Part shown: piece after piece, positions 1-64,000 of the stretch
Numbering within the stretch: the first letter of the stretch is position 1
Layout of the letters: every line of letters begins with the position of its first letter
Source of the DNA: Oopsacas minuta
Lineage: Eukaryota; Animalia; Porifera
Length of the DNA stretch: 64,000 nt
Reading direction: 5' to 3'
Assembly (NCBI GenBank): GCA_024704765.1
Contig: JAKMXF010000222.1
Span: 1,492,400-1,556,399 of the forward strand
Notes under the pieces: generated by a model
Databases searched by the model: none
Seen by the model: only the letters and a program-made list of their open reading frames with translations
What the model was told of the DNA's origin: nothing
Program-made: the position numbers and the translations under genes

Positions 1-1164
1 TTACGTTATGTAAACACCACTAATATGTGAAATGGTTAAACGGGCTATTCAACTATATTAATGTCTGGTGTATGGTGGAACTATCAGTTAGAATTTAAAT
101 CCAAAGTTACCCTTAAGTCTACTAGTCGAATCCTAAATAATGCATCATATATTCGACTCATCTAACCATAACGTAACTTCAAGCATAAATACCTTGTTAG
201 CGCAGGAGGTGCCCAAATGGCATGGACGATGTAGTACGTTCGTCCGTACTCGCGACCATTTTTCTATGGTAAAATGGTCTTAGGATCAAATTCTATGAAA
301 ATTTTGGTATATTTTGGTCCCATGTAACTCAGGGATTTTTCTTGGATTAGTGTCCAAGCTTCTAGATGTTGTCTGGATGTAGACTACCTCCTGATTGTTT
401 GATTGGGTGTTTTAGAGCTTGGTCTGGTTGTTGAAATGGATTTTTTCTCTAATTAGTCTGTTATCAGGCTTTTTGATACTGATACACCTCTTGTTTTAGT
501 ACCCCTGGACCAATTTTTCAGGTGACCAAGATTTTCGTGACAAGACTATCAACCCGACGGGACATGTTCAAACAGCTCCGAATAATGTCAGCAAGTATTT
601 TCTACCTCTGACTTAAGTTTAGTCAATATGCTCAGAAAGATAAAATTTTCTTGCACTTGTAGTTGTGAGTTCCCAGATGATGAGACTATTGGACCACTCA
701 AGTGGCTATTCATAAAACTTTTGGCTGATTTAGTGTATATTACTCGAGGTATTCCTAATTGCTAAGCGTGAATTACATATCGTAACGTTATTTGATTAAT
801 GTATTATTTAATCAATACGTTTCTGACTATCACACATGTAATCACAGATTTGTAGGGAATTTCAAAGGTCTTACGTGGTTTAGCTCCTACAGCATAGTAT
901 ATAATATATTTAATGTTGATAAATGTATTTGTTTTCATTTCAATTGCTGGTAGGACAAATATTCTTTAATTGACCTTCAAATAGTGGAATTCTTCTGAAT
1001 CACGTCTCAGATTGATCTTATTCAAGTCAAATTCAAAAACGAAGATGATGCACAAATAAATATTGGATATAACTCAGATGATGAAATAGATAATGGCTCA
1101 GATAGACTGATAGGAAGTTCTTTTAGTTCCTCTATGGAAGAATTAGATAAAGGAGATTGATCAG

Positions 1165-1480
1165 TTGCAATATTATGAAGGGAAATGTGGTATCTCTAAG
1201 TGTATACCAAATTGGTTGCAGTCATTCAACAATCCTAAAATGTTTCTATTTTCTTTGAGTTGCTTTCTCTGTCTCCAAGGAGCAATAGCTACTGGATTTA
1301 TCTCAGTAGCACTCTCTAGTATCGAAAGACGCTACAACCTAACCAGTGCACTATCAGCAATGGCAGCAGCATCGTATGAAGTGGGCGTGATACTGTTCAT
1401 TCTATTCACCAGCTATTTGGGAGGAAGGAGTCATAAGCCAAGAGTCCTGGGAATATCCTCTTTAGTGATGGGGACAGGCT
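1165..1480 (+). pseudogene. SLCO/OATP organic anion transporter 5' fragment, truncated by foldback insertion
   Basis: Translation has OATP N-terminal motifs (LQSFNNPKMFL, SSIERRYNL, SYEVG, SYLGGRSHKPRVLG). An upstream acidic frame ends in TGA just before 1165 in another frame. Similarity stops at ...VMGTG, where the inverted repeat starts at 1481. Confidence 0.8.
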
Positions 1481-2147
1481 TGTTGCGTGAGATTTTAACT
1501 CATCTATATTAAACGACTGCTGTCAATTTGCAGGATATTCGACCAGGATCATTTCAATCACTAATTTGTCCTACTTGTACTCATTAGATTACCCGAAATT
1601 AATATCATTCGGTAGAGGAGTGTTGAACGTCTTATAAAATATAATTTTCTTAAATATTTCTAACTTTTACCTATATATTTTTGTCATGACGAGTAGGGTC
1701 GCTTATCTATTAAAAAAGACGACCTGAAAGTGAGAATACAAATCTGAAATTTTGTGTCTATATTTGTGACCCATGGACGTTTATGTAAATTAAATTTCAT
1801 CCAAAAATTCCTAAAACTCGAGGAGATACAAGTATTCAAATTTGAAGTCAGAGTTATATTGGAGGGGGTGAGTATCATTTTACAAAAAGTAGGGTCAGTT
1901 CAAATTGATATTTGATATCCCAAATCGAACTCAAACTATTATATTTTGATAACAATCGATAGCTGAGACATGGATGTATACCATTATGTTACTATAATCA
2001 TGAAATTCTGAAAGATACAGTCACAATGGGGTTCTAAAAATGGCATAATTGTCGTCTTTTATGTATTTTCGAAATTTCAATTTAGACTCAAATTTCAAAA
2101 GTAATTTTTCCCAGAATCGCCTGAAACTTCACAAGCTCCTTCTTTTA

Positions 2148-3456
2148 CAGGGTGACAAATAAGTTCTGACCCATATGTTTGATGTAGTATAGTTCCTTAT
2201 TAAAGAACCAGATTGAACAGTTATAGTGTAAGATAAGTAACAATGTATATATTTAAAGTATTCAATGGTAATCTGTACATTCTGAACAAGCTAAAAGATT
2301 CTAGGCAAAATGGAGAAGAATAGGGTGGCTATTGTTAAATTATATTTGCAAGGGAAAAGCCAAAGCGAAATATTGAAGATTCTCAATTTCCCCAAGTCGC
2401 TCAGGAAATTGATATATCGTACTATTAAAAGATATAAGGACACTGGTAGTACCTCAGACAGGCAGAGAAGTGGACGTCCAACATCTGCGACCACTACCCA
2501 GAAGAGAAAGGTTATCAGTAGTCGGATTCAGCGAAATCCGCAACGTTCGATGCCAAAAATGGCGCTAGAACTCAAAATATCAAGAGAATCGGTCCGAACA
2601 ATTGTGAAGAGCGATATGGCCTATTTCCTTACAAAAAGAGGAAGGTTCACTTTATTTCGCCACAGATTAAAGAAAAGAGACTATCCAGGAGCAAGGCCTT
2701 ACTCGCCTGGCTCGCAAGTTTTGGCCTTGATGAAAATTTATTCTCGAATGAGAAATTATTCACGGTCGAGCAGGCGTACAATCGTCAAAACGATCGAGTA
2801 TTGTCCTCTTCTCCATCTTCCATACCAGAAGAGTATCGATGCGTCCAAAGAGTTCAGCATCCTCAGTCAGTGATGGTTTGGGCGGGGGTGTCCGAAAAAG
2901 GCCGTACCCCACTGGTTTTCATCCCACCGGGCGTAAAAATAAACGCTGTTAAGTATCAGGAGCTGGTTTAGACCCAATAGTGAGAGGCCTTGGTAAGACC
3001 ATGTTCAATAATCGTCCATTTTTATTCCAGCAAGACGGTGCGCCAGCTCACACAGCGAAAGTCAACCAACAGTGGTTACGAAACAATATCCCAGACTTCA
3101 TCTCCAAGGAGGAATGGCCTCCTTCCAGCCCAGATCTCAACCCGATGGACTTCTCATTGTGGTCGATATTGGAGACAAATGCGTGTGCTACTTCCCACAA
3201 GAGTATCAAGTCTCTAAGAACGTCTTTATCCCGAGAATGGGCAAAATCCCGCAGGAAAAGTTGCGTGCCGCTGTCGAGTCCGTCCCCAAGCGGCTAAGAG
3301 CTGTCATCAAAAAGAAAGGGGGCTATATCGAGCAATTGAATATATTATGAATCTATATTTACTTTGCTAAGTTATAGCATAATTTCAAGTCAATATCTTA
3401 GTTCATGGTTTAGTTATAATAAATTTTCACTGGGACAGAACTTATTTGTCACCCTG
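2148..3456 (+). mobile_element. Tc1/mariner-superfamily DD37D (maT-type) transposon nested in the foldback
   Basis: TA flanks at 2146-2147 and 3457-3458. 25-bp TIR CAGGGTGACAAATAAGTTCTGACCC versus GGGACAGAACTTATTTGTCACCCTG (1 mismatch). Length 1309 bp. Confidence 0.93.
2310..3350 (+). pseudogene. DD37D transposase, disrupted
   Basis: HTH N-terminus with RSGRP, then VMVWAGV, FQQDGAPAH and WPPSSPDLNPMD, with 37 residues between the 2nd and 3rd D. Three frameshifts (~2617, ~2969, ~3245). First catalytic D reads N (LFSNEK). Confidence 0.9.
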
Positions 3457-5260
3457 TATATTATATCATTCAATTTCCTTAAAAAAACAGGGATCGCTAG
3501 TACTTTTTTAATGAATATTACAAGAATAATATTTTGTGAAAATATGTTTTTCCACTAGCCATATCATTATTCACATTGTCTAGTACATACTAGATTATCT
3601 CATAAGATAATGAGCATGACTGTTATTTACACATGAAGTAACACATGTTATAACTCTTTCTCTTGGTTCCCATTCTAATGTTGCCACAACAAACGAATAA
3701 TGAAACCGCAAATTACTCATCTATTTTTGATATCTAATATTCTTAAGTCAAATCTCTATACTACGTATGTATTATAATACAATTTTCACGGGATAATGCG
3801 ACTGTGAGGTTAGCGCAGTATTCAAAACGGACAACTTCACCCACTCTAAATTTATATTTGGATAAATTGACTACTTGTTCTAATTCTTTTAGTCTTTCGT
3901 CCCAGTTTAGTCATAACAATCACCACAATTGTTATGAATAATTCTTCTTTCAATAAATGCCTTATTAAATATTGATTTAATTATTTTTATATCTTTCCCT
4001 GCCAACGTATTAGCAGATAAGATGTAGAATTACCTTGATCTCACTTTGGCAATTTATTTGATGCCCAGGAACAGAAAGGGGAATATTTGGTAACATGTCT
4101 TTGTTAATACTTATATTAGATCATCCTATAGAATTCAGATGGCTCCGTGGCGTATTTGTATAAAACTACTAAAAGCCATTTTTATTTTATTCTTTGATGG
4201 ATTAATATAACTTAATTTGCTCTTTTTCCTTTTGTACCACTCCTCCCTACAAATCTTCCTCATTTCCACAACACTTTTTTATTTTTTGTTTAAATGCTTC
4301 ACTTGCTAATTTTGTAAAAGCAAATTTGAATACAGTAATTCTGTCATCTATATTAACGTATTTTGACCTGCGGCCTTTAGCCTAGTTTCGTATTTCAAAA
4401 TATTATGTTTTACTATCTTAAACCAATTCTACACTAGCGTCACTATCTCTTCGTTGATATCTTTGTCACTATATGATTCAATAAGGATGAGATAGATATA
4501 TGATTATTTGTCAATTTGTATATTTCATTGTGATGGATAAATAGAAATGTAATTCGTAATTTCAGTATTTTGCGGTTTCATTATTCGTTTGTTGTAGCAA
4601 CATTAGAATGGGAACCAAGAGAAATTCTGGGAAAAATTATTTTTGAAATTTGAGTCTAAATTGAAATTTCGAAAATACATAAAAGACGACAATTATGCCA
4701 TTTTTAGAACCCCATTGTGACTGTATCTTTCAGAATTTCATGATTATAGTAACATAATGGTATACATCCATGTCTCAGCTATCGATTGTTATCAAAATAT
4801 AATAGTTTGAGTTCGATTTGGGATATCAAATATCAATTTGAACTGACCCTACTTTTTGTAAAATGATACTCACCCCCTCCAATATAACTCTGACTTCAAA
4901 TTTGAATACTTGTATCTCCTCGAGTTTTAGGAATTTTTGGATGAAATTTAATTTACATAAACGTCCATGGGTCACAAATATAGACACAAAATTTCAGATT
5001 TGTATTCTCACTTTCAGGTCGTCTTTTTTAATAGATAAGCGACCCTACTCGTCATGACAAAAATATATAGGTAAAAGTTAGAAATATTTAAGAAAATTAT
5101 ATTTTATAAGACGTTCAACACTCCTCTACCGAATGATATTAATTTCGGGTAATCTAATGAGTACAAGTAGGACAAATTAGTGATTGAAATGATCCTGGTC
5201 GAATATCCTGCAAATTGACAGCAGTCGTTTAATATAGATGAGTTAAAATCTCACGCAACA

Positions 5261-5370
5261 GGCATTTTTCCCGATCATGCCATTGCTTCATCTTGATATG
5301 AGAACTTTACAGATGAAGACAAGGAAATTGGCCCGACTTGATCTCAAATATGTTACCAAGACCAATAGAA
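5261..5370 (+). pseudogene. Probable degraded continuation of the SLCO pseudogene
   Basis: Frame continuing GTG reads IFPDHAIASS*YENFTDEDKEIGPT*SQIC, loosely like the OATP LPHF..Y...LC segment, with in-frame stops. Confidence 0.4.
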
Positions 5371-5939
5371 TAGATTTATTTATTCAGGGGCGGCGACGGT
5401 CAGGCTATAGCCTGACCACTTTTTGTCATGGGCTGTTCTATTGTATGGCCAGGCTTGGGCACTTAAATATAGATTAAGTCAATGGCCTGACCGCTATTTC
5501 CCACCTTCCGCCACCCTCGATTCCTATAGTATATTCTTATGGTGTTAACAAGCTAGGCTGTATTGTACACACTCGTATGAAACAATTCGTCAGTAAACAA
5601 TAATATTATTCCAAATTTCACTTTCATTGAAAATGAAATTTTGGCTAATTTCAGTTTTATAATGGAAAAGTTATGTAATATGTCAATAATTGCTACATAG
5701 TTATGCTTACATTGAAATTATAACTTAATTATTGTACAATTATAACGAAGAGATGTTTCTATAAAAAGAATGACTAAAATATATTATTTATAACCTAAAC
5801 TGACTGAAAAGTATTTGAAATGGCAACAAACATAAGCCAGGAAAAAATATAATATGAAGATATCTAGCATGCATCGTGAACGTGAACATATCATCTCAAT
5901 AACATAGGCTTGTTGTACCTCCTCTAACAGTATGCATTT

Positions 5940-6420
5940 GTATCTGGGACTCTCAAGCCCAGTCTAATCCGTATGCAGCTAGATCCTCTTCGCGTAGAAC
6001 AAGAATATCCACTCAATCCCATCCTGCCATACCCAGATACCCAACAGGTATCCATGGCCACAGGACATGGAGGATGTTGATGATTGTGTTATCTGTCTCT
6101 TCACGGGATCTCCCTCGCCTCGCCAATTTTTCCCTCTACAAGGAGAACTCTTAACATCCATGCTCACAGAGGACCAGATAGTGGGAGCATACCACTTCAA
6201 CTTTTTCTTTAATCCTATCACAGATGAAGGAAGAATCTACATATGTGATTTCTAGGACAATTCCATCAAAGTTTTCGACATGAAAGGGAAATCATAGAAA
6301 AAGTTTGTGAGGTAGGACATGGACTGTGTCAAATATTCCGTCCCACTTGCATATTCATAGAAATATCTGGGTGTATTACAGTTGGTGACATGAAGGAGGA
6401 CAACTGTCTACAGAGGCTCT
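5940..6420 (+). pseudogene. NHL-repeat / beta-propeller protein C-terminal remnant
   Basis: Translation ...EGRIYICDF*DNSIKVFDMKG...CITVGDMKGDNCLQRL* has NHL-type IYxCD/IKVFD motifs, with stops and frameshifts. Confidence 0.55.
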
Positions 6421-6811
6421 AATCTCTCTATCCCCTTGCTTATATAATATTATTAATAATTGTTGTTCATTTCCCAATTATAGTGATTAGTCTGTTTATA
6501 CATTTACTGGACAAAAATAGGCAATTAGCAATCCTTTCACCAGGTATCAAAGGTGGACTATTATGATTTTATATCATTCCCGTAGCTATCGCTTCAAAAG
6601 GGTAAATTTTTATTTTTCAAAAAAGGATATTTTATGAATAATCACTTTCGGATTTTCGTAAATCCTGCTCGACCCCGATTAAGGAATGTAAATTTGTACA
6701 TTCCCATTAAGTGACTTTTCAATAACTTCTGTTATTATTTACACCTTGTAAGGATAACATAATCCTTATGGTATAGATAATGTTATTTACTTAATTAATC
6801 TATACTAGCTA

Positions 6812-8359
6812 ATGCTAATTGTAGAGCCTGTTGCTTACCCTACTGTTAGAACACTCAGCTCCCTATGCTTATTTGTTATCAAGGATCTTCTCATTTCATA
6901 CGTACACTCGCTACCCGCTTCTAACAAGTCCACTCTCCCGGATGCTCTTTTCGTTATCTCTCCCTTTGATCCTCTCCCCTCCCAATGTGTGCAGGAGCTC
7001 ATAAACCTCCTGGCTGAGAAGAAACAGCTCGATATAACATTGCTATCTGTCCTTATTCACACACATCTAACATCTATAGATCTATCTCCCCTAATACAAA
7101 ATGCTAAGCAACTGATCAAACCTAAGCTGTTTCAATTGATAACTTCAAGGTAGATTCGTTTCTTTCAATATATCCAAAATTTGTCTTACATGTATCTATC
7201 TTACTGTAGGTGTACAGAGCTGCTACACCTGACACTAGGAATGTCTTGTAATATGATGGGAGGGAAGCTTGTATTGAATACACTCATTTCTAATAATAAA
7301 GTCCTCAGAACTTTAATTGTATCAAACTTCAGACCAATTGATGAAGTCATCTCGCGAATCAGTATAATGCGATATCTTACAACTCTTGATTTGAGTAACT
7401 CTCAGCTGTCTGATGACGGGGTAACACTACTGACGTCACAAGAACCCCCTCTCCCTGATCTGACCTCTCTTAATGTCTCTAACACCCAGATTACATCATA
7501 CGGGATGCAGCTAATCTTCTCAAATTTCATTTCCCTCCTGGATTTAAATCTGTCACAATTAGACCTTACAGTCCCTTTCGTTAATTTAAAACCTCACCGT
7601 CTCACTTCTCTCACACTACTCAATACAGATATTCTCCCAGACAACCTATATTCATTGCTACTAGCTGTATTGCAGGTGCAGCACCTGGAGCTATATCCTT
7701 ATCATAACTCATTCATAGATAGAGACTGGTTGTGGGATGTTTTAGCTGCTCTACCCGATATAACATACTTCTCAACATACAGATCTTCCCTTAAATTAGC
7801 AAATAGTTTTACTAAAAGATTAGAATATCTCTCTCTACCATGTACTCTATCTCGTATCAGCGCTCCTCTCATGTGTACTCTCTTCCCTTCTCTACAACAT
7901 CTTAATCTAGATGACTGTAAGATTACTGATGGAGCTAATTCTCCTGGTATTGCATGGAATACAACAGAGCTGATAAGCCTTAGTCTAGCTGGGGCTACGT
8001 TCTCTCAGACAGACCACACTAGCTCAGCTGAACAAGAGATGCTTACATTTATCGGATCATTCGGTAACCTGGAGAAGTTAGATATTAGTCGCACAGATAT
8101 TTTCACATTTATTCTAATGGACTTGTTAAGACGGACCAGCGTATTTAAACTAACTCACCTCACTCTACATTCCTGCGATAAGTTGAATAAAGATATAATA
8201 AAGTTCCTAACAGAGCTAGCTTATACCTGTACACATCAATGCTGTGTAGATCTCAGTTATTGTTTTAATGTCAAGAAGAGTGATTTAGAGCTATTCAGAG
8301 ACTCTCTTAAGCAAGCTATACCTCCTGTACAACACGGTCTCTCCGTTAAATGGCTATGA
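6812..8359 (+). CDS. Leucine-rich-repeat protein with N-terminal BC-box/VHL-box-like motif (putative CRL2 substrate receptor), 495 aa
   Basis: Exons 6812-7149 and 7210-8359 joined in frame by a 60-bp GT-AG intron. LRR units LxxLDLSNSQLSD, LTSLNVSNTQITSYG, LQHLNLDDCKITD, LEKLDISRTDI. N-terminal TLSSLCLFVI...LPSQCVQELINLL. Confidence 0.85.
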
Positions 8360-8530
8360 CTGATACTAATTACCTGTTACATGATAATTTACAGGATACA
8401 CAGCTCTATGTCTATCATTGTTATCTCTGTATGCTCTATTCTCTAATTTAATAAAGCGAGATATTTTACTGAGATTACTAGTGATTGAGAATTTCTGCTT
8501 GATAATGTTATCTGTCAGGTTTATGACGTA

Positions 8531-9532
8531 ATGAGTTCTGGTTGGAAGTCTATAGTCTGTAAGCAGACGGATCTTTATCTAGAAGCTGTTCTACAATGCG
8601 GACAAGCATTTGGTTGGAGGAAAAACGAGGAAGGAACTTGGTTCGGGGTTCTTAAGGATCATGTATTTCTCTTGAAACAATCAGAGTCATCTCTCCTCTA
8701 TAAGACACTCCCATCTACTCAGATATACTCAGACTCAGAAGAAGTATTGTTGGATTATTTTAGACTGAGAGAGGATATGAGTAGTTGTTATGAACAGTGG
8801 AGTGAGAGAGATGAGAGGTTCAGAGATACACACCAGATAATTACTGGTATACGTATACTACGTCAGGATCCTGTAGAGTGTATATTCTCGTTTATCTGTT
8901 CCTCTGCTAACAACACACTGAGAATATCTCAACTTGTGTTGAAACTCGCTCAGCACTTTGGCAAGGAGATTGCTCTATTTGAAGATGTTCCTTGTCATTC
9001 TTTCCCGCGGATAGAGGATCTGTCTAGGAAGGGGGTGAGAGAGAAACTTGTGTCTCTAGGATTCGGATACAGGTCTCGCTACATATACGAGACAGCTATC
9101 AAACTGAGGGACGAATATTCACGTGACTGGTTGGTTTCTCTACGAGAAATCCCATATAAAGATGCAGTAGAATCTTTATTGCAATTCCCGGGCATTGGGA
9201 GGAAGGTAGCAGATTGTGTATGTCTCATGTCCCTTGATAAATTAGAAGCTGTTCCCATGGATACACACGCTATCCAGATTGCTAACAGAGATTATGGACT
9301 AAAGTTGAATAGCAAAAGTATTAGTAAGACTGACCACCAAAAAGCTGGAAATTATTTCAGAGATTTATACGGAGATAGAGCTGGTTGGGCACAAACTATA
9401 CTTTTCGTGAGAGAGCTCAAAGTTGTCAATAAGTTGTATCAAGATGTATCATCATCTGCTAGCAAGACTAAACGACGGAGATATAAGCAAGATAACACTA
9501 GTAGTGATGAGAAGAAAGTGAAGCTTGCATAG
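8531..9532 (+). CDS. OGG1: 8-oxoguanine DNA glycosylase
   Basis: LQCGQAFGW, RILRQDPVECIFSFICSSANN, LGFGYRSRY, HhH-GPD LLQFPGIGRKVADCVCLMSLDKLEAVPMDTH, AGWAQTILF. Intronless, 333 aa. Confidence 0.96.
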   Translation: MSSGWKSIVCKQTDLYLEAVLQCGQAFGWRKNEEGTWFGVLKDHVFLLKQSESSLLYKTLPSTQIYSDSEEVLLDYFRLREDMSSCYEQWSERDERFRDTHQIITGIRILRQDPVECIFSFICSSANNTLRISQLVLKLAQHFGKEIALFEDVPCHSFPRIEDLSRKGVREKLVSLGFGYRSRYIYETAIKLRDEYSRDWLVSLREIPYKDAVESLLQFPGIGRKVADCVCLMSLDKLEAVPMDTHAIQIANRDYGLKLNSKSISKTDHQKAGNYFRDLYGDRAGWAQTILFVRELKVVNKLYQDVSSSASKTKRRRYKQDNTSSDEKKVKLA

Positions 9533-9643
9533 AAGTGTTAATTTATTACATTTTAACATGTTCGAAATATAATTCAATAAATAAATTTAGTATTATTTTT
9601 TCTCTTCCGAATAAACTATTTCAAATTTACTATTCTAGAATTA

Positions 9644-12600
9644 ATGACTCAAGCATTGAATACTCAAAAGTCTGACACATTTGACAGAAAATGGTCTGAC
9701 ATAGTCCGGACCATCAGTAGTGTGATTAGGCTTGAGGGAGTAGATCGCAAGAAATGGAATGACAGTTTTTCTGACGTGTACGCATTGTGTATGCCTTATC
9801 CTGTCTCTTATGCTGATACTCTCAATAATTACCTTGAAAAGTTCTTTGAACAGCATGTCTTAAATATCAAATATGAACTGGATAGTTGTCATAGAATGTG
9901 AGATTATTTAATATGAGTATGGTATTCCATTATTGGAAGATTTGATATTTTCTATCTACTTTTAGACATTTACTAAACCAGTACAGTACTCAATGGAACA
10001 TGTTCAATGACGGTGTACGCTACCTGAACAGTCTATTCAGTGCTTTGAATAGCAGAAATGCTAAGAAAGGAATGTTTGACAGCAGACAAGCTAACCGTCT
10101 CCTCCTATCTCTATACGGACTCCTAGGAGATGAGAGCAAGCTAGAGGTTAGTAGCATGGCACTCAAATGCTGGAAAGAAAAACTGATAATCCCACTTAAT
10201 GAGAGATTAACAGAGGCTGTAATATTTGAGATGCAAAATGACCGTCAGGAGGTCACATACAGGACACAAATACACGTGAGTACGGCAAGCATAGTTGTAG
10301 ATTGATAATTCTGTCAGTATTGATATTACGTTATCGTAGGATCTGGTTAAATCGTACATAGAGGTGGAGGCTTGGCAAGTAATGGGACAGCTGTTCTACT
10401 ACACTCACAACCTGGAGGAATCTCTTCTGCGAGCAGAGCGGGATAATTACCGTAACGAAGCTGCAGCTAGGATATCAGACTCCAGCTCTACTATAGGAGA
10501 TTACATACAATGGGCACATAGACAACTCAAAACAGCTAGAGATTTCGGCAGACAGTATCTGCATGCTGGTACTCAGATAAAACTATGTAGAGAGATTGAG
10601 GATAGATTACTAGTTGATTATCTGGATAGACTTAAGGATGAAGCAGTACATCTTATTAACAAACAGGATTTTGAACAGCTCTCTGTCATGTACCGTCTAT
10701 TTAAAGATGTTCCAGAGGGATTGAGTGGGATCAGTGATCATTTACAGACGTTTGTTAATATTGTTGTTATTGTATTTACAGTACCCCCTTGGGAAACAAC
10801 AATTAGTACGCACTAACCGAGTTCTACTGTACTTTTGATTATACTGTATTGTTTAGTTACTACACAGAGCAAGGTATGAATGTTATACACAAACTTAAAA
10901 CTTCCAAGAACTACCAGGATTATATAACTAACTTTCTACGTATACACACTCGCTACCTAGAAATAACAACCGAATATTTCTCAGCTGATTCATACTCTAA
11001 GGAAGCTATGGATCATTCTCTAGAGAAGATCGTAAACTCTCCAGAATTCACCTGTGATGGAGCTAAAGCTGCTGAGATCCTGGCTAAGCAGTGTGACGCT
11101 ATTCTAAGGAAAGGATCTAAGATTGTATCAGAAGCAGAGGTGGATGAGCGTCTTACCCAGCTGGTAACTATATTCAGCTATGTAGATGGTAAAGATATAT
11201 TCCTTAGATTCTACTCACGCAATCTAGCTAACCGTCTCATTAACAGTACATACATATCTCAGGTAATATCATATTGAATGGACACAATTTGGGTGACGTC
11301 ATTATTAATGCGGTTTTAGGATTCTGAAGAGAATATGATACAGAAACTTAAAGCTTGTTGTGGGTATAGTTATACAAATAAACTTCAGAGGATGTTACAA
11401 GATATTCGTATTAGCGAAGATTTGAGAATTAAATTCCAATTAAAAGCTGGAGAGAAAAATATTCTTAAGGTTTGTCAGTTTATTAATTTCATAATATTGT
11501 CTTATTGACTGAATAGTAGGCCCCTTCCCTCGTGTAGTATCCAATTGTCAATAAGATGAGCTATATGGTAGATATGAGAATTTGATTTAATTTACGCATA
11601 GAAGCACGTTAGAGGATCGAGTAGTTGTAAAATTTCCAACCTTATTTATCCGTGGACCCCTCTGATATACTTCTATACAAACTATGCCTGTGTATATTTG
11701 TCTGTGGACCATCAAGGGGTCCATCGACCACAGGTTGTGAACCGCTGATTTATCGCATGTTATGCTTTGATTCCGTGTATGTAGAATGTGATTTTTGTTC
11801 TTCCCTCACCCAAGAGTGCAAAATTAACAAAAACGCACCAGCTACTACCGAGATAATATGTTATTCGTCATATATTTCATTTAATATAAAGCTATGAATA
11901 TAATTATTGTTATTTATTGAGTTCCTATGGAAGCTAAATATTGATTACGGAAAATAACTGATATTTTGGAGTATTTGTATATGTGCTACTTATTAGGTGT
12001 TGGTACTACAAAGTGGATCTTGGCCCATTCAGAGACGGACTGCGCCCTCATTCCAGCTACCAGAAGACCTAACTCCACTCTTGATGGGATTTGAGAATTT
12101 CTATCACTCACAGTTTTCAGGTAGAACTCTCCAATGGCTACACTATAGAAGTACTATGGAGGTATCCATGACTTATCTTAAGAATGTGCATGTAGTAGTT
12201 GCCACTACATACCAAGCCTCCATCCTGTTGCTATTCAACAAACAAGATAAAGTAACGCTAGAGGATATCATGCAATTATACTGTCTACCTGAAGAAGACG
12301 TTACCCGTACCCTAGCCTCGTTAGTAGAATCTAAAATATTACAGGAAGAATCTCAGCTAGGAGGCACTGAGTATTTATTAAATATGAACTACAGTAACAA
12401 ACATTTTAAATTCAAGATAGCCAGTACTATGTTGAAGGATACAGCCTCTGATAGAAACAATGTACACCATTCAATCAATGAAGACAGGAAGATATTCTTA
12501 CAGGCAGCGATAGTACGCATAATGAAAGCTAGAAAGGCACAGACACACAACCAATTAATCAGTGAAGTAGTAGAGCAGTCTAAGAGTCGTTTCCAGCCAA

Positions 12601-12698
12601 ATATTTCAATAATAAAGAAGTGTATAGAGTTGTTAATGGAGAAGCAGTACTTGGTGAGAGCTGAAGAAGATAAGACACTATACAGATACTGCGCTTAG
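9644..12698 (+). CDS. CUL2: Cullin-2, 6 exons, 743 aa
   Basis: Exons 9644-9897, 9966-10275, 10340-10749, 10857-11262, 11320-11469 and 11997-12698 join in frame at GT-AG sites (2232 nt). CUL2-type N-terminus WNDSFSDVYALC, cullin core KDIFLRFYSRNLANRL, and C-terminus DRKIFLQAAIVRIMKARK...IKKCIELLMEKQY. Confidence 0.95.
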
Positions 12699-12929
12699 TT
12701 ATTAACTTAACATTTTAATATTTTGCATAAATATCATATATCAAGCTGTGGAGATATTTGTATTTTGTAATTGACAAAGTTAGGTTCAGAAATTAGACTC
12801 TTGAATTATTCATGCATGACACAATATAGCTTATTATTTATATTAAATTAGTTTTTACTAAACAAATCAAAGAAGACTAGTGTGGGGAACTCTACACCTT
12901 ATATTTACTCACTGTATCTACAGGAGACT

Positions 12930-13138
12930 CTCGTTAACACGAACACGTCAACACGGTTAATACGAATTTCCGGGTAAGACGAACAAAAAATTCCATAAAA
13001 TCAGATCCCTACAATGGTTATTCAATTGATATTACTCAGGATAAGGCGAACAAATTTTGACCTTCTAGTGAGTGGTGTACGTATAACAAACAAACAATTA
13101 AACAAATAACAATCGTGATTTTATAATATAGAAGTTAC
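12930..13138 (-). mobile_element. Short non-autonomous Helitron-like repeat
   Basis: Ends in AAACAAACAATTAAACAAATAACAATCGTGATTTTATAATATAGA, similar to repeat ends near 39341 and 63816. The reverse complement begins TCTATATTATAAAA followed by TGTT microsatellite. Left boundary approximate. Confidence 0.45.
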
Positions 13139-13858
13139 ATGTTGACATATTGCAGCTGAATAAATGAAAAGGTATAGAATATACGCATAGGAACATCTCT
13201 GATGTCAGGTACACAACCAGAGGCCACTACGAGTATACATGCCTAATTTGGTTATCTCTAAAGGTGTGAACAGGAGAGTGAATACATAACAACCAAGCCC
13301 ACATTTTATTCCTGAGCCACTATACTATGGTATAGTTGGAACAGTAATTATGTACTAAATATGGAATTAATTACTACAATGCTGATGGAATCATATTAAT
13401 TTCTGCTAATTCATTACAATCTTAGAAATGTTATAAAATATGTATTCGTATTCTGATACAATTGAGTCACAGTTACTGTAATGTGAGACCAGTTACCAGT
13501 ATTTGGTATGTATTTGTAATTGCACGAATTAACTTAATTTCGTCGCGATTATTAGCTGTGCTTGGAAGTTATTTCTCTGTTACATAGGATTCCAGGTAAT
13601 ATTCTGGTAACACTATTTATTACATTATTCATGAGCCAGGATAATTATGTTAATCATTGATATTGCGGCTGATTACCAAAGATAGGCAAATATCTGAAAG
13701 AACTGCTCAGTGTTATTAATAAGCTAGCGTTCTATGCTCAATTAAACCCAAATTGAATTTTTCAGACTATTTGTAGGATTATCCTCCTTTTTAACAATTA
13801 GGATTGAAAACTGACTTTAACATTTCACACCCAAGATACGTTATTATAGGTTGATAAT

Positions 13859-16800
13859 ATGGAAGTTGACGATTTAGAACAACAACTTCTTTCCCAGTTC
13901 AGATCTCTAGCCACTAGCGATAGAGATGTATTGATTACACAATTTCAAAAACTAATTGACGGACAAATGACAGACAGAGGTTGTGAATTCTTTCTAGACA
14001 TGACAAATTGGTGAGTTTTAATTATTTGAATTTATTCTGATATCCTACCAGCTGTTATCCTTTATTCCTCGTATTTTATATTTAGGAATTTACAAGTGAG
14101 TTACATATATCTGGATAGTTACACATGTCTGAATAAGAATTCTATCAACTCTTGTTAGGCTGCTGCTTGTGCTTATTATGATTATCAAGGTCATAACCAG
14201 TCCCTACCTGAAATGTCCCTTGTTGAAGATGTCACGATAGGAGAAGGAGAGTCTATAACTCCCAGTACACCATTCTCTAAAGTTTGGAGATTACAAAACA
14301 GAGGTTAGTTTATTCTGAGACATCAAATAATTTCAGAATTATTACGAATACATTTAATAACATTATTTTCTAGGTTGTGAAGCCTGGCCTCCAGGCTGCA
14401 GTATCAATTTTTGTTTAGGCCACAAATTCGGTGGAATAGATTACTTACCACTGCCTACCCTTGAGCCCTTAGAAGTGACAGAAGTGAGGGTATGTATGGT
14501 TTCTCCGCCGGAGTCAGGTATATTCAGTGGTCAATGGAGGATGAAGACTGCTGCTGGAAATATATGTGGAGGTTTGTGATTGTATTTGTATATTTTGTTG
14601 ATATTTCGTTGTTAGTGATTAATTTTTATATATTTTAACCGAGAAATCTGCAAGTAATCGCGAAAGGGGCCCTTGGCTCCTCTGAAAAGTGCCCGTTAGT
14701 GAGCTTGTATCCCTATATACTGCTCTAATGACAATAGTGTTTGATCTGGAAATTGTCTAAAGGACTCAGAGTTGGAAACGTGTTGTATAATTCCTCTAAT
14801 ATTAAGTTTATTTATTAGCATAGAATGCTTAATGAAATATGCTATTATCTGAGAATATTAAACCCACAGAAAAGATCACTAATGAAGGTCGGAAAATCAG
14901 GAGTGCAGCTCGAGCTCTCCATATTCCACCCAGTTACCCTGATTAGCTGTTAGAATATAATTCTCTATCATCTTTGTAATATCACCACAAATGTTTGCAG
15001 ATATAGATCTGAAATGTGGTTATATCAAATAGATCCTACAGCTACAACACATAACAGATTACCCTGACTAGCAATCAATGTGATAAATATATCTACTGAC
15101 TGCAGTCGACATCTTGTATGAGTTGTATCTCTAACCCTCTGAGGAAATCTAATCTGTATTAATGGTGTAACTTTGAGGGTGATCACGTTAGAGATAGCAA
15201 ACATTGTTTCGATGCAAATATTGTCACCTTTGTTATGTGAGTATTACAATGCTCTATCTTAATATATGCTATAATCCTTGCTCTTTGCTCTAAATAGATC
15301 TAACTTTATGGAGACTAATGAGTTTCTGCAAACTTTCCTTCCAATACTACTAGCTAGTGTTCATGGTTGAATATTTGTCCACTGTCACGATTTTAGAATA
15401 AACGGCCTTGATCTTGATTTCATTTTCAAAATATTATACAATGTTCTTGATATGTGTATATCGCACCTGTCTTAATAGGTAACATGTGTTACGATAGTAT
15501 TATACCAGTTCTATGTAGATAGAAAATTGTATAGTTCAATATAGTACGTATAGTTTACTATAGCCTTTTGGCTATTGTTGACAGAATAATAGATTCTTCC
15601 GGGAGCCGCACATTAACGTACAAGCAGGATTAGAGAATATGATCAAATATGAATATATAACTGAATACCCCGCACTATGTTGATGTAAAAATATAACTAG
15701 ACGACAAAAGGTGTGAAATGTTATGTTTACATACATTGGCGTAATCCGTTCGAAAAAGTGGGGGGATGATGTATTATGCTATAATTATCAATAAAGGTAT
15801 AAATTCAAGATTTAGTAATTGTGGTGTCAGAAGTACACAAGGCTATCTACAACTCCTTGAAAAGACTTGAAAAGAAGTCAGATATTTTGATACGTTTCTG
15901 CTTAAATGCCATAGAAAACGATTATAAAATTATAATTATATTTAATATTTTAGTTCTGTTACAAATACTCTAATTATAGAATTCTATTGACATAATTATG
16001 ACAAAGATTTGCTTTAAAAGTCTTCGGAATATACTCCTTTAGAGTATCCTCTGACCCAAATGGGGGGGGGATATATGTATGCAGCATTCCCCCGCCCAAA
16101 AAGCGGGGGGATGATTGTATGGAGCATCCCCCGGGATTTACGCCCATGTTTACATATGTACTCCCGAAAATGTATATATGTTCCGTTTTTCATATATTTA
16201 AAGTACTTAGCGCATGCGCTGAATTAATGGCATAGTACTTTAGTATAATAGATACACATTTGTAAGTAATTATTATTTATCAGTTAATGTTTACATTTTA
16301 TGTTCTGTTAGCACCAGAGAATTTGATATTTGGAACTTCTACTCGGGTTTCAACTCGATGACTAACTGAAATCTAGCTTATTGAAGTATGATAATTATAA
16401 TTAATAAACATCTCAATGCACAGTGGTATAATCCTAGACATCCCTTTTCAAACAGTCATTTCAAAAAATTCAGAGACATTAGTGGATTAGTTTAGGGTTG
16501 AATTTCTAATTAGACATGTTTCTTGGGATATCTTATGATCCAGTGACACACTTAACATATATACAAACATTTCTTGTTTCAAATAAAGCTAAAGTCACCA
16601 AATGCCTAAAATTACTTAAGGGAACGCTAAAGAGTATCTTTTTACAGCTGTGAGAATGTGGGGATCGTTTTCACCTGGAGAAGTTTGGTAAGCATTATGG
16701 TAAAGAGCCTTTCAAAGAGGTTATTAATGCTCATCGAGGGTAAATTGAAAGATCATTGATCGCTTCTTTCAATTCTACGAATAGGACACCTCTTGAACCT

Positions 16801-19800
16801 ACCCTGCCAGCTCTACAGCTCATCAGATGTTGCTGAACCAGATTTAGCTAATTTGCTTAACTCTAACATCGACCCCGCCGATTTTACAATGGAAAAATTA
16901 CGCAAAGTACTTAACTTTGCATTGAGATGTTATTTTGATGTTTATTAACTATCATACGTCAACAAGCTAGATGTCAGTTAGTCATCGAGTTGAAACCGAG
17001 TAGAAGTTCCAAATATCAAATTCTCTGGTGCTAACAGAACATAAAATGTAAACATTAACTGATAAATAATAATTATATAATAATCCAAAAAATGGCTGAA
17101 TTAATTAATAATTACTTACAAATGTGTATCTATTATACTAAATTACTATGCCATTAATTTAATTTCACCGCATTCGCTGAGTACTTTTAAATACCGCCGT
17201 TTTTTATGTTAATTGGACTGCGACTGGTAGATTTCGCACGGCCATGCAGGCTGACTGACGGACGTACAGACTTCGCACATAACCCATGCAATGTAACTTC
17301 TCCCTATAGGAGCTGTAATATAGTATTAATTTCCACCTTATTGATATCATATTTTTCTGACATGAATATGCATGGTGTAATTGATATCCAATTATCCATA
17401 CATACTTACAATCTACCACGTTAGCTATTTGCTCTTGTGTTATAGAGAATTGGATACTCCCATTCCGCATAACTGAGTATCCATTTGGCGTTAAATCCAT
17501 AAGGTGGAGAATATTATACTCCCAGCAAAATTTGAGTATATAAATGTGTGTTAGGCATACACATCTTTAAGTACTTATATGTGTATAGCTACCCTTTTAA
17601 ATTCCACTAAAAAGTTAAATGGCTCTTTTCATTGTCATCTATGCGATATCTTGCATCATCTGCTTTGCGTATAGTATTCCCATACCTGCGGATTCTACCA
17701 CCACCAACTCTTGGCTAGATGGCACTACCAAAGAATTATTGTTTAATTTTATAACATCTTTACATGAGGGAGTATATCCTCATTATCAGTTGAATTATTC
17801 TCTTGAGTGTGATGCCTGTATAAAGATTGTTGATTATATAATTGCTGATGCGTCTAGCAGAAAAGTATTTAATGACGACCTCCTTAATTTCATGACTAGT
17901 ACTTGTATCGAAATATTGAGTATAAAAGAATATAATGGTAAAGCAATGTGTCCTAACATTACAAAGTTCTACGGTCCAATCCTATGGTATAGTATTGTGA
18001 ATAGTGAGTTTTCTGGTGAAAATATTTGTCAGCATTTGTATCTTTGTCCTAAAAAAAAAGAGAAAGATACTCCATGGATTCCACAAACTCCTCCTGAACC
18101 AAGTTACCGAATAACAAATCCGAACTCTCCAATATTGCCCAAGTCGAATACTGATGACGCTTCAATAATTAAGTTCTTACACATTTCAGATTTCCATTTA
18201 GACCTGGAATTTAAACAGGGTGCTCCCTCTACCTGTGATTTCTTCTTGTGCTGTCATGCCTCAATGACAGGTAGCAATCCTGCTGGAAAATATGGAGCAT
18301 ATGGATGTGATCTGCCAATGACAACAGCTAATCTTGTGTTGAACCGTTTGGGAACGCTGCCAGGTATCGATTTCGTTGTCTATGGAGGTGATAACCCGCC
18401 TCACGATATGTGGGCGGAGACTGAAGAGAGTCAAATGGTTGTAGAGGCTCTTGTGATAAAAATGTTCAAAGAAAACTTCCCAAACACATCCATCTATCCT
18501 GTTCTTGGTAATCACGAGTCCTATCCTGAGAGTGAATACCTGCAATCTCTCTACATGAATCAGACTGAAGCGCTGGCACGTATGTGGAGCACTTGGGCTC
18601 ACTTCCCTGATAGTGCGATTAAGTCAATGGGTCACGGAGGATACTATAGTGTAATTATTAAACCTAAACTCAGACTAATAGCTTATAACTCAGATTACGG
18701 ATATCTCTTTAACTTCTACGCTCTGCTCAATCACAAGAACCCTGCTTACGAAGAGCACACTAAATGGCTACATAATACACTAACATATGCTAAGAATAAT
18801 GGAGAGAAGGTGCTCTTGGTGGCACATGTTCCTCCTGGTATTGGTACAACTTCTGCTGAATATGGAGAATGGTTCATCAATGCTACTAAACCATTTTCTG
18901 ATATTATCGTTGGACAGTTATTTGGTCACACCCATCAAGATCATTTCAAAGTTGTCCAACAGAATGGGAAGCCTTTTGGATCTATATTGATTACTCCCTC
19001 AATCACAACATTCGCGCATCAGAATCCGTCTTTTAGAATTTACTCTATGGATCCAACAACCTACGAAATTCTAGATTACGAACAGTATTTCTTGAACCTT
19101 ACAAAAGCTAATGTTATTGCGAAGGAAGGCAAAACACCACAATTTGAACTAAACTATTCTGCTAAGAAATTGTATGGAATGAAAGATCTCAGTCCTGATT
19201 CATGGTGGAGTCTTGTTAATCGATTCAAAACAAATTCTACACTACTCCTAAAATATGTTGACAATGTGTATGCTAGGAGTAAAGTACCATCTTGTGATGC
19301 CAATTGTAAGAAGATGACAATTTGTGAATGTGAGTACACAAATTATCTTGATGCGGAGGAATGCTCTTTTAATTAGACCCCTTGCGTAACCTGGTTAGAC
19401 TGATTAGATATATCATTGATTTAATAACCAGAATGACTAATCGTTTCATTTATCAAACTTATACGTGATTATATGTGTGAACTATTATGTGTACAAATTA
19501 TCCGAATTAACACATTTGTAATATACTATAGTATTGAACAATATCGTGTCTAATAATACTCTTCTGTTATGTAGTAATAGTAATCAGGGCCAGTGTGCCG
19601 AACTTAATAAAAACTTGAACGATCCAGGGGAGCTAAGAAATGGTTCGACGCATATGTTAGTTTCAGTATTCTACTATAACTATTGAAAAGTATATAAACC
19701 CCTGCTGGCCTATTTCAGCTTTTTATCCTGTATGATCTTTCCTTTTGACTAGAAAACTAACGAATATACAAAAGCAAACAAACACAAAACACACCTTCAT

Positions 19801-22800
19801 TGGGTATTTATAGTAGGATTTTAATTTAATTAGTAAAATCTTACAATACAAACATAAATCTTACAATACAAACATACATCTTACAATACAAACATACATC
19901 TTACAATACAAACATAAATCTTACAATACAAACATACATCTTACAATACAAACATACATCTTACAATACAAACATACATCTTACAATACAAACATACATC
20001 TTACAATACAAACATACATCTTACAATACAAACATACATCTTACAATACAAACATACATCTTACAATACAAACATACATCTTACAATACAAACATACATC
20101 TTACAATACAAACATACATCTTACAATACAAACATACATCTTACAATACAAACATACATCTTACATAAACAATTAATACATTTTATGAAACCTACTTTGA
20201 ATAAATAAATTAGCTATCCATCATGCCCAAAATTCGTAGGACCAAAAAACGACCTCCTGAAGGATGGGAACTGATCGAACCCACGCTGGACGAGCTGGAT
20301 AAGAAAATGCAAGACGCAGAGATGGACCCTCACGAGGGAAAGAGAAAGTGTGAATCTCTCTGGCCGATTCTTAAAGTTCATCACCAGAAATCACGCTATT
20401 TATATGATTTGTACTTCCGCCGTAGAGCAATCTCTCGGGAACTCTATGATTACTGCATAGCCCAGGGATACGCAGATGCGAACCTAATCGCAAAATGGAA
20501 GAAACCTGGCTACGAGAATCTCTGTTGCCTTAAATGTATCCAAGCAAGAGACACAAACTTCGGCACTGCATGTATATGCCGTGTCCCTAAGAGCAAGCTA
20601 GAAGAAGGAAAGATAGTCGAGTGCATTAGTTGTGGTTGTAGAGGTTGTTCAGGCTGAATACTCTACTCTATTGGATGGAATTCCAATTTATTTCATTTGA
20701 CTTCTATTTGTGCTACTATTAACTTCTCATTAAACAAACTTCCTTACTAAAATACCTTTTAATTCATTGGCCCAAAGTTGGGAAGGGAGGCCCGATCAAC
20801 TCTAATCTATATTATTAAATTGCTATTGTTGTCTGTTTGTCCGTTGTCAAGGAAAGGATTTATGGAATGTTGTATCGAATTCGTATTTATCAATTCTGAG
20901 ATGTCGCATACTTTTGTATTTATCGTGTTTATCAAGAAAGTAAAACATTCAATAAAATTGAGTAAATGTATCGAATATGCTAAATCCAAATTTTACACTT
21001 TTGAATTATTCACATGTAATGGGAATGCATTAGTAATCAGCTGTTTATTCTTGTATGTACTATTCGTATAATCTCATACAATTATGTATTTGTGATAAAC
21101 CTGATTACACATCAACTTTCATATTTACAGAGAATTTTTGCTAGAAGTTGAGTTCTCTCAAACAATTTATGTTTCTGGTCAAGTATCGCTTCCTCTAGCA
21201 TTTTTGCCTCACTTATCAGCTGATCCAATCTCTGTAGACATAGTTCTTCAAACTCCTCCCCCTCAGTTAAGAATTCACTCCATTTATGAATTATTTCCCT
21301 CGAGCTCTCTTCCACTGATCGTATCACTGTTTCTACTTTTTTCCTTAGAATAGCAGGGTCTATTTGTATCGTTTCTTCTTCTGTTTGGACTATTTCACCT
21401 GAAGTAATGTCATAATTCACCGATCCCATCTCCCCACCTGTACCGGTTAATACATTTTGATCGTCTATGGGTTGATCCCCGTTACTTAGCGTTAACTCAG
21501 GCTCTCCATTCGGATCAACTATGATATTCTCCGCCATAATAATCACGTATAATTTCAGAGAGCACTATTTCTCTTTTATTTATTATCAGAGAATTATTCT
21601 ATAATGAAAGCCAGATTGTACAATTTTGTTATTTTACAATTGAGATTTTTGACAAATTATTAATTGTGAGATATTTGCTATTCCTAGTTGGTCACCTAAA
21701 TTCGTCCATTTACAAATATCTGGGCGTGAACTATGTAATACACGATCTGGGTTTATTAATTAGGACACTATCAATCAGTACCGGATTTAAGAGTTTTCGG
21801 AGTGTGCGGCCGAACAGGGCCCCCACAACTCAACGTCATTAATTTTATTCAGACTGTAATTCTACTTTAATCACTATAAATCTTATGCTAGAAACCTTTG
21901 AGTTGTCCACATCAAATTCCAACCTGATTAATGATTTTGCGACCAGGAAAGCACGCTGATCTTATAGAGTAATTATAGTTATTATGTTCATGATATATTT
22001 TGTGTAACTAAATAATGAGAGGACAAGTCCTGCCACGCTGCCACTGGGCGAAATAGGCCTTCAGCTAGGGGGTACTAGTTATAGGGTTGAATTTTACATA
22101 TGCAAAATTTGAATACAATAAATACAAGCATTCTAAATTAAGGAATGGGGACAGGTGGCCGAACCGTGACGGCTTTGAATTGGCTTCAGGGCCCCGGGAA
22201 TTGCTTTCGAACAGGGCCCCACATACCTAAATCCGGCACTGCTATCAATATAAACTTACTTATCCTCAGCATGGTGCATACGTACACGAAACAACTATGT
22301 TACACAACTGTTGCATGCAGAGAGCGTTTTAAAGGTTCGATACTATCTATCAGAAATGTATTTGATGATGTGGGATTTTGATCGAGAAATATCCTTATTT
22401 AATATCCTAATTTGTTTTTATAAATTTACATACATACTCCAGTTATCAAGCAAAGCAATGCATAGTCAGGTTGAAATATAGTTGCGTTTACAAAGGACGC
22501 ATTAATTATCCCAGTATATTTATTGGGAATTATTGAATTGGGTTATCCAATATTATCCTAGATACGTATCCGTATTACAACTTGACCTTCAATACTAACA
22601 CGAATTCCTATCTACTTATGTTGCAATATGCAACTGGTGAATGAAGTATAATAAGTTGCAGTCATTGCTAGAGAAATACTGAGTATCCTAGAGGGGGACA
22701 TGATAAAACAAATGTGAAACAGATTCTCCATTGTGTATCCGTCTGATAGCTTCTGCTAGCATTTTACTGATGTCAATAACCTTTATTTTGCTAGACGTCT

Positions 22801-25800
22801 TTATATTGTGCATCTGAGCTATACTGTTAGTAGCCACGAACTCTTCCAGTTTAGACTCACTAATCTTCTTTAGTGAGTCCCCGGAGAATATACCATGTAC
22901 CACGATAGCATAAACCTTAGAAGCCCCAGACTCTAATAGCTTGTTCCCTGCTTTCAACATAGTACCACAAGTATCTGCTATGTCATCTACAAGTATAGAT
23001 ATCCTCTCTTTCACATCACCCACAAGTACCATTCGTGATACTTCATTAGCTTTCACTCGCTCTTTGTGGATCAAAGCGAAACCAATTTGTAACTTGTCTG
23101 CCAGAGATGTCACTCTCTTTGCTCCCCCCGCGTCAGGTGACACTACCACTGCGTTTTTCCAATCTGGTATGTTATCGCGAATGTATTTGATTATCATTGG
23201 TTCAGCATAGAGGTTGTCTACTGGAATATCGAAAAAGCCTTGAATCTGTGAGGCATGTAAATCCATTGTGATAATGTGGTCTGCTCCCGCTACTGATAAC
23301 ATGTTAGCCACGAGCTTAGCTGTGATGGGAGCTCTGCTCTTATCCTTCTTGTCTTGTCGGGCATATGGGTAGCAGGGAATAACTGCTACTACTCTCTGAG
23401 CTGAAGCTATTTTGCACGCGCTTATCATTATCAACATCTCCATCAAGTTGTCATTGACATCTCCTGCTCCACTCTGTACGATGTACACATCTTCTCCTCT
23501 TACAGACTCTCCTATCTCGACACAGGTTTCCTGATTAGCAAATTTGGAGAGTGAAACTTTCCCGAGATTGAGAGACAAATTCTCAACAATATCCCTCGCG
23601 AGGTTAGGGTTGGAGCTGCCACTGAACACTTTGATATTCATCCTGTCGAAACGGCTTTTGTAACACGTAGCTGAAGTAAATTACTAAATGGTTTGTAGTG
23701 TACAATTGACTGCATACAATTTATCGTACTAAGGGTTTATAATATACGAGATTTCACCTGTGCTCTGTAGTTACACAACCTTAGTTACGATCCTTTATTT
23801 TACGATTTCTATGAGAATCATTTGGTAGTCATGCGTTAGATGTGGGTCGAATCTATTTTATGGTATAATCATTATTTATTGTATAGAATAGATTATGGGT
23901 ATGTAATCACCTGATGTTTTATTGATTATTCAGTTCTTACTTTTACTTGAATCGTTTTTAAAGAAATTCATGCTCTGACTAATTTCCTGTTTACTTTACT
24001 TGTTAGTAGGCTGTTATGTATATTTTGAGATACTTGTATTAAGTAATACCATGGACACACATATCGTAGTATTTGGAGGAGATATAGAATTCTGAGATTA
24101 TAGAATTCTTGAGGAGAGTATAGAATTCTGAGATTATAGAATTCTTGAGGAGAGTATAGAATTCTGAGATTATAGAATTCTGAGATTATAGAATTCTTGA
24201 GGAGAGTATAGAATTCTGAGATTATAGAATTCTGAGATTATAGAATTCTGAGATTATAGAATTCTTGATAATTCAAAATACTTTTAATTTTTTATTTGTT
24301 TTCTAAAATTTTTTCTCTATTTTAAATTCACGTTATATTATGTATATTTTATCTATATATTGTATACTTACATGTTTGTTTGAATATTTTATTTTATGTA
24401 CTTTGTATTTATTTATTTTAATTCAGAAATTTTGTTTAATTAAGACACAATTAGTTTAGAGAGAAAGAGATGTTTTTATGTTTACAACGATGGATCGTTT
24501 AATATACTAACGTTTCATGTTTACTTGCACACTCCCTGAAACTCTTATTAACTTTATTAAAATCAATAGAATGTTATTCAGTTATTTTGTGAACCAAAAG
24601 TGAGTGAATAATTATCACTTTGTATACTGTATTTAATATAGGTGAAATATTGTAATCTGTAAGGCACATTACATCTCTAGAGTATAGATAGTTGAGTATT
24701 ACAATGAACTACATGTACAATTTGTGTTACATACTTAAATCTCAGAATTCTATACTCTCCTCAAAAATACTACGATATGAGTGTCCATGGTATTACTTAA
24801 TACAAGAATCTTAAAATACTGCGCAACAGGCCTTTGTTTATCCGAACAACAAAGGGGAACGCGGAATTTGACCCAAAACTTTCACGCGATAATGTGAGAG
24901 GTGAAGGAATTTCTATCTAGTTAGTTACTAGCATGTCGTTACGTTTTGTATTTGTGCATTCGGATTAGTGTCTATCTTGACCTGTCCTTTTTCGGGGAGC
25001 TTTCTGCTACTCCTGGTGTTGGATGGCGTATTTGAAGCGATATTCTGGTAAGGGAAAGAATTTTGATGGAATTAATTAAGATTCATATTTAGGAATTTGG
25101 GTCAGAATATTCAGTATTAAATTTTTTGTATAATTCCTACATCACTTATTTTTGAGTCAAAATCCGATTTTGGGTTTAATTCCGATATTTTTGGGCCTAA
25201 TTCCAGCATCTCCAACAAAGCTACAACATTTGTCAAATGGCTAAAATGTGAAAAAAGAGCTATTGCATGAATATTACTGCAGATTATATATAATTCAATG
25301 TTACACCTGTTTACATGATTCTCATCGTTTATAGTTTCATAAATCTATACGTACTCTCTTATCCTATGATATTATTATTGCTATTCACCAATCCGAACAC
25401 TATGATCTTTAATTGGTACATGGCTGTTCGAGTGTCTAATAAAGTGAATAGGTTAATTCATTTAAGTTTATTTTTCATATTTCATCAGTATGTAACCAGT
25501 ACCCCTGTATGCCATAACATATATATATATATATATACATTTTAGATACCATCTGGGTGATAATCTCTGTAGAGGTAAATGGTATTCTAGGTGTAACTCA
25601 GCAGATGAACGCATTACCTATTGGACAAAAAATTACACCGAATTCTCAGAGAAACCCATTTGCACCTCCAACCAGCCAAAATATACAAAGTGAGTACAAT
25701 CTCTTAAATATTTTCTTTTATTTAAAGATTAGTAGTACAGCATGATTGATTCCACCCTAAAATATAATTCGTCACTATTACATAGCACTTCCTATTTGTA

Positions 25801-27177
25801 TAGATTAAAAGAATAAGTAGAGGTGGAGAAAACATTTAATAACTTCATTGCTGAACTACCCCCTAAATTCATTTTATGTCCACTGGCCATGTGTCAGCCT
25901 AACAGATGTATTTTGAAAATGCTGCAAAATATGGTTCAATTGGAAGATTTTGAAAAATCTCAGTAATATTCTAGAAATGTTGTATTTGCCATAATACCAT
26001 TAATATTTTGCTGTTTTTGGTACACTATGACATGATTCCATGAATACTGATGTAATTTTAACATATCACACTCTTTTGCATTAAATATTCAATCATTTTG
26101 CTACTGCTCCATGAATCAAATGATGAAAAATATTTCGAAATTTACCTTAAAATTAGTTTCCCTATTTATTCCATGGAAACGGGAAAATGCGAGTATAACC
26201 GAAATTCTAGTAACAGACACGATTACAAGCTACCCAGCGCAGCTCTTCCCGTTATTAAATGTTTTAATTCACATCTACGTATAATAAACTTGCACCTTAT
26301 TATGTTTAGTTTTGAACAATTCTCAAGAACTGCTCACGAACTCTAACTCAATATCACCGATCAAGCAACCAGACTCTACCTCAGGACATGCTGCACCTCC
26401 TCCATCCCCAATGGTGATTATACTTTCTTCATATAATTACGGTATTTGTATAGTAATGATGTTCAGAACTTTCGAATAATCTGCTAGTATATAGAGCTGC
26501 TGATATTTCTATCAAACACTAGCATTACTTTCATCTTCCAGTACTAGTATAGAATCTGGACATTGCAACATAGCAACGCTTCTTTCTCCTTTAAGTAATT
26601 TATATTTATACGTAGAGAGCATAATTTACCCAAGAACGGGAATTACAAACTGGCCTCTTCGTATTATGATCTTCTCGGTGACAAATATAGCTGTATATTC
26701 AGTAGGTCGTGGGTGACTTAATTTCATGAAGCCTAAACCATTTGGATTCTTTCGTATACGGAAACCTGTTTTGCGTTTTTTGTCAAAAGCATTACAGACG
26801 GTATCTGTCTGTAATGTCACTTTAGGGATCGAATCACTTCCTGGTCACATGAGTGCAGTTTGGTAGAAGTATTCTTCGGACAAGATGAGTCAACAAATTA
26901 TCAATTGTTTACACCCCAGATAGACAAATCCGATTGTTTTCTAATTGAATTACTAATAAATAATTTTACACTAACTTGACGACAAAAACCCCGATTTCAA
27001 CTGTATACATGTTATGTATTTGCATTTACTTTTATTGTATTCATTCAGAATTCACAATTCGGAACATCTTTACAGTTCCACAATTCCCTTTTAACACAGT
27101 TAAACCAAGAGACAATTAGTACCCTGATGGAAGAACCAACAGAACTGAACACAAATGAAGATACATATTACAGCTAG
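13859..27177 (+). CDS. ILRUN: ILRUN / C6orf106 (UBA-like + NBR1-FW domain), 7 exons, 293 aa
   Basis: Exons 13859-14010, 14086-14095, 14159-14303, 14374-14571, 25546-25689, 26310-26413 and 27049-27177 join in frame (882 nt). Reads [14 protein letters not shown]...[21 protein letters not shown]...[11 protein letters not shown]...[14 protein letters not shown]...[14 protein letters not shown]|[21 protein letters not shown]. The last two exons are less certain. Confidence 0.92.
16196..17193. mobile_element. ~1-kb foldback/MITE with ~185-bp TIRs
   Basis: 16196-16380 is the reverse complement of 16964-17193, apart from a ~40-bp indel. The degenerate interior has no intact ORF. Confidence 0.75.
17200..17330 (+). 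repeat. Dispersed repeat (HINE/DINE-like end); copy 2 at ~39450-39552
   Basis: Both copies share TAGATTTCGCACGG...TGACGGAC.TACA...CGCACATA.CCCATGC...CTCCCTATAGGAGCTG. Confidence 0.65.
17619..19376 (+). CDS. SMPD1: Acid sphingomyelinase-like (signal peptide, saposin-B, metallophosphoesterase), nested in ILRUN intron 4
   Basis: Hydrophobic N-terminus, saposin cysteines (CDAC...C...C...CQHLYLCP), [38 protein letters not shown]. Intronless, 585 aa. SMPD1 versus SMPDL3 assigned from the saposin domain. Confidence 0.9.
   Translation: MALFIVIYAISCIICFAYSIPIPADSTTTNSWLDGTTKELLFNFITSLHEGVYPHYQLNYSLECDACIKIVDYIIADASSRKVFNDDLLNFMTSTCIEILSIKEYNGKAMCPNITKFYGPILWYSIVNSEFSGENICQHLYLCPKKKEKDTPWIPQTPPEPSYRITNPNSPILPKSNTDDASIIKFLHISDFHLDLEFKQGAPSTCDFFLCCHASMTGSNPAGKYGAYGCDLPMTTANLVLNRLGTLPGIDFVVYGGDNPPHDMWAETEESQMVVEALVIKMFKENFPNTSIYPVLGNHESYPESEYLQSLYMNQTEALARMWSTWAHFPDSAIKSMGHGGYYSVIIKPKLRLIAYNSDYGYLFNFYALLNHKNPAYEEHTKWLHNTLTYAKNNGEKVLLVAHVPPGIGTTSAEYGEWFINATKPFSDIIVGQLFGHTHQDHFKVVQQNGKPFGSILITPSITTFAHQNPSFRIYSMDPTTYEILDYEQYFLNLTKANVIAKEGKTPQFELNYSAKKLYGMKDLSPDSWWSLVNRFKTNSTLLLKYVDNVYARSKVPSCDANCKKMTICECEYTNYLDAEECSFN
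19837..20165. repeat. 20-bp minisatellite (TTACAATACAAACATACATC) x ~16
   Basis: Head-to-tail units with no spacers; a few AAATC variants at the 5' end. Confidence 0.97.
20223..20657 (+). CDS. BUD31: BUD31/G10 splicing factor, nested in ILRUN intron 4
   Basis: [22 protein letters not shown]...[16 protein letters not shown]...CRGCSG. 144 aa, intronless. Confidence 0.98.
20806..20975 (+). mobile_element. Helitron-like short repeat; related copies at ~39180-39341(-) and ~63690-63816(-)
   Basis: ATCTATATTATTAAAT...TTGTTGTCTGTTTGTCCGTTGTCAAGGAAAGGATTTATGG...TATTTATCGTGTTTATCAAG matches the reverse complement of 39180-39341. Confidence 0.7.
21112..21537 (-). CDS. TEX12: TEX12-like synaptonemal-complex central-element protein, nested in ILRUN intron 4
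   Basis: C-terminal 70 aa (VETVIRSV...WSEFLTE...[34 protein letters not shown]) align by eye without gaps to the mammalian TEX12 helical core as I recall it (LEKDLNDV...YAKLLSE...[34 protein letters not shown]). ATG taken at MAEN. Confidence 0.65.
   Translation of the reverse strand: MAENIIVDPNGEPELTLSNGDQPIDDQNVLTGTGGEMGSVNYDITSGEIVQTEEETIQIDPAILRKKVETVIRSVEESSREIIHKWSEFLTEGEEFEELCLQRLDQLISEAKMLEEAILDQKHKLFERTQLLAKILCKYES
21776..22241. mobile_element. hAT-type MITE, 466 bp
   Basis: TIR CAGT(A/G)CCGGATTTA. Perfect 8-bp TSD CTATCAAT at 21768-21775 and 22242-22249. Confidence 0.92.
22688..23641 (-). CDS. PRPS1: Ribose-phosphate pyrophosphokinase, nested antisense in ILRUN intron 4
   Basis: [75 protein letters not shown]. 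317 aa, intronless. Confidence 0.97.
24012..24828. mobile_element. Foldback element with ~90-bp TIRs and internal tandem array
   Basis: 24012-24100 matches the reverse complement of 24738-24828. Ends are TGTT...AACA. Array of 16-bp AGAATTCTGAGATTAT and 20-bp AGAATTCTTGAGGAGAGTAT units at ~24086-24270. Confidence 0.8.
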
Positions 27178-28527
27178 GAAACGGAATTTTATATCTCAGA
27201 TGTTTGAGTTTAATTTCATTGAAATAAGCTGTGTGTTTTCCAATTATTTTCGATCATCTAATAGCTACAGAATGCTAACCGAAATCTGTTACTTGTATAG
27301 TAAACATGCTATTAATTATTGGTAGCACCTACAACTCAATAGTTGAGTACTATTCTGTATGTTATTGACTCTATACAGCCCAACTGGGTATATTATTACT
27401 ATATTAATTGAGCAAGTTCATATTCATTTTGGGAGCATTGTATACCAAACATATATACAAGCGTGTAACTTGGAGCGATCCATAGTGCAAGGTATAGAAT
27501 TAAAATACTCTAAGTACACAATTGACGAACTTGGAGTTAGGATTCAGCATGCTTGGCTGCCTTTGCAGTTGAGAGAAGTTTCTACGAGATTCCTATAATT
27601 GTGACGTTGCATTTATAGAATTAAACATTCACATGTACGCTAGGCTCCGCACCAACTTTATCAGATACCTAAATGCCCTGCTAGCTGATATCAGACAATA
27701 TCAGTTGTAACCTGCTGATATACCGTAAATGCTACATTTATCGATATCTGTGTAACAACGTGTAACTTTCGATTTATTATCTAATAATCTCTAGATTAAT
27801 AATTAACTTAACACTATACATGATATATAATTATGGATAATTCTATCAATTTTGTATTCTTTACTTATTGAATACATTCGTATGTTTATATTCCAGCAGG
27901 TAAGTCATCACTGATTCTTTTGTATGACACTAAAAGTATGATTGTTTGTCTTGTGAGGAGAGACAGCTGAAGATAGGCTTTATATTTCGTACGTATTCTC
28001 TTAAATAAAGACTCATGATGTGCAATTGAGTTGTAATTTGTATGAATATTCCGTTTTTACAAAAGATCTCTAGATATATTAGTAGTACGTACATACGCGT
28101 CCGTACTGTCCTCATAGTTCCTACAGTGCCACCTGACTGAAAATGCTAATACAATTTTGATCTATTTGTTTGAGTAATGCAGGTTTAATTCAACAGGCTG
28201 GTAGTTAAGGGCTGTTGTATAGTTTGAAACATGTTTTCATATAGTTTCATTTTGCATTGTACAGTCAAAACGATCTGCTTTTCTTGGCTAGAGGGAGGTA
28301 ATTATCCAACCCAAAGATGGTCCAAATAATATTCTCGATTAGATTGATGAAACCTTTTCACGAGGTATTACTAAATATTGAAATATCTACGAATTTGAGT
28401 GATTTATTTGATTATTAGCACCAATGTGTACATTATTTTTAATCAATATATTACTAAAATAATCTATTTGAACCAAAACAACCCTGCTATTTGATATAAG
28501 ATAAATTCATGTTTTAATTTAGACACT

Positions 28528-30213
28528 ATGAGCACTAATTCCAATCATACTCCACTGAAGAGGAATGACAGTGATCCAGATTCCTCTCTTAACGATTCTG
28601 ACAACACACCTCTCCTCTCCTACATCAAGAGCAATGCTAAGTCTAACTACACGGGAGCAGAGAGTGAGGGAAAGACCCTCTCATTTGGAACAGATAGTGT
28701 GATGTTTCGTAGTTGGAATCTGAATACTGTGCCTGCTAGTGTGAGCAAGCGTTGGATAGGAGGACCAGACCAGAGACGCTGGTGGTCAATCCGCATCATG
28801 TACTTCACTATGTTCCTGTCAAGTATGAGTTTTTCTATTATTGTCTCTAACATATGGCCATACCTCATAACCATGGATAAACATGCATCTACATCTCTCT
28901 ACGGGTGGATTGTAGCAGCTTTTTCATTCGGGCAACTAGTTGGATCGCCTATCCTCGGATTCTGGGCTAATTATCGACCTGTGAGGGAGCCTATGTTTGT
29001 ATCTCTAATAATCTTCACTTTATTCTCCTTTCTCTACTCGTATTGTGACGCATTTTCTCCTGAAATAGCTCCGTGGGTTATGTTAGTGTGTAGATTTCTG
29101 ATTGGAGTAGGAGCTGGTAACGTATCCGTGGTCCGCTCTTACATAGCTGCTGCTACAACTGTGAGGGAGCGTACCAGTGCTATGGCTAATGTTAGTGCTT
29201 TCCAGGCACTCGGAATTATCCTTGGTCCAGTTTTCGGTATAGCATTCTCTCCTCTTCATTACCCAGGCCTGACTATCCCTGCTATTAAGTTCCAATTCAA
29301 CATATACACAGGTCCAGGCTATTTAGGAGGCTTCCTAGGAATTATTAATTTATTATTACTGTTATGTTACAAAGAAATCAGATTATTTAATAAGAGAGGA
29401 GAATCTATAAATCCTACAGTAAATGGGAGTTCTAATAGAGTTCTAACTCTACAGGATTCTTCTAAGAAATCTTCTCCTCCAGGTTATGACAAAATAGGCG
29501 CATTTGTGTGCATTTTCTTGTTCTTTTCAATATTCGCTGTATTCACTGTGTTTGAGACCTTATGCACTCCTCTTTCCATGGACGAGTTTGCCTGGACAGG
29601 ACAACAAGCTACTGTTTATAACAATATTGTCTATCTCGTACTTGGTATGGTAGCAATTAGTGTATTCATTATTATTAAGATTTTGAGTCGTCACATACAA
29701 GAACGTACTCTATTTGTATTTGGTCTTATGGTGCTTAGTATTGCGCTATTTATATTCATTCCTCTACCAGGAGAACCTCCTGTCGTTAAATACGAACCAA
29801 TTTATCCTAACGGTACATACATCAAGCCTAATGGGACTGAGGCGGTTGGGTGTGATTTCATTAAACACAACTGGTGTGAGGATGTACCGAGACTAGAACT
29901 ATGGCAGTTTATAATTGGAGCGTTATTTATGGGTATTGGGTTTCCTATTACTCAGGTAATGTCTTACTCTATGTTCTCAAAACTTCTCGGTCCCTTCCCT
30001 CAAGGATTAATGATGGGGTTTCTGACTGCTGCTGGGAGTCTAGCTCGCTCAATTGGTCCGATATTCGTCAGCTATGTATACATGCATACTGGACCACAGA
30101 TAACATTCGCAATTCTTGATGGCTATATCGGAATAGTGATAATCCTATCTGTAATATTCTACAAACGTCTTGTACCATACAAATACACACACATACTTAC
30201 AAGTGAAGCATAA
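28528..30213 (+). CDS. MFSD8: Major facilitator superfamily domain-containing protein 8 (CLN7)
   Basis: RWWSIRIMYFTMFLSSMSFSII..IWPYL, CRFLIGVGAGNVSVVRSY, SKLLGPFPQGLMMGFLTAAGSLARSIGPIFVSYVY. 561 aa, intronless. Confidence 0.93.
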   Translation: MSTNSNHTPLKRNDSDPDSSLNDSDNTPLLSYIKSNAKSNYTGAESEGKTLSFGTDSVMFRSWNLNTVPASVSKRWIGGPDQRRWWSIRIMYFTMFLSSMSFSIIVSNIWPYLITMDKHASTSLYGWIVAAFSFGQLVGSPILGFWANYRPVREPMFVSLIIFTLFSFLYSYCDAFSPEIAPWVMLVCRFLIGVGAGNVSVVRSYIAAATTVRERTSAMANVSAFQALGIILGPVFGIAFSPLHYPGLTIPAIKFQFNIYTGPGYLGGFLGIINLLLLLCYKEIRLFNKRGESINPTVNGSSNRVLTLQDSSKKSSPPGYDKIGAFVCIFLFFSIFAVFTVFETLCTPLSMDEFAWTGQQATVYNNIVYLVLGMVAISVFIIIKILSRHIQERTLFVFGLMVLSIALFIFIPLPGEPPVVKYEPIYPNGTYIKPNGTEAVGCDFIKHNWCEDVPRLELWQFIIGALFMGIGFPITQVMSYSMFSKLLGPFPQGLMMGFLTAAGSLARSIGPIFVSYVYMHTGPQITFAILDGYIGIVIILSVIFYKRLVPYKYTHILTSEA

Positions 30214-30682
30214 TACACTACTAGTACATACACATAAGTGCAGGAGATTATACAGCAATTGTACTTAGTTGTACCAAGTTTATTTTTCAATTACACACAA
30301 ATCTGTTTATTTGTAAAGTTTGTAGATTATTGTGATTTTAATATGTAGTATATTTGTGATATAAATATAGTAAATTTCTATGAATATACATCACATGGCT
30401 AGTAACAATGGAAATTATGGGGGTTATGGCAGTATTCTTTGTATATGTGGATAATTTGAAAAGGAGACTTCCAAATTCGCACGAGCTGCAACACTTTCAT
30501 TTTTCATCTATTTTAGAAATTACACTAGTATTTTTGTAGTTGTTTAGCGGTTCGAAATTCCCCTAATCGCGAATTTGTAAATTTTAGATATCAGTATCAC
30601 ATATTGACTAATACTTCTACACTCAGATTGCAGTGCTTCTTGTTCTCTACTTTTCTATAATTCTATACTTTATTGCTGTTTC

Positions 30683-31050
30683 ATGCCAAGAGGAAGAGAA
30701 ATTCCCCTTACTCAGAGAGGACAGATAATTGGGTTGAGGAAGGACGGCCATTCATTAAGAGAAATCAGTTCATTGTTAGACATGAATATATCTACAATAC
30801 ATTATATAATCCTACACTGGGAAAATTATGGGACAATTAAAGACGAACACCGTTCAGGTAGACCGAAAATAATGTCACCACGAGCAATGAGGGTCCTAAA
30901 CTCATTTGTAAAGAAGAATAGATGGAGTACCTTGGATAAAATCACTAGTGATTTCAATAAGTTAGCTCTTATGAAACCTATCTCTGCTAATACAATGAGA
31001 AGACGATTGTATGAACTTAAATATAAACCATGTGTGTTGAGGAAGATCGC
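30683..31050 (+). mobile_element. Tc1-like transposase N-terminal (paired HTH) fragment; catalytic domain absent
   Basis: MPRGREI...RGQIIGLRKDGHSLREIS...RSGRPKIMSPR...ISANTMRRRL. No DDE region and no TIR pair identified. Confidence 0.8.
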
Positions 31051-31641
31051 GAAGAACTCCCTTAAGTCCGGAGATAATAGTCCAAGAAGGTGAGTTAATT
31101 ATTTGTAGACATATACATAATTCATCATACTATATTCTACTAGATATCTTATCAACTTGTATTTTTGTTTCTCTCTCTATCTTGTAGAAAAGCTCCACCC
31201 TGCAATATTTCAAAAGGACACATCAGGCAACCAATACTTCGAAATATCAAACTTGAGCTACACACTTATTTCTACAGTATCCCGATATACACTTAGTTTG
31301 TTAACATTAATATATGAATATGACCTATCCATTCGTATTTCATGTTAAAAGAGTTCCTTTATACATTATCGTCACATACGTTATGATACGCGTGTCACTA
31401 CCCTCGGATTTTGCAGGATCCACTGTATACTGTATTTTGTTGTATACGTACTTAGAGAAAGTATGAAATTTCGTCTCTTTCTAGCCCATTTCTAATAATC
31501 CATGGTAAATCCCACCTAAAAACATGAGGAGTGCCTCCAAATGGCCTCTAATTTAACGTATGTCATGGAACGAAATCCGATACTTACATTTGAATTAATT
31601 CTCATTATATATCAATACATAGCACAATTTCACGCTCAACA

Positions 31642-32616
31642 ATGATTGCAAACTATCCTCAAAATGGTTTCTACTATCCTAGTTCACAGCCTATCCCCAG
31701 TTCACCTCCAATTCGCCCATCCTATTACATGTCTCGTAACACAGCCTCTTCAGACGGTCCATACTGTGTAGTCCCTTATTACTCCTATCAGGTACTCCCT
31801 GTGTACTATATGCCTATGACTTATAAGAGACCTGTCAGCCTCACTTCTTCTAGCAGTCCTGAAGATTACATGCCCTCAGATATAGACCTATCCAAAGGTT
31901 GGGAGTACCAACAAGAATCTGACCCACAGTTCGAACCAGAGGACATATCTCCCAATAACTATATGAATCCTCCTTACACGGATTGGGAGAGACAGGATGA
32001 TATCAGTTCACAGGATCTCTCTCCACAACATTCTGCATCTCCTCTCTCTGTATCTGAGTTAGAGAATAGACTGGAAGACGTAGAACTGAATTACCAGGAG
32101 GCTGATCCGCTACAGGAATTACCAGCTGTTTACAAGCACGTAGAGTCAGTAGTTTATGACAGGAACAAGATTCTGAAATTGAAACAGTTACGGAGTGATA
32201 ATGAAGTCCGTGAAACACTGGATCAGATAGATTCTACATGTATACAGACACTATTTTCTAGCACCAGTACATTCAGTGAGTGTGCTGACGTCATCATTTA
32301 CAAGAACGATTTTACAGTTCCTGCACTCATCGCTATTTTTGAAGAATTGATAGAAGAGTGGAGTGTTGAGTCATACCAGGCTCCATGGTTTGTATTCAGA
32401 GTTCTGATATTTGTCAGATACAAGAAAGGAGACAATTTCAATTCAACTCTTGTTACGAATGGTAAGTTAGTGTATGAACACTATATTAAGCAGTCCCATC
32501 AGTTCCTTCAAGCTAGGATACGGAACGCATGCTTGTGTGCTCTAGAAGATGAAGAATCAAGTCTGAAGTTTTCAGGATCTTATGATGAGTTTGTCAGCTT
32601 GCTTCCAGAGAGCTGA
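31642..32616 (+). CDS. Uncharacterised 324-aa protein: P/S/Y-rich N-terminus, helical C-terminus (possibly MIF4G-like)
   Basis: Long intronless ORF with coding-like composition. The domain guess is weak. Confidence 0.7.
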   Translation: MIANYPQNGFYYPSSQPIPSSPPIRPSYYMSRNTASSDGPYCVVPYYSYQVLPVYYMPMTYKRPVSLTSSSSPEDYMPSDIDLSKGWEYQQESDPQFEPEDISPNNYMNPPYTDWERQDDISSQDLSPQHSASPLSVSELENRLEDVELNYQEADPLQELPAVYKHVESVVYDRNKILKLKQLRSDNEVRETLDQIDSTCIQTLFSSTSTFSECADVIIYKNDFTVPALIAIFEELIEEWSVESYQAPWFVFRVLIFVRYKKGDNFNSTLVTNGKLVYEHYIKQSHQFLQARIRNACLCALEDEESSLKFSGSYDEFVSLLPES

Positions 32617-33294
32617 ACCATACCCTGCCATAGCTCATTACTATTATTAATTGCCCCAGAGCTCTATCAAATGAATCAATGAAATGAATAACTTAGTGGA
32701 AGAGACACTTTGTCTTCACTCTGCGCTATCACTCCCTTTATCATGTCACGTAGTATGCATTAGATGATGTGACTCGCTGTACCTAATATATTTTGTTATT
32801 CGAATTGGTCGGAAGGTTCAATTGTAGTAATCATGCTTATAGTATAGTATATTATTATATGGCCTATGGGTATAATTACATATTGATGATATTAAACGTC
32901 CACACATTTTAACGATTATTGGGTTAATCAGAGGGGGGCGTCCTGGGATTCCCACCACACCCGGTTCCCCCAAAACATCATATATGAACCCTGCAGGGTA
33001 TGTACTAGAATTGTTAAAACTACGTTAATTCCCGTTATATCGAAGCTCAAGGGACCGCGATAATTCTTTCGATATACGTATCTGTGTTCAATATCACGGG
33101 AAGTAATATATATTTATACTCATAAATAGTTACTATGTTAGGGGAGAAATATTTGATACAATTATATTCTGATTAGACTTTTCGATTTAGTAAGCTGCAC
33201 TTTATATTTAAGAGAAATTTCAGAATTAATAGCCGGAGTTTCTTGATCCACAAAATTTATAACAGAATTATATTTTTGAACGAATATTATCAAT

Positions 33295-34410
33295 ATGCAA
33301 GAGGATATATCCTGTTTGGAGAATGTCTGGGTATGGCGAGATGATACAGAATGTTTGGTATGTGCTCCTAAACAGGATGCAGATCTCCTCCGAGAATTCT
33401 GGTCCGGTCAGTCTAAGCCAACTAGATCATTACGTTCTAATCACTACGATAGAAATCTATTCAGATCAATCAATAACTTTCATAAACTCCAGGATAGATT
33501 AATACAGAACCATCCTCTAACTCTATTCACAGATTTTACAGCTAACAGACAGGTGCAGACGATTGGTTTATATAAGATAAAGCAAATTACACTTAATTAT
33601 ATCGCAGATAAGCATTTAGACAAGATGTTAATTGGAGCTGTCATCAAGTTTGACACATGTCTAAGTCTCTGTTGCTTCGACAAATTGCTGCTATGCTGTA
33701 TCCGATACTTCCATGACTTCCAATGCATACGTCAGTATGATGACGTAGGAGATAATGCTTACAAATATCTTGACAGTTCTTCTAAGGATTGGGAAGAGAA
33801 GGTCTTAGCTGCAAAAGCTGGTTTATCCTGTATGAGGAGTACAATAGCTCGCGTATACTCCTCTCTTATACTATGTATGGGTCTAGATGAGAGTCTACAC
33901 CATAGTAGCTATGGCAAGCGAAAGACTTCTAAATCTCAAATAGATAATCAGTTCTATGAAGCTATGTATGATTATTTATTGTTTGGGGTTTGGATTACAT
34001 TTAGCCGGCTACATTGGGAACAGATCAAGTCCAGTATTGGTACTCTATTCAAAGCTCCATTTACTATTTGTCTAGACAAGACACCTACCCCGATAGATTT
34101 TAAGCATTCAGTTTCTGTTGATTTCGCTCGTATTGGGAGAGATTCTAAAGGTTTAATTATTAGTGCATCTAAGCATAAACACACCAGATCTAAAGTTATG
34201 CAGGTAATTCTTCCAGAAGTGTCATCCATGAGTCCAATCCCTGACCAAATGGAGGACGAGTTAAGCTTAGAAGAACTAATCCAACTCACAGAAAATGTTG
34301 GTATTATCGGCTCTAACCTAGCTCTGTTCGATCCTCTCACTCTAGAGCCATTACCTGAGAGGTTAAGACTTAGCTCTACCTCATTTTCTCGAAGCAACAC
34401 TAACTCTTAA
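33295..34410 (+). CDS. PPP1R36: Protein phosphatase 1 regulatory subunit 36-like
   Basis: VYSSLILCMG...HHSSYGKRKTSKSQIDNQFYE..Y.YLLFGVWITF.R.HWEQIKSSIGTLFK resembles the PPP1R36 conserved block (YCSLILGLG..HHMCCGK...D..FFE...AWIVFRR....IEEEVGRLFR) as recalled. Confidence 0.75.
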   Translation: MQEDISCLENVWVWRDDTECLVCAPKQDADLLREFWSGQSKPTRSLRSNHYDRNLFRSINNFHKLQDRLIQNHPLTLFTDFTANRQVQTIGLYKIKQITLNYIADKHLDKMLIGAVIKFDTCLSLCCFDKLLLCCIRYFHDFQCIRQYDDVGDNAYKYLDSSSKDWEEKVLAAKAGLSCMRSTIARVYSSLILCMGLDESLHHSSYGKRKTSKSQIDNQFYEAMYDYLLFGVWITFSRLHWEQIKSSIGTLFKAPFTICLDKTPTPIDFKHSVSVDFARIGRDSKGLIISASKHKHTRSKVMQVILPEVSSMSPIPDQMEDELSLEELIQLTENVGIIGSNLALFDPLTLEPLPERLRLSSTSFSRSNTNS

Positions 34411-34537
34411 CCATTTAAAAATTAAATATACGTATAATACCCAAACACTTACCTGTATTTATTATTTAATAAAAGCATTAATTACTGTTGTATATTTGTT
34501 TAGCGCTAATAATATATATCTTTTCATATGCTAGATA

Positions 34538-35467
34538 ATGGGTTGTGACGGTGGTACTATCCCCAAGAGATCAGAGATGATAAAAACGAAGAAGAAAGCA
34601 ATGCGAGATAAGAAACAAGATGAGCTAATAGCTCGCTGGTTCTACTGTGCTCTATCAAATCACGAGTTAAGACGTCCTGTCATGGGATGTGAGTTAGGAC
34701 GTCTCTACAATAAGGAGGAGCTCCTCACTGCTCTACTGGACAAACCTAACAAGCCTGAGAGCATAGAACATATCCGTGGACTGAAAGACTTACGTGAATT
34801 AAAATTAACTCCTAATAAAAGTTTTAATCGTAAGGCACTAGAGAAGGCTGAAGGATATATTGATTACCAAAATTCTGAGTTTATGTGTCCTGTACTTGGT
34901 GTTGAGATGAATGGGCATTATAGTTTCGTGTTCCTGTGGTCCTGTGGGTGTGTGTTCTCAGAGAGAGCTCTCAAAGAGCTGAAGACTAACAACTGTCTTG
35001 TATGTGGACAGGCTCGTAAAGAGAATGACGTCATTAATTTGTATCCAGAAGGTAATGATGCTGATTTGATGCGGAGTAACTTATTGAATAGGAGGGCAGT
35101 AGGTAAGGTATCAAGTAGGAAGAGAGAACTAGAATATGAATCCCATAAGGAAGAGGTTATTCCTGAAGAAGCAGTTAAAGTTATTTCTAAAGTATCCTCC
35201 GTAGATGTTGATAGTTATGAGAAGAAACCAAAATTAGAAGCAAAGAGAAAGAATCATAAATCACATACAAGCAAAAAAATTTCTAAATCTAACTCCACAG
35301 CAAACTCTATCTTAGTTAAAGATGTTGCATCTAGTGTCAGTAAATATGGTAAGGTATCTGATAATCCTCATGCTTCAGAGGTTTATAAATCTCTCTTCAC
35401 ATCAAGTCAGAAGGAACCTCCTGCTCTACAGAGTCCCTGGGTTACATACAATCCTTATAGATTGTAA
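34538..35467 (+). CDS. RTF2: Replication termination factor 2
   Basis: MGCDGGTIPKR, CELGRLYNKE, HIRGLKD, CPVLGVEMNG, CGCVFSERALKE, C-terminal VYKSLFTS. Confidence 0.96.
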   Translation: MGCDGGTIPKRSEMIKTKKKAMRDKKQDELIARWFYCALSNHELRRPVMGCELGRLYNKEELLTALLDKPNKPESIEHIRGLKDLRELKLTPNKSFNRKALEKAEGYIDYQNSEFMCPVLGVEMNGHYSFVFLWSCGCVFSERALKELKTNNCLVCGQARKENDVINLYPEGNDADLMRSNLLNRRAVGKVSSRKRELEYESHKEEVIPEEAVKVISKVSSVDVDSYEKKPKLEAKRKNHKSHTSKKISKSNSTANSILVKDVASSVSKYGKVSDNPHASEVYKSLFTSSQKEPPALQSPWVTYNPYRL

Positions 35468-35528
35468 TTTATTAATCTTTCCTAATATTACATACATAAT
35501 TGCTTGTCTCTTTGTTATTGTTATATAG

Positions 35529-35621
35529 CAGTGGTCCTCAACCTTGTATCCTGACTCCCAAATAGTAGCATTTTGTTTAATGGTATAGGTTCCGCGGGTG
35601 ATAAATGGTTAAGATCCACTG
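35529..35621. mobile_element. Small hAT-like MITE remnant, 93 bp
   Basis: CAGTGGTCCTCAACC versus reverse complement CAGTGGATCTTAACC. Imperfect flanking repeat TTATATAG / TTTATAG. Confidence 0.5.
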
Positions 35622-36185
35622 TTTATAGCAATGTTTTGTCACTATTAATACAATACTTTCTGCAAATGTCGTCTGCCAAACCTATAATACATTATATGAG
35701 TTTCTTGCTGTTATAGAAATTTGGTTTAATAGTATCTTAAGGCATACCTATGGGCGGTGGTGCACCTAAAATCCCAACAATATACCCAAACTGTATATTA
35801 CGTAACTTATTCTTGTATTTGTATTGATATATTTTTCTATTTTAGGAGTGCAGTCATAGAAGATAAGATTATCAGCTTTACCTTATGAGCTAATTTGAGA
35901 GTTAACATAATTCCTAAAAATAGTCTCATTTGTTAATGTATAAGAATAAATTTTATAATTTTTATGACATCTTCTTGAGTAGATTATTATGCGTTTTGTT
36001 AGAACTAATGGAGATTTTAGACACATGACTTGACCATTCAAATTGGTAATTTGATTCTTGCTGTATCTAGTTGCCTATATTATAAGATAATTAATCTAAC
36101 CAGCTCTATTAGGCAATCATATTTTAATTTTTTCTACATTAAACAATTTCAATTCAGCTGTCATTATTTCCTATAACATTGTGAA

Positions 36186-36866
36186 ATGGCCATTGACTTT
36201 TCTATGGATAAAGTATTTATAAACTTTCAAGCTCTGGACCCAATAGAGTTTGGTAAACAAGTTCTCCTAAAGTTCGAGATTTATCTCCGATTGATGGCGG
36301 TCCTATTCTCGATAATAGTATTCGCTTGTATCAGTGACAAGGCTCTATACCTAGTCAGTGAAAATGGTCAGGGTAGAATCGAGTGTCTATACAATAAAGA
36401 TACAAGTGCTTGTAACTATGGGATTGCGGTGGGTATTCTAGCATTCCTTTCTAATCTCATGTTTCTTGTCGTTGATGTAGGAATGGAGGTGGTCATTCAA
36501 CCTCTTATCTATCGTGTTATCGCTTTAAGCATTCTCATATTCAATGTTTTCTGGGGATTCCTCTGGTTTGTGCTGTTTTGCCTTCTAGCCAATCGCTGGA
36601 ATTCTACACCATCTACTTATAAGGCTACTGTGGCACCTCTAGCTTACAATGACACCCAAGCAGCTATTGCCTTCTCATTCTTCTCAATCCTCGTCTATGT
36701 TGGAATAGCCTTGCTTGGCTTATTGCGTGTGGTCAGGGGGCCAGGATTCATTGGTGACATCAGCTACTACCAACAACTATTCCATCAAAATAATCCTTAT
36801 GGTAAGTTTGATTCTTCAGAGAGCGGTGCTGACAGCTACCAAGCCCCCAGAGAGGAGACCTACTAG
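36186..36866 (+). CDS. Synaptogyrin-family MARVEL protein (paralogue A)
   Basis: LRLMAVLFSIIVFACI, CLYNKDTSACNYGIAVGILAFL, WGFLWFVLFCLLANRW, QAAIAFSFFSI. Four TM segments, intronless. Confidence 0.9.
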   Translation: MAIDFSMDKVFINFQALDPIEFGKQVLLKFEIYLRLMAVLFSIIVFACISDKALYLVSENGQGRIECLYNKDTSACNYGIAVGILAFLSNLMFLVVDVGMEVVIQPLIYRVIALSILIFNVFWGFLWFVLFCLLANRWNSTPSTYKATVAPLAYNDTQAAIAFSFFSILVYVGIALLGLLRVVRGPGFIGDISYYQQLFHQNNPYGKFDSSESGADSYQAPREETY

Positions 36867-37471
36867 ACTTCTAATGTTATTTTACTCGCTCTTTAGACTT
36901 GTGTTTTGTAAATCAAGAGAGTTAACCTTTATTTGATACTTTTCATATTGTATAGTTAGTATGTACTAGTAGGATTGCTTAATAAGTCGTATGTAAGTAG
37001 GTCATACGTATTATAGACTTATATTCAATATAATTATTATTAATAATCCTTTCTTGATTGATTTAAACTGGTATTTATCGATTGTTAGGGGATAGCGGGG
37101 CCGGTGGAGTCGCTCTGGCAATGGCCGGGACAATTTTGGCTATGTCCTGACCAGTATCTATTACCAGATCAATAAAATTTGCTTAAAATCTGGAATGAGT
37201 ATTATAGAACCCAATATACAATGATAGACACATTTTCATCAGTTAAACATTATGATACATACTAGAATCTTAGCTGACTTTTCGCACTTACATATATTAT
37301 TAATACATAGTGAATTTCACCCGCTGTATATGTATAATCAGCTTCCTCGCTATAGGACTAACATTATAACCTCACTTCTGACAGCCTACATGGAAGTATT
37401 AATAGTAACGTTATATCTGTAATATACTTGTCTTCGTTTTAGCAGTTTGAGTTGTGCACTCTAGACACAAA

Positions 37472-37759
37472 ATGAGTCGTTACTTCAAACCAATATACCC
37501 TTTAGAGAAACCATTAAAGACTTACAGCGGGTTTGTCAAGAGTCATGCCATGGAGAGATGGGGTCATATGCGAGAAAATACCGGTGATCATTTTAGGGTT
37601 ACTCCTCAGGTGGTCGCTACAGGTATGTTCTGGTTTATATTGCTACCCTGTAGTATGACCTATGCACTTGCTACGCTGATTTACCGGAAGGAGAAGAGGA
37701 ATGGAATAGACCGCCCATATATCATGTGGGTAGGAGACAAAGATCACGACGAAGTCTAA
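37472..37759 (+). CDS. NDUFB4: Complex I accessory subunit NDUFB4 (B15)-like, 95 aa
   Basis: AMERWGHMRENTGDHFRVTP followed by one TM helix and a basic tail, like the B15 pattern RW...R....FR.TP. ATG at 37472 follows CTCTAG. Confidence 0.6.
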   Translation: MSRYFKPIYPLEKPLKTYSGFVKSHAMERWGHMRENTGDHFRVTPQVVATGMFWFILLPCSMTYALATLIYRKEKRNGIDRPYIMWVGDKDHDEV

Positions 37760-38644
37760 TGTATTACCTCATTACATTACACTATTACACTATTATACAA
37801 TCCATGATTATTACCAATTTGAATATTACTGTTTAATTATATTAATTGGACACTAGGGAGTGATCATGTCATTCGCGGTTTACTCTGATCCAGACCCGTA
37901 GTCAGAATGTCAGAGTATGGGGGGCTGACTCTCCATGCTGGGAAAAAGCAAATTTTATGGTTGGGACAATCCGATTCCATTATCTAAGCAGGAGTAGATA
38001 TAGAATTTTCTGGTACATGTAGAGAGGGCATACCGAGCTTCTATAGAGGAAATCTGGAGAACTTGTCCCGGCAGTTAATCTATTCAAACTAAATAGGTTG
38101 ACTAACGATTATTGCTTGCCAGCTATGCTCTAAAGTCTAAAGCATAAAAGGTCTCTAATTTACTAAATATTAGTGACAAATAAATATACTGCAAAATGAA
38201 TCTAGCACGCAAACAGCAAACAGGCAATAAGTAGAGAGGCATATGGATAAGATTACTATACTGATTATACATATGGAATTCATATCTTCGTGGTTAAGCG
38301 ATATATTTATAGACAATTGAGTTGCGGTTATGGTAACACGAGTACCTACAGTAGGAGAACTGATGTGTGTGGATAACTTAGGGAGGAATCTAACAGATCT
38401 GATTTACCATATACTACTTGAGAAAGAGAGAGTGATTAGTAACCCCCAGCAATAACTCACTGAGAAGAGAGAGCTCATCCAAGAACTGTACAATTAGGGA
38501 TTCGGGATCCCGGGATTGGAATCCCTAAATGGAATAGGAGGTTACATCTCCTATAACTTCTGAATTTCAGATAACTTGTTTTCGTATTTCTCTTTTCCCA
38601 ACGTAACATATTTACTTTTCTTTTATAATATTCAAATTAATCAA

Positions 38645-38677
<33 letters not shown>

Positions 38678-39747
38678 CGTATATCTATACATAGCATATT
38701 ATAATCTAGACTTCTGTGCTGACATCATACTTAATAATTAATTTTAAGTGGTGCTTGTTTTGAAGCGATTTATTGGGGATTTATTCTTAACGAGCCTTTG
38801 GCTCGTCGCTTCGTGATGAATTCGGCGCATTGCGCCTCGAGGTATTCAACAGACAAACAACAATTGGGGGTTAATAATATTTTGATGTTGTTTACCATAT
38901 TCGGACTCAGCATACTCCAATACCCCAGGATAGTCGTTGAAAGTATGATTCTACCTCAATTTTGAAATTTATACTTTATATTCATAAAAACAACAATAAA
39001 TTTACATATAAGAAACTTGAAAATGCGAAATTCGGATTCAGCGTACTTACCTCTGGGTACCGTTTAGAGCAAGCCTGTACGTATATATTGAGATTTGGCT
39101 AATTTGTTTACTTTATATACATAAAATCAACAATAAATTTACATATGATTAATCCAAAAGTGTGAAATTCGGATTCAGCATGTTCGATATATTTAGTGAA
39201 GTTTTATTGAATTCTATTTACTTCCTTGATAAACACGATAAATACATAGTTATGGGACAATTTCAAAATTGCATACCATAAATCCTTTCCTTGACAACGG
39301 ACAAACAAACAGACAACAATTGTGATTTAATAATATAGATTAACCATACCAAAATGGTGTGAAAAATGAACAAAAAGGTGAAATATTAAAAAGAATTCGT
39401 ACCCTAAGTGAAAGTCTCCACCCCAAGAATGTGCACGTATGTTCACCAATTTTAGGTTAATCGGACTGCTAGATTTCGCACGGTCTGACGGACATACATC
39501 CGTCGCACATAGCCCATGCGATTAGGGCATCTCCCTATAGGAGCTGCAGTAAAATGTAAGTCTCAAATGTTTGCAGACTGGACTCATATTTGATTCAGCA
39601 GATCCAGACTCCAGCGTATTAAGGAATTCGTTCGAGATAACGGGCTCTCCACTTTTAATTTGCCATTCTCCCTTCAATTATGATCTCATTATTTATATAA
39701 TCACTACTGCATCACACAATAAATGCTAATTTATTATTTATCTTAAA

Positions 39748-40545
39748 TTACAAGGTTTCATCAAACTCATTACGAAAGCTGCCTTCTAATCGCGAGACTA
39801 TGGGTGTATGATAGTTTGTTTCTGAGTCTATCACCCTCCTCTCTAGGTTGGAGTACATAGCTTTTTTCCATAGATTGTGATAGAATGTTAGTTCTAGAAT
39901 GTTCCCTGGACCTCTGAGCAGCCTCATTATTCCTAACACAATAATAATGAGATATATTGTGAAGGAGAATAGAGCGAATGTTATAGCAGCTTGTACGTTA
40001 TTAACTATAGGTACTCCCTGTTTAAAATGCTCGTAATAGAGGTATTTGGGAGATAGAGACCACTGATTAGCCATGAAGCAGAACACAACAAACCAGTTAA
40101 ACCCCCATAACAGATTGAATACTAACATCCCTGCAGCAATAATACGATATAAAGTTAAGTGTATTATCAGTTCCATCGATAGGTCAATTAGAACTAAAAT
40201 TACGTTAGAAAGAAGCGCAATAACTCCTACTACAATCCCGTAGTCACAAGCTGCACTGTTGTTCATGACACACCAGCCTGGTTCGTAAGCTTTATCAGCT
40301 ATACACCCGAATACTATTATAGAGAATAGTATTGCGACTAATCTCACGTAGATCTCTACTTTGTATAGATAAGCTCTGAATAGCGCTGTGACGTCCATTC
40401 TATGAATATCAGCGAATATGTCATCCATACCAAGTTTGGGCGTGTTGAATTGACCGTACACGCCATAATGTCCATTCGTGTCCATACTGCTACTGTTGAT
40501 GAAACTACTATTATACTCGGGAATCCATTTTATATAGAATAGCAT
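39748..40545 (-). CDS. Synaptogyrin-family MARVEL protein (paralogue B)
   Basis: VRLVAILFSIIVFGCI, CVMNNSAACDYGIVVGVIALL, WGFNWFVVFCFMANQW, QAAITFALFS; colinear with paralogue A. The start may be the internal ATG (MDTNG). Confidence 0.9.
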   Translation of the reverse strand: MLFYIKWIPEYNSSFINSSSMDTNGHYGVYGQFNTPKLGMDDIFADIHRMDVTALFRAYLYKVEIYVRLVAILFSIIVFGCIADKAYEPGWCVMNNSAACDYGIVVGVIALLSNVILVLIDLSMELIIHLTLYRIIAAGMLVFNLLWGFNWFVVFCFMANQWSLSPKYLYYEHFKQGVPIVNNVQAAITFALFSFTIYLIIIVLGIMRLLRGPGNILELTFYHNLWKKAMYSNLERRVIDSETNYHTPIVSRLEGSFRNEFDETL

Positions 40546-41200
40546 TTCTCGGCAGCTTTAGAACATGTGCATATGGCCTCCCAACAAGACAATGCAACAC
40601 GTGTACAGCTAATGAATTATTGTACATATTCTTCTCTGGGTTTGTTGTTGTTTGTTGAGGCATTCGTTGGAAGACCTAACTGGTATCGATTATTCTCTTT
40701 AATCTATTCTATTGATACTTATATATCCGGTACAGTGTTAGATGTGTTAACTAGGAACCTTTAATTGCTACAATGGTACAATGCTCTAACTGATAGAAGC
40801 CCTCATGAACATTTCAGAATCTATAATAATTAAGTGATTATCGTTTGTTGTATAATACGTAGCTTATTCAATTAATCACATTATATATTTGCAACAAATG
40901 CGGAAAATTGCTACAATTATAATATTACCTGGAATTGCTTATCCGCATTATTTAATAGCTTCAAAGTTCAGTCAGCAGTAGGTCACCGGAGCAACAAGTA
41001 AATTTTGTTAAATTCTCCGTTACAATATGTAATAATATTTATTTCCAATATTCGCACATGCGCGAACCAGTGTATAGTTACACAATTACAGGATGTGGAA
41101 ATTTCAACATGTTAGAGTACACATTATTACAATACTATAAAGCTTGCTCTTTATATCAGTTTATTTTGTTCAATTATTAGATTTATATTATATTTGGTTT

Positions 41201-41482
41201 ATGGGAGGAGGCAAACGATTCGCTTACCCCGTAGATGTCTGGACTCCATACGGGGGTTGGTGGCCTGAAGGACCTGGTCCCAGAACTAATCGCAGAAACA
41301 CAACAATACTATGTATATTCCTAGTATTCGGTGTATTTTTACCAATTGGTTACATAAGTTCTAGGCTAGAGAGACGCTACAAACCTCCTATTCGTTTCAT
41401 TCCATCGCAGCTTTGGTGCAAGTATGCAGAGATAGACGATCCTAGACTGCTGGAACGGAATAAGAATAAGACATTACCTTAG
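41201..41482 (+). CDS. Complex I accessory subunit, NUUM / plant KFYI (NDUFC1)-type, 93 aa
   Basis: MGGGKRFAYPVDVWTPYGGWW...RRNTTIL-TM-SSRLERR..PPIRFIPSQLWCK resembles fungal NUUM (MGGG..YP..VWS..GGW) and Arabidopsis At4g00585 (WRRNTAI...LEQRP..PVRPIPSQIWCK), both from memory. Confidence 0.7.
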   Translation: MGGGKRFAYPVDVWTPYGGWWPEGPGPRTNRRNTTILCIFLVFGVFLPIGYISSRLERRYKPPIRFIPSQLWCKYAEIDDPRLLERNKNKTLP

Positions 41483-42557
41483 GTTATAATATTATCATTA
41501 TATGTTGATACGACAAGTTATAACGATCTCATATACGTATCTATTTGAGGTTTACCTAATTATCTCCTTCTAATTTGTGTTTAAAGTTTCCAATAGTACT
41601 ACAGTGCTCTATACAGTACTCTAGAATTCTCAAATATTATTGAATGAGGTATCAAACTCTTATTTTCACAGGGGGATATTTTCAAATTTCCGATTCCCAC
41701 GAGTTAATTTATTTAGACATGTTTTGCCTAATATATTAGGACATGTCATTCTGTGTTAAAATTCTTTTCAATCCCCAGGTTGTATTCATTTTATTATTTG
41801 GATAGTATTTTAGTATTAGATGGCGGATATAAGAACATGCCTGTTATAGGAACCCTATCTCTTTGAATATTTGTTGTTTATTTTACAATATATGGATACG
41901 TATATAGACGATAAAGTATAATGATTAGTTGTACTGTGTTTATCATAGTTGTATATCTCACGGATCCAAAGTGCGGCTCACGTAGTATTTTAATCCATCT
42001 CACTTTAATTTCACTTTAACATTTCCTGGGTATTGAAGCTATTTCAGTGATTCAAAAGGAATTGAATGGTGGCTATATAGTAGACCCTCGCTAATCGGAA
42101 CAGGGTCCAAAGCTTATATAATCTTGGAAATTGCCTGAAACTTAATTATATGATTGATTTATATCTAATTTTCATGTTGGCCGCGCTCGTATTGATAGGA
42201 ATGATAGCCAGTTTATGAGTTTTAATATCCTTATATTCAAATAATAATCTCGAGAATCCTGTACATAGGTATTAAATCCTGGACACATATAATCCTGGAC
42301 AATGGTCATTTACCTTATTGAGTATACGTATGTAAATGTTCCACATTTGACATAATCAACCGTAGTCCAATAATATAACATATTTTTGGACTAGGGTTGA
42401 TTATGTCACCTTATCTATTCTCAGGGATTAGTCCAGCTTTCGCACTGAAACTTAAATTTGAGTTAATATGGTGTATATGTGTTTAATAAATCACCTGACT
42501 GAACATCTTCCATATACCTAGAGCTCAGTATGTGTTCTTACTGCTCAGTGATTAGCT

Positions 42558-43406
42558 ATGTTGTACTTGATAGGATTAGGACTTGGAGACTGTAGAGACA
42601 TCTCTGTACGGGGTCTGGAGGTGGTGAGACGCTCAGCTAGAGTATATCTGGAGTGCTACACTTCTATCATGTTTGTATCCAAAGAAGAATTGGAGAAATT
42701 CTACGGACGGAGTCTGATACTAGCAGATAGAGAGTTGGTAGAACAGGGTGTAGGTGAGGTTCTAGAACTAGCTATGACTCAAGAAGTAGCATTCCTGGTA
42801 GCAGGAGATCCTCTAGCAGCTACTACTCATTCTGATTTAATTCTAAGAGCTCAGAAGAAAGGCGTTGAGTATAGAGTGTTTCATAATGCATCAATAATAT
42901 CAGCTGTTGCTTGCAGTGGATTACAGCTGTACAGATTTGGAGAGACTGTGAGTATTGTCATGTGGACAGATGACTGGCAGCCTGACAGCTTTGCTGATAA
43001 AATAGAGAATAATCTTTCTAGAGGTTTACACACTCTTTGTCTATTAGATATTAAGGTAAAGGAGCAAACTGTAGAGAACATGATGCGTGGTAATAAAGTG
43101 TTCGAGCCTCCTCGTTATCAGAGTGTATCGGAAGCAGCTGCTATTCTCTTATCTATTGTACAGCGTAGACAGGAGCAGGGGTGTTCCTACCTCTTAAAGA
43201 ATGATTCTCTTAGTATCGCTCTAGCTAGAGTAGGATCAGAAACTCAACAGATAGTGTCATGTACTCTCTCTCAACTAGCTACAGCTGATTTAGGGCCTCC
43301 TCTACACTGCTTAGTGATACCTGCTGGTATGCATCATATGGAGGAGGATATGGTAAAATGTTTTGCCCTCAAACAGCAACCTCATCCAATTAAGAATATA
43401 CAGTAG
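42558..43406 (+). CDS. DPH5: Diphthine methyl ester synthase
   Basis: MLYLIGLGLGD, VYLECYTS, LADRELVEQ, FLVAGDPLAATTHSDL, GLQLYRFGETVSI, HTLCLLDIKVKEQ, GPPLHCLVIPA. Confidence 0.98.
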   Translation: MLYLIGLGLGDCRDISVRGLEVVRRSARVYLECYTSIMFVSKEELEKFYGRSLILADRELVEQGVGEVLELAMTQEVAFLVAGDPLAATTHSDLILRAQKKGVEYRVFHNASIISAVACSGLQLYRFGETVSIVMWTDDWQPDSFADKIENNLSRGLHTLCLLDIKVKEQTVENMMRGNKVFEPPRYQSVSEAAAILLSIVQRRQEQGCSYLLKNDSLSIALARVGSETQQIVSCTLSQLATADLGPPLHCLVIPAGMHHMEEDMVKCFALKQQPHPIKNIQ

Positions 43407-43859
43407 AGAATAGACACAAGATTAACCGAATATAGTAATATGATAATAACATTCAATTTCTGTAATTTTATTTTACCTGAATGGATCTTCAGCTTGCTTT
43501 ACTATTAATATTTCCAACATTGTTAGATCATGTTAGATCACATTTATCATATGGGTTTACTTATACAGTGCAGCGGTGGCTTATAATAAAATCCCTATAC
43601 ACCATGGAAACATACTATGTAATTTGTATGCTCACTCATGGACTTAACATACGGCCGTGTATGTCACCGAGTAAGCCAAACATAGAAGGCCGATTTAGTT
43701 TTGTAATTTTAGGACAAACTAACGCTTTTCACCATTTGCCAAATAAACGAATCTAGCGATCATATCCTGATGTTGGATAGAATTATAATATATACGAATT
43801 TCATATCCTATTTCATGATTGTTTTTAGTCTAATTTGTTAGATTCTAGGCTGTTGGCTG

Positions 43860-46800
43860 ATGACTGACAGTTCTCTTTCTATCACATCACATTCTACCTG
43901 TAGTGATTTCCATGTCCTAACAGAAGTAGATCCTAATGTGAAGTATGGTAGAACTAAACTAACTGAAGACAGTATTGCTAAACTTCGAAATAAGATTGAG
44001 GTTCAGAAACGAAAAGTTTCAGATAGTTTGAGTTCTTCGTTTATTTCTTCACAAGGTAATCACATTACATTATTAGTATTCTATCCTATTAACACACTAT
44101 TAATCAGGTATCAGAACTCAAAACGGTGCTGAATTCATACTAGGGACTAATGAATGAAGCTACCGGAAATTTATAGGCAATAATTGCTAACACTAAATGC
44201 ACTTTAACGTAGCATTTATAAAGTTATCATGACATACTAACTTTTTCATCATCAAATTGTTACGTCTTATAATTATAATCGTATACAAATTTGAAATTAT
44301 GCTGTCTCTTATATTATAACTAGTTGTCGAGCCGAGGACAGCAAACGACTAATGTGTATATGTTAAATTACTATGTATAATTTGCAGATGATGAACTAAA
44401 CGTTCCTTCAACTCGTAAAGTAGCTAAATTCCAACACCCTGTCTACCCTGTATCTGTTACAACTACTGATAACTCTGCTCGTGTGGAGGTACCATCAAGG
44501 AAGATTGCTCTTAACGACCCAACCCTATCAGAGGAGATAAGGCCGAAAAGAATCATAGGTAAGGCAGATCCAACTCTCCCTGTATCCAATCTTAAAACCA
44601 AAACAGCTGTTTGGAGACCTCCTGTACACGAGAAACCCAAACAGAAGTGTGCTAAGCCTGCTTGTAAAGACATTAAATCTTCTTTCATAACTCCATTCTC
44701 TTGGAGGAGAGGACAAACTATAGCTAGTCAACTTCTGAGAACGAAGAGTCGTAGCGAGGGATCTCTATCAAACTCAACTAGCGTATCAGAAGATATCCCT
44801 GTGGCTGATGTATTGGACTCTAACGAGTGAGTGTCTGACTACAGTGGTTATCGCTTATAAGAACACCCTTGAGAGTAGGAAATTATGTTCTTATAACCGT
44901 TCTTATAAGCGATACCCACTGTATTATGAATACACTAACTGTATTTATCTCAATTTGTATAGATATATGCTGAGAGACGATATATTCAAAACTCTATCCA
45001 GAGATAATGGATTATTTAGTATGGAGAATGACTCTCTTAACATAGAATCAAGATCTAACATTAACATTAACCCTGAACAATACACTCTTCATGTCTCTAC
45101 CCACACTCCCTCTCCTGACCACACCATCTCCTCTCTCAGTCAATCAGCTCCGAATCTAGAAGAACAAGGAAAACCAGGGATTGTTAATATGAAATATAAG
45201 AGGAGGGTACCACCAGTAACAGCTCCTCCTGAGGAACCTATTCCTAAGGTTCGTCACTATGAGAGGAAAAGTATACAAGAGTATATTCGTAAGCAGAAGG
45301 AGGAGAGGAAACACAGAATAATGTACGAATACGCACGATTAGATTATAATAATAGAGTGTATATTTAATTGAATTTTAGGTTAGCGAACAAAGAGAAGAT
45401 GCGTGCTAAAGAAGTGAAAAAACAAAAGTTACAAGATCTTTATTCTAAGCAGAAATGTAAACTTCAAAGTAACTTACTACAATCCAAAGCTAAACAGCTG
45501 ACTGTTCCTGCTTCCTACTTCTCTGATACACAAGTACATAACACAACTATGGATATTACTGACGAGGATAGACAGGGATTTTCGGAAGATTCTCTTTCAG
45601 GACTTTCTCTATCTCCTCAGGCTCCTAAGTGGATAGATGAAAAATCTCATCAAGCCATTTCTCCACCTAGTTTCCATTTACAAGAACCTATTAAATCAGG
45701 TATTTTTGTAATATTATTGTACTAATTACATATCAATTATTTATCGTTGTCATCTCACTAGCTCCACAGACAAATGTCACACAACAAGTAAGAAGATCAC
45801 GAGCTGATATGTCCCTCTCTTTCGAAGCTGAAGATAGTTTAGATCTCTCTCCTCCCATCCCTCCCTCTCGTTCTACTCGTGTAGAGAATATTCGTATAGC
45901 AGCTCTGTCCTTGAGAGAGAAGCTAGCTGAAGGTTACCATAGGGCTGAGAGAGAGCTTGCTAATCTACCAGGCACTCCATCTTGTGATGACGTAATTGAT
46001 CGCCCCAGTATACATATGTATGTCTAGTGATAATCATAAATATACACATCATACTTATGTAATACATTATTCAGGTCTCATGTAAGCAAGGAGGATTCAT
46101 TACTCTCCGGAGGTATACTCTCTCTAGAAGCTAGCAATGAGACTCATAATCGTAGGAAATATACTGAGGAATTACAAATTCTACCTGACTCACTAGCGCC
46201 TGTATTTCTTGTTAACAAGTGAAGATAAATATAATTATTTTATTCTATCAACTTATTTCATAATCTAATATTATTTAGACCTAGGGAAGAGGAATCTGTC
46301 TCTAGAGAGAGTTCATTTAGAGGACGTGAAGTCCTCTCTCTTTCCCAGACAGACTGGAAGCAGCGAGCTGACGGAGATCCTATGAGTACTATTAACATTT
46401 ATGCTAGAAGACATCAACACCCCCCTGTTATTGAGCCTCGTATTATTGATACAGATCCCAAGGCTGTAGGAGTACAGACTTATTCACCAGAGCAGGAGCA
46501 CAGAGCAGTTGACACTATGTCTCTAAACACTAAGAGTATACAGTCTCGATCTATAGGAACTTCTTCTAGACAACCCTATATGAAGAATAAACCAAGATAT
46601 AAACCTAAGAGGAAGCAGCAGAGAGAATATATACCTGTAGAGGAGTCTAGAAAAGATGAGGATTTGTTAGTAGAGCAGATGAAACAACAGCTGGAGAGAC
46701 AGACACTTGTAGAAGCTGATAAATTAGTTAAAGTGGAGAAATTAGCGTAAGTTATTCTATTCTATCAACTCGCGTTATATCAAACACCGATATATGGAAA

Positions 46801-49800
46801 TGCCAGCTTATTTTTGAGTTTTAATATATTTTGGTTTTGATTTATTCGTATTTATAGGTCTAAGCTTCCTTCCAGTGAGCTACTATCTGAGCACCAAGTT
46901 AAGATTGCTCGTCAGCGGAGCTTTTTAGAACAACAAATAAAAGTACTAGTTAACCGTATTGAGCTGGAAACCAACAATCCTAGAGAGTTCCGTCAGCTAT
47001 CTCCACTAACAGAGACTACTGAGCCTGAGTTTGGAGAAGTTAGTAATTTTAAATGTGTAATTTTACCGTATCTGTACGCGTATTCCTCGAATAGTAGATG
47101 GGGCGATTATTAATTTTAGCTACTTATAGGTGTACCCAACTATCCATGCACTTGCTCAATTAATGTTTATCCAAAGTAACAGTTAGTAAATATCCAGGGA
47201 GGGAATATTCAGCGTAGACAAGTGCGTAGTCCGTTTCGGTTTTCCAAGATTGGTGGATTCTAAGGCCCGCAAGTACTTCCTTACACCACTGCGAATATAA
47301 ATTTATAGGTCCCTAGCTCAATTTGTGAGATTTTTGGGGGTAGAGGCTACTATTCAAGTAAATACAGCATATCAGTTATTTCTGTTACTAAAGATATCTA
47401 TTTATCTGTTAGAGAGCAGATGTAGATGATGAACTAGCTGCTCAACTGTCTCACAGTCCTGTAGACATACTGGGAGCTAATGCTAGACAGATTGAAGAAG
47501 CAAGAGAGAAGAATAGAACTACAGCTGGTCATTTAGCACTAGAGATCAATAGGGCGAGAGAGAAGGCAACTAGAGCTGTTATTGAGAAAGCTAAGCACCA
47601 GATTGAGTCAGATCAGGTTTGTATTGACATTTGTGTTATCCTTTACTACATATTTTCAAAGGATAACACCTCAGGTTTAGATCAAATTTTGATTTTAATC
47701 TAAAGTTCATATCTGTGATATTGACAATTATTTCTTATTACATTTAATATGGGGTACTCATAGTCTCGTAGCATAGTTATAGACTGACATTAACCTGGTA
47801 TGAGAAACATAAGCCTTCATCTGGGTGCTCAGCAGGCGAATGGAGGTATTACGTCCGCGAAAACTGTGTATATAGTAGCCATATTTGTTTCTCCTCTCTA
47901 TGTATACAAAAAATGATGGAATCCCTAAACGTCAATCAGCTCTGAGAAAATATAGTATATCCCTTAGTATTCAGTAATTCACCAAATTGTTAACAAATAT
48001 GTTTATCAAATTTCGAATGGTACAATATAACAAAAGTTTGAATGTTATAATTCTATTATTATCCATAGTGAAAGGAGCATATACAAAATATCTTTTCCAA
48101 ATTCAGTCAGAGAATAAAATTCGAAATCTAACCATTAGTTAAATTGTAAAGACAAAAAGTCTTTGCTTTGATACGTATATATATAATACTTGCCAACTGT
48201 CCCGCCAAAACTTGCCAAAAATCTTAATTCTTCCCGATTTTTTCTTCCCTCAGGTTGGAAAGTATGTTATATTGACCTTATCTTTTCAACCCTGATTGAC
48301 GTTTATGGACCCCGTGACACTTATAAATTCATTTCTTTTGAATTTTCTCCACACTAATACCAGTCTGCATTTCTCATCTGTCTAGAAAATAATTACTTCG
48401 ACACCAAGTGTAGAATCTCTCACCCATCCTTCCCACCCTCTCCCTCTTCTACCTCTCTCCCCCTCACACCTTGAAATAGCTCCAAACAGCTCAGCACTCA
48501 TAATCTACCCAGAAGATTTTAATTCTGAGAGTATTCTCTCTGTTCAAGATAATTCTGAGTTAGTTTAAGGATTGTGTATTTTGTCATATTTGATTGTTAG
48601 GCGAAATCCTTTGATCTCAATTCTCTAATTGGCATTGCGACAAAAAATAACAAAATGCCTCTTAAGAAAACTACTTCAACTGTAAAATATAACTAATAAG
48701 TCGAATAATATTTGGTGAATAATTTCGCCGATTCGGTAATGCTACTATCCATGATTACTGATATTCGGTTCGAGCGGTTTCAACATTGCTAAATTCACAT
48801 TAATTCCTGTAAAATATTACCCTTTCAAAGTAGGTTGCATTACTGAAGCAATTGACCATCTTCTAGAAATTATTACATAGGTTAGATAACAGTTGATGTA
48901 ATTGTTCTCCGCTGGTATCCCGCGGCACACTTGTGTGTCTTAGAGAGCGCGTGAGAGAATCAAGTGAGGGCCAAATGCGAATGTTCGTATCTAAATTGTG
49001 TGACCGATCATCATGGTGCTGAAATTCAGTATTTCGTTTGATTACTAACAATAACCTCTTCCCTAATGCAAAATGCAAGGATATACTAAACTATTACATT
49101 ATCATAGCCTATGATTTTATGAATTAATATTACAGATCAGTTACTCACATTTCCCAATCTAAACAAGATATAGATGAGGAAATACAGCTGGAACCAAACA
49201 CTGATAAGCTAGGTAACTATTCTTATATGTAAATACTATATTTATCACAACATCTGTATTCTTACAAGCTTTTGGCTTGTTTCAATTAGTTACTATTACT
49301 TCGCAAATGTAAGATAATACAATAGCATAAATTAAAGTTTGTTCTCATCCGCGATTTCTTGGAAAACCGGACGGGACAATTTAAAAAAATTTTTGTGATT
49401 AAATCTCAAGTGTTGTCTGTTTGTATGTTGTCAATCCGATTTTGCATTTCAAGTTTCTCATATGTATATGTTTTTATGAATATAAAGTACAAAAATTAAT
49501 CAAATTTCAAAGCATTCTGATTGAGCATATGAATACGTTTCAAAATCAATTCATCAGCTTAACGACGTATAATTTCCAATTTGAATCTAAGATATTACCT
49601 CATCCATTCCTATACCTGTCCTATTACTACTGCCTGTAGATCAGGTGTTACCAGCTGTCCATGCTATAACAGAAGATAGTATGATATCTATCAGTGATAT
49701 GTCAATGGCTTATACCTCAGAAGCAGAACAACTACAGTATGAAGACAAAATATTCCAAATGTTGCTCCCCTCCAAAAGTCATCGTCTTCATTCTAACCGT

Positions 49801-52800
49801 AGTTCTCCTAGCAAACACACTAGACATGATACATCTACTGACTCAGAATCATTCGTAGTATCTCCTACATTACTACACAAAAGGTAAGTTTCTGGATAAA
49901 AATAATTAGTCTTTTACGCAATTGTACGCGGTTTCGCAGATAAATTGTTTTATTCTGAGATTTCAATATATACAAACAGATTTAAAACGTTGAAATAATT
50001 TCGATCATTTTCGAACTCCAGGGAACTTTTCGACCAAATCCCAACCTCATTTTCGAACAAAATTGGCTACTCGTACACTGCATTGTACCTCTCTAAGAGG
50101 ACTGGAGCCAAAGCCAAACATATTTCAGTTACATGTCTGATAATATCAAGTACTTTATTTTCATTGAATTCACAGATCTAAAGAAGAAGATTCTTTCCAA
50201 ACATTCTTGAATCAAATGGCTACTTTCTTCATCAAGGAGGATCAAGTACGTGCAAAACATCAATCTATGCTTCTGCAGCTTAGAGAAAGTTGTATTGAAG
50301 AGAGAACTCAGGTGTGTATGAGACGTTTGCATATCTATTTAACAAACTTTCATATTTTCATGTATGTATTATTTTATTTAGGCTCATCTAAAATGGCTAC
50401 AAATAGTTAGCAGTAAGTCACAACACAAAGATAAAGGCACAGATTTAAAGAGACCAACTCTACAGGAACTTGAGGAAAAGATCCTCACCAGGTCAGTATT
50501 CTAATTTTGTTACTTATTGAATATTTTATCAGCTATGACACTGACGAAATCCTGAAATCCTGAAATCCTGAAATCCCTGATCGAAATCGTGAGTGTATGT
50601 TTCGATTCATTTCTAGATTTCACTACATTATGTTTCAAGTTAATTTTGTTTTACTCCTGGCTGTATATAGGGTATATGCGTATAAATTCCTACTTGGGCT
50701 TGGGTTTTTACTTTAATAATTGTTGGATTTGATATAACAATTCCAGACATGAGAGAGACTACGAGGAAGTAAAGAAGCTAAAAGAAACTATCTCTTCCAA
50801 CCGGGAAACAGCCTTCATCAAAAAACAACACAGATCTATTAAGAAACTCAGACAATCAACTCAACATGTCAAGAATAAAATGAGTAAAATGTTATCTCGA
50901 CAGAGTTTGATGAAAGAAGATCTGCTCTCTCCTAACTACTCATCAATTGATATGACTTCTAGCATTCAGGAACAGTTAAGTGTAGCTAATGATCTTCAGT
51001 ATCAATCCAGACTATCTTCATTATCTCAGTATGTTGTTTCAAATTATAGCCAAAATTGTTTATACGATTTTCCTTTATTATGTCTACGAATCCCCAACAA
51101 TTGGAAGTTGAATTGTTAGATGTTGACATTCTGCCAGAGTGTGATACAATTTAGAGAGTATCGCAATTTATCAACTAAAGCCCTCCATATCATACAAGAT
51201 GCAACTTTTGTATTGAAATTGCCACACACACAGCAGTAGTACGATGCAACAATGTTGCTGACAACATATGATTTCTCTAACATGTAGCACTGTATATCGT
51301 GAAAGTTACATGCACCAGGCCACCAGTTGCCTCGTGCATGAATCTATAATTTGAATCTGTATTTATTGAATTGTCACTTTTTGCTTCATAATGTGATTAT
51401 ATTGGGTCTATTAAACTTTATTTCAGGCTTCAGACATCCCGATCACTTGTTGACACTACCTCTGATTACAACCTGGACAGAGCACATGTTAAATCACCAC
51501 CAGTAGTTAAATCTCTCAGTCTACAAAGCTCTTTATCCGTTCCCGAATGTGTTTTCCTCAAACCTTATTCTTCAAATATTAAGAAAGTGAGTACGCTGAT
51601 TATTATTATAATATTACTACAGTAGAACTCGGGTGATACGCGCTCCTCTGAAGCCGAAAATGTACAAAATTACGTGCTAGCCGAGTCGAAATTACATAGA
51701 AATATTAATGTTGATGAATTTCTGTTCGAGATATTTAGCACGTCTTATCGAGTATCTACAAACTGAATTCTACATCCTGTAACTCAAACCTTCAGAAGAA
51801 ATCAAGATCTGTGCGAGATAGCGAATGTTCGAGTTAACGGATGCGATTTGTACAGTCAACATCCGGTAACTCGAATGCCTGTTTACTCGAACATTCCCTA
51901 TCTCGAACGTATATTCACTTCCCTTTGTTGTACTTTTAGTACTTCTCCCCCTTGAGGGTTCGAGTTACCGCTTAACTGTACTAAAAATACAACGAAGGGG
52001 AGTGACTTTTCGTCCGAGATAATTAATGTTCTAGTTACCGGATGTTGACCGTAATTACTTCTATTTCTTAGAGCTTTTCCTCAGAAAGCTCTGATGCCAA
52101 TACCTTAAAAGATACAGAATCAATCTTTACAGACATTGGAGACTCTCCATCCAAGAGTTCTCCATACAGCAGAACAGACTCTAATGATCCTTCTCTCCCG
52201 TGTTCTCCTAAGCAAGTCAGTTTTACAGGTTAGTTTATTTATGATTTGACTATCATTTTGCAAATTAACACAATACACCTATTGTTAGAGACACTATCAG
52301 ATCATACAGATGTTGAGCAGAGAGTTGCTTCACTGAAGAGAGAACTCTCTCAGCGTAAGCAGACAGCTAGGCAGCTGGATATTGAATTAAAGAGAAAGCA
52401 GAGAGCAAGAGAACTGACATTAAAGCAACAGGTGCAGGTAAGTAGTTACCTGTAATCACACTTGTGAGCAATATATCTGTATAATTTAGTTATGTATCAA
52501 TCCTGTAGAAAGTTGACAAGAAAATCTTAGAAACCCAACATAAACTAGAACACTCATTTTCACAAGGTAACTTGGGACGGCTGCGAATTACCAGCAATCA
52601 TCTTTGCATACTACAGTATAGATGTAGTTATAATGCTAGGAGCACAGATATTTGGGTCAAAATATCACAATATCCAATAAATTTTGTATGGGATATACTG
52701 TAGACGGGGACAGGCATCAACGAACAAAAGTATCACTATATCCAATATATCACTACGTATTAGAGATGCACCGGATATCCGGTGCATCTCTAATACGTAT

Positions 52801-55118
52801 TTCCATTATGTACTATACAAACAGGATTTAGTATAACAACAAAAAAATTTATAATGTTGTGAATCTACTACAGTAAATATACATCTTTATTAATGGGTGT
52901 ATATCAAATATGCGTTTATATCGAAGTCTGAAAATATAACAAATACCTATGGTCCCAAACCTTTAAAATAACATATATCGCATCGGTTATATCAAACTCC
53001 GCTTATGTCGAAGTAATTATCCCGGTCACTTGAGCTTCAATATTACGGAAGTTGACTGAATATACTTTCTGGCCTATTTGTACCATCAGTTTATTGATCT
53101 GTTACCAATTTACAACATCTCGCATTGATGTGTATTTGGTTTTAATGTTCTCGTTAATCCTTAGTGAATATATCTTTCTACAAACTTCTATAGACTCAAT
53201 ATCAGTACCAGTTTCTAACAATAATGATTCAATCCAGTCTCCTACAGATGTAGAGGGACCAGATACTGATGGGTACATTGTCCCTCCCAGTCGCAGCGTC
53301 TCTCATATTCCATCTCAGCTCTCAGCTGAGCAATCTATTCTCGTAACAGCTGATCCACATACTGAGAGCATTTCAGAACAGCTGATCAGTCCTTCTCCTT
53401 CTGACGAGAGCTCTACCTCTGCAAGTACTGAGACTGGAGAGATCTGTCACACCAAGACTCCTTCTCCTGAACGAGACATCCAGCTATCTAGCCCACCAGT
53501 AGAGATATCACTAACTAGCAGTACAGAGATTAGTAGAGTTAGCAAGTCACCAAACTTATCAAGAGACCCGCCACACTATTCTGACACATTTCTAACTAGT
53601 CTGGATGAGGTAATATCCCCTTCTGAAGGTGTACATGAAAAGTTATCTGAGGACCAATCCCTTGAGATATTGAAACAAGAACGTGACAAGATATCAGAAA
53701 GCTTATCAGTTGTTATGAGCAGTCAGGTCCTGTCAGAAAGAGTAATAAGTGAGTTAGAGGAGAATAAATTCGAGATTGGAGATGAAGTTATCATAAGAGA
53801 CGGATTACACGGTATTGTACGTTTCAACGGTGCTACTTCATTTGCACCAGGTATATGGATTGGTGTAGAGCTCAGAGAGTCAGTAGGCACTAGTGATGGT
53901 ACAGTAGATGATATTTCTTATTTCAGCTGTCCTCCTAATCATGGTGTGTTTAACAAACCTAAAAATCTACGTAAACTAACAGACAGTACAGAGCACGATA
54001 TAGACATGTCTCCAGCTGATTCAGACCTGGAGAGCATACCAGAAGAAGCGAGGACACATCTCTCTATTGAACCTCTGGTGAGTGTCATCTCTGAGACAGG
54101 TCCTGACAGGAGTATTACTGTATTCTCAGAGACAGAATCAGCTGGTACTGCTCCTGAGGACCAAACCCTGAGATTGTCAGTTGAATCAGCTGACCTCAAT
54201 ACATCTCTTGTATACTCTCAGTACGATGAAGTTATGGATCAGCTGATCGACATATTGTTAGAAGATACTTTAGACAATTGTATTACTACAAACGTAAAGA
54301 CACAGGATGACTTAGTGACGTCATTAACAAAGAGTTTGATAATGAAATGGGCTAATAAGTCAGTTGACATATTCCTGGCTGTAAATACAAACAGAGCTCC
54401 CCTGCTTTTACACAATGTCCGTCCTGTTTTGCTAAAGTTGCCAGAGGAGGAGATGACTACCCCTGAGTTATCTCCAGTAAGATCCCCAGCCTCTCCTCAA
54501 CAACCCCCAGCAGTATCCTTGGAGCTACAATATCAGTCTCTATTAAAGATAGCAGATTCTGCTCTTATATTCTATAAGGATAGGCTCATAAAACAGAGAC
54601 CACTGGATATCGGACAGCTGCAGTTCTCTCGTAGAAGTGACACCATCCTTCCCTTAGCTTATAACGTAGCTAACAGTCCCACTAGACAGGCACACCATCA
54701 GATATTTAGACATTTCCTATTTGACATATCCTATCAGGTGATATCAGACCTGAAGAGAGAGATTACACCCCCTCACCTCACTTTACAGCCTCCAAAGAAG
54801 CTGTACCGATCTTTCCAACCGAAAAAACTTGCTTATAAGAATCCTGCACCTGGAGAGGAGGTTCCCTTCGTTGCTAATCGTGTTAGCGAGATGATAAACT
54901 TCCCGAAAAAACAGAACAGTTATCAAGGCAATAAAGATGATCAGGTGGAGAGCTTGCTGTTGAGAGAGATGAGAGAAGAGGAACCTGAATGGATTGACTA
55001 CTCAGAGCATGAATACTTTGTAAAACTGGAAGCTTCTCTCTCCATCTTCCAAGCTATTAAGGAAGAAGCTCTTGATATAGCTATACTTGTAAGAGAGAAG
55101 AGAAAGCTCTTATCTTAA
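43860..55118 (+). CDS. CEP350: Centrosomal protein CEP350 (CAP350), multi-exon
   Basis: Traced exons include 43860-44055, 44388-44826 and terminal exon 53194-55118; many internal junctions not fully traced. Motifs LLPSKSHR, KEDQVRAKHQSMLLQLRE, AHLKWL, CAP-Gly (GIVRFNGATSFAPGIWIGVEL...GTSDGTV...YFSC..NHGVF) and C-terminal EEPEWIDYSEHE..VKLE. Confidence 0.88.
51853..52051. mobile_element. pogo/Tigger-like MITE, 199 bp, in a CEP350 intron
   Basis: TIR C(A/G)GTCAACATCCGGTAACT(C/A)GAA, TA on both sides. Confidence 0.85.
52761..52792. mobile_element. TIR-only hAT derivative (32-bp perfect palindrome)
   Basis: TAGAGATGCACCGGAT|ATCCGGTGCATCTCTA, flanked by CTACGTAT / ATACGTAT (7/8 TSD). Confidence 0.7.
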
Positions 55119-55319
55119 TGTTTTTGAACTAACTATTTAATTTATTCTGAAAGTAAATGGTAAAATTAATATTTCACGATATTAATTATGTAACTTACAT
55201 AGTACATTGCTTTTGGACTGCCAAATTAGTATTATGTACTGTAGCAGCTGTTTAATTGGATTGTAATTGAATTTTAATTATTTAACTACTTTATTCATTA
55301 AGAATCCAATTGCGCATTA

Positions 55320-55616
55320 GGCCACTGTTAATGAGAAACTTGTTTCAGCTCCACATTAGATCCACCTAAACATGCATGCGGGCAGGCGGTTCATTATCAT
55401 TATCTCATTATTTTGTAAAAATATAATTACTAAAGTCAAATTTGATATGAGAATAGGCTAGACTATGAAAAAGATACTTCTATTGTACTCTAGCCAGTTT
55501 ATACACCTTGTAGTTGAAATACATTGAGTAAATGGTGAAATAATGACAATATTACTGCGGTAGCCAAATCAGATGCGGGCGGTGGAGCTGAAACATGTTT
55601 CCAACTAACAATAGCC
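55320..55616. mobile_element. PIF/Harbinger (Tourist-like) MITE, 297 bp
   Basis: ~35-bp TIRs beginning GGC(C/T)A(C/T)TGTTA and containing GTTTCAGCTCCAC. 3-bp TSD TTA on both sides. Confidence 0.82.
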
Positions 55617-55831
55617 TTATATTATAAAATGTTCTCTCATTACCATATACTCGTAATTACAGGTATTTAAATAGGGTTGCTACATTCATTGTGTAGGTGT
55701 TCAGATTGTGTCCTGCCTGGGATATTCGCACAAATAATAATAATAATCAAGTAATTCCGCTTAATACTCGCTCTAGACCGGACCCAGGCCAAACTTCTCC
55801 ACATTGTTCAGTAAATTTAGCCAGCCCGTAA

Positions 55832-56045
55832 TAGGGTTTTTAATCCTTGGATTTTGGGATTAGTATCTCACTTCCAAAAATTGGAAATATTATTATTATC
55901 CAATATCTTATTGATTGTTTATCTAAGTCGAAACAATATTACACTAAATAGATTGCAACTACCAATTTTTTACATATTTTTAGGTTGGTAATAATACATA
56001 CATAGATTTTTAGATCATCCCGGGATCCCGGGATTAAAAACCCTA
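55832..56045. mobile_element. hAT-type MITE, 214 bp
   Basis: TIR TAGGGTTTTTAATCC. Perfect 8-bp TSD GCCCGTAA at 55824-55831 and 56046-56053. Confidence 0.92.
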
Positions 56046-57104
56046 GCCCGTAATGATTGCTAATATGTGATAATATTTAGCAATAAATTGATATTATTGA
56101 AGTTCAGATTCTGGCTAGGTATGGCTGCTTTAAGAATTGCTCAACAACTTAAAGTTTTCCCAGGAGCACATATCGGCTTCTTAATACTTAGTGCTAATGC
56201 TTTTCTTGCTGACTTTAATATTTAATAATTCATATCTTTTCAGATGTCTTCTTGCATATTCTTTAGAAATATTCTTTTTTGTGATAATTGGTGTATCGAT
56301 CAATACGAATATTTGTTTTCTAATTTCTTTTAGTTTGTAAGTTCTCCCATTTTAAATGTATTGCATGCCAATTTAGTGATTCAGATAATCCTTTGCTAGA
56401 GTGAATACTTGGTTGTCTTAACAAGATTTCCTCTAAGCATGTGGACGGGCAGTATTCACTGCTATCATTGATTTTATGACCTCATAATATAGAATGGTTA
56501 ATATTTAGTTATATCATAGGGTGCTTCGTCGATTCACGATATGATAACAACATGCAACAACCTCTTTGCAGTTGTTTTATATGACAACTGGTACTTTACT
56601 CGAAATATTTACTTTGTAAATGTGATTGTGTCTTTGAATTTGATATTCATAGTCCGTATGTATTAAAACACGGGCACCTTAAGATAACATCACAACCGGC
56701 CTACAATAGAAAATTCATACCACAAGTGCGAATCTAAACCCAAAATGAATACCTGCATGTACCAATTTGTCTCAATGGGAATGCCAGAATTTACAGAGTG
56801 GAGAAGAAGCGAATTTTGAATTGATTGCAACTTGCAAGTACATAGGGTATTGCAATCCACCTATCGGGTAGTGATTCGTTTCCTATCTAGTTTACAATGC
56901 CTCGTTTTAGATATGAGTGGGACGTTTCTAGAGCGGCAGAAGGTATAAAGCAGTCAAGCCATGGCTGACCAGCCTGACTTTTTCTGCGCTGTCACTAGGT
57001 TTTCAAAATATATGACCATATCTACAGGAGGAACATCTGTGAATAGTCTGCTATTGTAATAATCTCGTTATACACTGCTATAGCATTTATTAGATTTTCT
57101 AGAA

Positions 57105-57497
57105 ATGGGACGAGTACGAACAAAAACTGTGAAGCGGGCATCTCGCCTCATTATTGAAAAATACTATACAAAACTAAGTTTTGATTTCCACACCAACAAG
57201 CGTGTGTGTGAAGAGATTGCTATAATCCCAACGAAACGTCTGAGGAACAAGATTGCTGGCTTTGTCACTCATCTAATGAAACGTATACAGAAAGGACCAG
57301 TTCGTGGTATCTCTATCAAACTACAGGAAGAGGAGAGAGAGAGGAGAGATAACTACCAACCTGAAGTATCTGCTCTACAACCTGACCATACTAAGATGAT
57401 TGATGTAGATCCAGATACAAATAAGATGCTGGCCTCTTTAGGATTTGATATACCTAATATATTGGTTAGTCCTATACCAGGGTATGGAGCTCGTTAG
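57105..57497 (+). CDS. RPS17: 40S ribosomal protein S17 (eS17)
   Basis: [21 protein letters not shown]...[37 protein letters not shown]. Intronless. Confidence 0.99.
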
Positions 57498-57671
57498 TTT
57501 GTAGCCTGTTAATTAGACACATGTTAGTTACAACATTGTAGGAATCAATAGTAGAATTTGTTGCTAATTATAATGTATAATATTTCAGATAATTTATCTA
57601 TTAGTTTTGGTTATTAATATACGAGTACCAGCTGTACTGTTGAACTGCTCCCATCTGCTATAGCAATTATA

Positions 57672-58280
57672 ATGCTAACTCGTATAACATCGTTTACGAG
57701 GTTGTTAGGCAATTTGAATCACTCAGCGAATTACAGTAGAGCAACTCTACCTTCTAATAAACACAGAAAAGCTCTAGACTCCAACCTTGAAACAAAAGTC
57801 CCTGATATTGAAGAGATTTACTACAAAGACATAGGGATTACGATAAAGGCACAGAGTTTAATGGTATTGGATAGTTATGCTAAATTCATGAAAATGGCAG
57901 CAAAATGTTTAAACATAGAATTATATCAAGAAATATATTTGAACCCTGAAGTACGTGAATGGGTTATTCTCAAATCTCCTTTCAAATACAAAAAGCATAT
58001 GGTAAAGTACCGTCTCAAGACACACGGACGGTTACTTACCTTCCAGAAAATCACTGGTATGACAGCTGACATTTACATTGAATATGCACAGAGGAATATT
58101 CCAGCTGGAGTATCAATGTCCGTCAGAAAAGTAGAAATGGACCGCTTGCCTTACCTCATAACTAAGTCCATGATGCAGAACAGAAATATTGAAGATGTCA
58201 AGGAGGAGGATGACAAGCAGCGAGCAGAAGAGGCAGCAGCTCTGCAAGATACTTATCAACAGAGGTCTAAGAGAAAATAA
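57672..58280 (+). CDS. MRPS10: Mitochondrial ribosomal protein S10 (uS10m)
   Basis: Transit-peptide-like N-terminus, VLDSYAKF, ILKSPFKYKKHMVKYRLKTH, YIEYAQRNIPAGVSMSV. Confidence 0.88.
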   Translation: MLTRITSFTRLLGNLNHSANYSRATLPSNKHRKALDSNLETKVPDIEEIYYKDIGITIKAQSLMVLDSYAKFMKMAAKCLNIELYQEIYLNPEVREWVILKSPFKYKKHMVKYRLKTHGRLLTFQKITGMTADIYIEYAQRNIPAGVSMSVRKVEMDRLPYLITKSMMQNRNIEDVKEEDDKQRAEEAAALQDTYQQRSKRK

Positions 58281-58486
58281 CTTATTTGAATATTATCTCT
58301 TAACTAAATCATAATTTCACTTGTTTATTGAAATATAATAGTTACGAGAAGTGCTTATTGTAAGTGGTGATAGGCGATAGGCAGAGTGGAGTTGATAAGA
58401 TAAATTATTTAAAATAAGAATACTATTATTGTACTAGGACACTGTCGTTTTACAAGTACTCATACACCATCTGCTGATAAGTTCTA

Positions 58487-62184
<3,698 letters not shown>

Positions 62185-62678
62185 GTAAATTATTATTATT
62201 AGGGAAGTAGCGAATTTTTTGGTAGCTAATAATAGCCAAAATTAAACATAGTTTACCAAATACACAGATAGACAGGTACTGGCTATAACATTGAAGGGCC
62301 GCTTTATAATCCTTATTTTAGAAAATTAGCCAAATGTATAGGGTAATGGTAATTCATAAAACGGAGGGAGACAGTTATGTACATATAGATTTGTGTACAG
62401 ATACTTCGGCCTTAGTCAATATCACAGGTATATTAATTGTACGCAAACGTCATCCACTGTAGTAGACAAAGGCATTTCCCGCTCAAAATCACTTCAGAGA
62501 TAATGATATTTAATAGTTGAGAACCACTGCATTGTACAAATACGTGGATTTGATCTTTTCCGGATATATTTAAGAATCATACAGGAACTAGTTGAACCTA
62601 TGGAGCAAAATATAATATAGTCACTGGCTTTCGCTTTCACCATTACTTTTAGTTGAAAATTTACATTGATAAACTAGG

Positions 62679-63600
62679 TCATGAATGAACTTTGCTACAT
62701 TCAGCCGCCTTCCCTAAATGAAAAGGAGCTGAGTTGCTTAATAATGCCTGGTTTGCTTGGATGTTGAATTCCTCACTTCTCCATAGAGATTTTGTTGTGT
62801 TCTGGATGTTAGCATGTACTGGCGTTGCACTGGGCGGTGTGTTCTTTGGTATTCTGTTCCGTACACATTTGGCGCAGATAGAGATGACCTTACATGCTGA
62901 TACAAGTTGTGGGTATAGGTTTATCTGCTGGCTTTGGGGTGTTTTGTTTGGGGCGAGCTTATAGAAGGGAGATCGCTTCTCGGGATGGTTTGTGAGAGGC
63001 ATCTTTTTAATTCCTGGTGGTTTGGATATCCTTGGGATAATTATGATATTGAAAGTTTCAAGGAAGAGTTCCCGAATGTAATAAGTTGTTTCATGTACAG
63101 TGTTTGTGATTGTAAGTCTGGACTTTTGCCACATATTGTATTCATAAGGTATTGCCAGTTCTAATTGTTCAAATGTTGCAGCTGCAAGTAATTTCATGTA
63201 AAAGGTTTTGATAGATTACGTAAGGGAATCAATGGCTTGGGCTATTGCTAGCTTTTGTGGAAATGTTAGTTTGTTTGGTGTTAGATGTTCCAAGAACAAG
63301 TTCAAAATTTGGTACAGTAGGCGGGAGTGTCTAGGTTCTCTAGGCAATGTCCCTTCCTGATGGTAGATTATGTTAGACTTGGATACTCATCGAATAATCT
63401 GGATTAGCTTGGTGGTCTGGTGGTAGGTGAGCCCGTTTTCAAGCGTAGTTACTCGTTGTAGGGTCTGGAGGCGTTTGTAAGTGACCTCTGTGTTTTACTA
63501 ACTGATGGGTCCTCCGGCGGTCGGTTGTAGAGGCTTCGCCTTACATACCGATGGCCTTTGGCGAGTGCGTTATATGCGAGTTGAAGGGGCAGTCATATCT
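62679..63600 (-). pseudogene. Degenerate minus-strand ORF, probably a mobile-element relic
   Basis: The frame of the 62679-63197 ORF extends ~190 nt upstream through one or two stops. Region is G/T-skewed on + unlike its flanks. No recognisable domain. Confidence 0.3.
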
Positions 63601-64000
63601 ATTTGCACTACTAGAAGACCAGTATTTTTAGCGATAATAAAGAAGTTTTATAGTGCAGGAAATGATTAAAAACAAGAATACTCTTTCAGTGTACTCCTTT
63701 TCTTATATTTGATATACTTAAAATAGAATATCACTATTTCAAAATAGCATACCATATATCCTACCTTAACAACGGACAAATAGACAGACAAACTATAATT
63801 GTGATTTAATAATATAGTTTCATATTAATTTATTTATGGTTCCTTCTATTTATTGGAGGGGGAGAGTTTTGATAAATTTAATCTGCTAGGGATTTTGTAA
63901 TATGAAATATTTCGCTAAATTTGCAATATTAGTTAACTGGTTGCATAAATTCATTCTGCATTAATTAAATTTCGTATGGATTGGTCATTTCCGTTGAATT

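Follow-up and report, generated by a model that had tools for sequence, protein, structure and literature searches.

[quoted passage not shown] Polycistronic transcription of the trio is plausible but unproven, and we put its probability at roughly 45%. In the proposed mechanism, the OGG1 and CUL2 pre-mRNAs would most likely arise from transcription beginning upstream of LRR and running through the two gaps, each of which would comprise only the short 3' UTR of the preceding gene and, a few dozen nucleotides later, an acceptor, the acceptors sitting 3-12 nt ahead of the next start codon. Cleavage at the 3' end of each message, together with SL trans-splicing of the message after it, would then split the transcript of a small operon into separate mRNAs.

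The window, that is, the whole 64,000-nt stretch that was analysed, carries the trio on its forward strand. The LRR gene (6812-8359) is composed of exon 1 (6812-7149), an intron (7150-7209) whose GT..AG splice is seen in RNA contigs, and exon 2 (7210-8359), with a product of 495 aa and a stop codon at 8357-8359. Gap 1 (8360-8530) contains the LRR 3' UTR, an AATAAA at 8450-8455, a CAG at 8516-8518 and a 12-nt leader that precedes the OGG1 ATG at 8531. OGG1 (8531-9532; stop codon 9530-9532) is a single-exon gene encoding 333 aa. In gap 2 (9533-9643), AATAAA occurs at 9576-9581, 9580-9585 and 9610-9615, the last two having been missed in the initial annotation, and a TAG at 9636-9638 precedes the CUL2 ATG at 9644. 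The CUL2 gene (9644-12698) has six exons (9644-9897, 9966-10275, 10340-10749, 10857-11262, 11320-11469 and 11997-12698), and RNA contigs support its introns, four through GT..AG joints and the final one through loose ends that match. A third tight gap of 127 nt (34411-34537, forward strand), flanked by PPP1R36 (33295-34410) and RTF2 (34538-35467), displays AATAAA at 34468-34473 and TAG at 34532-34534 ahead of the ATG at 34538. Recounting from stop codon to ATG bore out the distances of 171 and 111 bp given for the two gaps in the initial annotation, and its finer measures also hold: 63 nt from AATAAA to CAG and 12 nt from there to the ATG in gap 1, 57 nt and 5 nt between the first AATAAA, the TAG and the ATG in gap 2, and 61 nt from AATAAA to TAG between PPP1R36 and RTF2.

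The proposed gene identities were likewise confirmed by Pfam and PDB searches. OGG1 matched OGG_N (E = 2.7e-30) and HhH-GPD, and is 40-48% identical to animal OGG1 homologues and 70-77% identical to five glass-sponge orthologues. PPP1R36 and RTF2 matched PPPI_inhib (E = 8e-10) and Rtf2 (E = 1e-73), respectively. The third gene of the trio matched Cullin and Cullin_Nedd8. With its exons searched one by one, the best PDB match was Cullin-2 for both the first exon (E = 1e-13; Cullin-5, 4e-4) and the last (E = 2e-61; Cullin-1, 5e-42); judged by similarity, the gene is thus a Cullin-2, nearest CUL2 among cullins over its N- and C-terminal parts. As a side observation, the OGG1 leader carries a tiny uORF, ATGACGTAA, at 8523-8531, which had previously been overlooked, and CAG followed by an optional G and TTTATGACG is kept directly before the OGG1 ATG in the window, L010 and L013. 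A conserved TGACGT beside this ATG was considered as a CRE-type promoter element and rejected for want of enrichment near gene starts (of 143 matches in 264 kb, 5 fall within 80 nt of one of 84 starts); an overlapping uORF that has been conserved explains it more simply.

Trans-splicing of the LRR transcript was proven by a contig of RNA run X4 that matches the window from 6807 onwards and in which the letters just before are AAAAAACTTAC, a string absent from the 64-kb window and identical to the SL exon 3' end in 9 SL RNA genes. The acceptor lies on the forward strand 3 nt before the ATG at 6812, and RNA depth drops to 0 at 6776-6791, upstream of it. A candidate second SL acceptor, TAG at 6822-6824 (forward strand), is suggested by a k=31 contig fork: RNA contig 12 begins at 6823 and the leader-bearing contig ends at about 6852, with DNA contigs from the same sample unbroken there. 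Its use would possibly drop the ATG at 6812 from the mRNA.

The SL RNA genes of O. minuta are a dispersed family that donates the leader, at this locus to the LRR acceptor and probably to those of OGG1 and CUL2. At least 19 occur in the genome, all with an exon ending in ...CAG followed by the donor GTAAGTTGG, and these 19 have in common a promoter block, the CAG exon end, the donor and a hairpin, in which 90% of cells pair and two pairs are compensatory. By sequence, they have the make-up of a multi-copy small RNA gene in which the leader exon runs straight into a GT donor and a structured stretch of intron. Among the 19 genes, the 3' end of the exon comes in at least 8 different versions, and the 15-mer AAAAAACTTACAGGT has 9 genome occurrences versus 2 for its control. 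The glass-sponge spliced leader ends in ...AAAAAACUUACAG, and we infer a leader length of about 42-47 nt in O. minuta. An Rfam search with the SL RNA genes returned no match to an SL family.

Evidence for a common transcript differs between the two gaps. The initial annotation had proposed a polycistronic pre-mRNA cut by coupled 3'-end formation and SL trans-splicing, and RNA continuity was found over gap 1 only. There, RNA contig 15 (8146-8545) joins the LRR 3' UTR to OGG1; contigs cannot show single molecules, and the continuity could equally reflect a long LRR 3' UTR or an OGG1 outron beginning within LRR. No RNA contig crosses gap 2, where depth falls to 0 at both 9573 and 9614, and the AATAAA at 9576 is a candidate poly(A) signal. 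RNA word depth, a poor measure, was roughly 600, 1,300 and 2,500 along LRR, OGG1 and CUL2, and its downstream rise hints at extra initiation.

The strongest rival reading, which we regard as a serious contender somewhat short of even odds, is that of three independent transcription units, with each downstream promoter located inside the 3' part of the preceding gene. Since SL trans-splicing removes the outron, mature mRNAs from such units would resemble operon products. The unbridged gap 2 and the climb in RNA depth from gene to gene both speak for independent units, as do SL acceptors at genes that follow long gaps, such as LRR, which begins about 3.9 kb after the nearest same-strand ORF of at least 110 aa; the continuous RNA over gap 1 and the failure to find any promoter element speak against them.

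Comparisons with other glass sponges bear on both readings. The LRR-OGG1-CUL2 order is kept in five other assemblies, with gaps as small as 68 bp and as large as about 1,900 bp, transposon insertions being present in some. Gap 1 can be as short as 68, 93 or 113 nt in relatives, and in L015, where it measures 68 nt, the acceptor lies 62 nt past the LRR stop; the ancestral gap size would have been about 70-200 nt, as estimated from these relatives. A near relative (run X5) differs by insertions of 3 and 9 nt in gap 2. Larger insertions, of 0.3-1.8 kb, have occurred in either gap of relatives and left the genes intact, giving enlarged gaps of 421, 504, 820 and about 1,915 nt, one of them with an integrase fragment. 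OGG1 and CUL2 thus stay undamaged even where transposon-like insertions have widened the gap before them to 421-1,915 nt, a tolerance that independent promoters would explain no less well than a common one, whereas the 68-nt gap of L015 leaves no space for a promoter. The gaps of 111-171 nt in O. minuta likewise speak against promoters within them, as the initial annotation had argued. Synteny of the trio was also considered as a sign of operon constraint. It reaches past the trio to ILRUN, ASMase and BUD31 downstream, which weakens this argument, because the conserved order is not specific to the three genes.

Gene-pair statistics were similarly two-sided. They draw on 264 kb of sequence, a sample that took in 20 pieces of 10 kb, and count ORFs of 120 aa or longer, among which exons are mixed with genes. 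Among divergent pairs, 10 of 11 were separated by 639 nt or more (the remaining pair, at 20 nt, is possibly an artefact), suggesting that promoters need space and thereby counting against independent units. Tandem pairs outnumbered the others (61 vs 20) and had gaps from about 110 nt upwards, both in favour of an operon; their gap sizes form a continuum up to several kb, with no separate operon peak, which speaks for independent units. A repeat found in two tandem gaps of 330-344 nt was rejected as a promoter module, being palindromic, MITE-like and present in about 196 copies.

For the two downstream genes, the SL trans-splicing claimed in the initial annotation is supported to different degrees. 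At LRR it is established by the leader-joined contig and the SL RNA gene family, and the OGG1 data fit it through a contig break and a kept YAG. RNA contig 15 runs unbroken from 8146 to 8545, and its end equals 8515+30, the point where a k=31 path must stop at a fork between ...TTA-CAG (leader) and ...TGT-CAG (genome). The DNA contigs of the X4 sample show no break at 8545, and this RNA-only break is indirect evidence that RNA paths divide into leader and genome sequence at CAG 8516-8518, the acceptor before OGG1. Based on its conserved anatomy, the CUL2 acceptor at 9636-9638 would receive the leader as well. A YAG lies shortly before the OGG1 and CUL2 starts in 5/5 relatives, and before the LRR start in both relatives checked. 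It is improbable that OGG1 and CUL2 do without trans-splicing, with starts inside the gaps, short unspliced 5' UTRs and incidental YAGs. An AG within 10 nt upstream of an ATG is admittedly common by chance in this genome (55% of all ATGs vs 68% of long-ORF starts), and no SL-joined sequence for OGG1 or CUL2 was seen in the RNA contigs. A protein-index search for RNA contigs covering the OGG1 5' end gave no candidates. Against the reading without trans-splicing, the pre-ATG YAG of both genes is kept in 6/6 species while the remaining gap diverges, the RNA-only contig end fits a leader fork, and the first gene of the cluster is demonstrably trans-spliced. That the AGs serve cis-spliced 5' UTR exons further upstream is hardly credible, as the letters joined at 6807 are absent from the window and present in SL RNA genes, the RNA joints include none that splices in cis onto 8519 or 9639, and such an exon would need to sit within the upstream gene.

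The poly(A)-signal-to-acceptor spacing, which had been put forward as a repeated feature, is genuinely similar in the three gaps but a local matter: it is not conserved, nor does it recur across the genome. The window contains 18 instances of the composite pattern of AATAAA, spacer and acceptor, where shuffled sequence gives 6.1 +/- 2.7. Genome-wide, a 52-60 nt spacer was counted 5,355 times (5,131 in the reversed control) and a 22-30 nt spacer 5,299 times, equal to the former, with controls at about 5,000. The peak near 60 nt that, by the initial annotation, would have lent support was found neither in the 264-kb sample nor in these whole-genome counts, both of which are flat. With three AATAAA in gap 2, its spacing could equally be read as 53 or 23 nt; other tight gaps (174, 183 and 201 nt) are devoid of AATAAA, and in relatives the motif is mostly missing from gap 1 and the spacing varies from 25 to 63 nt. 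Together, these observations exclude the 60-nt spacing as a rule. The distance of 57-63 nt may simply be the space left over where an acceptor module directly follows a 3'-end module. The nematode analogy drawn earlier, with its spacing of about 100 nt and U-rich element, gained no specific support, no Ur element having been identified.

A new side result is a conserved BC box in the LRR protein, which is identical to the NCBI entry 'F-box/LRR-repeat protein 13 [Oopsacas minuta]'. The protein has a weak Pfam LRR_Zer-1 match (E = 1.5e-7). A PDB sequence search with exon 2 returned only weak generic LRR matches, a fold search only generic LRR horseshoes with a low-confidence N-terminus, and no sequence homologue was detectable outside glass sponges. 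BC boxes follow the consensus (S/T/P)LxxxCxxx(A/I/L/V), and the N-terminal stretch TLSSLCLFVI (residues 14-23, nt 6851-6880) matches it and is conserved in 4 species. In ESMFold2 models, this BC box is predicted to bind O. minuta Elongin C through an interface centred on L15 and C19, with a score of 0.78, against 0.21 for the highest of 3 controls; the runs agree in at least 84% of contacts, and partner pLDDT is at least 63. In calibration, 51 of 78 solved complexes attained the complex-score mark, compared with 2 of 108 mismatched pairs; the model may reflect memory of solved BC-box complexes. A putative Cul2 box, LPSQCVQEL (residues 55-63; invariant L55, P56, S57, C59, V60 and Q61), is a motif match that fits the consensus hydrophobic-P-x-x-hydrophobic-x-x-x-hydrophobic, and an LPxP Cul5 box is absent from the protein. 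These models and motifs make it probable that the LRR protein serves the nearby Cullin-2 as substrate receptor and that the two proteins belong to the same E3 ligase.

SL trans-splicing has a patchy distribution in animals, and its connection with operons is at the heart of hypotheses about why it evolved. In glass sponges it is already known, and an operon would be new for sponges; among the papers searched, none describes hexactinellid operons, and they are unreported according to Wenzel et al. 2021. The furthest-reaching interpretation, a first sponge operon in which a conserved, SL-resolved trio co-expresses Cullin-2, a lineage-specific BC-box LRR receptor and OGG1, in a genome where long runs of co-oriented genes may be polycistronic more widely, is tentative and in our view rather doubtful. 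If an operon were proven, an early-branching phylum would join the operon-bearing animals, and the packing of co-oriented genes in a 61-Mb sponge genome would be easier to explain. With gaps of 111-171 nt, one of them bridged by RNA, and two probable ubiquitin-ligase partners, the locus lends itself well to a test. What is secure so far is modest: a family of SL RNA genes in O. minuta, one proven acceptor, and a 60-nt spacing shown to be local.

Several known systems offer points of comparison. SL trans-splicing in hexactinellid sponges was reportedly first described by Douris et al. in 2010. In Aphrocallistes vastus, the leader is about 37 nt long and has many variants (Francis et al. 2023, PMC10282587). 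O. minuta is alike in that a short leader from a small RNA, again with many variants, is placed on mRNA 5' ends; the O. minuta genome paper holds nothing on trans-splicing, and the SL RNA genes and the LRR acceptor are described here from sequence only. The LRR protein resembles CRL2 receptors of the ZYG11/ZER1 type, which have an N-terminal VHL box and LRRs, in its conserved BC-box motif, its weak LRR_Zer-1 match and its modelled Elongin C interface, whereas the sponge protein has no ARM repeats and its Cul2 box is a motif match only. As in the SL2 operons of C. elegans, the sponge genes are co-oriented, with gaps of about 100-170 nt in which a poly(A) signal precedes the trans-splice acceptor, and related and unrelated genes are grouped together. 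Unlike these operons, the sponge has no known specialised downstream leader and no identified Ur element, and its spacing (25-63 nt in relatives) lacks a genome-wide peak. Tunicate operons (Ciona, Oikopleura) differ in having almost no intercistronic region, where sponge gaps retain a recognisable 3' UTR and in some lineages contain kb-sized insertions. They are alike in that one leader class would serve all genes and the genome is compact, and sponge relatives come close to them with gaps of 68-113 nt, so short that 3'-end formation and acceptor nearly abut.

The O. minuta assembly comprises 61.46 Mb in 365 contigs, and the published genome is described with 365 scaffolds, ~61 Mb, 36% G+C and a mean intergenic distance of 2 kb. 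On its + strand, the LRR (6812-8359), OGG1 (8531-9532) and CUL2 (9644-12698) genes are separated by 171 nt (gap 1, 8360-8530) and 111 nt (gap 2, 9533-9643). All coordinates of the initial annotation agreed with the sequence, and Pfam and PDB searches upheld the identities it had proposed for this trio, as well as for PPP1R36 and RTF2. The LRR protein is identical to the NCBI record 'F-box/LRR-repeat protein 13 [Oopsacas minuta]' and has a weak Pfam match to LRR_Zer-1; OGG1 matches OGG_N (E = 2.7e-30), and the third gene is Cullin-2, as CUL2 tops the PDB matches of its first and last exons by many orders of magnitude. In relatives a complete OATP gene lies directly upstream of LRR; here, an OATP transporter reduced to a 123-aa fragment (1150-1518) precedes an HTH transposase-like ORF (2310-2873), indicating that the trio's upstream boundary was rearranged in O. 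minuta.

LRR is spliced-leader (SL) trans-spliced 3 nt upstream of its ATG. The sequencing run X4, made from the sample that also yielded the genome, represents RNA, since its contigs skip five GT..AG introns, with a sixth indicated by matching loose ends; these contigs establish how the LRR and CUL2 genes are divided into exons. In one of them, the match begins at 6807 and is preceded by AAAAAACTTAC, a sequence with no occurrence in the window, and RNA depth is 0 at 6776-6791. Followed by AG and a GT donor, AAAAAACTTAC occurs nine times in the genome, versus two for the reversed control, each time within a conserved small gene. The loose end at LRR is 11 letters long and stops exactly where the SL gene copies begin to diverge, which suggests that several leader variants are used. 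An RNA contig starting at 6823, a break seen in RNA only, suggests from contig ends rather than reads that LRR has a further acceptor (TAG 6822-6824) 16 nt beyond the first; if used, it would leave about half of the LRR transcripts without the annotated start codon.

A DNA search revealed 20 related places in the genome (L036-L055, on contigs C10, C16, C19, C41, C133, C166, C312, C313 and C348), of which 19 share four features: an upstream block CAGATATAAGTA, a leader exon of ~45 nt, an exon end in CAG, and the donor GTAAGTTGG with hairpins after it. In one of these hairpins 90% of cells are paired, with two compensatory pairs. An Rfam search with these genes gave no match. These dispersed small genes are an SL RNA gene family, with at least 19 copies and at least eight distinct exon 3' ends, every one finishing in CAG. 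The 3' end of the leader, AAAAAACTTACAG, also lies within ordinary sequence without a GT donor (contig C5, 144686-144728), possibly retrocopied from a trans-spliced mRNA.

At OGG1, the support for a leader is indirect. RNA contig 15 (8146-8545) matches the genome without a mismatch, so RNA extends unbroken from the end of the LRR coding sequence across the AATAAA and all of gap 1 into OGG1. Its end lies at 8515+30, the position at which a k=31 graph is bound to interrupt the genomic path when a second path merges with it from 8516 on. Every leader variant finishes in CAG, which is also what the genome carries at 8516-8518; joining of a leader at 8519 would produce just such a break, and DNA contigs from the same sample are uninterrupted there; a leader fork at the OGG1 acceptor is thus indirectly supported by contig ends rather than reads. 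The resulting 12-nt leader holds a two-codon uORF, ATGACGTAA, overlapping the main ATG and missed by the initial annotation. Across three species, conservation within gap 1 is confined to (G)TTTATGACG, just before the OGG1 ATG (window 8519-8533, L010, L013); this stretch makes up a uORF of 2-3 codons that overlaps the main ATG, and it is similar to a CRE half-site (TGACGT). In gap 2, RNA contig depth is 0 at 9573 and 9614, a hole that proves nothing by itself, and no X4 contig joins OGG1 to CUL2 or supports use of the AATAAA at 9576; X5, a run from a near relative, has 3- and 9-nt insertions there. CUL2 intron 3 is partly retained in RNA (depth 96.6 at 10783), and short parts of introns 3 and 5 (10805-10832 and 11636-11752) are matched by DNA and RNA contigs from elsewhere, indicating repeated DNA within them.

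In each of five further glass-sponge assemblies, whose OGG1 is 70-77% identical, LRR-OGG1-CUL2 lie in this order on one strand, with a YAG 0-17 nt upstream of the OGG1 and CUL2 start codons; a YAG also precedes the LRR start in both relatives checked. CUL2 trans-splicing is inferred from this conserved anatomy, and all three genes are likely to be trans-spliced. Gaps 1 and 2 measure 113 and 820 nt in L010, 421 and 191 nt in L013, 93 and 119 nt in L012, 68 and 504 nt in L015, and about 1,915 and 197 nt in L011. The 421-nt gap corresponds to the 113-nt type plus a ~300-nt insert, MITE-like in appearance, and the 1,915-nt gap carries an integrase fragment on the opposite strand; tight packing is thus ancestral, yet kb-sized insertions are tolerated. 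ILRUN, ASMase and BUD31 downstream are also syntenic, so that conserved order is not special to the trio.

The initial annotation had also proposed a recurrent ~60-nt spacing between AATAAA and acceptor, which did not hold as a rule. The composite AATAAA-spacer-acceptor pattern was enriched in the window (18 observed vs 6.1 +/- 2.7 in shuffles), but genome-wide, with a 52-60 nt spacer, it occurred 5,355 times, versus 5,131 for the reversed control and 5,299 with a 22-30 nt spacer, and the distance histogram was flat over 264 kb, made up of the window and twenty samples of 10 kb. Three AATAAA occur in gap 2 (9576, 9580 and 9610, + strand), the additional ones overlooked initially, making 57 nt one among three possible distances, and other tight tandem gaps (174, 183 and 201 nt) have AATAAA absent or 105 nt away. 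Gap 1 in relatives mostly lacks AATAAA or ATTAAA, with an A/T-rich hexamer at a conserved position 25-63 nt before the acceptor. Many 3' flanks in the window and the samples (L016-L035) likewise carry neither signal; the poly(A) signal of O. minuta seems loosely defined.

The LRR gene lies two genes upstream of CUL2, a proximity common to six glass-sponge genomes. Residues 14-23 of its product (TLSSLCLFVI; 6851-6880) fit the BC-box consensus (S/T/P)LxxxCxxx(A/I/L/V); four glass sponges share this conserved motif, and a Cul2-box-like motif occurs at N-terminal residues 55-63 (6974-7000). Modelled with O. minuta Elongin C (L057:1405-1743, - strand, found via PF03931), the protein scored 0.78 (best control, 0.21), with contact agreement between runs of at least 84%, partner pLDDT of at least 63 and contacts focused on L15 and C19; in calibration, 51 of 78 solved complexes attained the mark for this score, as did 2 of 108 mismatched pairs. 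Binding to Elongin C is supported as a prediction by the model, which may draw on solved BC-box complexes. With a generic LRR horseshoe fold and no detectable homologues outside glass sponges, the protein is a plausible lineage-specific substrate receptor, probably for Cullin-2.

Of the initial proposal that a polycistronic precursor is resolved by trans-splicing, the trans-splicing part stands, with the LRR acceptor seen in RNA contigs and that of OGG1 supported indirectly. Polycistronic transcription of the trio is the best single reading, at a probability of about 0.45, closely followed by promoters that lie within the upstream genes; the X4 contigs are compatible with both. Adjacent long ORFs in the 264 kb gave 61 tandem, 11 divergent and 9 convergent pairs, rough figures in which exons are mixed with genes; divergent gaps measured at least 639 nt, with one exception of 20 nt, and tandem gaps ranged continuously from ~110 nt upward. 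These rough figures suggest that promoters require more space than the trio's gaps give. An AG within 10 nt upstream of ATG was modestly enriched at long-ORF starts (68% vs 55%, p = 0.03). A palindromic repeat that resembles a MITE, CCGTTATATCGAAG...CTTCGATATAACGG, lies in several tandem gaps (in L019, L022, L025, L027 and L028, e.g. L028:3885-4040) at 130-200 nt before start codons; the genome has 196 copies of CGCGATAATTACTT. The O. minuta genome paper makes no mention of trans-splicing or operons, and our literature search found no hexactinellid operons, in line with Wenzel et al. (2021), who state that none have been reported there. SL trans-splicing itself is known in hexactinellids, Aphrocallistes vastus having a leader of ~37 nt with many variants (PMC10282587).

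Follow-up and report, generated by a model that had tools for sequence, protein, structure and literature searches.

Classical multi-gene nests of bilaterians include the human NF1 intron, which holds OMG, EVI2A and EVI2B, and the large intron of Drosophila dunce. In these nests several complete, independently expressed genes lie in one intron of a larger host, and the hosts are large genes with very large introns. In glass-sponge genomes nesting is already known as very common, Aphrocallistes vastus being the species for which it was described (Francis et al. 2023, PMC10282587); this bears out a remark in the original prediction for the present locus that nested genes had been reported in this group. 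A total of 2,432 nested genes (12.4%) were counted in A. vastus, and many are conserved; the annotation of Oopsacas minuta, which is known to under-call such genes, has only 83. About 60% of transcripts are single-exon in both glass-sponge annotations (PMC10282587).

The nest analyzed here lies in the ILRUN gene of O. minuta (genome size 61 Mb; assembly GCA_024704765.1, contig JAKMXF010000222.1), within a stretch of 64,000 nucleotides of that contig, referred to as the window. Like the NF1 and dunce nests it places several complete genes, probably expressed independently, in one intron of a larger host. Its proportions are different, with a host coding sequence of 0.9 kb, about 3.6 kb of guest coding sequence, an intron of 11 kb and two guests on the host strand. 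With the A. vastus nests it shares a compact genome, mostly single-exon guests on either strand and conservation between glass sponges. It differs from them in that the ILRUN host and its four guests are unmentioned in the main text of PMC10282587, and in that the O. minuta nest was hidden by the division of its host into two models in GenBank. Nesting as a phenomenon being already published, the main new result is the corrected gene model.

Exons and protein of the host gene

The seven exons of ILRUN join into a clean open reading frame of 293 aa, with GT-AG boundaries at all six introns. Two related glass sponges were available for comparison in independent assemblies, ENA ERZ25072730 (two haplotigs) and ERZ25072740, giving three contigs from two species. 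The host features are as follows.

13859–14010, plus strand: ILRUN exon 1, from the ATG; UBA-like domain; 86–92% aa identity in the two relatives
14086–14095, plus strand: ILRUN exon 2, a 10-nt micro-exon, ag/GAATTTACAA/gtgagt; completes a W codon and encodes NLQ
14159–14303, plus strand: ILRUN exon 3; 98% aa identity in the relatives
14374–14571, plus strand: ILRUN exon 4; carries the greater part of the NBR1-like Ig domain
14572–25545, plus strand: ILRUN intron 4, 10,974 bp, GT..AG, phase 1, with four guest genes inside
25546–25689, plus strand: ILRUN exon 5; adds the final strand of the NBR1-like domain; RNA depth about 3,500–4,600
26310–26413, plus strand: ILRUN exon 6; conserved block with AG/GT flanks; 79–86% aa identity; joined to exon 5 in RNA
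27049–27177, plus strand: ILRUN exon 7, to the stop codon; same end as the GenBank model; found in both relatives

The UBA-like domain is N-terminal (Pfam UBA_4, 7e-10 on the product of exons 1–4, P0165). The micro-exon is present in both relatives as GAATCTCCAA with the same flanks, and its inclusion gives DMTNWNLQAA, matching animal ILRUN. The sponge protein has both Pfam domains of the ILRUN (C6orf106) family, UBA-like and NBR1-like FW, and is 50–53% identical to arthropod and vertebrate ILRUN across about 200 aa. It also shares with the family a similar length, a disordered C-terminal tail and the intron at ...G/D. The micro-exon and the guest-filled intron set the O. minuta gene apart, as does the tail, which is conserved among glass sponges only.

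The original prediction had placed the end of exon 4 at 14571 and the start of exon 5 at 25546, in matching phase, and both sequence and gapless homology uphold this. The donor reads ...TGTGGAG/gtttgt and the acceptor tttag/ATACCATC, and the codon G/AT that intron 4 splits encodes D. Over 212 aa the joined protein is 50% identical to a vertebrate ILRUN, and the alignment crosses the junction without a gap (...NICG/DTIWVII... in the sponge, ...LYYG/DVIWVIL... in the vertebrate). The Pfam domain N_BRCA1_IG is covered over positions 1–108 of 108 in full-length ILRUNs and over only 1–97 of 108 in P0165, the annotated 170-aa protein, where exons 3–4 provide the match, so that exon 5 would supply the last strand of the domain. 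Exon 5 indeed aligns gaplessly to the residues that fill profile positions 98–108 in P0020 and P0047. Open reading frames of other animals (P0011, P0044 and P0091) read through into the intron at the same ...G/G position; judged by these comparisons, the phase-1 intron 4 of ILRUN is ancient.

A tblastn search with the joined protein gave a single match per exon in the whole window, as expected from the earlier claim that neither half of ILRUN has a second copy there. Homology, phase and conservation in three species confirm, at the level of sequence comparison, that the exons on the two sides of the guests share a reading frame and form a single gene. We infer from the same comparisons that exons 4 and 5 are joined in the mRNA. 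A spliced glass-sponge ILRUN was absent from the protein databases when these were queried with an exon-piece profile, the annotated 170-aa protein and exon 4; the matches were genomic ORFs of the relatives and LOD99_998, none of them transcript-derived, which makes this an absence of data and not of the junction.

Guest genes and conservation of the nest

Four guests lie wholly inside intron 4, and each is one uninterrupted ORF.

17619–19376, plus strand: SMPD1-like acid sphingomyelinase, a single ORF of 585 aa; Pfam Metallophos and ASMase_C
19606–19611, plus strand: AATAAA, a putative poly(A) signal read from the sequence, 230 nt past the SMPD1-like stop
20223–20657, plus strand: BUD31, a single ORF of 144 aa; Pfam BUD31, 2.8e-67; 95–96.5% aa identity in the relatives
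21112–21537, minus strand: coiled-coil ORF of 141 aa, TEX12-like by language-model features only; 62–68% aa identity in the relatives
22688–23641, minus strand: ribose-phosphate pyrophosphokinase (PRPS), a single ORF of 317 aa; Pfam Pribosyltran_N/Pribosyl_synth; about 91% aa identity in the relatives

The ORF list, with Pfam naming three of the four, agrees with the original prediction on the positions, strands and intronless state of the guests, and the AATAAA was found where it had been placed. The GenBank model of the SMPD1-like gene begins only at 18264 and has 370 aa compared with 585 aa here. Its orthologues of 592–596 aa occupy the same place in the relatives and align from residue 4–5. 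Pfam returned nothing useful for the 141-aa ORF or either of its two orthologues, even at E<=10. The nearest ESM-Atlas clusters carry TEX12 (score 0.95, 225 of 256 features shared), and the name 'TEX12-like' is offered as a lead from this model-based likeness.

The synteny comparison with related species suggested in the original prediction was clear in its outcome. Both relatives have all seven ILRUN exons, including the 10-nt micro-exon, and the same four guests in intron 4, in the order and orientation seen in O. minuta. The intron measures 10,277 and 7,651 bp in the relatives, with an identical donor (GTGGAG/gtttgt) and acceptor (tttag/ATA). Alignment between species is limited to coding blocks, at 71–84% nt identity. 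The guests are thus constrained, keeping 62–96% aa identity in the two relatives while the adjoining non-coding DNA is no longer alignable.

An assembly artefact, in which unrelated DNA had been inserted between the halves of ILRUN, was considered for one reason, the unusual size of this intron relative to the other ILRUN introns (63–635 bp). Since the two relatives share the guests, their order and the splice sites, both mis-assembly and a recent insertion are excluded; the identical layout recurs on three further contigs, in assemblies of two other species. Moreover, DNA contigs of runs X1–X3 cover a 6,000-letter stretch on the acceptor side at single-copy depth and span 25546, although these runs derive from the same sample as the O. 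minuta assembly. Refuted by synteny, the artefact has a negligible probability. The central claim of the original prediction, a 10,974-bp intron with four complete genes, two on each strand, stands on homology, on completion of the domain, on the identical splice sites and gene content in the relatives, and on the RNA described below.

Transcription across intron 4

Four O. minuta sequencing runs were used, none of them labelled RNA-Seq; X1–X3 proved to be DNA and X4 RNA. Reads were compared with a 6,000-letter stretch on the acceptor side of the intron, which takes in BUD31, the 141-aa ORF, PRPS and exon 5, and the loose ends considered are 24 of 249. Discrete peaks of word depth in X4 stand on BUD31 (14,000–31,000), the 141-aa ORF (1,600–2,200), PRPS (5,000–46,000, with a transcript end near 22440) and exon 5, against an intron background of 10–30. 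These three guests are transcribed. An exact-sequence lookup of BUD31 returned the genome record only and no RNA contig. On the upstream side of the intron, X4 contains 84% of the words sampled from 14300–20299.

Exon 5 is spliced to exon 6 in RNA: past 25689 a loose end continues with 30 letters identical to the start of exon 6. At low depth, an RNA contig of 881 nt runs unbroken from 24693 to 25573, showing that a low-level unspliced precursor extends from intron 4 into exon 5. Depth in intron 5 is 0–1.4, which shows that the background comes from RNA and that contaminating DNA is not its source. The contig end at 25573 is the k=31 graph fork expected for a splice partner ending in ...AG and differing at position -3. 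Exon 4 (...GGAG) fits this fork, but so would every other donor that ends in AG, and a spliced leader could be one of them.

These data bear on the GenBank annotation, which represents ILRUN by two models, LOD99_998 (170 aa) and one of 133 aa with a non-conserved first exon:

25024–25048, plus strand: opening exon of the 133-aa model in GenBank; probably an erroneous call, with no conservation in either relative

Taken at face value, the annotation would mean gene fission, with a 170-aa N-terminal ILRUN fragment, terminated by a stop codon shortly after the exon 4 boundary, and a separate 133-aa C-terminal gene that has this first exon of its own. The deposited annotation is RNA-informed and leaves the halves unjoined, and no read or contig in the 6,000-letter stretch and the loose ends listed, and no database protein matched, links 14571 to 25546. 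Against fission, the NBR1-like domain would be cut before its last strand. In addition, the read-through tail past exon 4 differs among the three species, O. minuta having a single extra residue before the stop and one relative a tail of 17 residues, yet splice sites and phase are identical. The 25-nt exon lacks conservation, its RNA depth equals the intron background (10.7), and no joint from 25048 to 25546 is found among those listed. The annotated exon (...TCTG) does not fit the fork at 25573, and the RNA entering exon 5 starts upstream of it, the contig being unbroken from 24693. Fission is therefore very unlikely, and the undivided seven-exon gene is retained below.

The original prediction had also suggested that the intron may act as an operon. 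Transcription from the host promoter would then yield one long precursor, from which the SMPD1-like gene and BUD31 are excised by spliced-leader trans-splicing together with cleavage and polyadenylation, while cis-splicing would join exons 4 and 5 in those precursors that are read through. Several observations are in line with this. Spliced-leader trans-splicing is present in glass sponges (PMC10282587), AG acceptors lie 4 nt (SMPD1-like) and 10 nt (BUD31) before the start codons, and a TAG-CT motif precedes BUD31 in all three species. The BUD31 RNA contig appears to start at about 20211, at the TAG 10 nt before the ATG, a rough position taken from bin depths. Low-level RNA covers most of the intron, and the arrangement is stable over three species. 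Spliced-leader operons of nematodes and tunicates likewise have same-strand tandem genes with AG near their starts in an organism that trans-splices.

Nevertheless, two of the four guests are antisense and so cannot derive from the host transcript; under either reading they require promoters within the intron. All cistrons of an operon lie on one strand under one promoter, and here only the SMPD1-like gene and BUD31 could qualify. Intercistronic spacers are expected to be short, roughly 0–400 nt in nematode and tunicate operons, but those of the sponge are 0.8–3 kb: the SMPD1-like ATG lies 3,047 nt past the donor, and 846 nt separate the SMPD1-like stop from the BUD31 ATG. The latter spacer is about 282–438 nt in the relatives, and spacers range from 0.3 to 4.5 kb among species without conserved sequence. 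The 'first cistron' of the sponge would moreover be half a gene. BUD31 depth is about seven times that of host exon 5 (BUD31 and PRPS are both deeper than the host exon, by about 7–10 times), and single-copy stretches of the intron reach about 0.2–0.6% of BUD31 depth. Among the loose ends listed, no leader-bearing read and no polycistronic RNA was seen at the guests. AG near a start codon was dropped as an acceptor signature, as it showed no enrichment over random ATGs: in a crude test on ORFs of >=200 aa within the window, AG occurs <=12 nt upstream of the start in 8 of 14, compared with 60% at all ATGs. No operons are reported from hexactinellids (PMC7986045).

The operon reading is thus disfavoured and unlikely. 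Its narrower form, in which at least some of the SMPD1-like and BUD31 mRNA comes out of the ILRUN primary transcript and this release competes with the cis-splicing that joins exons 4 and 5, is just as doubtful. Were it true, no operon-like unit would have been reported from a sponge before this intron.

The explanation that we consider probable, with good confidence, is an ordinary nested-gene cluster: one seven-exon ILRUN whose ancient intron 4 has grown and hosts four unrelated, intact and conserved genes. Each guest would most likely be its own transcription unit with a promoter within the intron, and guest 5' ends may be formed by the spliced-leader trans-splicing of glass sponges. The host polymerase would pass through all four guests, and the spliceosome would join 14571 to 25546.

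Implications for glass-sponge gene models

Three public gene models are corrected. LOD99_998 and the 133-aa orphan become one ILRUN of 293 aa, and the SMPD1-like protein is extended from 370 to 585 aa. With two same-strand and two antisense guests within a single intron, the locus is a convenient one for tests. It poses the question of how, in a spliced-leader animal, the host polymerase gets past the acceptors and poly(A) signals that lie within the intron. The ILRUN nest is also a clear, three-species case of the under-calling of nested genes in the O. minuta annotation, and such under-calling bears on claims of gene loss drawn from the O. minuta genome.

ILRUN across its fourth intron

Lookup of the exact sequence of the BUD31 ORF placed the window on JAKMXF010000222.1 of assembly GCA_024704765.1 (O. 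minuta, Hexactinellida). The rebuilt ILRUN model has seven exons:

13859–14010, +, ILRUN exon 1
14086–14095, +, ILRUN exon 2
14159–14303, +, ILRUN exon 3
14374–14571, +, ILRUN exon 4
25546–25689, +, ILRUN exon 5
26310–26413, +, ILRUN exon 6
27049–27177, +, ILRUN exon 7

When joined, these give an uninterrupted ORF of 293 aa with GT-AG at all introns, and no second copy of any exon was found in the window. Exon 2 is a 10-nt micro-exon (GAATTTACAA; GAATCTCCAA in both related glass sponges) with the flanks AG/GTGAGT. It completes a W and encodes NLQ, yielding the conserved WNLQ. As in the original prediction, exon 4 ends at 14571 (...TGTGGAG/gtttgt) and exon 5 starts at 25546 (tttag/ATACCATC), the split codon G/AT encoding D in matching phase. 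The joined protein showed 50% identity over 212 residues to a vertebrate ILRUN (library entry P0047) and 53% identity to that of a horseshoe crab (P0020), both alignments being gapless at the 14571/25546 junction. Full-length ILRUNs cover positions 1–108 of the Pfam N_BRCA1_IG profile and the product of exons 1–4 reaches only position 97 (1–97), so the last strand of the domain is predicted to come from exon 5. Judged by sequence, the intron at this ...G/G position may be old, in agreement with representative-library ORFs from other animals (P0011, P0044 and P0091) that continue beyond the same point.

A 65-aa exon 4 query against the representative and word-indexed libraries retrieved the relatives' genomic ORFs P0006 and P0334, whose contigs are ENA ERZ25072730 ctg83220 (second haplotig ctg83185) and ENA ERZ25072740 ctg126215. 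In both relatives, OGG1, a cullin and ILRUN exons 1–4 are followed by an ASMase (592–596 aa, +), BUD31 (+), a 135–137-aa ORF (−) and PRPS (−), and then by ILRUN exons 5–7 and an MFS transporter. All seven ILRUN exons, the disordered tail included, have 74–98% aa identity to those of the relatives. The intron 4 splice sites are the same in the three species (donor GTGGAG/gtttgt, acceptor tttag/ATA), at intron lengths of 10,974 bp in O. minuta and 10,277 and 7,651 bp in the others. The comparison of related species envisaged for dating the insertions thus recovered the same four-gene nest, and since gene order and splice sites are common to all three, the nest is older than their split. The same layout in independent assemblies of two other species excludes a mis-assembly. 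The initial observation was confirmed, and a single ILRUN gene whose intron 4 hosts four genes is supported.

Alignment of the window with the relatives was confined to coding blocks, at 71–84% nucleotide identity; the non-coding DNA of the region is too diverged to align. As an exception, a stretch of about 220 nt 3′ of the ILRUN stop (27178–27396) retains ~80% identity to both relatives; it may be a conserved element of the 3′ UTR or some feature not yet recognised.

GenBank splits ILRUN (13859–14579 / 25023–27177) into LOD99_998 (170 aa), which reads one codon into intron 4 before a stop, and a separate downstream 133-aa model. That these are halves of one gene is a new result of this analysis. 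The 25-nt first exon of the 133-aa model (25024–25048) is not conserved in the relatives.

The genes within intron 4

Four uninterrupted ORFs lie between exons 4 and 5 in the predicted strand layout of + + − −:

17619–19376, +, SMPD1-like (Pfam Metallophos + ASMase_C)
20223–20657, +, BUD31 (Pfam BUD31, 2.8e-67)
21112–21537, −, 141-aa TEX12-like ORF (ESM-Atlas neighbours)
22688–23641, −, ribose-phosphate pyrophosphokinase, PRPS (Pfam)

The first was assigned as SMPD1-like because its two domains come with a signal peptide and an N-terminus that is cysteine-rich and saposin-like. The GenBank model (370 aa from 18264) is without the first 215 residues of this 585-aa ORF. The missing part (17619–18263), comprising the signal peptide and saposin-like region, is conserved in the relatives, whose 592–596-aa orthologues the ORF matches from residue 4–5; this correction is likewise new. 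The AATAAA at 19606–19611 was read in the sequence as originally noted.

The adult RNA run shows expression of the 141-aa ORF, which has 62–68% aa identity to its counterparts in the two relatives. A Pfam search with it and its two orthologues to E ≤ 10 gave no match. The closest ESM-Atlas clusters carry TEX12 (score 0.95, 225/256 shared features), which suggests a lead and not family membership.

Several repeats were observed in the intron. A 20-bp tandem repeat (16.4 copies, 99% identity) at 19838–20165 lies in the spacer from the SMPD1-like stop codon to BUD31, stopping 58 nt short of the BUD31 start codon, and does not align to the relatives. Just 3′ of BUD31, a 34-nt motif at 20831–20864 (second copy at 39277–39310, minus strand) is a short repeat dispersed at very high copy number, with a mean DNA depth in its 200-nt bin of 36,000–98,000 against ~100–350 for single-copy sequence and many differing flanks as loose ends. 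Between the 141-aa ORF and PRPS, 21750–22349 is repeated elsewhere in the genome, as indicated by DNA depth 5–50 times single-copy and several variant joints; GC-rich pieces with GGCCC are also found near 14660. The ~800-bp element at 24021–24818 carries terminal inverted repeats of 54 nt that are 94% complementary and encloses a 16/36/52-bp tandem array (24076–24265). Its DNA depth is 4–9 times single copy, and it looks like a multi-copy MITE-like transposon.

Transcription of host and guests

Four read runs of the same O. minuta sample matching the region (X1–X4) were compared with 20150–26149 by word depth. X1–X3 were taken to be DNA because their depth is flat (~100–350). X4 is an RNA run.

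Word depth in RNA run X4
BUD31: 14,000–31,000
141-aa ORF: 1,600–2,200
PRPS: 5,000–46,000
ILRUN exon 5: 3,500–4,600
Intron 4, single-copy parts: 10–30
ILRUN intron 5: 0–1.4

The sequence at the loose end after 25689 matches exon 6 over its first 30 nt, so the exon 5–6 splice predicted from conservation is real and X4 is able to report splices. An 881-nt X4 contig (depth 9.4) is unbroken from 24693 to 25573, indicating that RNA into exon 5 begins 5′ of the annotated exon at 25024–25048. The X4 bin of that exon is at background depth only (10.7), and no joint 25048→25546 occurs among the joints listed. The contig end at 25573 is precisely the position of a k=31 graph fork if the abundant spliced form has the same two nucleotides, AG, ahead of exon 5 and another one at −3. 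The exon 4 end (...GGAG) is compatible with this position; the annotated exon end (...TCTG) would put the fork at 25574, which rules it out as splice partner of exon 5. The fork fits any AG-ending donor, a spliced leader included, and is consistent with exon 4 as partner rather than proof of it; a 14571→25546 joint is not among the joints listed. Because intron 5 is empty, the background in intron 4 is RNA rather than contaminating DNA; its best interpretation is host precursor that splices slowly. In 14300–20299, half of which is gene-free intron, 84% of sampled words were present in X4.

In X4, transcripts extend from ~20211 to ~20712 for BUD31, from 20915 to at least 21879 for the 141-aa ORF and from ~22440 to ~23685 for PRPS, their depths varying up to 20-fold among themselves and relative to the host. 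In this they behave like individual transcripts whose ends are discrete. The two antisense guests run opposite to the host and must be driven from promoters inside the intron. On the simplest reading, all four would have their own promoters within intron 4, and ILRUN would be an ordinary gene whose polymerase reads through them before the intron is spliced out.

The original prediction had proposed that SMPD1-like and BUD31 may be released from the ILRUN precursor by trans-splicing plus cleavage, the intron acting as an operon. A low-depth X4 contig upstream of PRPS (23656–24104) has a fork, in 23656–23686 on the minus strand, that falls exactly on a TAG acceptor 42 nt ahead of the start codon. 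The PRPS 5′ end is therefore made by splicing, which would involve either a spliced leader or an intron in the 5′ UTR. The BUD31 contig apparently starts at a TAG that lies 10 nt ahead of the BUD31 start codon. Both ends fit spliced-leader trans-splicing as reported for A. vastus, in which ~4% of long reads carry a leader of ~37 bp (PMC10282587). No leader was seen at these genes among the loose ends listed. In a crude test across the window, AG was no more frequent near ORF start codons than near ATGs overall (8/14 vs 60%). Trans-splicing would make an operon mechanistically possible for the two same-strand guests. Nevertheless, the spacers are long and variable, the partner guests are antisense, BUD31 RNA is 7-fold above host exon 5, and no operons have been reported in hexactinellids (PMC7986045). 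The operon is improbable; nothing in the data requires it, and the mechanism is not supported.

Nesting in glass sponges

The main text of the O. minuta genome paper (Santini et al. 2023; PMC10280926) makes no mention of nested genes, trans-splicing or operons. For A. vastus, Francis et al. (2023; PMC10282587) counted 2,432 nested genes, or 12.4%, of which many are conserved; they found only 83 in the O. minuta annotation and blamed the annotation method. Single-exon transcripts make up ~60% of both glass-sponge annotations (12,409/19,578 and 9,872/16,340; PMC10282587), so intronless guests follow the norm, and their lack of introns is no sign of retroposition. The ILRUN nest is of a kind already known from glass sponges; its novelty is the corrected annotation.
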